This document shows, one piece after another, positions 1 to 64,000 of a DNA stretch of 64,000 nt. The translations under genes and the position numbers were made by a program. The notes under the pieces are model-generated. The model was not told the DNA's origin and searched no databases. It saw nothing but the letters and a program-made list of their open reading frames with translations. Source of the DNA: Nageia nagi (taxonomy: Eukaryota; Plantae; Pinophyta); the NCBI GenBank assembly GCA_050084985.1, contig JBITNC010000001.1, positions 83,638,001-83,702,000 of the forward strand. Reading direction: 5' to 3'. Within the stretch, counting starts at the first letter, position 1; each line of letters starts with the position of its first letter.

Positions 1-705
1 TTTAGATACAGTGTGCCTTATGAATTGTTCAAGGATAATGGTCCTAGATGTAAAGATAATGAAGTTAAGGAATTTTGTGTTAAATATCATATTGATTGGA
101 AATTATTTACCCTATGTTATTGTCAAGGTAATGATCAATCCAAAGCTTCTGACAAGATCATTAAGATTATCTTATCCAAAATCATTATAAAACATGGTAA
201 ATATTGGCATGAAAAACTCCTTTATGCTTTGTGGACCTATAAAACAATTATAAGAACATCTATAGGGGAAACCCCTTTCTCCATAATGTATGGTGATGAA
301 GTTGTAGTTCCCCTTGAATTAGAAATCCCATCTCTTCGTGTGTCACTAGATTACCTCATTCCTAATGAGGATAGAAGGAAAGCTAGATTAGCACAACTAG
401 GGGTCCTAAATGAAAAATAGGTTAATGATATAAAACACCTTCATGTCTATCATTCTAGAATCCAAAAAGACTATAGCAAAAAGATCAAGCATAAAGAATT
501 CAAATTTGGTGATCTGGTATTAAAAGAAAATCTTGCCAACACTAAAGCTATGGAAAATGAAATAAAGCTAAGTTCAAACCTAATTGGATAGGCATTACAT
601 TGTCACTACAAAGTATGAAAAGATGTGTATAAATTGTCCATAATTGAATGTAAAGAAGAACATAATCCAATTAATGTTATTCATTTGAAAAAGTTTTATA
701 TCTAA
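1..705 (+). pseudogene. Degenerate integrase C-terminus of Ogre/Tat-type Ty3/Gypsy element (family A, copy 1)
   Basis: ORF 13-420 reads DNGP..., WHEKLLYALWTYKT..., GETPFSIMYGDEVVVPLELEIPSLRV. After the stop it continues as FKFGDLVLKEN...(frameshift) KFKPNWIG...PINVIHLKKFYI*. Confidence 0.9.
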
Positions 706-1552
706 TCTTTTTCCTAAAAATATGTATTTCTTCATCTTTTCATACTAACATTTCAAGAAAACAAGGCATTAATCTAGTGATATCGCTATGTTTCTGGAGA
801 CATCATTAGGTTTAAATGATAAAAAATATCCAAAAGTTGGTTGTTTCTTCATAATCATGAGAAATTAATAAAAAAGGTATTTCATTTATTTATGTTCATC
901 TCATTTCCATAATAAGAGGCTTATAAATTAATTCTTGACAAAACATATCAATGTGGTATTTATTTTTCATATCATTGTTCATATAATTGCTCCCCTTTGT
1001 AAGAAATGGAAAGTTTTATCAATAAATCCATGGAAAAATGGTGGCTTCTGAAACCAAGTTTGTAATTCTTATCATTTGATACCTTCATAAGGAAGGGTAA
1101 ATATTATCATTTGGTACCTTTGTAAGCAAGGCCCATCCATATCAAAAACTCCATGACAACATGGTGGCTTGGGAAGCCAAGTTGATTAGTCTAAATTTAT
1201 TATTCATCTTCATCAAAATCTTGGTGGGTAAGTCACTAAGGATGTGTTTCCTTTCTTATCATACTTTCTATATCATGATGTTTAATACTTATATTTGAGA
1301 TATCTTGTGTAAAATATTTCTTTTCTAAGTTCTTTTTTAGCTTCCTTTTTTCTCTTCCTTGGATTTCTCCATAATGTCACAACCAAGTCAATCACAACCT
1401 AGTCAAAGATAAAGCATAGTATAGGTGAAAAACTAGGGCATCCAAAGCTACCACCATGAGATAATTTTTAGAGAATATTTTCTTACTTAACTTGTTATAC
1501 TTTGAATTTGTACTTTGATTATCTTTTATCCCAAAAGTATAAAAGCATATTC

Positions 1553-2289
1553 AAAGTGGGGCATCTATTAACACCTAAAGAGGAATTTTAATTTAATTAA
1601 AAATTCCCTTTTAATTATTCAAAATAAGTTATTTAATTTATTAATAAATGCTCTTCTCTATGTGCATTCTCATCTACCTTTATGTTTTATGTTAACATGT
1701 TAGTTTAACATCATAATAAGACTAAGGAGGAGCCTTAATACTAGACATGTTACCTATAAAGGTGGAGGGTTGTGCATGATCAAAGACATGATATGACATG
1801 ACATAATCCCAAATCCTTAATAGGTGGTAATATACTTGTATCATTCTTGACCAGTGTTTTTTAATGCCATCTATTATCTTTGGATTTTTTTACTCTAATA
1901 TCTATATTCCAATGATCTTTAATCTATTCATGAGCAATATTCTATGCATCAAAGGTGGGATGATGATATCTAGTGAAAGGATGAGGTATTGTAGAATGGT
2001 AACTTAACGACATCATTGGGTTCCTAGCATTGGTGCTAGGTTGAGGTCAAATTCATGGCTCTATCCTTTGAAGAAGCTCATTTTTCATCCTCTTTTGATT
2101 ATATTTTTCTATCATTCATCATGATAGGTAAAGTATATATTTGTATCTTATGTAAATCCAATTTTGATAGGTCAATGTCAATTAGGTCATTGTCATCTTT
2201 CATGTCATTGATTTCCTACTATTTCATGATAAATTGGTTAAATTAATATTCTCTTAGTAACCCTAATTTCTATTATTTCAATTATAACA
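1553..2289 (+). mobile_element. PPT (AAAGTGGGGCATC) and 3' LTR (1566-~2289) of family A copy 1
   Basis: PPT at 1553-1565 is followed by T(A/G)TTAACACC and the LTR ends ...ATAACA. It is homologous to the inverted copies at 4432-5164 and ~59250-59987. Confidence 0.8.
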
Positions 2290-2604
2290 ATAAGAATATT
2301 TAACAAATACATAAAAAATATTCTAACATTTTTCATTTAGGACAAAGAACTTATATCATGTAGGGGAAAGTGAAGGGGGATTATCAATATCACCACTTGG
2401 CTTCCATAATTGCTCCTCATAATTAAGGGGTAGGAGTTCCAAACCAACTTGCTCAACTCTTGGGATTTTTTTATTTATTGAATCAACAATGGCTTGGGAT
2501 CTTTAGAGAATGCATCCTAACTGTCATTATGATTAGGAAATTTGGACCTAGAGGAATCCCATGAAATTATTGTATAAGCAAGTTGGCAGTATGGATGAGT
2601 CAAA

Positions 2605-2795
2605 TACCTAAGGGGATACAACACTCGTTAAGTCCATGGTTATGTTCTAAGATGTCCCAAGTTTGAATCGCTCAATGGGAAGTACCACCCTTCACATGTG
2701 GCATGATTGATTTGAATCTAAGAGAGGTTGAAGATCCTTTCAAAATCATACCATTATTAGTATAATAAAAAACCACCCATCGATAATAAAAAAAT
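2605..2795 (+). mobile_element. Possible decayed tRNA-derived SINE
   Basis: B-box-like AGTTTGAATCG near 2660, shared words with the SINE head at 53860 (GATGTC.CAAGTT, CACATGTG, AGAGGTTGA), A-rich end near 2785-2794. Confidence 0.3.
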
Positions 2796-3149
2796 GGTTA
2801 AGTCAAAGATTTGGAATAGTCCCTCATGTAAGGGTGGTAATACTCACAAGATCACAATTAGTCTATAGGGTTTTGATAAGGAAGTACCTGAGTCACCATA
2901 CATGGAGCATTAAACTAGTGTTGAATAAGGATTTACAAATAGTTAGGTTTTATAGCCTCCTTATTTACGTATACTAAATTATGAATAAGCATATAAAAAT
3001 ATCATAATAATCTTGTAAGTTAGAAAGAAATAAACATCAAAAGAGTTAACTAAAAAAATACCTGCATTTCTAGTATTTCAAATGGTGAAAAGAATTTGGA
3101 CTCTAAGAATATGCCAAGCCTCCAACATGTAGCGTTAAAGACTTATATA

Positions 3150-4431
3150 TTTTTTTTTCAATATAAATTTGGGATGTTAAAACTCTTGTGTTTATTTAGA
3201 ATATCTTTAAAAATTTGAAATACCATCTTAGTATATTTTGTGGGATAAAGGTTCTTTCTTGGTAAGGGTAAATTTAAAGAGGTTTTTTATACAAGTATCC
3301 ACCTATTATTATAAATTTGAAATACTTTTGGTAACATCCTATGATTGTTTATTTTGATATTTTTAGGATCTTCTTGAATGCAACTTGGGTGGCTAAGAAA
3401 ATATTGTACACCATTTTCAACTATTAATATAATAAAAATATTTCTTAATTAAATCTAGTATAAAATTGTAGCATGTATATCAACATCCTTTTCTAATATT
3501 CCTATTTATTTCTAGGTTTGGGGAGAAACCTAATCCTAAAAACAACAAGCATTGTTTATTTTCAATTCCTAATTTCTTTAACATGTTATTTTTCTTGTAT
3601 TTGTCCTTCATTTGGATTCCCAACATATCTTTGATCTATATCTAGCTTCCTTGAAGCACTTTGTGTTATCCTATGATCACTCTTATGGATTTAAGTTTCT
3701 TCAAAATTTGATTGGCTTCCCAAAGGTAAGCTCTATCATATCAAATTCACCTATTTCCAACCATCATTCATAGGCCTTCCTTCCCTTATTTTTATGTCAT
3801 GAGCCTCCTCCTATAATAATAGAGTTGAACTATGTGGTCCCTTAGATCTTTCTAGATTGAGGGGCTCTTTCTTCCTTTTTTGTAGTAGCCACATTCCTAT
3901 TGATGAACTCTTTCTCATCTAATCTAGCCTCCACTTCCAATTTTAGTTGTTTATTAGCCATTTTTATATTCTTCTCCTCCTATTGTAGCTTTGATCACCA
4001 TTCTTGATGAGCAAGATATGAAATAGTGTTATGCCTAATCTAATTACATATGGAATATAGATAATTAATTTTTTCAAACCATAATTATTGGATCTACTTC
4101 CCTAAATTTGATTTGAACATCATATTCTTTGTAAGATTAACCCCAAATTCTACCATAGCATAAAATATTTCTTCTCTAAGTATAGTATGAGATTTCATGA
4201 CTTCATATACTATAATGGATTTACCAAAAGAGTTTATAATTCTTTCAATCATTTTCTAGTTCCAAAATTCAAAGGGAAGGTGTGGGAGAGTGGTCTAAAT
4301 TGGAGTAGTCATTATTTTTTCCTTGGAAGGGTTAAATCATGATTACCATTTCTTCAAGAATAACATCCTCTTTTAAAAAAACATTGAAAGCTAACCATGT
4401 AATCATAATCTTCTATATTATAAAAAATAAA
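3150..4431 (-). mobile_element. L1-type ORF1 (DUF4283) remnant without EN/RT, 5' part cut by LTR insertion
   Basis: Minus-strand translation ~4370-4100: RMLFLKKW*S*FNPSKEKIMTTPI*TTLPHLPFEFWN*KMIERIINSFGK. A T-run at ~3150-3158 may be the poly-A tail. Confidence 0.65.
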
Positions 4432-5597
4432 TGTAATATAATTATTATAATCAAAATAGTAATAAATATGGTTATTTATAATAAATTCAATTTAACTAAT
4501 TAACTATGAAATAACAATAAATGATGACATGAAAGATGATAATGACCTAATTTACCTTGACCTATCAAATTGGATTTATGAAAGATACAAACTTATACTT
4601 TACCTATCATGATAAATGAAGATGATATTTTCTCAAAAGAGAATGAATGATGAGCTTCCCCAAAGACCAGAGTCATAAATCCAAACTCAAACTAACATTG
4701 GAATTAAGATCCCAATGGTGTTGCCTAGATACCTTGTCAAATTACCTCACCCTTTCACTTAATTTTATCATCTCATCTTCGATGCTTAAATATCATTTAC
4801 GAATAAATGAAAAGGATCATACGAATGTAGAACTCAAAGAACAACAAAAGCTATAAATGATAGGTGGAATTAAGAAACACCTTTCAAGAATGATACAATT
4901 ATGTTACCACCTATCAATGGTTTAGTATCTTATCATTATTACTTATGCATAAAACCTCCACCTTTATAAGTAGCAAGTCTAGTGGTAAGGCTCCTCCTTA
5001 GGCTTATGGCGATGTTAGGCTGACCTATGATCATAAAATATAATGGTAGATGAGAGTGCATAGTAATTAGAGCATTTATTTAAAAAAATAAAGAAAATAG
5101 AAAATCATTTTATATACCTAAAAGTGTATTTTAATTAAATTAAAATTTTTTTTAGTTGTTAACAGATGCCTCACTTTGAATATGGTTTGATGCTTTTGGA
5201 ATAAAATATATACAAATCATAAATTCAAAGTATAACAAGAAAAGTAAGAAAGTACTCCCTAAAAATTTATCTCAAAGAAACAACATTAGATGCCTTGGTT
5301 TTTCACCTATATTATGCCCCCTCTTTATCTTGGTTACAACATGATGGACCTCTCATGTCATCATAATAGTAATCCTAGGAAAATACAAAGGAACCTAAAA
5401 AGATAACTCAAATATAGACATTAAATATCATGATATGAAAAGTATAATAAGGTATCAAACCTGTCCATGGTGACTTACCAATCAAGAATTTTAAGATGAA
5501 TATCTAATTTTAAATGATCAGCTTGGCTTCCTAAGCTACCATGTTAACATGGAATTTTTTGATATGGATGGCCCTTACTTACAAAGGTTCCAAGTAG
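4432..5597 (-). mobile_element. Family A copy 2: 3' UTR, PPT and 3' LTR (4432-5164)
   Basis: Reverse complement of ~1110-2289. PPT/LTR junction AAAGTGAGGCATC|TGTTAACA at 5177-5157. Confidence 0.85.
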
Positions 5598-6396
5598 GTG
5601 TTGCCAATAATAACAAAGGTGGATATTATTAAGCAAGAGTAAATTTTTTCATTGTTATCAACACATCATAAGAAATAAGATATCATTGGTGTCAACACAC
5701 CATAACAAAGAAGTAAAAAAGATAGAGAACATATGAAGTATGAGAAAAACCAGTGAACTCTAACAAATCAAATGAAGGCCAACAATGATGTCTAATAATG
5801 TAGAGTGAAGTCCAACAATCCAAGTTGAAGGACAATAATAAAAGGTGATGTTCGACATTGAAAAGTGGTGTCTAAAAATACAAAAGTGGAGTTTTATTGG
5901 TAAGAATGTTTTATAAAATAGGATTAGTTATATTTGGAGAGATATAACTCTTATCATAGGTTTCAAATTGATTTTATTACTTATTTATTGAATAGTTCTC
6001 AAAATAAGCTTTCCAATAAGTATATGCATGCCTATCTTTATCAAATAATTACACACTAAATGAAGCAATCTAGTAAAATATGGGGTTGATGCACCTTTTA
6101 GTTGTAGCTAATAAATTTGGGGTTGGTGCTCCTTCCAATGGATGTTGATAAATTGATTGTAAAGTTTTTGGTTTGTAATGGCTAGATTTGTAACATGATC
6201 CAAGCAGTCTTTTCCAAGGATGTAACCACATTGGTGAACCTCATTATATCTTTTATTATGTGATGTTCTCTTAGGATGCTTGTTTTACTTGTTTTTATGT
6301 TTGCACTATTTTATTTTAATTAGTCAAGATAAAGATTTAAGTTTTAATTTATCACATTGATTTAGCCTCCCTCTTAGTTTCACTTGGAGTGTAACA
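5598..6396 (+). mobile_element. PPT plus LTR of a Ty1/Copia-like element
   Basis: GTTGCCAATAATAACAAAGGTGGATATTATT resembles the GTTGCCATCAATGCCAAAGGGGGAGATTGTT PPT/LTR junction. The end TTGATTTAGCCTCCCTCTTAGT...GTAACA resembles such LTR 3' termini. Confidence 0.5.
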
Positions 6397-7423
6397 ATAA
6401 GAACACACACCATGCCTCCCATACATAACATACCCACACACAATGTAATATGCCACATTTACATTATGTGATCTTCATACTACATAGATAATAAAAATTC
6501 ACTACTAAATAATAACTAAACAATAGATTGATCTTCCCAATCAATAATGGTTACATTCTACACTACCTAGCATCATACTATAGTGCATATAGATTCCAAT
6601 CCAAATTCTTTCTAATCTACCAACATCTTAGCATCTACTAGAACTCCTTGGTTCATCTAAGTAGTGTTCTATATCTTTGTTATGGTAAAAATCCTCCATA
6701 AGAAATTGAAACAATGAGAATAAATGAGAATGTAAGAAACATGGATATAACATGGATTGATTTCATCCATTTCAATAATCACTACAATTCCTCCATGGAT
6801 ACATTTCCTCCTATATATGCTTAGGACTACTCCAACAATGGTAACAACCTGCCTATAGGAAAGGCTACCTCCAACTCTCTCACTTTCTCCCAAAAGTTCA
6901 TTTTCCAACTTGGGTTTTCTAATCACCTCAAAGGATCCTCACAAATGCATTCTACTTTACCAAACCTATATTTTTGCATTCCCATGACTTGACATTTTTA
7001 TGACCTCCTATAGAAGTTATGACCTTTTACCTACCTCAAGATTCCATTGTTTCCATGGCATGGATGCTCCCAATGATAAATGGCATGACATGGCACTCTA
7101 AATGTAATATATTGGTTAAGGGTAGTTAGTAGGAAATTAACACTTATGGAAGTCAAAATTTCAACAAACATAGGCATGTGTATACTTGTTGCAAAGGTAT
7201 CTTAGATGAATAATCGATAAAGAAAGAATAAATACAATTATATATATGTATCAAAACTTATACCTTTATAAAGATGATTGATCTATTTTCATGATAGGTT
7301 CTAGCTATATCAACACCATAAAATCATTAGGAAGTAGTTAGAAGCACAACATAAACATTAACATTCACTAATTTCTCACTCATGTGATATTTGACATTAA
7401 TTACATGATCCATTTTTTGATCA
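6397..7423. repeat. ~1.03-kb direct repeat, copy 1 (LTR-like)
   Basis: Colinear with 9443-10478 throughout, from ATAAGAACACACAC to GATCCATTTT..ATCA. Confidence 0.85.
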
Positions 7424-8100
7424 AACCTTCCAAATGCAAAGGCTTTTGGTACCACAAAAGCTATAGAAACTTTGAAGGATTATGATTCCCAATTGAGCTT
7501 GTTCCTTCCTTCCAATATGTCATCCTCATGAATTCATATATCTATGGATCCAAGATCATAAGAAGATCAAGAATGAATTATGTAAGGAGAAATAATTGTA
7601 CTAAGCATTGAACTAACTTAACTTATTATACAACTTCAAATGACTAATTTAAATAATGTTAATGATCTAAAAATAGTCTTGCACAATGCCAATGATGTAC
7701 ACCCTACTGAACAAATGAAATATATTTGATTGTGAGCATGGAGATGCTTGGTACACTAATCTCCACTCCTAACATTAGACTCTAAATTGATTCATTTGAA
7801 TCATGTCTTCCTGATGGGAAATGAAATATGATCTTTCAAGAAGATAACTCAATGAAAAACACCAAATCAATCAACAATTGTTGAACCTCCACAATATACC
7901 AATACAAGTTGAAAAGCATTCAATTCCTTTAAGAAGTTCAATAATCCCATCAAATTTCCACTCTCTTCTATGTTAACAAAAATAACATACTTCTAAGAAT
8001 CTGGCCATAATTCTTAGATTTCAAAGTTTTTAATTAAAAGAATCCTATGAAGCTATAGCAATGGATACCAACACCCAATCATGCCGAACTTTGAACTTAC

Positions 8101-8653
8101 ACTCTAATACCATGTGATCTATAAATTTCTATAAAGCCATGCTTAATCAAGAAGTATTAAACATATTTTCAAATTACATTTTAATCATACATTAATTCAA
8201 CCATTTTATTTTCTTAATCCCCAACTTGATCAATTGAATCCATGTTCTTCCATATTTTACAACCCATAAACTATGAAAATGCACTTAAACATAATTAGCG
8301 TAACCATACAATAAGATCCATGCTCCAACATGTAACATCATTACTAGTTCCCATTCTTGAATAAAAACTAGTAAAGAAATACATATAAAAAATGGAACTA
8401 CAAATATTTATTTTGGTTTTTCCAATGTGGGCTAATCCATCAAGGAATAGAGCTCTTTTTATTTGTTAACAATATTACAATAGTGTAAGACTATGGAAAA
8501 TATAATATCTCACAATAATATACAATGCTTCCTCTCTATATAGCAATATTATGAACCAATGAATCCATATCTTTGATCTAACAATTGAATATTATCGAAA
8601 AGTTACTAGAATAAAAGTTAGGAATGGTGCTCAAATATCTATGGCCTCTAACA
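8101..8653 (-). mobile_element. LTR plus Met-tRNA PBS of a minus-strand LTR element
   Basis: The reverse complement of 8101-8120 is AGATCACA|TGGTATTAGAGT, the same junction as AGATCACA|TGGTATCAGA at 63283-63300. The right boundary is uncertain. Confidence 0.55.
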
Positions 8654-9442
8654 CTCATCAATTAACTGAATCAGGTATACACTCTCAAGCCTTCATAGAA
8701 TAACCTAAGAAAATATGAATAATATTTCATGAGTTCTAATAGAAGTACGAGACTCAATAACTAACCTTTTTGACTTTACAATCATGATGGGGGTGCTCTA
8801 AACATAGAACAATATAATATCAATGCTTTGAATCCCATATCAAATATTGATGAAAATGCACCCTATGACTTTGGACTACATCAAGACCTACATGTGAAGA
8901 TCTCCAATGATAATCTTGACTATATGACCTCTGACATCTAATATGAGTCTATTGCACAACCTTCAAGAAGCTAACATCATGAAGGGTGATAACTCATCTA
9001 ACTACTAGAAAATTTTCCTTCATAACTTGAAAATAATCATATTTTTAAGTTACCAATATGTTATGGCTATCATGCATAACATTCTCACTCTTGAAATTGT
9101 TGCCACATTCATACCAAGCCATTCTACTTCAATAATACAAAATAGTATAAAATCACCATGAAGTAATAAACAACTTCATCCTACACCAAGAATCATACTT
9201 GCATACTGAACAACAAGTCTATGATGTTTCAATCTCCATGTATACAACAACAATATTGGAAATACAAATGATGAGAAGGTCTCATGAAGGCCTCTATTAC
9301 CTTAGATTGATTCCCATTCACTATGTCAAAATAAGTATCTTCATGGCTCTACATACTTAACATCAACAGTAAGGTATGATACTTATCTATCCAATAATAC
9401 CCATTATTCCATTTCCAAAGAATAATTAATGATAAAAATACA

Positions 9443-10478
9443 TGTAATAAGAACACACACCAATGCCTCCCACACATAGCATACTCACACATAATACAAT
9501 ATGTGACATTTACATCATGTGATCTTCCTACTTCATAGATAATGAAAACCCACTATAGTAACTAAATAATGGAATAATCTTCCCAACCAATAATGGTGAT
9601 ATTATCCACTACTTAGCATCATACAATAGTGCATATGGGTGCGAATGAAGTCTTTTCAAACCTATAATATCCTAACATCTACTAGAACTCCTTGGATTTA
9701 TAACAATAGTGTTCTATGACTTGGTTATGGTAGAAATCATCTACAAGTAACTGGAACAATGAGAAAAAATAAGAATACAAGAAACATGGATATACCTTGG
9801 ATTGATTTTATCTATTTCAACAACCACTATAGCTCCTTAATGGCTACATATCCTGCTATCTATGGCTAGGAATGCTCCAATAATGGTAAAAGCCTACCTA
9901 CAGGAAAGGCTAGACCTACAACTCTCTCACTTTCTCCCAAAAATTCTTCTTTTTCCAACTTGGGTTTGCCAATCTTCTCAAAGGCTCCTCAAATATGCAT
10001 TTTACTTTATAGACCTATATTTTTGCATTCCCATGACTCTACATCTCATATGACCTCCTGTAGAAGTTGTGACCTTTTACCTACTCCAAGATTCCATTAT
10101 TTCCATGGTGTGGGCACTCTAAATGAAAAATGACTTGACATGGGCACTCTAAATGTAGTATATTGGATAAGTAATGTTCATAGGAAATCAACACTTATGG
10201 AAGTCAAAAGTTCAACAAACATAAGCATGTGTATAGTCGTTAGAAAGGCATCTTCCATTAATTATCCAATTAATAAAGAATCAACTCAATTGGATATATG
10301 TATAAAATTTTATGCCTTCCCAAATATGATTGATCTATTTTCATGACAAGTAATTATAGCTATATCAACACTACAAAACCATTAGGAAGAAGGTCCAAAC
10401 ACCACATAAACATTAGCATTCACTAAGTTTTCACTCATGTGATATTTTATATTAATAATGTGATCCATTTTCGAATCA
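9443..10478. repeat. ~1.03-kb direct repeat, copy 2 (LTR-like, TG...CA)
   Basis: Begins TGTAATAAG, ends GAATCA, and is homologous to 6397-7423. Confidence 0.85.
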
Positions 10479-10499
10479 AGAAAATCAAGTGAGGATTTT

Positions 10500-11960
10500 T
10501 ATTGTAGATGTAATAGTGAATACCATACTTACCTAGAAATAAGTTGGGGTAACTTGAGATTTATGGATATAGCCAAAGTTTAGGAACATGATCTTAAATT
10601 CAAATTGGTCAAGCTAGTAAGATGAAGATGGTATTTTTGATCTTATTTCTATTATCAAACCACCAAAATAATAAAATCAAACACCACAAGTGGTCACTAT
10701 TACATCATAGCTAAATTGGTATATGATATTTTAAAGTACCTATAAATAAGAGGAGCACCATAAGAATTATCATTCAATGTTAAATGAGCTCTCAAAGTAA
10801 GATTAGAGAAGTACTATCTCTATGGTAATATTTTATTTAGAGAAACAAATTGATGGCATGTTGTTAATATATGTAGAAGATGATAAAAATAGAAAATATT
10901 AAAAAAATTCCATGATGGAGTATATAAATGACATTTTACCCCATGATAGCAACATATAAAATATTAAAGGTTGGGCATTATTGGGCCACTCTACTTCAAG
11001 ATTTTCATATACATGTTGGAATTTATGTTGAATATCAAGAACTTGTAGGTAGAGAAAAGTTTAGAACAATCCCACTTAAAGCCTATCATAGATGATGGAC
11101 CTTTTTCCAAACGGGGATAAAATTTCAAAGGGACCATTAATATTGATTCTAAAAAATTTTATTCCTATATATCTTAATTGTAATTGATTATTGTACCAAA
11201 TAGGTTGAAGTTATTCTTACTTGGCATGCATCTTCCAAACATGTTATTATCATTTTGAAAAAGAATATTTACTCTAGGTTTGGTGTTCTTGTTAGACTGA
11301 GTGAAGATAATGCTAGATGTTTTATCTCTTTATAACTAATCAACCATGACTTATAATATAATGTCCAACTATAGAATATTTTTACTATTACGCATAAAGC
11401 AAGAACCTTTTTGAATTCATTAAAAATATTTATAAAAGTGTTGCTATGAATCTTTGTTAGAACAAAAGAAACTAACATAATAAGTCATATTTTTTCCTAT
11501 GGGATGATAGAATAACCCTTAAAGAATCTATAAAGTGTTCCCTTTTTAATTTGGTTTATGAAAGAGAAGTAATCATCCCTCAGCAATTGGAAATTCCATG
11601 TCTAAAATTGATTGAAAATATTAAACAACAGGAATACTTGATCAATAGATATATTGAACTAGTGGAACTTGAAGAAAACATGGAGATAAAATCTAAGAAT
11701 GAGATAAAAATAAAAAGAAAATGAAAACATACTTTGATGAAAATAGATGAGGAAAAGATATTTTGAAATTGATGATAAACTTTGGTTATGGGATAATTGA
11801 CATGAAGACAAACGGAAACATGAAAATATTGATTCTCTTTGGTTATGTCCCTATGAAATTTATGAGAAAGTATTGAATGATACTTATAGACTTTTTGAGG
11901 GTGAAAGCATGGTGTTTCCCATTACCTATAATGTGATCTATTTGAAGAAATATTTTACAA
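10500..11960 (+). pseudogene. Heavily degenerate Ty3/Gypsy RNase H-integrase
   Basis: Remnants include WPLYFKIF, VEVILTWHASSKHVII, RFGVLVRL, and WDN*HEDKRKHENIDSLWLCPYE (cf. WD..EDKGKH.KFDSLWLGPY). Confidence 0.65.
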
Positions 11961-13259
11961 GGAATGTTAATACCAAGAGGATTGAAGAGATTTTCAAAAA
12001 ACCTAGTTGAGGCTAGACCTATAGAAATATTTCAAAATTAAAATTAAAATTTTAAAATAAAATAAAATTGATAATAGGTAATGATTTTGAATGATTAGAA
12101 CTAATTCTTAAACTTATAGAAATTACCTATAAAGAGTGTGGTAAATTAATTTATTTTAATAGAGATTTGTAAAGATGAATATCTTGAAATAGGATAATCT
12201 TTATAAAAGGATACTTAACATCTTAAGTTTGGGGTATTATATGATATTTACATAAGTGATCCTTCAATTTCAAGGAACCATTATATTTACATTTGGATCT
12301 TAAGAAAAAATCAATTACATGAGGAATATATTAATTTACATATAAGAAATATATCAAATTAGTAACAGTTGTCACTAAAGTATCTTTTAAGTTTAACCAT
12401 GAGGGTTTGGGGTTGTTATAACAAGTTTGAAGAAAGATCATCCCCTTCAAATTCATGACGTTGATCTTTATAATATTGAGAAGGTATCTTTTATCCTTAT
12501 TATTATCCTCATTGTTTGAGGTAACTTTGTTAGGTCTATTGGATGCTTGTTAAAAGTAGTGGTAATTCCAAAGTGAATAATCATTAGGATTGTATATGGT
12601 TGAGCTTGTACACCATTTTAAAGTACCAAAAAGTGGATTTTTTTTTTCAGAAAGTAGTTAATGCCTCTAATCGAAAATTAATGAAGATGACTATTTTGCA
12701 CACAATAGGAACACATCATGTCATAATGATATGGTATACTATCTCGATGATGGGTCTTATTACTTATGTTTTGAAATGGTCTTAGTATAATTCAATTATC
12801 TTTATAAAGGGATCTTGGGGATTATTTAAAGGAAAAAATTGCAAGTGCCCTCAAGGAAACTTTGAAAAGTGCTTTATGAAATCTCATCATGTTATTAGTC
12901 TAGCTTATTTTGAACAAGCGAGAAGAATTCATTATGTCAAAATATTTGTTTATGACTAAAATTATTAATATCTAAAGAATTATCTATTCATGATTAAAAC
13001 TTGTTGGTATAAAATTTTTGTAGAATAATAACTGAAGACACTAAGAACTTTAAACTTGAAAAAAATAAATTATCCTTCTATAAAACTAGTATTCTTGCTC
13101 ATATTAAATTTTCTAATTTTTTTTAATAAACTTAAAGAAATTTTTTTAAAAAAAAGCACATTAAAATTAAAACAATTTCAAAAATAAAAAATAGAAATGA
13201 AAAGATTAAAAATTTAATAAAATTAGTTAACTTAAAAGAAGAAGAAAAAAAGTGAAACA

Positions 13260-14720
13260 AAGCTTTCAATGTAGTGAAAAGCGTTGATGTGTATGTGTCA
13301 ACATTTGAAATAGAAGTTAGTGCCCACGACATTTTAGTGGTTAAAATAAGCTTGAAGGTTAAAACGAAGTTATCAGCTAGGTCCTAGGTGCATTCTATAG
13401 GTTTGAATGCAGTGAAGTATTAAGCCTCCTCCATTTTGTACCCAACTTTAAGTCCACACGTTCACTTGTTTTTTACTTCATATTCATTGCAAACTGTCCT
13501 CTTTCATGCCTAACTCGATTTCTTCACCTCCGCTTTTTTGTTTTTGTTTTTGTTTTTTTTTGTTTTTGGCTTTTGACTTTATATTTAGTGCATCACACCA
13601 TCCGAGAAGAAAGCGAACTGAAATGTGCATGCGCTATCAACTGAAAGCTCCTTCCAATTCGAAAAATCATACAAGCTTCTTACATGTCATGAAACCGTAT
13701 TGTTATATCAGTTTCGAAAGACTGCAGTCATATTTTGTGGGATCACAAGCTCTCCAAACTTGTTCCTCCCTCAGATTGCGATCAAGGTAAGAGGTTTCAT
13801 ATTATTCTCATGATTATCTCATTTTTTGATTGCCTGAGAAATCGTTTTTCCATTTAGAGTCATCACCCTTTCCCTGTGATTATAAAAATGTTTAAATATA
13901 GCATGACCATTCAAAGCGCTTTGATAAAAGAAACTAAGGACTGTATTTAAACCGCTCAATGAGGAAAACATTATGGTTGTCTCTTAATATTCTTTGCAAG
14001 TTAAGTTTCATTGTATTTGGCTAAACAAAGAAGAAGATGAAACCACTCGGTAGTTCAACACAGAAGTATCCTGGGCACAGATTGATTTTTACTTTTGGAT
14101 CGTTGTCTACCGACGCCACACTAGCAGGGTTGATATATATGAAGAAGGGTGTTGTGCTAAAATATAACTTCCATGAATCTCATCTGATTGCGATTGAAAA
14201 TAAGAGTGAGGACATGCTCGTCCTAGTATAAGGCTTTCCTATGAATGGAAGAATATAAAAGATAAAAATATGTGGAGGAATCTACAATATTATGAACATT
14301 ATACAACGCGTGCACAAGGATTCGATCCCATGGACGACAATGATTATGAGATATGCATAAAACGGACTCACCGAGGAAGCTCTAAATGAAGGGAATACAA
14401 TGAAGTCGTTTTGTACCAAAAGAACTCACATTTGTTGTGCTACTCTATGCGCTACCTCATCCTTGCAAGAGTGTGTTCACATCAATCGAAAATTAATTAA
14501 AAAACAGGGTTTCACTATGATGTTGTCATTGCGAATGCTCCGATTGACATATATACACTAATTTTGGGAATATACACAAAGCCCACGTATTGTTTGACAA
14601 AACAATAGACAAGAATATGTTGGCATGGAATACATCTATTAAAGGGTCTGCATATAATAGGTTTATTGACGAAGCAATGAAACTTAAAAAGGAATACCTA
14701 AAAGAGATATAATATTACGA
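13260..14720. promoter_or_regulatory. CpG-retaining non-TE island, candidate distal regulatory region or ncRNA exon
   Basis: Many intact CG dinucleotides compared with flanks, no TE motifs, no credible ORF, consensus donor-like AAG|GTAAG at ~13784-13791. Confidence 0.35.
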
Positions 14721-17700
14721 AATTCAATGATAATGAGTAATGAACATAATGAGTAAAGGAGTTTGAGTAAGATTTAATAACATTTGCAATTATTTTTATT
14801 AATAAAAAATGAATTTTTCAGCTTAAAAACTAGGTATGAGTAGTCATACAATTTTGAAGTTGTGTTCTAAAGAAAAAGTAGAGGATGTATATGTAAAAGA
14901 AGAGTTGATTAAATTTTATAAAAAAATATTATTCATCGAATCATGTTAACCGACATACTATCATGTTGTAAAGTATGGGTGTCAATAATGTTTTGTTGAA
15001 TTTTATGCATAAACCATACTTAATGTAAGACCTATGGAGTCCCTTACATTTAACTTTATCTTCCCAAGGAAGATATAAATACATATATATTGTAGCAAAA
15101 TATTCATTATTGCATTGGATCATTCAAAAATAGTAATAACAATAGAGATTTGTTTGTTCTTCAACTCATATGTATTATTGTGTGGAATGCTTTCCATTTA
15201 TATATATATATCGAGTAAAAATAAGATGATATTAATATATTTAATGTAATGCTAATTAGGTGGGTACTCGTGACTTTCTCATTTTGTACAATAGTTTTGG
15301 ATATTTTTGTGGTTGATTCCAAACTATATTTTACAAATTAGTTTTTTTTAGAGGCTATAACATTATTTCTAGATCTCTTTTTAATGTGATTGTTTTTGTA
15401 TTGGATATATGTTTTCAATAAATTTCTAATCGTATATAACATGTTGTACTTTATAATCATATCATACTTAGAACCCATTATTTTGTAAAATGTAGTTACC
15501 CAATCCTACTGAATAAAAATCATGATGTATGTCACTTCTAGTTGAGTTTTGATCTATCTATTCTCCTTTATATATTCTATATATTTCATAATTGGATAAA
15601 ACTTTTGATACCTTTTGAATGATATTTAAAGATATATGGTTTAGGTAAAATTCAGCATTATTCATCTAAGTTTTCATGAACATAGTTGACTAGTTTGTCT
15701 CTATTATGAACCTAGATTTTATCTCTAGGGATCATATTTTAGATCTTTTCCTTGTCCCAAATTTGGATTTTATTTTAATGACATCATCATCTAAAAAATA
15801 AGAACCTTACAAAATTTTCCTTTGTATTTATATCAAAAACTTCACTATATTCTCTTGATCCACTATATTTATCCCATAAACTTCACTATACTTCCCTATT
15901 TCGATTTATCTACACCAAAATGTGTTTCTTAGTATTGTTCCTAGGAATTTATTTATTTTATATTTTTTCTAGTTTTTCTATTGCCATTATGAACTTCAAA
16001 ATCTTTAAAATTATTTGGTACAAGCATACGTACTATGTTATTTCAAACTTAGATTATACATGAATGAAATTAATATTGTAATGATATTGTCATGTAAGTC
16101 TGTCTTGTAGTCTTGCAATTGCTTTTGATAATAGGTTTATATATTATCATAAAATACATGGTTTTTAATAGGATCCCAAAATGTATTATAATAAAAATGG
16201 ATTTTGACATGGTCCCTAAACTTGTTACATATATTTCTTATCTAGCTTTATCTATCTACCACCTAGCCATATCCAAGTGAAGGTAGTCCATGTGTAGAAT
16301 AAACAAATTCAACCAACACTCTCCTTATATCCTAATCGTAGTTCATTCAATAATTTTTTTATTTATTGATCTTTTGTTAGAAATAAGATGTTCCCATGCT
16401 TATCAAATATGTGTTGCATTCATCTCATAATCTTTTCCACATTTTTTTGCATTATTAATTTCTTGATATCGTCTCTGTTTAAGTCCTTTCTCTATATTTG
16501 TAGTCTATTTTATGTTATTTAGAATTTCTTCTTTCTCTTGTGACACTTTTTGAATTTCTTCTCTTTCATATCCATATTCATTTCTTTATTTTTTCCATGC
16601 TTATGTCATTGATCCTACCTTCTCATCTATTGTAATCTTCATATTAGGTCATTTATGTTTAGGTCTTTTTATTTTCCTATAATTTGGATATTCAACTATT
16701 CTTCCTCTTCAATATTATTGTTTACAAATATTTTAAGAAATGCAAATAAATAAATAATTACAAAACCCAAGATACATGTTTCGAGCTACAGATAGCAATT
16801 TAGACCATACAAAAAAATAGATGAAGAAGATAGCCACTCTAGAATTAGGACAACAATACCAATCAAAAATTGTGATTTGTATACATACCTTACGAAGTGT
16901 ACCTGACATTGAAGGATGATGATATATTTGATAAGTTGATTGCAAAAGAATCTTGCTCTAGAAGCTATGACATAAAATAGCATAGAAAAAGGATTATGAG
17001 AGGTCTATATGTTACTTAGGAGGAGCACTGGTGATGTATTTAGCATGAATAAGGAGCGTTGATGATCTTCATCAAAATGCCTTTTATTTTCAAACCATGT
17101 CAAGTACCTGCATATGGATCTTTTGAATAAAGATGTGATATCGATATAGATCATTAGTGTCAAAATAACTCACGTAAGGAAGTACACAAACCATAGCCTT
17201 GAATGGTAGTGTCAAGAGACACCTAAAGGATTGCCACTACCAAGACCAAATATGGGATCATGTATCTCTTTGATGTGGACTTACTATTAGATCCTTATTT
17301 ATATAGATAATAATATGACTTACTCCTTAGGTCGACATGTACCTACATAAATAGGGTTAGCTCATAATACATAACGATATTCAAGACAACCATTAATATC
17401 ATAACCATATTCAAAATAAACATTGACATTATAATCACATTCAAGATAAGCATTAATATCTTTGCATTAAATATTCTAGGTGTATATTAGTGTAAGCAAA
17501 TGTATTTAATTAAATGCATAAATAAATTTTATGCGATAATAGATGCCCCACTTTGGATGAGAAATTGATATCACTTGGTGCATTGAAATTTTTCATTCAA
17601 AGTACAATCAAGATGTCATAGCAATAAGATATTAGCAAGCATTGATAAGCATAATACCAACACTAATCAATATATGAATTTCAAAAAAGATTGTAATATA

Positions 17701-17782
17701 ACAAAACTTGTAAAAGCTAAATATGGGTTGAGAAAACTCCCTACTATGATGTTTTTCAATTTTCCCCTTATCATGATACTGA

Positions 17783-17908
17783 TGACACATGACCTCACAT
17801 GACAACACACATGATAACACATGACCACACATGATAACATATGACAACACATGACCATTCATGACCACACATGAATAGACATGACAACACATGACCACAC
17901 ATGACCAT
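17783..17908. repeat. 10-bp tandem repeat (CATGACMACA), about 12 copies
   Basis: Directly visible. It produces the spurious Cys/Val-rich ORFs at 17632-18083. Confidence 0.9.
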
Positions 17909-17987
17909 ACCAAGACCTTATCAATAAGATAACATATGAAATATAACAACTTTGACAAACATGAGTGACTAGCATATTGTAGTAGAA

Positions 17988-18470
17988 TGGGAGCTCAACT
18001 TTGTACCAAGAGGCATGATAATATGAGACTTGTAACTCTGTGCCAAGGGGCATGATATGATGAGAGCTGAAACTTTGTGCCAAGAGGTATAATATGATGA
18101 GAACTGAAACTTTGCACCAAGAGGCATGATATGATGAGAGCTAAAACTCTACATCAAGAGGCATGATAATATGAGAGCTAAAACTCTATGTTAAGAGGCA
18201 TGATAATATTGGAGCTAAAACTCTACATCAAGAGGCATGATAATATGAGAGCTAAAACTCTATGTCAAGAGGCATGATAATATGAGAGCTAAAACTCTAT
18301 GCCAAGAGGCATGATAATATGAGAGCTAAAACTCTGCACCAAGGGGCATGATATGATGAGAGCTAAAACTCTACACCAAGGGGCATGATATGATGAGAGA
18401 TGAAACTCTGCACCAAGGGGCATGATATGATGAGAGCTAAAAATTTGGGCTAATTGGCATGATAATATGT
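17988..18470. repeat. ~37-bp tandem repeat (GAGCTAAAACTCTATGCCAAGAGGCATGATAATATGA), about 13 copies
   Basis: Directly visible head-to-tail units, with extra partial units at ~18517, ~21463 and ~21508. Confidence 0.92.
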
Positions 18471-19479
18471 GATAATGCATGAAATCTCATGTTGAAGAAC
18501 CATGATGTCTATGTGGGAGCTAAAACTCTATGCCAACTAAATACAATCCAAGATATAACCATATAGGTAATTCTTCATCATGTCTAACAAATTAGGATGT
18601 TCAATCGAATAAAATAAGAAATATGAGCGATCTATTTTGAAAGAAGCACATTGCTGGTGGTCCTTAATGCCTAATAGAAGAAAGTCATAGGTGTTCCTTT
18701 TCTTAAGGAATTTTTGAAAATTGTAAAGCCTAGATAATGGTGTATTTCCTATTGATTATGATTGATTGGTTTGTTTGCCTATTTGTAATCTATAGTTGTA
18801 CAAATCAAAATTATCTAGAAATATGTGCTTTTAAAATATTTTAAAAAGGGCTTGACCCCCTTTCATTATCACTTGCTTGCATTTTGAGAGAAGAGAGTGC
18901 TTTGGAGCTTTGAGAACCTATTCAATGGGTGTTTGTTCCTAACTTTGCTACTATCAATTTGTGATTACTTTTACTTCTTTTTCATAGCTTCTTACAATGG
19001 CTTTACCAATTGCATGTTAGGAGGGACATATAGCCGCTTTGGTGATGAACTCTCCTATTGGTCATTATGTAAATAATCTTTACCTATCTTTTCTTTAGTG
19101 CATTCCTACTTTTTCCTATGTTTTTATAGCTTTCCTATAAATTCAACATTCTATCCTTAGGGTTTTACTTATTAGAATACATATGATTTCATTTTTTATT
19201 TTTAGTGATATTTTTTATTTTCTTATCTCCATGATAAGGTTTGCCTTTTTTTGTATGACCATATATATGAAATTTTATCATGTTGTATAGGAAGAGGGCC
19301 ACTAGTGGTCCCTTTTGCCCTATTTTATACCATGGGTGATCCTCTTTTACTATAGTTTGGACCATGGGTAGTCCTCTTTTATTGTTCTTAAAACATTGGT
19401 GGTCCTTTTTTATATATCTACAAAACTTAGAAAATGCATTAATAATTGGAACTAATCTTACTTTTTCTATGCTTTTTTC

Positions 19480-20924
19480 CAAGATCATAGCTATTACATG
19501 AGGGATTTCAAGAAAAGTACTATCTTTACAGTTGCTCAATAATGATCCCAATCAAAAGAGAGCTAGAGCACACTCAAGGTTATTTCTTTGAGTTATTTGG
19601 ATTTTGTTGATTACATTTATCATGATTGGGACATGTTGATGGCTTTGATGGAGAGGTGGGATCCTAATTCCAAAACCTTTCACCTACCCACCAGGGAGAT
19701 TATGATGACACTTGAGGATATATACATGATCACTAAGCTACCTATCATAGATAAGCTAGTGAATATGGTTCCCATTCCTAGCATGGAATAAGCAAAGGAG
19801 GGGGCTATATGGCTCATAGGCTTAGATGCAGTAAACCATAAGCAGAGGGGAGTTTTCCTAATGCAACATTTACCAAAGGATCCTCCAACATGGGCTAACC
19901 TATAGTTGAGGCTTTTGATTGCCTACTTACTAAATGCTATTATCTATTCAGATAAGAGCAATGAGACGTTTTCTATGGGGATGGTTCTTGATATCATGGA
20001 TATGGTTTTACATGAGCAACGATATGCATGGTGCCCAACTATTTTGGCATAGTTATATCATGATTTGCATTCATTCGCTAAGGTGGAGAGAGGAGGGAGA
20101 TAGGTGGCTCACTCTATGATAATATAGGTATGGGCCTATGATCACATAGGCATATCTAAACCAACCTCCCTACCATTATACCTACCTGATGATGTGTCCA
20201 CATGGCAATTATTCACTACTATACATGGTTCTAACTTTTCTAATGTTGAATTAGATGGATGGAGGATATGATTTAAGACACTCAGGTAGTCACATATGTA
20301 CTAGCATCTCTATAGATATGCCCTAAAATAGGATGAGGATATGCACAAGCTAGCTTGGGTGAGACACTTGACATATATTCAGGCACATAGGGCATTAATG
20401 GAGCCATACAAGCTAGAGTGAGTACTTTAACATTTTGGGATGCAACAAGGGATACCAGATGATTATAGGATAATAGTATGCTATTATCATAACAAGGATT
20501 TTATTAAGGATTATGAGCTAGTACCAAATTAGGATTTCAAGTGGACATCCCCTAATAAAGAATTTTGATTTTGAGTATGACCCAAATATAAATGATCTTG
20601 AGCATATCAAGGACTTTTTGGACTAGTGATGAGAATGTAATTCTCACCACCTAGGCATACATGAGGTAAACTAGCTTGAGGATGAGGGAGATAATGATGG
20701 CATAGGGGATGCACCAACTAGGTGGGATACAGGATACACTTAGGTAGGATGGGGCTCATATGACATGGGTGATGCTCATGATGAGACACTCAATGCAGGT
20801 CATGATGATAATGAGGAGACCAACCTAGAGTAGGATGATTATGAGCTAGACACAGAGAAAGACATAGATGTAGTCAAAGATGAGAAAAATGATGATAGTA
20901 TTTATTCTTTTTATCTTATATATA

Positions 20925-20986
<62 letters not shown>

Positions 20987-21335
20987 CATTTATAAATACA
21001 TTCAATACTGATATGTGATTTTTATTTGTAGATGATGAGGATCCTAAACTAGATGTGGCTCAGTTACATAGACCCATAGAGTAAAAGGATGCTAAAATTA
21101 GAGAGCTACATGGTCAACTATGATATGGAGGAGGAGACTATGCTAGCCTATACTAGGACGTATAAAGAGCAAATGCATAGATCCAAGATCTTTATGAGTA
21201 GCTATGTAAAGGCTAAGAGATAAGTAGGTGAAAAGAAAGTAAGGGCTAAGAAATACAAGGCTAGGGGCGGGGGTAGTGGTTCTAGCAGGGCTACTAGTTC
21301 TAGTGTAGGGGGATGAGGTCCTTCAGGGAGATGAA
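19480..21335 (+). pseudogene. Plant mobile domain (PMD / aminotransferase-like, MAIN/MAIL-type) gene carried antisense in the LTR element
   Basis: Motifs ALMERWDPNSKTFHLPTREIMMTLEDIYMITKLP, QRYAWCPTILA*LYHDL, VWAYDHI and MEPYKLE*VL*HFGMQQGIP. An acidic tail follows, with a probable GT-AG intron at 20898-21031. Confidence 0.85.
20917..20985. repeat. (TA)n microsatellite inside the probable PMD intron
   Basis: Directly visible. Confidence 0.95.
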
Positions 21336-21559
21336 AGTTATACTCATATAATTATCACTCAACCATGCTGAGATTTTGTAAAATGATGAACCTTTTTATG
21401 ATATATAAAAGATGACTTTTGTTTATTTTCTTTATTATTTATGATATGTATTTATGAATATGAGAGCTAAAACTCTATGCCAAGCCTGCAAGGATATAGT
21501 GATCTGGGAGCTAAAACTCCACACAAAGGGGTATTCATTAATTTTAAGTTTGATAAAAT

Positions 21560-23230
21560 TTAACTATAAAAGAGGACCATATGTGGTCCATTTTTGACAA
21601 AACTTGAACACCAATGCTCTTGTTATTATGTTAAAGTGATCTGCCATTTTCTCCATCATGATGTTGATTAGTTCATCTATCCTACTATTAGTTCCATTAG
21701 TGTTAGTAAGATCATGCATATTTAACAAATGATGTAATTAGAGGGCCTTTTGGCCCCACTGGTGCTGGCTTCATTCAATTTTTTTCCTTATTTTTCCCAT
21801 ATGAAAATGGGTTCTTTCATCATATTTCCTTATGTATACAATATTCATGCATTATGTTGTGACATGGGGTTCTTGTAAATCCCCAAATTTTCATTATTTA
21901 CATGTACAAGAGTCATTTTTTGTTCTTTTTATTTTTTGAATGATATTGCTTTCTTATCTACTAAATCTTGGATAATATCTTTAAACTATTTGCATTCACA
22001 TGTTTTATGTCCATGAGATTTTAGTGGTTTTTTGGCTTATAGGTGGTACTTGAATCAAACCCTTTTGTAGCAATGATTGTAACAACTCATCATGATCTTC
22101 TATAATCTTGGTGTATACTCGAGAGGTTTTATGCTTTATTGAACAAGGCATTTCTTTCATTGTTATAACTATTGCTATCATTCTCATAGTTGACAATTTC
22201 CTTTCTTCTCCTTTAAATTTCTAGGAACTAATTTTCAATAGGTGCTTCTCTTTTTGAATCATAGACATAATCATTTTGGAGCAGGGTTGCTCTAGATAGT
22301 TGAAAAATTATAGTATCATATCATATCTAAGGGATTTTATCAGCATATGTTTTAGATCTTTTTCACTTAGATTTATAAATGTTGCTATTTTTCTCCATGC
22401 TTTCACAAATTCATCAAATGATTTGTTCTCACCTTGTTTCATTCTTGCTAAATCAATAAGGGTTGGTTTTCTTTTTATGTCGTGTTGATATTTATTTAGG
22501 AATTCTTGTTTCAATTACTCATATCTGGTGATAGTTTGATTTTCAAGACTGTAAAACCATTCAAAAGCTTCTTTCTCTAAACTAAGTTGAAATAATCTTG
22601 CTAACATATTTGCATCATGTTGATGGTTGCAAGCTGCTTCGTTAAAGATCATGATGTGTATTCTTGGATGAATAATGCCATCATATTTATTGAAATATAT
22701 GTCTTCCTCTTCCTATGTTTTGCCTTTTATTTTTGTACAAAAGGGGTGCCTTTCATTTAACTGTTCACCCACTTTTTCTTTACTCAATAATGTTAGCCTC
22801 TTTAGTTGTTCAACCATTACTTTCAGTTGTGCCACTCTTTTGTCTAATTTTTCTTTTTTATTTTGTGTAGTTACATTTTATTATTTTTCTCTTTCTCTAG
22901 GGGATCAAGTTTTTTAATTTCTTCTTCATTCTCATATTCCAGTGTTTTAAGAGTGAATCTCCCATTTTGATCTCTCCATTCATACATTAGTTGATTATCT
23001 AATTCTTTGATAATTACTTGCCTTACACATAGTTGATCTTTTTGATAAGATTGTGTGCCTATTATCTTTCTCATCGCTATCTGTTTAATCTCTTTTTCCC
23101 AAACTGATCAATAAGGGTAAGCATTGATAAGTCCTTATGCCACAGGGTTAGTTTCAAGTTCTATTTCTATTTCATTATCTAACTCATCATCAAACTCTAC
23201 CATCTCATCATTTGAATGTTCATAATTAGC
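21560..23230 (-). pseudogene. Degenerate gag of the pol-less element
   Basis: KYDGIIHPRIHIMIF...MLARLFQLSLEKEAFEWFYSLE...KQEFLNKYQH...LARMKQGENKSFDEFVKAWR (Retrotrans_gag), and a later H.CK*FKDIIQDLVD knuckle region. Confidence 0.85.
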
Positions 23231-23277
23231 CTCCTCTTGTGTTATTGGTTCATGACTTTTTAAATTTTCCATAAGTG

Positions 23278-23976
23278 TTAGGGACAATGAAGGTTGACGA
23301 AGTTTTGACTCAAGACGAAAGGATTTTGGTCAAGAAAAAGCATACAAAAATTCACATAGTTTTCCATAAAAACAATTGGCCATAGGTAATCCATTTTAAT
23401 AGGATTTAGATTGCAAGTAGTCCTATTTTGATTTATTAAGGTGTACAACAAAAGGGCAGGCTTATCAAGCAGTATCCTAGAAGGTGACCTAAGATTGCTT
23501 ATGATCAAAATTTTGTAGATGATATGCAATGAATGAGCTATGGTAGGATCTTTGTTAAACCTATAAAATATCCTAAGGAGTTTTATGAATTCTTGTAATA
23601 ACCTTAATTTATCTTCTATTAGGTTTAAATTATTAGAGTTTTTAGATTGATAGAGGGCTAATTGTAATTTATTTTTAAAATATTGAACTATTTTTTCTTT
23701 AGGGTTCTCATTGTCTTTTGAAACCCCATGATAAGATTCATCATTTATTATATTTATACCTATTTTACTAGGATCATCATTATCTTCAAAATCTCCATGA
23801 TAAGATTCATCATCAGAAAAATTGGTTTCAATAGCCAAAAGGACACTATCTTTATTTAACCTAGCACTTTTTCTTATTGATGTCACTCCTTTCCATGATT
23901 TTCTTTTTCTTTTAGTTGGTTCAAGTTTTGATTGGTTCAATGATAAGTGATCTAATGAATTATTCATATTTTTCAA
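23278..23976 (-). CDS. Extra ORF between PBS and gag (Ogre-like upstream ORF), unknown function
   Basis: 232-codon open frame in an otherwise stop-riddled element, with basic NLS-like PTKRKRKSW...RKSARL and an internal duplication DDESYHG/NDESYHG. Confidence 0.4.
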   Translation of the reverse strand: MKNMNNSLDHLSLNQSKLEPTKRKRKSWKGVTSIRKSARLNKDSVLLAIETNFSDDESYHGDFEDNDDPSKIGINIINDESYHGVSKDNENPKEKIVQYFKNKLQLALYQSKNSNNLNLIEDKLRLLQEFIKLLRIFYRFNKDPTIAHSLHIIYKILIISNLRSPSRILLDKPALLLYTLINQNRTTCNLNPIKMDYLWPIVFMENYVNFCMLFLDQNPFVLSQNFVNLHCP

Positions 23977-23985
23977 AAGTTAAGT

Positions 23986-24003
23986 TTCATGTCAGGTTCA
24001 CCA
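23986..24003 (-). other. Primer-binding site complementary to tRNA-Trp
   Basis: The reverse complement is TGGTGAACCTGACATGAA versus TGGTGAACCCGACGTGAA expected from the plant tRNA-Trp 3' end. Both mismatches are CpG transitions. Confidence 0.8.
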
Positions 24004-24831
24004 AATGTTTACAAATATTTTGAGAATGTAAATAAATAAATAATTACAAAATCCAAGATACTTGTGTTGAGCTATGGATAGTAATTTAGACCATACAAAA
24101 CAATAGTTGAATAAGATAGCCACTCTAGAATTAGGATGATAATATCAATCAAGAACTATGATTTCTATACTTACCTTACAAAGTGTACCTAACATCAGAG
24201 GATGATGATATATTTGATGAGTTGATTGTAAAATAATTCTAATCTAGAATCTATGATCTAAATATCATAGAAAGAGGATTGCAAGCAGTCTATATGTTGT
24301 TTAGGAGGAGCACTAGTGATGTATTTAGCATGAATAAGGAGCATTGATGGTCTTCATCATAATGCCTTTTATTTTCAAACTAAGTCAAATACTTGCATAT
24401 GGATCTTTTAAACAAAGATGTGATATCAATATAGATCATCAGTGTCATAATAGCTCATGTAAGGAAGTACACAAACCATAGCCTTGAATGGCAATATCAA
24501 GAGACATCTAAAGGATTGCCACCACCAAGACCAAATAGGAGATCATGTATCTCCTTGATGTGAACTTACTATTAGATCCCTATTTATATAGATAATAATA
24601 TGACCTACTCCTTAGGTCAGTGTGTACCTACATAAATAGGGTTCGCCCATAATACATAATGATATTCAATACAACCATTAATATCATAACCATATTCAAA
24701 ATAAACATTGACATTATAATCACATTCAAGATAAACATTGATATCTTTGTATTAAATATTCTAGGTGTATATTAGTGTAAGCAAATGCATTTATTTAAAT
24801 GCATAAATAAATTTTATGCTTTAATAATTAT

Positions 24832-25900
24832 TTCTTCTCATGACCCTAAAATAATTCCTAATTTCAATTCTTTTTTATTACCCATTGTAGTATTTCCCTT
24901 TCCCTTTTCTATGAATTTGATTTCGTACATTGGTAGCTATCTCATTATCTCTTATTATTTTTCCTATGTATTGATCTCCATACATCTTCTTCCTTCTTTC
25001 TTCATTTAGTTTTTTTTTTTTGAATATTTCCTTTTTTATCTTTCTTATCAATCCTTTGTATAATGATCAAATCCTTTACAATAAGTGCATTAAAAAGGGA
25101 TATTCAAATACACCACCTCCTTCTCCCATATCCCTCAATCTTCTTCATTAGGAAAAATAATTTTCTAAGGTCTTTTGAGATTTCAATATTTATGCAAAAC
25201 AAAGCATCAATAATTTTTGTTTGATATCTAGTTCCTTTCCCTATTGACATCAATTACCCTAGTTCATTTTCAATCCTTACAATCATGCTTGTATTCCAAT
25301 ACTCTATCAGTACATTTCAAAGGATGATCAAGTTGGGATTAGGTTTATGTTCTTAGTATTTAGTATGAATCCTTTGTGCCAATGCTTAAGAACTAACCCT
25401 TTCCTACCAACAAACCAAGGGTTTATATCGAGGAATTTCTTGATATCTTCTTGAAGGGACAATTTAAAGAGAAAAAATTCTATTTTAAAGATCCATTAGC
25501 TCTACTCATCCTTTGGTATTCCAATATTTTGACATCCATTTTAAAATTCTTTCCAATCCTAGTATGATTCTAGCAAACCTCCTAACTAAAGTATTTTTTG
25601 ATGATCTATTTCATTGCTAAATTCTCCTTTGGCATTGTAATTTAAATTTTATTTTCTACTATCCTTGTTTGTATATCTACTTTTATCTCCTCAACTCATT
25701 TCTCTCTATCTTGCATAATAATATTAATTTAATTATACATTATCTTTATATTCCATCTATTCTATTCCCTTATCATTAAATAAAATGGATTATTTCCAAC
25801 TTTTGACTACATAGATAAGTGAATCCTTGATTGTGATGACCTAGAGCCCATGCCTTCATACCCCTTCATCTTCTCTCCATCTTAATCCAAAAGCCCTGGT
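24832..25900 (-). mobile_element. L1-type ORF1 (DUF4283) element split by the LTR element; 3' part at ~16353-16713
   Basis: Minus strand reads NTLVRRFARII...KWMSKYWNTKG...FFLFKLSLQEDIKKFLDINPWFVGRKGLVLKHWHKGF...IEYWNTSMIVRI. The pyrimidine-rich continuation left of 16714 ends at a T-run (~16354-16360). Confidence 0.7.
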
Positions 25901-26059
25901 GGCATTGGGTGCATAAGCCTTCATAGCTCTAGTTTATCTCCTCATCATATGTATCTCCTCCTAATTCATGTGCTATAGATCCTAAATTGCATGCATGATG
26001 GTTTACTAAGGGCATCCATTATATATTTTTAGTCTTGTAATTGTTAAATGATTATACTA

Positions 26060-26460
26060 TGCATGATTATTGTTGGGTACTATCATATATACTATATTAC
26101 TTTGAACTTAGGCTATGTAGGTATGACACAAACATTGTAGTGATACTATCATATAATCTAAAACTATGTTATGCAAGTATGTCTTGCATATTGTAATAAT
26201 ATTATCTTCTTACACTATGTTATGTAGGAATGATATGAATATTACAAGGATACTATTATATTACAGCAAACTATGCTATAAAATTATGAAATAGTTATAT
26301 TCTAGTGGTATAACCATGAACATTATGCAAATGTGTTATGACCTATACATATATGCTAGTATGTGTGTCTACATACACTAAAAATTATGTTATGAAAGTA
26401 TGCTATGGATTCTATAATTATTTAGATTTATAACATGCTTATGCAAGAATATGATATACT
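26060..26460. repeat. Degenerate ~55-bp minisatellite
   Basis: Recurrent ACTATGTTATG.A.GTATG...ATATTGTA.TGATACTATCAT units. Confidence 0.55.
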
Positions 26461-28680
26461 AATATTGAATAAGATTAGGAGACATAGCAAGAAAAAGGAA
26501 TACCAAATTCTACTTACTTTAAAAATGCATAGTCAAAATGCATCACATAAATAATAAATGTATAAAAAAAATGTATTAATTGCCTTGTATCCTTATCTTT
26601 TCAAAGTATTTAGCATAATATAGTATTTTTTCCATTGTGCAAGGTGAAACAATTTCTTGTTTCAAAATCTTAAGTGGTTATATATTAGGATTATGTCCCT
26701 TGAAGGAATTATGTTTCTCTAGAATCTTTGGATTAAGTCCAAGAAAAATTTCTATATAGCGCTTATTGTACTTGAAGTGTTTGAAAGGTATCTTCTTTGA
26801 ATTTTGTAGGTATAAGTATTTTAAGGACTCAATCAAATCAAGAAACATGGAGTCATAATCACCAACATAGATTCAATTCATACCTTACAACATGATCACA
26901 TCATATATTATGAGGTAAATCACATTATTTGTATTAAATTCATATTATGCTACATTTAAGAGTGGGGTGAAGCACAAATTCCTCTCTAGTATTATTAAAA
27001 GTTTTTCATTTTTTAAATTAATTGAATTTATCAACCATCTTAATGTTGACACTTTTAATACCCTCTTGCATCTCACCTATCTCTTATGAATCAATAGCAT
27101 GTTCATTAGAGATAATCTCACATTGAAATAGCAAAGAAATTTCAAATGTCATAATAATTGATATTTAAGATCATGGAAAGGTACTAAAAGATATATTTTG
27201 TTTGGTTCTATTAGATATCCATCATCATGTCTTAAGTTCTCACTCCATTTTTGAGGATCCTAAGTGCAAAAATTCTTTAAGTTCATAGTATGTTGTATTT
27301 TAATGTAGGGTATAATATGAGTACTAAAATATTTACTATGAAATAAATTATAGCTCATTGCATAAACATTATCATAAAAGAGGGTAAGAGATTACTGTAT
27401 ATTGATGATAGTGGTTATGTTGGTTTTTATTTATCTATGATTACATTATTTATTCAATTTACTTATTTATTAAATATTTACTTCATACCAACTTGAGGAG
27501 GGTTCAAATTGTTTGTTTGAAGTTGTTGAAAACCTCAAAAAAGGTGAACTCAAGGATTCAAAACTTCAAACAATTCTAAAATGAGATAATCAAAAACCTT
27601 ATATTCATTTCTTTATATTAATAATATTTTACTCTTTTAGAATTGAATGCTTCATATGAATTGAGCATTAACAATATTTTGATCCAAGGAATAATTTATA
27701 TCCGCTATCATACTTAAACTTATTGTATAAACTTGATATTCTTCAAAATTTTACAAACACATTTAAGGATACTTATAGAATTCTTACCTATATTTGTCAA
27801 ATTCAGGACTAGTGGCATAACTAAGAGTAACTATGGCCAATATGGCTTCCTCATGCACTATGGAATTTCTAAAAAGAAATACCTTATAAATAGAGCTATC
27901 ATTTGATCATCATATTATTGAATAATATAGTTTATTTCTTCTATACCTCCTAATTTCTATGTAATTTTATACAACACTCCATAAAATAATGTTAACAATT
28001 CACCTTTCTTCCCTTTATCATATGAAAAAAAATATGAAGCTCCATTATTTGACCTAATTTCCTTATTATAAGAGGGAGAAACTACATAATATTATTTGTA
28101 TTTTCCTCCATAGAATATGTCATAATTTCATTCATATTATTATATTCAAATGTTATGATATGAGATTAAGAAGATCATCTTATTCATATCCTTTTAAGTA
28201 AGTAGATACAAAGCACCACAAAAATTCTCTTCTACATTTGAAGAATTATATATGATTTGTAATATTAATCCAATAATAGGTTTAAGATTAATAGGGTTAA
28301 TTACAAGATTTTGAAATGCAAGCTCATGGAAGAAATAAAAAATCCTACTCACACTCTAAAAAATTAACCCTAAGAAATGATAATAAGGATTTGAAATATT
28401 TTATAGTACTTATTGCATGATAAAAGAAACTATATCATTTTCATCATTCCTTAAATATAAAACTAATAAAGTCCCTCCCACCCTTAAAAATTTTCAATCT
28501 CCTTCATCTTGGTTCTAGTATTCTTCTTATTTAGTCAAAGTATCTAAGAGAAGAGACATAAGTGAAGGTACTACTTTTTTTTTTATATAAAACTTAAATG
28601 GTGAATCTCAAAATTTGTGATAAATTTGAATTGTATATTTCTTGAATCATGTAATTGTGTTTCTGTACATTACTTATCTA

Positions 28681-29321
28681 AAGAGGGGAAAATTGTAGAC
28701 ACCTAAAAATAATTTTCTATTTATCATAAAATTATGTTTTATGGTAATTATAAATAGTATCATTAAATGGTGTAAATATCAAGAAAGAAGGCTCAAGTAT
28801 AAAATAAGATCAAAGCAAGGTATTTATTATCAAACTCCAATAAGATCAACACATAATCTTGATAGGTCAAATTGAGAGCATATTATGCATTGTGTAAATA
28901 TCAATGGCATATTCTGGTAGAACCTATCTAAGCATAAATTATACTCTAACACTCTATTATGACTATCTTTTCAATCTCTCAAGATTATGTTGGAATAATA
29001 GCATGAGCAAAACACACAATCTAAGTGCACAACATTGGTGGTGTTTGTCAGAGATAGAATTCATGGTGTACTTTATGTACATTAGAGCCTCCAAAATTGA
29101 AAGATATTTCATAGTAGTACAAAATATATCATATTTGACATTCATTAATTGAATAAGTGGGATTTGATCTAGTTGACAACAAATCAAGAATGGTATAGTA
29201 TTTCCATTTATTGGTAATGCATGGTAATTAAGGTGAATTACTTATTTCATTTATTATGATAAAAGAGAAACAGTATATTGTATCCATAATTACATCAAAT
29301 ATATACTATAAATAGTCTACA
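28681..29321 (+). mobile_element. PPT plus LTR (28694-29321) of a truncated Tat-like element
   Basis: AAGAGGGGAAAAT|TGTAGACACCTAAAA ... GTCTACA, with a perfect 7-bp terminal inverted repeat. Confidence 0.7.
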
Positions 29322-31276
29322 ACATTTTTCAACCTCCTTTATTAGTATCCTAATGAACTCAAGCATCAATAATGACTCAAGAACATTTTACAAGTTAAAT
29401 ATACCATTTAACAAAAATTCAACTTGGTTGAACAATCTTTATAATTAGACCTATACAAAGACATAAGTTTTGATTGACATCCCTTATTGTACAAATAAAT
29501 TATCCAACTTTCAAAATACCTAAAATGATACAAATTAGTCAAATTCTCACTTAAGACATCCCTATCAATGATGTCAATGTTGTATAAGTTATATAGGTAT
29601 GATGTTGATGTTGTATAAGGTTTGTAGGCATAATGTCAATGTTATTATTCTTATAGATCCATGTAATAAGATTATAACAGAATATACTATACATTGATCA
29701 TGAAGATTCCTAGTATCCATCTTTATTCCAAATAATATGATATCTAAAATAGACCTTTTTTTAGATCAAATATGAATGATAAATTCACACTCTAGAAAAT
29801 AGATTTGAATGTTAAAGGGGCTCAAATAGCATTTTTCATGCTTTTAAGATTTTTTCCAATATACCACTCTCATGTTTTTTTGATTTTAGGGTTCTATAGG
29901 TATGATAATATACCTACTAACTCTTCACAAATATGTGAGAACAAATAAGATTATACCTAAAATAGTACTAACTTCAAGTTTAATAATTGATATGTTCATC
30001 ATACATCTATAGCCATTAACATATAATTTAAGATTAAAATATGTAAAATGAGATAATTGAGACTATAGTAGATGGCATATTGAGTATTATGATATCTTGT
30101 AAAGAGATAAAGTGTATTAAGAAATTCATTTTCATATCATATGTTGGGATTGTGAATGTCATTGATCTTTTTAAACACTAGGTAAATATTTTGATAAGGC
30201 TTATTAGATGTTCATTATACCAAGTTATGAAGATGATTGGATGGGTATGTTACCTCATCTCTTTTCCTCCACAAATATTGAAACTCAACTTCAAGTTTGA
30301 TATTAAATATGTATGTCTAGTGCTTTGTATGCTCTAAATTATGATACTTGGGATAATGTTATTTTGTTTGAATATAGATATATTTTATTCCAAAAATATT
30401 GGTAGAGAAAGATACTTGGGAATCTAGTATAAAATAATATTGATCTTAACATAGTTTTTTCAAGATTGTAAAAAACTTCAAATCCTAAGGGGTTTAAACC
30501 TTCAAGCTTATTATTAACATTGTATCATCCAAAAAATATTCATTCTAATCAAAATAGGTCAAATATTTCTCATATCCTATTTCTTTGGGAAGCTATGTAG
30601 TTGCCCACAATAAATTGTCATTTTAGTAGTTTAGACTTGGTAGTGATTTCAAAGCCTAGATCCCTCAATAGACTACTATATGTTATAGGCTTACAATATT
30701 CAAAATGCAACATGTCATCAAAATTTAGCATGATACAAAAAAGTTATCATTATTTCAATAAAAATGAGGGCCTTCATCAATTGATCAAAAATATTGTGTG
30801 TTATCTTAGCATTATCATATACTTTAGCTAACATATTTCCTCATAGGGACTCCATTCAATCTAAAATACTCCATGTATGAAAACCCCCTGTTGGCCTTTT
30901 GGATTGGAAAATTAAAAGAGTAGGAACATTTCATGGCACTTGTAGGATAACCAAGATTATAATTTTATTTTTTAATCACATATTTAAACTTCTCGTCTAC
31001 AGTCTATGAGGGTGATTATAAACTACCATATAAATTATTAATCTATTAGCTCTATTAATGTTGTTTCAGACCATCCTAAAAAATCATTATAATTTAGTTA
31101 ACATTAATTATCATTTTTGTGTAGTGACTTTCTATGAAATTGAATACCACATCTATTTAGATGTTCACTTCATTAGTAGTAAGGCCATCATATTTCAATA
31201 ATTCACTAATACCATTATTATTTTATTTCAAAAATGGGTTCAAGAGTAGTGAAAGTGAGCATACCCTATACTTCAA

Positions 31277-32300
31277 GGGTGAAAGCAAGAAGTTGAGTCC
31301 ACTTAAAGGGGAAGTGGGGGAAAATTGGTGAAGTTAAAATACAATGTTGGAATAATCAGGATCCCAATAAATATTGTGATCTTCATTTTAAATCAAGATC
31401 TTGATATTTAAACTAAACTATATGTATAAAATATTAGGATCTTGATATTTGAATGTTCAATTTTACCTTGGTTTTAGGTTCAAAAAAGGATTGGTGAGCT
31501 AGCACTTAGCCTTGAACCTATAAGTATGTGTTCATGGTAATGTTAATACAAATCTCAACTTTAGGCATACATTTGATGGAGTTTCTAGTAGAATTTGTTT
31601 ATAACATTAAAAACCATTATAGATTAAAGAGAATAGATTTCAAATATGTAATTTTTTTTACAATGGATACAATTTTATATTTTTCAATTATTTTTTTAGT
31701 AAAAGTAGTCCATATACTTGAAATATGATGGTATTGTATTTTCTCAATAAGTTTTTTTGGGTTATGTAAAACAAATTATATAGGGACAAGTTTCATAGAA
31801 TTCTCTATAAGAATGAAAAAAATTGAAAAAGGATTCAATTTAGATAAAATTATGTTGGACAAACATGAACACTTTTCAAAACCACAAACATGCTTAGTAT
31901 AAAATTAATAAAAACAAATATTGATGAAAAAGTTATGGAAAAATATCTAGGACAAGCTCCAATGTCTTAGGTATCTTTTCCTAAAAGAATTTGAAAAAAT
32001 ATCTTGATTTTAATCAAATTATGTAGGATTGACACATGCATGGTATGGTCCAAAAATGACATTAAAAAAACTAACTTTTGTTCATCCTATATAATTTTAA
32101 ATTCTATGATCTAGGTATTAGAATAAATTATATATTTAAAAACTAGACTCTAAGCACTACATTTTCATCATAGTGACCTTTTTCATGATTCCATATCTAA
32201 GTGCTTCAAATTTTTAGATCAATCATACCCAAACTTGAATATGAAGGAAATCACTCCCACTTTTTGACCTTAAATTGAAGCTAACTTCTTGCACCCACCC
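31277..32300. mobile_element. Non-autonomous TIR DNA transposon (MITE-like, possibly PIF/Harbinger)
   Basis: Left end GGGTGAAAGCAAGAAGTTGAGTCCACTTAAAGG; reverse complement of right end GGGTGGGTGCAAGAAGTTAGCTTCAATTTAAGG. Flanks are TCAA/TTAA and there is no ORF. Confidence 0.6.
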
Positions 32301-32309
32301 TTAAGAAAG

Positions 32310-33245
32310 AAGGTGATGATATTCTACTTGTTTATTAGTATATTGTGGAATTGATTTATATGATTAGTAGTTCTAGTTGGAAGGATGATTATAAAGTTTA
32401 CGGGATGTGTGAATTTGAAATGAAAGACTTGGGGTTGATCCACTATTTTATTGGAATAGAGATGTATCAAACTAAAGGTAATTTTTTTGTCAAACTATGT
32501 ATAAAAAGGACATGGTAAATGAGTATGACATAAATAATTATCGATTAGTCCTTGAAATTATTTCACATGATGAGGTTTTAAACAAAGAGAAAGGGGTTTA
32601 AAAGATGAACGTCACTAACTGTGAAAGCATTTTTCAAAGCTTGGCATTTTTCATAAATATTATATTGAAAATTGCAGATGTTATCCCATTTATTTCTAAG
32701 TACTTGAGTGAGCTATCTCTCAGAGTTTCTAGGTACATGAGTGATCCATATCATTTTTATTTAAAGATTTACAAAAATATATTGACGTATTTTAAAGGAA
32801 CTATTGATTTTGAGATTTATTATTTTTCTATGAAAGAGATCCATAGTTAATTGAATTTAATTACTCATGTTGGAGAAGTTTCATAGATGATAGAAAGTTA
32901 ATGTTTGAAAACTATTTCTCTCTTGGATTTGGGCTAGTCAGTTAGATCTCAAAGAAGCATTAATCATTGATAAATGCTCCCTATGAGGTTGAATATATGG
33001 TTTTCACTTTAGTTAGTGCACAAGTCTTATAGTTAAGAAATAATTTAGATGAGATCAATGAGGAATGAAGTAGTCATATACTACTATATTTTGTGATAAC
33101 TTGAGTGTCATGTAGTTGAAAAATAATCACATACATTATAGTAGTTCTAAACACTTTGACTTGACATACCACTTCATTCATGATATAGTGCAAAAGGGGA
33201 CATCAATTGTAGCACACATGAAAAACTAGATAATATGTTTGGTAA
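32310..33245 (+). pseudogene. Ty1/Copia RT-RNase H fragment
   Basis: CEFEMKDLGLIHYFIGIEMYQ, ILTYFKGTIDFEIYY, EVEYMVFT, CDN...SKHFDLTYHFIHDIV. Confidence 0.85.
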
Positions 33246-36200
33246 AGGTGTTGGCTCACTAGAGGAATAAGTTCATATGGATTATAGAGTGACTACTTGG
33301 AATTTATCTCAACCTTTTGTATATTTTTTCAAGATTATAACAATAGCTGTACAATATGCCCTTCATAGAAGATTCTTGTAATGATTAGGAGGTTCGTGAA
33401 GCTTCTTATAACTAAAAAAGAATACTAACTATGATTTATAGCCCATATTTCATCCATGTAACTATACAAACTTTGTAAGTTGAGAAAGGTAAAGAAATTT
33501 TGAGTATTAGTGTTAATTGTAGTTAGTATCAACTACTATAGTCTAGTATGTAAATTTTGTGTTTTCTATATATGTTTGCAGCTATATTGACAAGTTTTAG
33601 AGTCTATAACTTTTCATATATTTTTAGTTAATTTTATTGAAATTTAGCTTTTTTGATACCCATTCTATGTATAATATAATAACTCACTTTCTTACAAAAT
33701 TATTGATATTTATGTGAACCAAATTATTCACCTAGTGGCTACATTTTTTGGTGTCAATCTATTGATTCTATTTTTGTTGCATAATTAAAATTTCACATAT
33801 TAATGTTTTAATCATTAAACTACATTAGATGTTGGAATTTTTTTTTATGAAAAACATTCTTTGCAAATTTTTGTTCCTAACTAATGACCACATTGAAAGG
33901 TTCTCTTCCTTTAAAGTCGGTAAAGAGTCACTCTTGACCCTATCCACGCCCTCGTTATCATCACCCATAGCTCCAAACTGGCTAACATGAATGAATAAAT
34001 GTTTGTTTTTAAACCCAAACGTCCACTACAAAAATTAATCGCAATAACTCTTCCATAGGAAAACAACATTTATTTAATTATATATCACCTTAACACTAAT
34101 TATACCGAATTCCATTCCTCTCCATATATTATAGTGCTTTTAAGAAACAAATTTCTATTTATACTGTTTTAAATATTTTCATGAAGAACTAAGACCATTT
34201 GAAAAACATTGCAGGCTAAAATTTTAAAGCCTACATGTGCCCTCTTTGACGGAATTTTATTGAAATCTAGTATATAAATGTGTATGAATTTTACTGTAGC
34301 AAAACATTTTTGCTCAGGAAAGGTCCAACAGATTCGCAACCTATTCTCACATTTGAATAATGGTGTTCGTGATGAACTTAGATTCTAAGAAGGATATTTC
34401 ACCTTCCTCAAATTATTATGTTGGCAGGAAAATTTTAGTCATTAAAAATTGTTAATTCGTAAGAAACCAGACACGTTGGATAACATTGTATATAGGTGTT
34501 TACAAATCGTTGAAACGTGCTTGGTTCTTTTTGCAGCTCCAATAATTAAATAAGCTATTTTAATTTAAAAAACAAAAATTAAATAATATATTGCTAAATT
34601 GGAAACTCCCTCTATTTTTTATTAGAAGAAATTAAGATTGTAGACAGTTTGAAACAAAGCAAGAAACTAAGATACTCTTCACTCAAGAAATAGCACAAAT
34701 ATGAGGCAAGACAACGTACTATTAAAAGGAACCTATCTTAATGAAAAATACTTAAATATATAAATGTTTTTTAATATATTAAAATTAGACATAATTGTCT
34801 TCCATGTCCTTTGACTTTAGAACTCTTAAATAATTGTCATATATCGTATATATAAAACATAGTAAACTTATATTGGGATCATAGGTACTTAAAAAATATT
34901 GCATACTACTTACAACATGTTTCTTTTGACTGTAACTTTGAGAAAAGAACTAATCATACTGCTTAACTATATTGTCCTTTTTGCTCATCTTAGTCAAATT
35001 CATAAAAGTTTTACCACTTTTAAATGTGCATTATATGTCAAATATTAATAGAATAGACTTGATTATAATTGTGCAACTACATTATTGTTACTTCTATATG
35101 TATGCAGAAGAAAGTCAATATGGTTCTACACTTCGATTATTATTCTCCTTGGTTTTTGGAGACAGGGATTTCTTGGAAATCAAGAATTGAAATCATAAAG
35201 TTTTACACTAATTTAATGTCTTGATTGATTGAAAATATAATTTTAGATTTAATAATATAAAAATGTATTTTACTTTTGGAATGTGTGTATATATATTAAA
35301 CATTTTGATTCTTGATTAAAAGTATAAGTTTATTTTGCTGATTTTTAATAATTAATTGTATCTATATTAAAAAATGTTTATTTTAATATTTAATTTGAAT
35401 TTTCAAAGGAGATGTGTTTGTAAAAGAACTTATTTTTTAATGTTTTCTAAATATTGATTATAAACTATATTTTTATTAATTACGGTTATCATGTATAGGA
35501 CAATTTAAAAATTCGTTACTTTTTATTATAAGTTTTCACTTGTAAACTACTCATTAACAATAGAATTTACATCTGTAGGTCCAGTTCATTAAATTCAAAA
35601 TAAATATTTAATCAAGGTACGAGTCAAGAACAAAATAAATTTAATCAAGTTCAAAGTAGATAATTCATAGAAACACCCGTGTGACCAAAACAACATTTTT
35701 TAAGGAGGTTTGTCAATTGGTAAGCTTGTGTTGACTAATTCAATGATGCTGATCGGATTAGGTAGCATGGTAATCAGTGATTTCATCTATTAAAAAAACA
35801 TTAATAATTTCATTAGGTTATGTTTGTTGGGAAGATAGATGAGTAACATGGGTAAATTTTTTATTATGAAACTTGAGTATTTTTTAAAAAGGTCTTTATT
35901 ATTATAATAATTATTAATAAAAATCAAGAAATTTATGTGATTATGTTTAAATTATAATCAAAATTTTATTTAGTAAAGTATATTCTTCTTCTTTTTAAAC
36001 TTATTTATACATGTAAGCTAATTAAAATTTAAATTTAAATACTGCAAATCTTTAATATTCATAATTTTTTTTTAATTTAAAATTTGATCTATAAAACTAT
36101 ATAATACATATAAAAATATTTTATAATAATACCTTTTAGATTGCATTATTATTATTAATTTCTTTTAAGAAAAAGAATAATTAGTTTTGTAAATTTTATT

Positions 36201-37299
36201 TTCTAAATTCTTGCTAACACTTTCTATTCAATTTATTTCATTTTTTACAAGTTTAAACTATTTAAAAAAACTTATCATTATATAAAATGATGTTATGGTA
36301 TAACATGTTAAAATCAATTTTATATAATTTTTAATTAAAATAAATATAATTTCTAGTAGATGTGATATTTTTTAAAATTATAGATTATTATATTATTTTA
36401 CAATAATTTACGTAATCATTTTTATAAAATAAGCTTAAAGAATAAAAAAACATAAGTTGTGATATAAAAAAATAACATTCATATCATAAATTTAATATTA
36501 TAATAGAAACAAATATTTTAATTTGAAACATCTTGATTATTGATTGTTGAAAACATATTACTTTTATTTTATATTTTCATCTTCCAAACAATAAAGTCTT
36601 CTAAATTATTATAGATATGATAAAAAAAGGTAAAATAATTTAACAAAACTATGTAACTTCATTAAAGAAACATAGAATAATAATAATAATCTAAAAAAGC
36701 TATACACATTTCATAAAAGATTATTCTTTTAAAAATTAATTTTATAATTATTATTATTGTTTTTTTTAAGTAAAAAGTGCATATAACTTTAATTTTAATT
36801 GACAAATATTATGAAATTATGTTAATCTTTTAACTTTTGATTTTGGATGTGATGGATTATAATAAGTAAAGATGTGGAGATATGGACTAATCAAGGCAAT
36901 TGGAATTTGTAGAAGGTATTTAACGGTATAAATAAGGTTAACACTAAAATAAAGAAATCATGATTAGAAGGTCTTCATGGAATAAGCAAAGACCTCTCCT
37001 ATTTGACAGTACGGGAATCGACATACTTCACTTTAGGCAAATTGAAGAGTAAATAAGCAGTAAAATCTCAAATGCCATTTCATAGAAACGGAGCCTAACA
37101 TATTCCACTACAGAAAGACATATATTATTTTAAACAACTCTATTCCTCTTTTCATAATTCAATGGCTGCAACTTCAATCTACATAAAATATTGGCTTTGA
37201 GGGCACACCACTTTAACAAAATCATATTAATTTCAGAAAACTTTTCAATGCCATGTGATTTATATTTAAATTTTGTAATGAGATGATGATTTCAACTCA

Positions 37300-38180
37300 C
37301 ATCCTACCGAGAAAAAAGGCAAGAGGACAGAGACAAAACACCATTGAAGCCCCATGGGAGGGGACCGCAGTCCAGGTGTCTTCTACACACCAGCCTCCAT
37401 TTTCTTAATAGTTTAAACAGCTTTCTTCCTGTATTGGCTTCGAAAGAAGCTGGGTCTCCCTAGTATTTTAATGGAAGGTTCCTGGATAATATGAATTGTA
37501 CTGTTCCAGAAGGGAAGGGAACCGACTTTTTTTTTAATGGGAAGGGGAGGTCTCTTCCAGTCCACACTCTCCTATTCCCTAAAGGCCTTAATCGATTTTC
37601 AAATCACACGTGATGATGCATCAGATGGGTGGTCAAGGGAGTTGAGATGCCGGTGGAAGGGGCTGATTGTGTGAAGAAACTATTTATATTGTTTAGAGCT
37701 CTACATAGGAAAAACGAACACATTTAGGGTTTCGAGTCGTTTGGAGATAGACGAGGCGAAAGTTGGGCGTTGGGAGTCGAGAAGAGATGAGAGGAAAGAG
37801 ACAAGAAGGAGGCCCATCGACCCACTTGCCCACGCGCACGCTGTCCCACATCTAGCCCTAATTCCAATCTATCCTTAACATCAGAAACCATGTGGTTTTC
37901 CTTGATGGATCCCATCTGGTTTTTGTTGATGGAGACTTAAAAGCACAGTCGGTATGAAATTCCGGTTTGGGTAACAGCGGTTTATTAATATTTTTAAGCC
38001 CAGAGTTTGTCCGATTCGGGATGCTTATTTACTTATTCCTCATGGGTTCTGGTCGTCTTCTTGCTGCTGCTGGTACTCGATCGGAGGAAAAGGAAAGTCT
38101 GAAGCATTGAGAATCGAACCGGAGACTGAAATTCTTTCTGAATTGGGTTGGGAATTGAAGGAGGGGAGAAAAAAACGTTT
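37300..38180 (+). promoter_or_regulatory. AHL promoter/5' leader region with G-box CACGTG (37607-37612)
   Basis: Rising GC and CpG upstream of the CDS, G-box, GA-rich tract at ~37780-37810, TATA-like stretch at ~37981-37997. Confidence 0.45.
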
Positions 38181-38182
38181 TG

Positions 38183-39229
38183 ATGATCGAATGCGGGGGA
38201 AGGGGAATTGAGGATCAGCCAGGGGATTGGAGGGGAGGGGAGGTGAAGTTTTTGGGGGTGAATTTGAACGCAGAACTGGCAAACCGGTGGTGGGCAGGGA
38301 ATGTGGGCATGGATCCGGGTGGCGGATCCGGCCATGCCCATGGCCATGCTCCCGGGCATGGGCTGTCCAGAGAACTGCACGGTACATCAGAAGATGAACA
38401 CAGTGGAAACAGCGGACGCCAACAACGGGAACGGGAGGGCAACAACAATACGGGTGCCAGTCTGAACAATAATAATAATAGCAGTGGTGGTGGAAATAGT
38501 AATAATAATAATACACAGGAGGAAGGGCTTGAAGGAGGTGAGGGAACGCGCCGGCCCCGGGGTCGGCCGCCCGGATCCAAAAATAAGCCTAAACCTCCCA
38601 TAATTATAACCCGGGACAGTGCCAATGCCCTCCGGGCGCACGTCCTCGAAGTGGCCAACGGGTGCGACGTCGGGGAATGCGTGGCCACTTTTGCCCGCAG
38701 GCGGCAACGAGGTATCTGCATTCTCAGTGGTAGCGGCACCGTCACGAACGTTACACTCCGGCAGCCAACCGCACCCAACGCCATCGTGACTCTCCACGGA
38801 CGATTTGAGATCCTCTCCCTGTCCGGAGCGTTTTTGCCTCCGCCCGCGCCTCCTGGGGCGACGGGTCTTACGGTTTATCTTTCGGGCGGGCAGGGCCAGG
38901 TTGTGGGGGGAAGCGTTGTGGGTTCTTTACTTGCTGCCGGTCCGGTTGTGGTTATTGCCGCTACGTTCATGAACGCTACTTATGAGAGGCTGCCGTTGGA
39001 TGAGGATGAACCGATGCAGCTTCAGCCCCCGGTGGAAGCGTGGGTGGAAACGGTGGCGGGGGCGGAGGTTTATCACAATCATCGGGTCTGGCGCAACAGC
39101 AGCATCAGATGCAAGATCCGTCGGGTATGCCAATCTATAACGTACCTCCAAATCTGCTGGCAAACGGCCAACTGCCTCATGATGTCTACGCCTGGACACA
39201 GGCCCGCCCACCTCCGTATGTTTAGTTAG
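38183..39229 (+). CDS. AHL: AT-hook motif nuclear-localized protein, clade A (AHL15/19/20-like), intronless; probable true span 38276(CTG)-39225 with a 1-nt frameshift near 39030
   Basis: Single AT-hook [23 protein letters not shown]296 domain with [12 protein letters not shown] and [13 protein letters not shown]...ATYERLPL. N-terminal ANRWWAG. Family-type C-terminus [15 protein letters not shown]...[10 protein letters not shown] lies in the alternative frame 39040-39225. Confidence 0.95.
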
Positions 39230-40480
39230 TACTTTGTGGTTTGTGATCCGGCTTTTTCTAGTGTCAGTGCCTCCACGCGCACCCGGGGCTTGAACCGGCG
39301 GTTACTCGGCTGCTCTCCGCTTTAGATGGATCTATCTGTCCGTCCGACCAACGAGGTCAGCGAATTATTCAGTGGGAGAAAAGCAGAAGAGAAGCAGGAG
39401 AAGAAGATTATTATTATGTTGTACAAATCATAACCCAGAGTTGTATTGTGTTTTTATTCTGTTCTTTCGTTTTGCTTTGTTTTTTTTTTGTAATATCAGG
39501 CATGTTAGACTTGGATTTGGTGATGATTGGGTGATCACCAAAACGAGACACGAACAGAGCCAGAAACAAAAGGAACACAAAAAAAAAAAAAACAGAAGTC
39601 TTGGTTGCTGTATCTATCTCAGGTCTAATGAAAAAAATTACCCAACTTTGCTTTCCCTTTATTCTATTTACCTTTGTAAAATTTCTTCTTGGTGTAATGT
39701 TAGACAGGTTTTGATTTGATCAGCTCGTTACAAATTTCTTAGTTCTGAATGTATTGAGCGGATTGGCATTTATATCATCGACTGGAGCTTGTGTGTAGTC
39801 GAGAACATTGCAATTTAATTTTGGAGGATGGTAGATGTGATGTTTGGTGTCCTTTTACCTTTTCTATAGTTTAAGACAATGTGTTTTCTTTGACTATGAG
39901 TTTTAGCGAGATTTCTAAATCATCAGAACGGTTGGCTGCATGTATGGTTATTTACTCTATTCATGGTGTGGTGGGTTTTAGGCAGTGAATGTCAGGCATA
40001 AAATATGACTTTTGGTCAGTGGAATTTTTTTCATCTGAGGCTCTAGGTTTATAAAATACTAACTTGAGAATTCAGATACTATAGTTCAAAGCTCATCTGA
40101 GGAGGAAGTCAGCAGAAAGGGATTAGAATTCTACATAGTGACGCTTTGTAAAAATTATCAGCCACAGTAAGCCCGCTCCTTAATTTGTTTCTCAGTAGTT
40201 TCAAACTTCTTAGAAAAATATCCATCTTCTGAACTGCTTATACCCAGTAGCTAGATGCTAACTGATTTCGAACCTAGCCGAGAAATTCTAATGGGAAGGA
40301 TGGATAATTCTTTGCTTTGTATCTCCTGGTTCAGTAGTTATTACTAAACTATGCATCTCATGAAATCTGCACAGGTTAATCTCGTTTAGTCGTACGTTTA
40401 AACAAATCAGTTTCCCACTCAGCATTTGGTTTGCTTCCAGAAAAAATTGGACTTATGAGTGTTGTTTGTGCCCGCCCATA

Positions 40481-40565
40481 TGTACAAACTTCCTTCTTTA
40501 ATTATAAACAGCTGCATGCTTTTACTGTACAAACTTCCTCTTTAATTGTAATGAGCTGCATGCTT
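40481..40565. repeat. 45-bp tandem duplication containing TGCATG (RY motif)
   Basis: TGTACAAACTTCC.TCTTTAATT.TAA..AGCTGCATGCTT occurs twice, at 40481 and 40526. Confidence 0.8.
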
Positions 40566-42820
40566 CAATAAATTTAGATTAGTCTAATCTTGGAAAACTT
40601 CATGGTGCATAACTCCATAAACCATTGTTTGCAAGATCATACAGTAGCCTTCACAGTCTAGAATGTCAAGAATGAAATACTATACCAAAACTCTTCTTCA
40701 GAAAAGCTTCAAGTCCATTCTACAGTAATAATCTTGATATATTCAGTATAGCTATGTAGAAGGTTAGTGAATATGGCATAACGTTTGAGGTGAATAGAAT
40801 CTAGAATGTATGAGATACAGAAGAATTCTTCTTGGAGGAACTTAAAGATTGTCCCTTAACCAGGACTAACTGCGACAATTTATAAGACCAAGTATGAGGC
40901 TGTAGTTGACTCTGGTTTTTCAAAAAGAAGTAATTCCAAATGCACAAGCGAAGTCTATATATGAAGACTACAGGTCAATCTAACATTTTTGGATTCCCTT
41001 CATTTCCATCATCGAAAATTGAGAATTCTGAAGTTGCTGGAATTGAATAGTAACCAAGAAATCCAAGACTAGCACGTGCATTATTGGATGTTTTCGAAAG
41101 CTATCCTCAAGAGCTCTATCTGATGAAGATTTGACTTTGGTATCCAATGAAGTTCTTATGTTGCCCATGTTTCATGTTCTTTAATCCTTGATTTTTTAAA
41201 GATATTTTGTAAATAAATTTCAAATGCAGAAGTTAGGAGGCATTTAGTGAACTCAGTAGCCTCCATATCATGGAACGTATCCTGTATCGTGGAAAGAAAC
41301 AAGGAATGGATCCAAACAATCTTCGTTGGCAAACATTCTTACTCGTAGGATACAAAACAAAATGCTATGTAAATATCAAACGATATTTGAAGAGAAAATT
41401 GCTGAACGTTTATAAGAAAACTTCAAATTTTTTAGAGAAACACGTTTGAAAGAGACCGATTCGTAGGGTTTTCATCGCTAAAACGCATGAATATGTGATG
41501 TTTGAATTCTAATAACTTATATTATGGAACTACATTCTGATTATAGAAGGAACTACAAGGGTTGGTATGGTAGTTTCTAAATGAAAAAGTTAGAAACTTA
41601 AATTTGGATATTGTATTTATCTGATGTTTCAATAAAAGTTTCTCTGCTTTACAATGATTTAATAAGTCATGGATAAAGTTGTACTTAAAAATATTCTTAT
41701 AGTTTTCTCTTATGTTGCATTATGAATAGTTGAGAAAGAATTATCTTATATTAGTATTATTATTAGTATAGATAAAATTAATAATTCATGATCAATTACA
41801 ATATTTTTATATAGTATATAAATTTGAATATAGATACATTAATATCCTATACAATGAATAAATGTTATTAATGTCAAAAATTTATATTTAAATTATGATG
41901 CAGGTTATTTAGTCTTCAGAATTCTTCCACATATTTAACATTGTGAGACTTAAAAATAGTTATTGGTGGGGTTTATTGTTTTTTTTCGATGCAAGAGTTA
42001 ATCCTACTTATTTAACCTTCTTTTCATTTTAAATAGAAACATTCTCAGGTGTGTTTTGTGTTGTGGTCCATGTTATGCTCATCAAAATAGTGTCATTTTC
42101 TGCTATAGATGCTGATAGTTGATATCCCCAACATTTTTTATAAATATGGTTCAATTAAACTAAACTGATAAACCCTTAAATACAAATCATTTTACCCTGA
42201 ATTGAAAGCTTATCAACATATTCAAATTTTACACCATGTTAGATGTATTAAGATACGAAAGAATTTTGAAGGTTAAATAACTAACACCCTTAAATTATTA
42301 GCTATTATATCAAATTACTCACTTTATGAAAGTTATTTACTTGGTTATTTCTTTTTATTTCACATTAACATGATTTAAATTTGTTTTCTAAAGGTGGCCT
42401 TTAATCAAAACATTGTAATTAAAGAATATATATTCTATAAAAAATATTCATGATTTGTATTTAAATTCAATCACATATATCTATTTACATGATTTTCACC
42501 TCTTTCATCATATAGAAGTGGGTGGATTTAAACTTACGCTTCTTTTAGTCTCTCAATTCTTTTTACCACTCTAATACTTATATTCAATATTATATTTATT
42601 AATTTTTTATGATGCCTTATTTTTATGATCATGAATTTCAACCCTTCACTAATGTCCATGTAATAATCATTTTCCTCTTTCTCAAATGTTTTATTCATAA
42701 ATATATCTGTATATAAATACTTTAAACTAGTTTTCTTTTGATCATTACATATATGAATGAAAAAAGGAAGATAAATTATCCAGATACAAAAATAAGGATC
42801 ATTTAATGAATGATAATATC

Positions 42821-43970
42821 TTTTTTTAAGTTTATCAATTGATAAAGACTAGCAATTATGAGGGGAGTTGGTGAGAAAAAGAAAAGAAAGAAAGAAAGTA
42901 TATTAATGTCCTCAGGTGACCAAAAGCAATCAATGGGATAGAGTGAACAATACATGAGTAAGATGCTAGTAAGCCCCTACTAGGCTTCCTCTAAATAAAA
43001 AAAATGAAATAACCTAATAAAGGTTAATACAACCAAATAAGAGAAAACCCGAACTCTAAGGTATAGGTTGTACAAAATCCATAGTTTCAAGGTAGTCATC
43101 CCAGGGGGACCCTCGAGGGTGTGCCAGAAAGACTAATGCTAAATAAGAAAGAAGTAATCTGATGCTCCCTTAATGGGACCTAGGAACCTAAATGTGTCTC
43201 CTGGTTTGATGGAGAGGGAGTGGTTACTCCTCTCAATGCCTTCAAAAAGTCCCCTTTGGGGAAGAGGCTCTTAAAAAGGATGTGATCAATCATTCCTCCC
43301 TGGGTTGCTATGCACATGCTAAGAGGTGCTTTCGAATAAGGAAGGTCTCCTAAAAGTATAGGGAAAGGCAACACTGATCTTGATACTATGTGAAGGAGGC
43401 TAGTGACCTATAATCATCCAAAAAAAGATAATGATAGCAACCTATGATCTCATAATAGATCGAGCATCTAAACATAAAATACTCCTTGGACTCAATCTCT
43501 CATTGATAAAGGTGATAGATTCTTAGATCCTTAGACATCTGATGATCTAACTCCAAATGTAGTTGGTGTTAGAAGACTCTAAATTGACCAAGGGCCATTA
43601 TCAATCCCAAACGAAGGTGTAGACTAATGTAACCCAAAAGAGTTATAATCCCCCCATCGATCTAATGAAAATGTTATGCATAATGGTCTAACTTGGGCAT
43701 CAAGGGCTACGGGGAAAACCCAGTTGGAATAGATAAAGACTCTATAGATCAACTCTTAGATCAATGGAAAAGGGTCATCTATTATCTTCAACATCATCTC
43801 GAGGAGAGGGGTAAGATTATCAAGTGAGAAATCAAACCTTTAAAGCATATCAAAGACCTCAGTAAACCAATAATGTTTGCAACATTGGGGTGCCAGCTCC
43901 ATCAAGGCTAAAGCTCTAGTCAAGAGTCGATCAAGCACATGACATTGCTCCAAAGAACTCAATAAATGTT
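42821..43970 (-). mobile_element. 5'-truncated non-LTR retrotransposon 3' end (RTEX-like C-terminal zinc finger)
   Basis: Minus strand reads ALGQFRVF*HQLHLELDHQMSKDLRIYHLYQ*EIESKEYFMFRCSIYYEIIGCYHYLF, a decayed form of R.SSH.L.IE...R.C..C...E.E.HF.F.C..Y..IR. T7 tail at 42821. Confidence 0.65.
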
Positions 43971-43982
43971 AGGAGTCAGGTA

Positions 43983-44243
43983 GGGAGTGATAAAGTGGGT
44001 TGTTAAAACTCCCAAGTGAAAAAAGGGAGGCCCTAGGTTCAAATCTCTCCCCTCACATGCATGGTGTCTAAAATACTATCAAGTTATGGTACATGCAGAT
44101 GAGGTGGGGATCATGCCCCTAATGGATTTTGATGGTGTGGATGCAACTCAATTGTTGGTTTGAAGCCTAAGATAAATGGTGCCTTGTATTAGGGGATAAA
44201 AATTCTCCCTCACAGAATGGTTTATCTAATAAAAAATAAAAAT
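43983..44243 (+). mobile_element. Putative tRNA-derived SINE
   Basis: A-box-like TGATAAAGTGG (43988-43998), B box GGTTCAAATCT (44036-44046), A-rich tail at 44228-44243. Confidence 0.45.
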
Positions 44244-45298
44244 AATGATAAATATCATAATATAAAGCAAAACCTATGTAACATAGTTCAAAGAGGGTTT
44301 AAAACATAAGTTTTTTACCAACATTCTTATAAAACTCTCATAAATCATCTAAACTTTTTGTATATCATCTTATCAACTACCTTTTTATATATCTCTCTAA
44401 GACAATTTAACACCAATCTATTTTATGTAATAAATATAATTAAATGTATATATTTTAATACATTATTTTCTTTTCCCTTCTTTTTAAAATCCTATATCCT
44501 TCAATAAACTCTAGGATACTTGTACAAATCTTAGCTATGTTAAAATAATCAATGTAATCCTATCTACAATAATCTTGATATGATATAATATATATTTTTT
44601 TGAAATGATAAAAAATATCATGATATGTTTAGACACTAATCTTTACCTTGAACGATGAAAGTAATAAGTGAGAACTTGATGAGAATATTCTTTTCTAGTG
44701 GAGAGAACAACATTGATCACCCCTTTTTTGTTTGGACTTCCTATGAAGATATTTGTTAGAATAAAGATTTCATAGGAAAATGATTGAAACTTGTATTGAA
44801 AGATTTTGGTTGCTATTCCTATATGGTCATTGGGGAAAATATTTTTTACCAAATTGTAATTAAAAGTAAAATTATGTTAATAGAATTAATTTATAGACAT
44901 GATGCTTGAGAAAAATAATAATTTTAGAAGTAATATTTTTAGAATATGATGATTATTGAGGTCATAATTTAGAAAATGATAGTTACTAAACATTAAAATA
45001 CAAAAGCTATGCATTTGAATAAAGAAATTTTAACTATTTTAGATTTTTAAAACTTGTTATATAAATATAGGCATAGCTAGGATGTTGGTGCTCTAGAATA
45101 CTATCCTTAGATCATTGACATTCAAGGATAGAATTTCCCAAAGATGTAGAATTATAAGAAACAAGGTTCAAGAATTTGATATTATGATAAAAACTTAATT
45201 ATTTCATAATATATTACTGAATGATAACAAATGATTTTAGCTATGGAGTTGATCAATGCAAAATTGCAATGTGCGGTAATGTTGATGAAATCAAGTTC

Positions 45299-45304
<6 letters not shown>

Positions 45305-45378
<74 letters not shown>
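45305..45378. repeat. (TA)n microsatellite
   Basis: Directly visible; a second tract lies at ~46248-46291. Confidence 0.95.
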
Positions 45379-45385
<7 letters not shown>

Positions 45386-45949
45386 AGGTATACTATTAAA
45401 AATATATTGATGCTAAATTACATTATATGTGTCCCAATCCATGTTACTATATTATTATGGATCTATTATGATAAAAAATCAAATTACCTTTTGGGAAAGC
45501 TTAGGATAATATCAATGAAGAAAGCTTAGTGCAATATATTTAATCCTTATATTATGGTAATTACTAAAACAAGGATCATATATTAACTTAATGTTAAAAG
45601 ATTAGAAATGATATTCAATGGATGAGAAATAAAGGGAAATTTTTTCCAATAATAGTTTAAAATCACAATTAAAGCTAACATCATAATAAAATGATCAATA
45701 ATATTAAAATATATATATATTAAGGATTACATAATCTTTGAAGGCTAAAAATTATAAAAAAAGATATTCATTCTCACATATGAATATGAAGATAAAAAAA
45801 TATCCTAAATATTTCAATAAATAAAAGAGTGTGATTTCCACTAGATCAAAATAACATAGCCTAATTGAAAAACTTAAAAATCTATAAGAAAAGATTTCTT
45901 TCTTTGAACTGTTAAACATTTCTCAAGTAAATAAGGAAGTATTTGATGA

Positions 45950-46247
45950 TTCATTCATGAAAAAAAATAGTGCATACAATTTAAATGCAACAACTTTTGA
46001 GACCATTATAGACACTTGAAATTCTTAATATAAAGATCTCTTATTATTGATCCATCAAAGTTACCTAGAAAAGATGTAATCAATCGAATTCTTCCTTTAC
46101 ACATCAAGGTATATACTTTGGGAAAAGAAACAAAGAGTGTTATATAAATAATATTAAGTATGAAAATGTTATATTTTACCTTCCTTATACACTTTAGAGA
46201 AGAATATCTATCTTACATTGAACTCCCAATCAAGAAAACTAGAGGAT

Positions 46248-46280
<33 letters not shown>

Positions 46281-46680
46281 TATATATATATTTCAAATCA
46301 CATTGGTTCCTAAAAATATAAACATCCCATTCTATATAATGAATTAATTTATACCTTATAAACTCTTATTGGGTAAGCATTAGATCTTCTCCATGTAAAG
46401 TTCACCTTCTATACCTATACAGAAGCATCAAGTTTGAACATAAATGTGTAACCTAGAAACACAAAAAAATTAGAATCACATAAGTGTTATTATGTAGTGA
46501 AATGAGAAACACAAAAAATATAATAAAAGGAACATTTGGCTACTCATAATGAAAACAACATAAATATTGATTGGTTGGTAGTTTTTGTTATTGTGTACAT
46601 TTTAAGTAGATATTGATTGGTTATTAGTATTTGCTATTGTGGTATTATATAAACTCCATTGAGAATATGTGTCATGTTGG
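45950..46680 (+). pseudogene. Possible highly decayed PIF/Harbinger transposase
   Basis: NIIKGTFG (cf. RNIIERTFGLLK), LVFAIVVLYKL (cf. IVLACCVLHNF) and LFIPY. The match is weak. Confidence 0.3.
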
Positions 46681-49299
46681 AGCCTCTTAATATAGACTAA
46701 ATAGTTTGATTGTTCAATTTTTACTCAAGTAGAATAAGGTTAATGAAAATTCTTTGTAAATAATATTAGAAATAGACCTTTCCAATGCTAAGGGTTCTTA
46801 TATAGAATAAGATTGATGTATTCCCTCTCAAATATTGAGGTGATGAGTGAAGGCAATGAAAATGGTGATCATGATTATTGAAAAGACATATTATGGGTTA
46901 ACTAAAAGTAAATGTATGGATGACATGCATGATTTTAATAAAGATAATGGAGGTAATGTAACATTAGAGAGAAGATTTGATAAAGAATGGAATTGTCAAA
47001 CTGTCATGTTATCTAGGATATTTATAGATTTAAATTTTATGTAGACTAAAGGCCAATATTTATGCCTGTATATTTTTAATTATTTGATTCTATTTTATTA
47101 GTAGATATAATGGATATGGGGTAGATGTTAAGACTTCAATGTGAGCATTTTTAGTTGATGAAATATGATGAATGATGTGGATTTATTTCATTAATACATA
47201 ATAATGTAGACAATGAATTGAAAATGAATCATTTAACTAGAGGATGAAAAAATTATATTTAGGGCCAAATTGCATTTAAATGTGTATAAAAAGCTCTAAC
47301 CATGAAAAATGATTTCATCCAATTTTGTTGTAAGAACCAACTTCCACATAATTATGAAGAATGGATAACCTCATTAAAAAATAAGTGTATTACTGATTCC
47401 ACTTTTCTATGAAGGCTTAATTGTTGAATATGTAATGTAATTATAGGATTGAGTGTTCAATTAATGTGTTAGGACCAAATTCAACTTGACTGTGAAAAAT
47501 AAATAATCTAAATCAATGTTCTTTACATACCAATTTTAACTTAGCGTGAAGAACAATTTTTATCTCTTACAACTATAATTATCATTCAAAAAATTTACAC
47601 CTAGATAAATTAATGGGTGGATGGATAAAACTTATTATCAAGTGAAATTGAAAATGCTATGCATGTTGTGCACTATATTTTGAAAAATGGATAGTTGGTA
47701 TTTATTATGGATGGAATGGAATGTTGACATTGATGTATTTTATTTATTTTTTTGATCTTGGTACTTTTTTATTATTTTTGAGTTATTCTTTTAAGTTATT
47801 TATTTTTATCAAATAAGATAATTTTGAACACAAATATTTTAATCAGACTCTATGATGCATGGTTTTAACTTTGAGTTTAGTCAAGGTTTGACCACTTTGA
47901 CACTTTGGAAAAAGGGAATATAAAGTATTTATTGGATTAAATATTCACATTGATAAATTGAAATTAACTATTTTGGTTTATATGTGAAGCAATAAATGGA
48001 TTTATGTTGATTTAAAAATGTAATTTGGTTTATGTCTAATATATCATTTCTATAAAAAACATTCTTAAACCTTAAGATCAATGATATAACCTAAATGGGT
48101 GAATCCTAAATGATAATAAGTTGGATGTACATATTTGTGCAAGTATGACTTGTGTACATTTGGAATTCTAATTGGTTTTATTAGAATATATTTTGTTTCT
48201 AAACTATAAAAGGAGATAACTTGTTTCAATCTTCACCTAAATCTGACTTCAACCAGATATATGTGTGATAAAGTGATTAATGTTTGGAAAGCTCATAAAA
48301 AATGATGAAGGAAATATTTCATTGAGAGAGGGGAGGGGTGGGGATTGATGTATCACATCCAATCAATATAGGAAGCTTTCATTGGATGCAATATTTTTTT
48401 TTTAACTTTTCTTTGTGTCTTAGTTTTAGTTTGTTATCAATTTTTATTTTTAACCTAATGATATTATGATTTGATTCATAAGTAATGTATGTATTGAGAT
48501 ATAAATAAATGGGATGGGAATATGAGAATAATATTATATACAATTTCTCTAGCTAATGTCAAGATTCCAAGTTGATTGGCCAATTATCACATATCCTAAA
48601 ATTATACATTATAAATAAATAGATTGAGAATGCTAGTACTTATTCATATTAATAATTTTGTATAAAGTGAGAAGGTATAATGAATGTGGACATATGAAGG
48701 TTTTTGAAATGGAGGAATGAAGGAAGTAAACTTACATCCTTGATCATCACATTCAAGAGTATTGGGTTTTAAATTCAATCAATTGTATAGACAAAATTGT
48801 AATGCAATCAATTTTATATTTAAGATATTTTAAGATTATATCAATTCAAAACCAAACATAAAGATCCTAGGAAAAAGGATAATATGGTATTCTTGATATG
48901 ATGTGATTATACTTCAAATATAGGAAGGAACTCAATATGATGTTCATTGATAGAGATTTCATGATAAAAAAAAATGTTGGATCTTTTGATTTTGATTTTT
49001 AAGAGTTTTGACATATTTTTATTTTTTATTTTTTGTATAAAATATTTTTAGGAGTTTTGACATATTTTTATTTGTTATTTTTTGTAGGGAAGGTTAAAAT
49101 ATAACATATGTTGATTAGTTAATGTTCCTTATAACTTCCATGTTAGTAAAATGGTATTCCCTAGACCCAAATTTACATATTACAACATAAGGAATTAATT
49201 AATTTGGTTTGAACTTGTCATGAAACTAATATGATTGACAAGAATATTTATAATTCTAATTGAGAGTAAGATCACTTCCTATAAACACTCTTTTCTTAA

Positions 49300-52200
49300 A
49301 TTTTAATCAAATTCTTCTTAATTAAAATTTAATACACTTTCAAATGCTCAAGGGAATTAAGTCAATTTTCTTCCAAGAAAAACTATTAGTCCATGTATTT
49401 TTGTATAGAATATTATTTAATAATATACTCTTTGAAGAACATTCAAAGAAATAGGATTTCATTCTTGAGAGGTAAATGGCTTTCATTTCATAGATAAGAC
49501 AAAAGGGTCTACTTATTTAGAGGTGAATTGTAGTGTGATTCTCTTAAAGAGCATGAGGGATTTGAGTACTCCAATCCCAATGTAAATTATTGAGAATATT
49601 TAATAGGATTTGTTAAATGATGTTATTGGTTGCATCATATTAATCATTTCCTTATGGATAGTAAGAAGTAAAATAACTCTGCTTCATATAATATGCATTA
49701 AAAGCCTTTGAGCATCTTAATTTTTAAACAATTTTTCATTATCTATTACATTGTATTCAAGGATTCAAAATTAACAAATGCTATAATTCTCTATGAACTC
49801 AACGGTTTTAGGTCCTTTCATAGAAATGAGAGGATAAAATTAAAAAAATTTCATAAAACACATAATTTCTATGATGATAAACTTATGTCCCCAAGAGGAT
49901 ATAGGAGATATCTATCAAATAAGATCCAAACACAAGTGAGAAAATTGCCACATAATAAAATGGCTTAGATATTTGAGATGGTTGGTGTACCAAGTTAGTA
50001 TTCTACCAACACTTGAAATATTTCATTATATATTCACCACAATCACATTCCATGGTATCCTAGTAATATACTATATGCAATAGATGCTTTATGATGGTAG
50101 GATCACTAAAATAGCTATCAAAAATCCAATTATAAACATAAGAGATATCTATTTATGAATCAACCCACTCAATGAACCTCGATGAAAAATAATCATATGC
50201 TTCATGGAAAATAAAATCCTTAAGAATACAACATTGAAAAGCTATCATCTTGAAGGAACAATGACCTAAGGGGCATAAATTATGAGAAATCACCCCATTC
50301 TTAAATAAATTGCCCAATTGAGTATATAATAAATCTTTCTCTTTAGATGTAAGATATAGGAATTCACTTTTTTTAAGATCTAAATCAAGATATAATTGTT
50401 AGACATGGAAATTTGTACATGAATGAATTTTTTATCTATGTTAGGTGGTATCATGAATCCAAGGGATGACATAACATGAAAAAAATAATTTAAGGTACCT
50501 TCAATATCACACTTGTTAAATGATTGCAACAATTTCTAAATAAATTTCATATATCTTTAAATTTTTGCCTCCTTGCATTGATAAATACTCTATCTAATTC
50601 AATGAGGAATAAATAGAAAATAATAATATTTACCTTTTTAAACATTATCTTTTGAGTTTTCTTAAATTCTAGTGCCATGATCTCAAAGTCTTCAATTTTG
50701 CTTGTATATAAAGAATATAATTTAAATAAATAAGTGATAGAAATCCTATCACCTATGATGGAAACTACATTAGAACCTCCCTATTGATTAAAGTGAGAGC
50801 CATCAAAATAAATTATCATGTCCCAATCATTTTCTAGGTTGGGATTAACTTTTTTCTCCTCAAGCTATTAAATATTCTCTTTTAAAAGCTCAATATTTAG
50901 GGTTTTTTAATGTTGCAATGGTGTTTCAATAAGGTGTTATGCAATGTATTTCCCTTTGATTACTTTCTCATTAATAAATTATAAGTCAAATTTTATGAGT
51001 AATATTATCCCTTTCGATGTAAAATTATGATAGTATATTTGATTCATTGTCTCTAGGTGGAACAAATTTACTAACAATACATGTGTAGTTTTATTAATCA
51101 TATGATGTTAAATATTTTTAGTTAAAAAGATTATTTCTAGGAATACTTTTCAATTTCAATATACTTATCTTTAGCATAGATTACTAGAATATGAAAAATG
51201 TAGTAAACTACTTGTTCTTTATTAGCTTTGTTCTTCTATACAAGTATGGACACTAAGGAAAAATTACTAGATAAAATAGATAGCAAGAAATGAACACTAG
51301 TCTAATGAGGAGTTAATACTCAATATGATGTAAGATAATATTTTATATCCTCAAATGAAACCTAGCATTGTTCATCCAATAATTGAGAGATAAATTATCT
51401 AATATATTGAATATTTTCTTATAAACTATGAAGTTGTTTCAGGTTGGAAGGGGGTGACATATCCATGATTGTCTTAATCTTATTAGAATACAACTCAATT
51501 CATTTTTTTTATAGAATAAAACCTATATTTTTATTGATATCATGCCAAATATGCATTACTTTATATTTGATCTAACATTATACTACAATAGCCCATCAAA
51601 AATATTTCAAAATGCCTTTATGTATTAGGCCCTAGTTTTTTATGTGTTCAGTAAGTTAGCCATATAATCCTTAATAATATCATGTATATAATTATGGAAT
51701 ATGTAAGTCATTACTCACTAGTTTATGTATGAACATTTTTTCTCCAAAAGGTATGACTTTGTAATAAAAAATTTATCATGTTGTAGAAAATACCATTTGG
51801 TGTTGGTCCTTAGGGGAAATTTGAATCCAATTATATCCTAGGAATCCATTCATATGGAAAATCATCTCATTGCCTATTGTGCAATCAACTAGGCTATCAA
51901 TATTTAGCAAAGTAAAATCATCCTTTGGGAAAGCCTTATTGACATCTTGAAATTTTATGGAATTTAGAATCTTACCATTTAGTATATTTATAGGTACCAT
52001 ATTATAATTATATTATGAGTAGAAAATTGGTTGAATGAACTTCACATATTGAATATTATATAACTCTTATTTTATCATAGGTTAAAAATGCAATGCATTT
52101 TGTGTAGCATATTATTAACAAGTTTTTCATTCTTATCTAAACCTAGGTTGTGTACATACTAAATTAGTGTCTAAGCCATACATTCTATTATATGATCAAG

Positions 52201-55200
52201 GAAATACATTGACATACTGTTTAAAAATATTGGTAAAGTTATCACTTACTCATTTAGTTAGGATTTTAATTAATTGGATAATTCATGGATTTTTTGGATT
52301 ATCACTAGGATCAATATTGATGGTATCATTTATCAATATATCCAAATCATCTTCCAATTGATTGGCCACATAAATCCAATTATGATAATAATTAATATTA
52401 TGCTCTAATTATGCTTGATAATCTTAATTTGTAGAGATTATATTAATTACAAATGGTAAATAATATAAAATGTTATTATATGAGAAAATTCTAAAGTGGT
52501 TTCATCTACCATAAGATCAAGTAATGTGGGTTGCTTATCTAATTCTAAAGAACTTATGTACTCGATATAGATCATATTTAATGATTGTAGAAACCATAGT
52601 CTATCCTATTAAATTTTCATATTCACATCATGAATCTTCAAATTTACATATGCTTTATTCTAATGGTGTTCATGATTAAGGGTTACTCAAGTCCTTCATG
52701 ATTGATTACATGAATTACCAAGAAGTCAAAGGTGTGAGAAATATAAGCTCAAGATGGAATGCTAAAAATACAAAGTACATAGAGATTTATGTGGGTAACA
52801 TGCACAAATGCATCAAAACCTATCATTCTTAGGCTCTATAAATTTTGAAAAGTATATAATTACAAACCAATCATTGAATAAACATATAATAGTTTCCATA
52901 GGTAACATATCTAGAAGCCCTTTAGTCTCTCCTATTTAATGATTTTTATGAAGATGATGTGATAATGGATATTATATATAGAAATATTATCTCTAAGGCC
53001 AAGATATTTTTGACACATCAATCTAAATAAATAGTTTATGTCAATAAATATTTGATTAAATAGTGTAGACTGAGGCCAAGATATCTAGAAGCATTTTGAT
53101 TAACTCAATATTTGATTCTTCCTTTATAAATATATGTCACACATAAATCTAAATAAATAGTTTATATCAATAAATATCCATACTCCTTATGTACCAATAA
53201 ATTTTAATTAAATACTTTTCAACAACCATCCTATGAATCTTCACCAATAATCAAGCAAATTACAAATTTTCTATGATGAGAAAGAACGTAGGATGTCTTT
53301 GTAATGTTTCCCTTCATAACAATAATATAAAAGAGATTAATTCCATGCCTGATGGATCATGTCCATATCTCATATCTCTAATTTTATTTTGCATTTATCT
53401 TAATTTTTTCCTTACTAATGCTCTTCAAGTAACATAACTGCTAAATTAGGTGGTTATACAAGTTACTCTCTAGGTAAAATAATTCTAAGATTAGGAGTAT
53501 ATACTTATTGTTACATTAGTTCTCTTCATACAAGAGAATATTTAGATCATCTGGTTATACTAAATATTATTTATGACTAAGCATATACCATAGTCATCTC
53601 TTGAATCTTGCAACATTTCTATATAGAGAGGAATAAGAATATATTATTATCATCATCCAATTCTATGATTTTGTAATATTCAATGTGTATCATTTGCATA
53701 ATACATTTAAAATTATCATCTTCAAATGATTCATATTGTAGAAAATAATGAATCATATACACTTTAAATAATTCAATAATAATTAAAAAATTTTAACTTT
53801 ATAATATCAAGATATCCCATCACTATGTTACATCTACATAATCTTATCCAATATCATGAGGCATTGGTGTAGTGGTAAGATCTCTTGGTCTTTATTTGGG
53901 ATGTCACAAGTTCCAATCCCACAAGCTAAGAGAGGAAACTATACACATGTGAAGTGATATTAAAGGAAGCGGTAAAACTTGAGATGCTGGTAGAGGTTGA
54001 CCAAGGTTTCCTACATAATAGGTTATAGGACTCCCCATTACACACACATGGATATATAATCCTCAAAATTTTACCCTAAAACTTTAAAAATAATCCAAAA
54101 TTTATAATTTTTATTAGGAGCAACAAAATCATGGGTGAATTATTTCAAAATACTGGGAGGCTATTATTAAGCAAATTACAACTTAGCAAAGTTGTAATCT
54201 TATGGAAATATAATAAAAAAATGTAAACACGATGAAAAAATCAAGATTGTTACCTAAACCAAAGCTCCTCAATGAATGGAGAAGCATGTTGATGTAGGAA
54301 AAGCTATTTGTAGATGAAGAAATTAGGATGGTACTAGAACCATAATTCTCTAAAGATAAGGTTAGCATATTAATTTCAAAAAGTATAATTGAGAAGTAAG
54401 AGGATGGGCTAAAATCAGCCCTTAAACATTGATCAATTTGTTGGAGTATGACCCACTCCAGATTTGATTCAAAGTTGGATGAAGGAAATATGGTGTACAA
54501 AAGGGTTGGTATCTCTAATTGCACTTCTAAGATAATTCATGTTATTCAAATTCTACTTCGATAAAGACCTACAAAAAGTAATAGAGATGGGTCCATGGTT
54601 CCTTGGGAATAAAGGATTAGTTAACAAATAATGGGAGAAAACTTTCTCCCCTAAATTTAAAAATTTCAATCTCATTCAAATATGGATCTCACTACCTAGA
54701 CTTCACCTATCATGTTGGCATGCATGTAAAATAGTGCGACTTGCAAAAGCAATTATATCCCTTATCACAATTGAGCGAGCAATAAGATTGAAACTTCAAT
54801 TTACACATACAATATTCATGGTCAATTTAGATATTTCCAAACCTTTTAAGGAGATAAAATTAAAAATAGAATATGGAAGATAATGGATGCAACCTATTAT
54901 ATATGCAAACATGCTAGTACAATATGGAATTTGCATGAATTATGAGCATTATGCAAAGGAATGACCAAAAAAAAAAGAGAAGGGATGAAGAAAGGAGAGA
55001 AAAACAAAAGCAAAAAAAAGGATACTCAAGAAAAATAGGAAGGGAAAGGGTGGAAAATTTTTCAAAAAAAAAGCAAGGAAAAATCAGAAGAATATGATTG
55101 AAATGTGGACAAAATAAACCATGATAGAAAAATAATCAACTCCATAGGAATTCCAATAGAAGGGAACAACCACATCAAACCCTTATGTGGTACTAGAAAT

Positions 55201-58200
55201 TTTAGAAGGAATAAAGAATAAATAGATTACTAATTATAATATTTAGAAGATGCGACAACAAATATGGAAGTCATGGAAGGGGATGAAGGAGAAATAATTA
55301 GGAGGGTGATAAAAAAAGTTGAGGAATGCAAATAGTCAAGTAACAAAAATGTAGTAAGAAGAAGAACAAGATATAGGAATCCCACAAAGAAAAATAATTA
55401 ACTATAGAAAGATGATAAATGTTGAAAAGGTACATGTGGGTAGACCATACTAAGGACATACTAGAGAAAAAGCCCACCAAACATGATATAGTGAATGTCA
55501 AGTAATTCACTTTTCATCATATCAACAAATCTTAGCCCACCATTGGGCTAAACAAAAGATTTACAAATTAGAATATTCTACAAATAAAGAGGTAATTGGA
55601 TTATATCTCAATTATACTTCAAATGTATTTTGACTACAATTTGATGATTTTTTAATAATAAAATTTGTAGAGTAGGTTGAATTAGGGATACCAATAGGTT
55701 GTTGCTAGGTAGCACTTGAACTTATTTTGTTAGTAGTTTTTATGGTAATTTATGTTAACTACTACTAGGTTTAGCTAGGTAGTGGTTTCCTATTTTTAGA
55801 AACCATTTTATGATTATTTTTATTTTCAGAGAAAATCCCTCATTTCTTTTTGATAGTATAATTTACCCTTATTATCCAAAAATATAATCTTATCCAAAAA
55901 AGAAAGATTCAACATCCCATTCAACAATTTCAATGGGATTCTCCTAGTTAGTATGGCTTTTGCAACCCAAACCTCTTTTATAAATTTAAAAATGAAAATT
56001 GATTTAGTTACATATATTACACGTTTCCTTTAGATAAAAAGCCCATACCCTCACTAATGATATCTATGGGATCATAAATAGGTTAAACTTCAATAAAATG
56101 GTTCCTTAGGAGCCAATGGTAATGAATCTAAGATGGGAAATCTATTCCTACATAAATAAATAGTGTTTGGTTTGGAGGATTAAAAAAACACTAACTAACC
56201 AACAATAATAAATAGATAATTATGATCAACTTTATGGATGGAAGAATATAAAAATCATCATCATATTTCTCAACATTATAAGGAATTGAAATAAATAGTA
56301 AACTTTATGATGGAATTGAAAATAGGTTGATCATAGGATTTAGAAATTGATAATACCTTGTTTGAGAAGATAATGAAGTACTATGTAATGTATTTTTGTG
56401 ATTTTTCCTCTAATAATTATTTATCCTCAAGATTCATTTGTATATGTGGAGATGTGGATGAAGTTATGGGGGATGGTAGTGGTGAGATTGGAAAACTAGA
56501 AGGTGATGTGGAGGAGTATATAATGGGATTGAAGATTGGTTTCTTCTTTGCATGATATGAATAATAATATTTATATGAGGTATTATGATATAGCTTATAA
56601 AAATGAGTATTTTGATGAGATGTTGGATGATAAATTAAGGAAGGGGGTCTAGAGGAATACAAGGATGCTGATGGGCGAGATGAAATATTGGGTGATAAAG
56701 TAGAAGCAAAATTGGTAGGGGAAATATTTTAAGATAGAAAAGGTAATCTATAGGTGAATTAAATATGATTACAATTAGATAATGGATCTTCATCAATATT
56801 TATACAGTGAATGAGATCCTCATGAGCATATTTGAGATAGCTATGGAGTATTGAAGATACACACTACATTTCCTATTTCAAGGTTTTTCAAAAAGTATAT
56901 TTACTTATTTTCTCCCTTTATAACATGTAATAATTTATGCACCATTTTTAATATAACTATAATGGGTAACACTATTGTTACTAATGTTGGGCATAAGGTA
57001 TCATTAAATGGTCTTAGTTGTAAAGCTTATTTAGATAAATATGATAGTGGAAACTTCAAATGATGTAAAAAAATTGAAGAGATAATATTTGATTGAATAA
57101 AAATAATTAATGAATACTATATTAAAAGTTTTCTCATCCACATTATCAATAATACATATCAGATAATCTAGACCTCTAAAACCCTAAAGTTTTATAAGAT
57201 TAGAATCATAGAACTTTGTGTTTACTGATTATAAGTATTTTTGTTTCTAATAAATGTATAAACATTTTTTAAAGTTATTGATATATAATTATATATATTC
57301 TAATAGTTTATTCATCACCTATTGATGAGGATTAGATTGTTGCAATAAATCAAATAGAGATAACTTTATTAGTACTGACTTCAAGTAATTACTCAAAGAA
57401 ACCATCAATGGAACTCTCATCCTCTAAGGATGTGGGATATGTGAGGCATAATTATTATGATTAAGTGGCTCTAAAGAACAGTTATGGTTCTATTACTATA
57501 TTTTGTCTTATGTTTATGGTTTTTATCCTTGGGCTTTTTTATCTCTAGTCACAATGTTAACCATTCATACAAATATATGCTAGAGGTTCTTATTATATAC
57601 CATATCATTAGAAGTACCCATAATTGATACATTATTTCCTTTCTCTTACCATGTAATCCATTGAATATGATAATAATATATCATTAAATTTTTATTTATA
57701 ATGGTAAGGTGATTATACATATATAGCTTTCCATTATCAAGCACATCTTGACTACATGCTTTAGGTATCAATATTTATCAGCTTCATGTCCTCTTTGGGG
57801 ATGGTAAATGTGATATTAAGTTTCCTTATACCATAATGATTTCTCTAAATTTGGATATTTATATTTTATATTAGGTATAGTAATCATTTAATTCTCATAT
57901 AATCTTCTAAAATCTACTGCTAGGGGTTTTTGTAGTTATGTAAACTATTGTTGAGGATTGACCATTATCTTCACTTATATTTCCTATTATCTCCAAGTAG
58001 GAAAAGATTCAAAGGGAAATATAAAATAAATTCTTATATAGGATCTTTTTTCTATTTGAAGGGGATAAATAATTGATACTTTGTTAGCTAGTTATTTCTT
58101 ATTCTATAGAACCCCTTATTATTTTTAATAATATTTTAGTAATTATCCTTCTTTTTTAGTTTTACTTCCCTATCTTGGATTTTAATATTTATAATCCATA
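49300..58200 (-). mobile_element. Long degenerate Ogre/Tat gag-pol (gag, protease, G-patch-like, RT, RH, aRH, integrase) with nested insertions
   Basis: gag YHPQRGHEADKY*YLKHV..DVLDN (~57740-57810). Protease region LRPFNDTLCPTLVTIVLP...LHVIKGE (~56900-57040). RT DVNKAFPKDDFTLLNIDSLVD...GFLGYNWIQISPKDQHQMVF (51776-52000). aRH WDMIIYFDGSH (~50800). Confidence 0.75.
53852..55883 (+). mobile_element. Complete 2-kb retroposon: tRNA-like head + L1 ORF1 (DUF4283, zinc knuckle) + A tail, no EN/RT
   Basis: TSD ATAATCTTATCCAA at 53838-53851 and 55884-55897. A box TGGTGTAGTGG at 53865-53875 and B box GTTCCAATCC at 53910-53919. ORF1 reads DQFVGV*PTPDLIQSWMKEIW...KVIEMGPWFLGNKGL...IWISLPRL...VNLDISKP...YGICMNYEHYAKE. 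Tail TTATCCAAAAA. Confidence 0.8.
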
Positions 58201-59249
58201 CTACTTGGGAAGTTAACTCATAAATTTATTTACATTTTTGAGTCTAAATAATATAAGCTATCTAGTATGATTTAAATTTTGACTAAATATTTTAACACCT
58301 TCTAAAATGAGTGTCTAGTTCACACTTATGAGAATAACTCTCCACTTTGATACAAAATTGTCTATATACTCATCTTTAAATTTTTATAATCATGTGATAT
58401 TTTTAATATATATTTTTATTATATTTTTATCCTAAAGTACTCTAGTGATGATTTTTCTAACTATACATATGAAAAGATAGTATTCTCTTATATACTATTA
58501 TACCAATACATGGGTTTCCTAATAAGAACTGAGAAAAAAGAATAACAAATTATCACATAAGTGTTAGTAAGCAAATAGATGGAATATTTAAATTTATTCA
58601 CTTGCACTTCTTTGGGTCATACTTCCTTTAATACATTCTATCTTAGAGACCTCAAATTCAAATGGATAATATGTTATACAAACATTAGGGTATATATATG
58701 TTTATTACATAAAATTATTCCTATGTAGGTTATGTACAAAGTTGGGCTTCTACCAACATCAATATTTCTAAAACATCATATGTTGGTTGTAGCCATTGAG
58801 GTTACTATAGAGGAAGAATAAGATGAGATGATTTTTCTACATAATATCTTTGACCTCCATAACCTAATGATACTTGACATCTATAATCTTAGAGTGTTTG
58901 TAGCTCATACATTAACTCATATTCTTTACCATTTTGAATGTAATGTTCATATCTCATATGGTTAACTCTATCATCATGATTCAATGGTGAATAGAAGTAT
59001 TGTATTTGTGTATGAGGCTCCCTATGTATTAAGTGAGGTAGTGTGGGAGGTCTACATAGTCAATTAGGGTGATGACCAGGTTACAAAATACGATGTGTTA
59101 CTTACATAATGGTAATATGACCATGATGGAACTATGTAGGCTACTTAGTGAGGATAAGCTCATGATAGAAGTGTGAGGTTGATGATGCACATGATGGGAT
59201 ATTTGGGATCATAAAATCATAATGGTTTAGTACTTATTTTATATCATGG

Positions 59250-62200
59250 TATTATAATTTAAATAATAATTATTAAGGTCAATTATAGAATATTCAATTT
59301 AACTAATTAACCACAAAATAATAGGAAATTGATGACATGAAATATGAAAATGACATAATTAACATTTACCTATCAAAATAGGATTTACAAAATATACAAA
59401 CCTATACTTTATCTATGACAATGATTGAATACGATATCCAATCGAAAGAGGATGAATAATGAGCTTCTTCAAAATATAGAATGACAAATTTGACCTCAAC
59501 CTAATGTTGACATTAGGAACCCAATGGAAATTCTTATCTATTATTATAGAATATCTTTACCTTTAACTTGATGTCATTTTCCCACCATTGATGCATGGAA
59601 TCTTGCTCATAAATGCTCATAAATAGATGAAGGATCGTAGGAATGCAATGCTTGGAGTATAATAAAATACAATAATGATAGGTGTCATTAAAAAATATCA
59701 ATCAAGAATGACACAAGTATATTACCAACTACCAAAGATTCAATATTATGTCATATCATGTCATATATTTGATCATGCATAACTGCTCCACCTTTATTGG
59801 AAACAAGTTTAGTTCTAAGGCTTCTCCTTAGGCTTATTATGATACCTAGCCAACCAGTTACCACAAAACATAATAGTATATGAGAGTGCACATTGAAAAG
59901 AGCATTTATTTAATAAATTAAATAAATTATATTAAATACTTGAAATAATATTTTAATTAAATTAAAGTTCCTTTTTAGGTGTTAATAGATGACCCATTTT
60001 GAATATATTTTGATGCTTTTATGATAAAACATAGTCATAATATAAATTCAAAGTATAATAAGGAAAGTAAGAAAGTACTCCTTGAAATGTATGTCTCATG
60101 TAAAAAGCTTTTGAATCCCTTATTTTTCACCTATATTATGCCCCTTCTTTGACTTGGTTATGACATGTTGGATCTCTCATCATAGGAGAAAACCAAGGCA
60201 AAGGAAAAAAGAAATTAAAAAGAGCTTAGAAAAGAAATACTTTTGCATAATATATCTCAAATATAAACATTAAATATTATGGTAAGAAAAGTATATAAGT
60301 GATAAGAAACCAAACCTATCCTTGGTGACTTACCCACCAAGATTTTGTGAAGATAAATAACCAATTTAAACTAATTAGCTTGGTTTCCCAAACCACCATG
60401 TTACCATGGATTTTTGATATGGATGATACTTCCTTACAAAAGTGTCAAATGATAAGTTTTACCCTTCCTTAAAAAGAAGTCAAATGATAATAGTGACCAA
60501 CTTCATTTTCTAGACCACCATGTTTCCATTGAGTTTTTGATAAGAGTGCCTCTTTCTTACAAAGGAAACCAATGATATGAACAATGATACAAAAATCCAA
60601 ATTGATAAATTTTGATAAGCATCATTTGTGGTAAGCAAATTTTTATGAAATGAAATGAAAGTAAAGAAATGAAATACCTTTTTTGTTGTTTTACTATTAT
60701 TATGAAGAAATGATCAAATTTTTGATATTTTTATTTTTTTTTAACCTAGCAATTTTGCTAAGAACATAGTAATGTCACTAGATTACTACATTATATTCTT
60801 GAAATGTTATTATGAAAAGATAAATAAATTCATATTTTATGAAAACATCACATACAAAACTTTTTCATATGCATAACATTAATTGGATTACATTCTTCTT
60901 TACCTTTAATTGTTGACAATTTAGATGCACCTTTTCAATAATTTGCAATGATAACATAAGGACCTATCCATTTAGGTTTGAAGTTACATTTATTTTCATT
61001 TTCTAGAGCTTTACTTTTGGGAAGGTTTTCTTTTAAGATTAGCTCACCAACTTTTAACTCTTTAGGCTTGATCATTTTTTCTATAGGCTCTTTAGATTCT
61101 AGGGTAATAGACATGAAGGTGTTCTAGAGTATTAACCTATTTTTCACCTAGGATCTCTAGTTGGGTTAATTTAGCTTTTATTCTATCCTCATCAAGAATG
61201 AGACCATCTAGTGACACATGAAGTGATGGGATTTCTAACTCAAGAGGAACTATAACTTCATCACCATACATTAGGGAGAAAGGGCTTTCCACTATGAAAG
61301 TCCTCATACTTGTTCTATAGGATCACAAAGCATAAAGGAGTTGTTCATGCTAATATTTACCATGCTTTGTAATAGTTTGTATAAGATACTCTTAATTACC
61401 TTGTTGGATGCTTCAACTTGACCATTACCATTGGGGTAATATGGGGTATAGAATTTCTATTCAATATGATATTTGTGACAAAATTTTTTAACTTCATTAC
61501 CTTTAAAGTAAGGTCCATTTTCCATGAACAATTTATAAGGCATACCATATCTATAAATAATAAACTTAATAATAAATTCAACAATCTTACCTCCTTTTGC
61601 AAACATCATAATTATAGCCTCTTCCCATTTTGAGAAGTATTTTGTATTTGTAATGATAAACTTATGGCCATCTCTTGAAATGGAGTTAATTTTACCAATA
61701 AAATCAAGTATCTAAAGAGAAAAAGGCTAACAAGATACAATAGAATGCTAACTATGAGAAGAGGAGGGCTAAAGATTAGCATTATTTTGATATTTATCAT
61801 ATCTCCTAACAAGCAATTCCTAATATTCATGCATACTAGACCAATAGTAACCTATTCTAATAAACTTTTGATAAATAAATTTAGCACTAATATGTACACC
61901 ACATTCACATCCATGATCTTGATGAAGTGTTATTTCTACTTCATGCATCCTTAAACATCTAAGAATAGCACCATCAAGAGCTATTTTGTACAAAAAATAC
62001 CATTGATGACATACTTGGTTGCTAGAGTTTTAGGTCAAATTCAAGCATTATGATCAAAATAAATAGGAACAACATTATATTTAAGATAATTGAAAATATA
62101 TTGATACCATTCATACATATTAATACAAATAGTTGCATAATAATGATCTTTAACAAAATCTTCAATAACATGCTCATGAGAAGGCTTACTTATATTTTTT

Positions 62201-62650
62201 ATTGTAAGATTAGTTTCCTCATATTATATGTTAATAGGAGCAAGGGAAGTGGCACTAGCCATAGCATCAACATACCTTTTGGTGTCTCTTGGAATGTTAT
62301 CAATTTCATACTTGATAAAGTAGATAAGGAGATTCTCCACCATATTTTTATATGTTTGTAGCTTGAGATATTTGGTGTTATAGATGGTGGATACTTGCTT
62401 CATAATAAGTTAAGAATCACTAAATATTTTTATCCATTTTACTTTCAAAAGTATTACAACTTTCATAAGTAAAACAAGAGCCTCATATTATACCATATTA
62501 TTAGTGTAATCAAAACTTAAGAAAAATGATATAGTAATAACATTACCGTGAGGATTTATCAGGATAATTATTTCCCCTTCTCTATGAATGCACTTGGAAA
62601 CATCAAAAAATAGGATCTAATCATCATTTTCTATAAAACTAACAAAAACA
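59250..62650 (-). mobile_element. Family A copy 3: aRH-integrase, 3' UTR, PPT and 3' LTR (~59250-59987)
   Basis: aRH ILFFDVSK...YTNNMV*YEALV...IFSDS*LIMKQV. The integrase is colinear with 1-705 (VIVPLELEIPSLHVSL), and the UTR/LTR are the reverse complement of 706-2289. Confidence 0.9.
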
Positions 62651-64000
62651 TGTAGGTACATAGGCTGAAGAATAGAGCAAAAATGCTAGGTTCATGGTTG
62701 CTTTGGTCATCCACTTCATCAAGGAATTCTTTTTGCATGCTTGATACTTTATTTTGTAGGTGATTTATGATGAAATATACTATATCTTATCCCTTCAATG
62801 TCTATAGCTAACATTTCCAAGGCATTTCTAAGATTATTTAAGGGCATGCTACTCTTTGATTCCAAAATGGGATTTTTGAGAGAGTTAGGATTTTAGGATT
62901 GTAAGATTTGAAGGAAGACCAAGAGTCATTCTAGAATTTTGTATTTCTAAGATTGTGTTTTCTTCTTACTATAGGATATTGTATTATTTGTAGAAGATTG
63001 TATTGCCATTTTATTTATGATATTTATCTATGCATGTATTATTGTAATGTTCATATACAATGAGAAGAGAAGGCTCCAATTCCATGTTAGATTAACTCAC
63101 ATTGGTTGAACTAGGTAAATCATTATGTTGATCTTATTACATATTTGAGATTGCTAATTTATGATTTACATTATGCAATTTTTAAATTTATATACAATTT
63201 ATATGATCTTATAATGGTGAATGTATTTTTGTTTGAATCTATAAGTGAGGATCTGAGTATACTATAAGCATCTGGTGATTACAGATCACATGGTATCAGA
63301 TCTTGTGTACATCAAATTTGGCCTCAAAATTTTAGGTATTTTAGGTCAACAATGACATGTTTTTTGATGTTTGGGAGGATATCTCAAAGACCAAAGTTGA
63401 TTCAAAAGGATCCTAATATTGGTCAAAAGGGAAGAGCAACTAAAATGGATAATGCTAAAGAGCAATAGTCTACTATTCGTACCATGATGGATGCTAATTT
63501 TGAAAGGAGATTTTTAGCAATGAAGAATCATTTGGTTGAGTTGTTGGTTGCAAGAGCAAATGCAAATGTCAATTAGAGATTGCATGATGTAGTTGGGAAA
63601 CCTAATTCCTTATCTTTATTAAATCAAGTTCCATTCAAGGTGGAGGCCAAAGTAGACATTCCTACTTTTGGAGGAGAGGTTGATGCAAAGAAGGTGAAAA
63701 ATTGAAGGTTTATTTCCAAATTCATGGTGTTGTAAATTATGTTGATAAAATCTCTTTTTCTATATTAAAGATAAGTGGACATGCTTTACTTTGGTAGGAA
63801 ATCCATGTAGAAACTCTTAATCATGGACACTTATTGGAATATCTTCTTAGAATAAATTTAAGGAGTTATCAAGAGATCAATTCTATCTATTAGGATATTA
63901 TAGTAAATAATTGATGAAATGGCAATTATTTAGATAATAAAGAGGATAAAATGTTTAAGAATGCAATACAAAATTTAGGAAGCAAGCTACTTTTCTTGGG
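62651..64000 (+). mobile_element. Ty3/Gypsy element 5' end: LTR 62651-63290, Met-i PBS 63291-63300, degenerate gag
   Basis: TGTAGG...GATCACA|TGGTATCAGA; gag PFKVEAKVDIPTFGGEVDAKKV...GHALLW*ES...FKEL...QFYLLGY. It interrupts the family A pol. Confidence 0.8.

What the first reader, a model, noticed from the sequence alone, without database searches (positions are those of the whole stretch)
53838..55897. tRNA-headed, ORF1-only retroposon moved as a single unit (SINE-LINE hybrid)
Seen: a perfect 14-bp TSD (ATAATCTTATCCAA) encloses Pol III A and B boxes 34 nt apart just inside the 5' end, a ~350-nt leader, an apparently full L1 ORF1 (DUF4283, zinc knuckle, basic tail), a short 3' UTR and TTATCCAAAAA. 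There is no endonuclease or RT. It interrupts an Ogre/Tat gag-pol that resumes on both sides. Established: SINEs are non-coding and L1s use Pol II promoters with ORF2. Inference: either a protein-coding SINE-like family supplying its own RNA chaperone while borrowing L1 ORF2, or a one-off template-switch chimera like U6-L1. This is the best candidate for an undescribed system in the window.
Basis: partly seen in the sequence, partly recalled or inferred. Interest (0 to 1): 0.85.

Follow-up and report, generated by a model that had tools for sequence, protein, structure and literature searches.

The report
SINE beside an ORF1-only half-L1
The 2-kb stretch is most likely two dead plant jumping elements lying head to tail, a short tRNA-type SINE and a separate ORF1-only "half-L1", and not a new protein-coding SINE that moved as one piece.

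Summary
There is an exact 14-bp direct repeat at 53838-51 and 55884-97. Pol III A and B boxes sit just inside the left end. A DUF4283/zinc-knuckle ORF1 remnant follows, and there is no endonuclease or RT.

The two parts belong to separate repeat families.
- **SINE:** 53855-54087 is a roughly 233-bp SINE that also occurs alone and as head-to-tail dimers in public reads.
- **Half-L1:** about 54096-55883 is a copy of an ORF1-only "half-L1" whose full length is about 1.9 kb. Three other copies with 5' flanks, from metagenome contigs, show no detectable head.
- **ORF1 state:** it is broken, with 7 stops and frameshifts, in this copy and in all four others.
- **Pol III:** conserved T-runs would stop Pol III long before the 3' end.
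- **Junction:** it holds an A-run and then ATAATC+CAAAA, which is the outer repeat minus TTATC. This looks like a third copy of the target.

My reading and odds:
- two successive insertions at one target, about 0.6;
- a one-off template-switch chimera, about 0.2;
- a composite family, about 0.1.

The scan had already reported half-L1 families on other DNA of this genome (s1-846259).

The parts
53838..53851 (+). Left copy of the 14-bp direct repeat ATAATCTTATCCAA (target-site duplication). It is followed by 3 filler bases, TAT, at 53852-53854.
   Evidence: Exact match to 55884-55897. With up to 1 mismatch, shuffles of the window give 0.24 matches against 3 found.
53855..54087 (+). tRNA-type SINE of about 233 bp, full length at its 5' end. 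Box A is at 53865-53875 and box B at 53909-53919. The 3' region reads GATATATAAT..TTTTACCCTAAAACTTTAA.
   Evidence: Contigs from three public runs match from 53855-53861 to 54079-54087 and then run on unlike the window. Head-to-tail dimer joints go from 54079-54087 back to 53855-53864. The A+B box pattern is unique in the window. No tRNA call from ARAGORN or Rfam.
54086..54102 (+). Junction zone AAAAATAATCCAAAATT. It is an A-run (the SINE tail) followed by ATAATC+CAAAA, which is the outer repeat with TTATC missing. I read it as a third, damaged copy of the target.
   Evidence: It shares the exact 8-mer ATCCAAAA and the 6-mer ATAATC with 55884-55899. Random local 17-mers reach this score in 0.9-1.8% of trials. 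The 10-mer at 54086-95 matches 55880-89 at 9 of 10 positions.
54096..55883 (+). 5'-truncated copy of an ORF1-only 'half-L1' non-autonomous LINE. The start is uncertain between 54096 and 54117. The conserved ATG is at 54232. DUF4283 spans 54452-54880, the decayed CCHC knuckle 54884-54961, and the basic tail 54989-55114. Further ORF1 remnants run to about 55450. An untranslated 3' part follows, ending in the family's terminal block at 55852-55883 (..GATAGTATAATTTACCCTTATTATCCAAAAAT).
   Evidence: It aligns at 73-77% identity with L001, L002, L003 and L004 from 54117-54173 (54472 for the short contig L003) to 55881-55915 (L003 ends at 55304). All four complete copies share the 3' end. Pfam hits are, with relatives. 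The ATG is invariant in four copies. Read depth is high across the whole part and about zero in the flanks.
55884..55897 (+). Right copy of the 14-bp direct repeat. It is followed by AAAAAG, so the target read ..TTATCCAAAAAAG, much like the element's own 3' end.

Best explanation
The stretch holds two separate, dead, non-autonomous non-LTR retroposons lying head to tail in the same orientation.

(1) The first is a roughly 233-bp SINE with Pol III A and B boxes (53855-54087) and a short A tail.

(2) The second is a 5'-truncated copy (about 54096-55883) of an ORF1-only 'half-L1' family. Its full length is about 1.9 kb. It carries only a plant-L1-type ORF1 (DUF4283, CCHC knuckle and basic tail) and must borrow endonuclease and RT from an autonomous L1, as HAL1 does in mammals.

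They most likely arrived in two successive target-primed insertions at the same target, giving the layout target-SINE-target-halfL1-target. The outer two target copies are the exact 14-mers. The middle copy, at the junction, has lost TTATC. The order of the two events is not resolved.

Shown: the two families exist separately, the boundaries of each, the decay of ORF1, and the T-runs. Inferred: that there were two events rather than one.
For: - Read contigs at 80% likeness or more give about zero depth in both flanks and high depth from about 53855 to about 55900.
- The SINE unit stops at 54079-54087 in stand-alone contigs. It also forms direct SINE-SINE dimers.
- Four metagenome contigs carry the ORF1 element. 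Three of them have 5' flanks. Their likeness to the window starts only at 54117-54173, and BLAST finds no head. Smith-Waterman scores against shuffles stay below z = 2. ARAGORN and Rfam find nothing.
- All the complete copies end in the same block..TTTACCCTTATTATC(C)A(n)T.
- The junction zone has an A-run followed by ATAATC+CAAAA. It matches the local target, with chance P of 0.009-0.018.
- In L004 a 3'-end-like motif plus TACAATAT..ATC upstream of the element repeats that element's own 3' end and flank (P = 0.04). This suggests that stacking at one target recurs.
- There are 15 T-runs of 4 or more on the + strand inside the unit, the first at 54069 and 54108. Five are conserved in all four copies and 11 in at least three.
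- DUF4283, often with zf-CCHC_4, is the dominant ORF1p domain of plant L1s (PMC5203782).
- ORF1-only non-autonomous LINEs such as HAL1, HeT-A and Ag-Sponge are a known class (PMC5786205).
Against: - The pair is flanked by one perfect 14-bp repeat, which is what a single event predicts.
- The two-event reading needs the same nick site to be used twice. It also needs either a 5-bp deletion in the middle copy or an unusually short 6-bp TSD.
- The middle motif (TAATCCAAAAT) also resembles the family's own 3' end (TTATCCAAAAAT). It could therefore be a SINE tail, or the read-through flank of a SINE source gene, rather than a target copy.
- SINE-SINE dimers without spacers in the reads suggest that template jumping may be common in this system.
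- Four unchecked first-reader notes in the same genome describe 'tRNA-headed ORF1-only' units of 1.87-2.03 kb.
- The other copies I could fetch come from metagenome contigs of unknown species.
Confidence: 0.6

Rival explanations
1. One-off chimera made in a single target-primed reverse transcription. The borrowed L1 RT copied a half-L1 RNA from its 3' end. Before reaching, or on reaching, the 5' end it jumped to the 3' end of a SINE RNA and copied that to its 5' end. One TSD then encloses both parts, as in U6/L1 chimeras.
For: - A single perfect 14-bp repeat encloses both parts.
- The SINE is complete at its 5' end and the half-L1 is truncated at its 5' end. That is the U6/L1 layout.
- Spacer-free SINE-SINE dimers in the reads fit frequent template jumping.
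- The spacer AAAAA+TAATCCAAAA+TTT could be the tail, source-locus flank and U-run of a Pol III read-through SINE transcript.
- An earlier follow-up in this genome read another half-L1 copy as an RNA chimera (s1-855832).
- U6/L1 and LINE template-jump chimeras are documented, judging by titles and abstracts only (PMC4476161, PMC6789731, PMC2104539).
Against: - The spacer begins with ATAATC, the first six bases of the local TSD, and continues with CAAAA in register after a 5-bp gap. A chimera gives no reason for the junction to look like the new target.
- Classical chimeras fuse the parts directly, without an A tail between them.
Confidence: 0.2
2. A true composite family: a SINE-headed, ORF1-carrying retroposon that is transcribed and retroposed as a 2-kb unit. 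This copy would be one of many.
For: - Four other first-reader notes in the same genome describe 'tRNA-headed, ORF1-only' units of 1868-2034 bp (s1-859097, s1-859517, s1-858313, s1-860702). The window's unit is 2032 bp.
- The whole TSD-bounded stretch is repetitive in reads.
Against: - Three of three other copies with 5' flanks show no detectable head.
- Headless copies (L002 about 1.93-2.01 kb, L004 about 1.90-1.96 kb) have the same overall length. Length therefore does not separate the readings.
- The junction resembles the local target, which a daughter copy would not show.
- TTTT at 54069, TTTTT at 54108 and conserved T-runs in the body would stop Pol III.
- ORF1 is broken in all five copies, and the codon positions differ about equally (0.24/0.18/0.23).
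- The other notes are unchecked and come from the same kind of reader.
Confidence: 0.1

Closest known systems
HAL1 ('half-L1') of mammals, with HeT-A and Ag-Sponge: ORF1-present non-autonomous LINEs
   Same: It carries only an ORF1p-type gene between LINE-like ends and has no EN or RT. It is multi-copy, has TSDs and variable 5' truncation, and must be mobilised in trans (PMC5786205).
   Different: The ORF1 is the plant type (DUF4283 plus CCHC), not Transposase_22. The host is a plant; earlier follow-ups of this scan call it gymnosperm- or conifer-like. No autonomous partner was identified here, and no intact copy was seen.
Plant tRNA-derived SINEs (for example the families catalogued for angiosperms)
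   Same: It is about 233 bp and has internal A and B boxes 33 nt apart near the 5' end. It has a short A tail, many dispersed copies, and possibly a LINE-like 3' end.
   Different: No tRNA homology is detectable by ARAGORN or Rfam. Frequent spacer-free head-to-tail dimers occur. The tail is very short. I found no described gymnosperm counterpart in the papers searched.
U6/L1 and other template-switch chimeric retrocopies
   Same: A Pol III small-RNA-type copy lies 5' of a 5'-truncated LINE-type copy. Both share an orientation and one flanking repeat.
   Different: Here an A-run and a target-like 11-mer lie between the two parts, and both parts are themselves retroposon families.
SVA-type composite retroposons
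   Same: It would be a mosaic of SINE-derived and other parts mobilised by L1, if the composite family reading were true.
   Different: No shared junction has been shown in other copies. SVA is non-coding and transcribed by Pol II.

Membership tests
tRNA-derived SINE | Internal Pol III box A and box B at tRNA-like spacing near the 5' end | tested here: met
   TGGTGTAGTGG at 53865 and AGTTCCAATCC at 53909. The majority of copies read GGTTCCAATCC. This is the only such pair in 64 kb; shuffles give a mean of 0.15.
tRNA-derived SINE | Short, non-coding, dispersed in many copies as a unit of its own | tested here: met
   Contigs match 53855-54087 and then diverge. Thousands of contigs were laid in three runs.
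tRNA-derived SINE | Recognisable homology to a tRNA | tested here: not met
   ARAGORN finds 0 genes, and Rfam gives no tRNA hit at E up to 10. The element may simply be too decayed.
tRNA-derived SINE | 3' end shared with a partner LINE | tested here: inconclusive
   GATA.TATAAT..TTTACCCT..AAAAAT is colinear with the half-L1 3' block. P is 0.02-0.03 only when gaps are cheap and 0.25 under ordinary gap costs.
ORF1-only non-autonomous LINE (HAL1-like) | Encodes an L1-type ORF1p | tested here: met
   DUF4283 hits on two colinear pieces. Close relatives score 44-60 bits, above the 27.2-bit cut-off. A CCHC remnant is present. DUF4283 is the plant L1 ORF1p domain (PMC5203782).
ORF1-only non-autonomous LINE (HAL1-like) | No ORF2 (EN/RT) | tested here: met
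   No Pfam hit on the remaining open pieces. The unit is about 1.8-1.9 kb in all copies.
ORF1-only non-autonomous LINE (HAL1-like) | Repeated family with common ends, TSDs and 5' truncation | tested here: met
   Four further loci at 73-84% identity share the 3' end, and their 5' starts vary. Read depth agrees. TSDs of the other copies are only weakly supported.
ORF1-only non-autonomous LINE (HAL1-like) | Ends shared with an autonomous L1 partner | not tested
   No autonomous L1 similar to it is present in the window, and none could be fetched.
ORF1-only non-autonomous LINE (HAL1-like) | ORF1 kept open or under selection in active copies | tested here: inconclusive
   All five copies have at least 4 stops in their best frame. 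Differences by codon position are 0.24/0.18/0.23. The longest open relative is 194 aa.
Template-switch chimera (U6/L1 type) | One TSD around a small-RNA copy fused to a 5'-truncated LINE | tested here: met
Template-switch chimera (U6/L1 type) | Direct fusion, with no tail or target copy between the parts | tested here: not met
   An A-run and ATAATC+CAAAA lie at 54086-54100.
Composite 'coding SINE' family | The same head-body junction in several copies with different TSDs | tested here: not met
   None of the 3 other copies with 5' flanks carries a detectable head. The window's own genome could not be searched.
Composite 'coding SINE' family | Pol III can transcribe the whole unit | tested here: not met
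   There are 15 T-runs of 4 or more. Five are conserved in all copies.

The most novel reading that the evidence does not exclude
SINE/half-L1 pairs are not accidents in this genome. There are two versions of this idea.

(a) The partner L1 machinery prefers targets that look like its own 3' end (..TATCCAAAA) and re-uses the regenerated target copy. Its dependents would then pile up head to tail with a target copy between them.

(b) Some such pairs have been remobilised as 2-kb SINE-headed, ORF1-carrying composites. The four other 'tRNA-headed' notes would then be copies of such a family.
Probability: 0.15. Interest if true: 0.65.

Novelty: new member of a known kind. Interest (0 to 1): 0.3.

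Why it matters
If my reading holds, this is ordinary repeat archaeology, and it removes a false lead: there is no evidence here for a protein-coding SINE.

It still documents two things that I did not find described in the papers searched:
- a plant (reportedly gymnosperm) counterpart of mammalian HAL1, meaning an abundant ORF1-only L1 derivative;
- a roughly 233-bp SINE that may share its 3' end with that element.

Both are useful for repeat annotation of a very large, AT-rich and heavily decayed genome.

The hint that these elements stack at one target, which itself resembles their own 3' end, would bear on how plant L1 machinery chooses targets and templates.

Tried and rejected
- **ARAGORN and Rfam on the head and on the loci:** no tRNA.
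- **blastn of the element against the window:** only the self hit.
- **tblastn:** only a distant DUF4283 relative at 25051-25586(-).
- **Homology of the window's head to the 5' regions of L001, L002 and L004:** rejected. BLAST finds nothing, and Smith-Waterman with transition-tolerant scoring gives z below 2.
- **Purifying selection on ORF1:** no clear signal.
- **TSDs for the other copies:** not significant for L001 or for L004 at the 5' end first assumed. L002 gives P = 0.06.
- **Host Ogre/Tat gag-pol:** no retroelement Pfam hit in the 20 flank pieces tested.
- **The look-up of encoding contigs:** closed, not run.
- **Collection scans:** the viral contigs and genome-contig scans, by protein and by a 21-mer of the head, found nothing.
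- **The search of earlier findings by sequence:** blank.
- **Protein searches with the 83-aa piece:** only short, broken relatives.

I built no consensus and repaired no frame. Copies were only compared.
Full report
**What is there**

The window is AT-rich (26-32% GC around the finding), and differences between copies are mostly transitions.

The exact 14-mer ATAATCTTATCCAA stands at 53838-53851 and 55884-55897. Three bases after the left copy a repeat unit begins. It carries box A (TGGTGTAGTGG, 53865-53875) and box B (AGTTCCAATCC, 53909-53919). This A+B pattern occurs once in the 64 kb, against 0.15 expected from shuffles. ARAGORN and Rfam see no tRNA.

The coding remnant lies in the frame of 53840.
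- Pieces 54536-54628 and 54632-54880 hit Pfam DUF4283 colinearly.
- A decayed knuckle follows. Relatives read C-x2-C-x4-H/Y-x4-C there, while the window has Y..C....H....stop.
- A basic tail comes next (54989-55114), and C-terminal remnants run to about 55450 in shifted frames.
- There are 7 stops between 54404 and 55114.
- The ATG at 54232 is invariant in four copies but out of frame with the domain in this copy.
- No EN or RT was found.
- DUF4283 with zf-CCHC_4 is the dominant ORF1p architecture of plant L1s (PMC5203782).

**Two families, not one**

I laid contigs from three public runs on 53400-56300 at 80% likeness or more. Depth is about zero in both flanks. It rises at about 53855 and falls after about 55900, so the whole bounded stretch is repetitive.

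The first 233 bp behave as a unit of their own.
- Contigs match 53855/53861 to 54080/54087 and then continue for hundreds of bases unlike the window.
- Many "goes back" joints link 54079-54087 to 53855-53864.
- Once the unaligned ends of the unit are counted, the letters between those joints leave a spacer of about zero. These are direct SINE-SINE dimers.

A protein search with the 83-aa DUF4283 piece found only short, broken relatives. One of them led, through a metagenome scan, to four contigs, L001-L004.
- Their likeness to the window (73-77%) runs from 54117-54173 to 55881-55915 (L003, a 1-kb contig, covers only 54472-55304) and never includes the head.
- L002 and L004 share about 200 more bases 5' of that point at 61% identity. 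That region shows no significant likeness to the window's head (z below 2 against shuffles).
- All the complete copies end in the same block..GATA(A/G)TATAATTTACCCTTATTATC(C)A(n)T.

The body is therefore a copy of an ORF1-only "half-L1" family whose full length is about 1.9 kb. In the window it is truncated by roughly 130-200 bases at its 5' end. The head is a separate SINE. An earlier follow-up of this scan reached the same half-LINE reading on other DNA of this genome (s1-846259).

**Could the pair function as a coding SINE?**

All five copies are broken, with at least 4 stops in the best frame. Differences between copies are spread almost evenly over codon positions: 0.24/0.18/0.23, similar to the variation seen in the non-coding control region.

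On the + strand there are 15 T-runs of 4 or more inside the unit. These include TTTT at 54069 and TTTTT at 54108. Five runs in the body are conserved in all four copies and 11 in at least three. A Pol III transcript from the head would end near the SINE's own 3' end.

Kojima (PMC5786205) lists HAL1, HeT-A and Ag-Sponge as ORF1-present non-autonomous LINEs. He notes that the need to make ORF1p sets them apart from SINEs.

**One event or two?**

Between the SINE end (..CTTTAA, 54087) and the first body bases lies AAAAATAATCCAAAATT (54086-54102). After the A-run it reads ATAATC and then CAAAA. That is the outer repeat, with its following A's, minus TTATC.
- The exact 8-mer ATCCAAAA alone is reached by 0.9-1.8% of random local 17-mers.
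- 54086-95 matches 55880-89 at 9 of 10 positions. A match that good arises in about 3-4% of random trials.

The layout target-SINE-target-halfL1-target arises if the second element used the same nick as the first.

L004 hints that this recurs. Upstream of its element lies a 3'-end-like motif and then TACAATAT..ATC, which repeats the element's own 3' end and flank (P = 0.04).

Against this reading:
- The middle copy needs a 5-bp deletion, or else a 6-bp TSD.
- The motif also resembles the family's own 3' terminus (TTATCCAAAAAT), and the target itself does too.
- A Pol III read-through SINE transcript joined by template switching could give a similar spacer.
- Spacer-free SINE dimers show that something like template jumping, or tandem growth, does occur.

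I put two events at about 0.6, a single-event chimera at about 0.2, and a composite family at about 0.1.

**Open lead**

Four unchecked first-reader notes describe "tRNA-headed ORF1-only" units of 1.87-2.03 kb elsewhere in this genome. Headless copies have the same length, so length does not decide between the readings. I could not read those loci.

**Limits**

- The single reads call returned contigs only, so copy number, bridging reads and expression could not be measured.
- The species of the runs and of the metagenome contigs is not known to me.
- The Ogre/Tat host claim is unconfirmed.

Noticed in passing
window 25051-25586 (-): A second, distant DUF4283 remnant (49% identity over 47 aa to the finding's ORF1, with no open frame). 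It lies inside the region another note calls recurrent ORF1-only elements (s1-859580).
   Followed up: partly
reads laid on window 53855-54087: The SINE unit often occurs as direct head-to-tail dimers with practically no spacer, tail or TSD between the units. These joints appear in several different contigs of two runs. The cause could be template jumping, a dimeric SINE, or tandem amplification.
   Followed up: no
L004 1969-2005 versus 3878-3915: Upstream of this half-L1 copy lies a motif like the family's 3' end, followed by TACAATAT..ATC. This repeats the copy's own 3' end and flank (P = 0.04). It is possibly another case of stacking at one target.
   Followed up: partly
window 55892-55915 versus L001 2150-2174: The 3' flanks of two independent copies are alike at the same offset (TCCA[A/G]AAA[A/G]GAAA.GAT.CA.CAT; P = 0.007 before correcting for six pairs). 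Three of four 3' flanks carry TCCA within about 12 nt. This could be target preference or a short 3' transduction.
   Followed up: partly
window 51779-52012 (-): An open piece whose translation looks by eye like the LTR-retrotransposon RT motif region (..KAFPKDDF..L.NID.L..). It has no Pfam hit at E up to 0.1.
   Followed up: partly
L002 1053-1256 and L004 1947-2140: About 200 bp upstream of the strongly conserved body is shared by these two copies at only 61% identity, against 79% in the body. It is either a fast-decaying native 5' region of the half-L1 or another element lying upstream of both.
   Followed up: partly
window 166-179: ATTATCTTATCCAA, a one-mismatch copy of the 14-mer 53 kb away. 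It is probably chance.
   Followed up: no
L002 about 3110-3199: A (GT)n(GA)n microsatellite shortly after the half-L1 copy.
   Followed up: no
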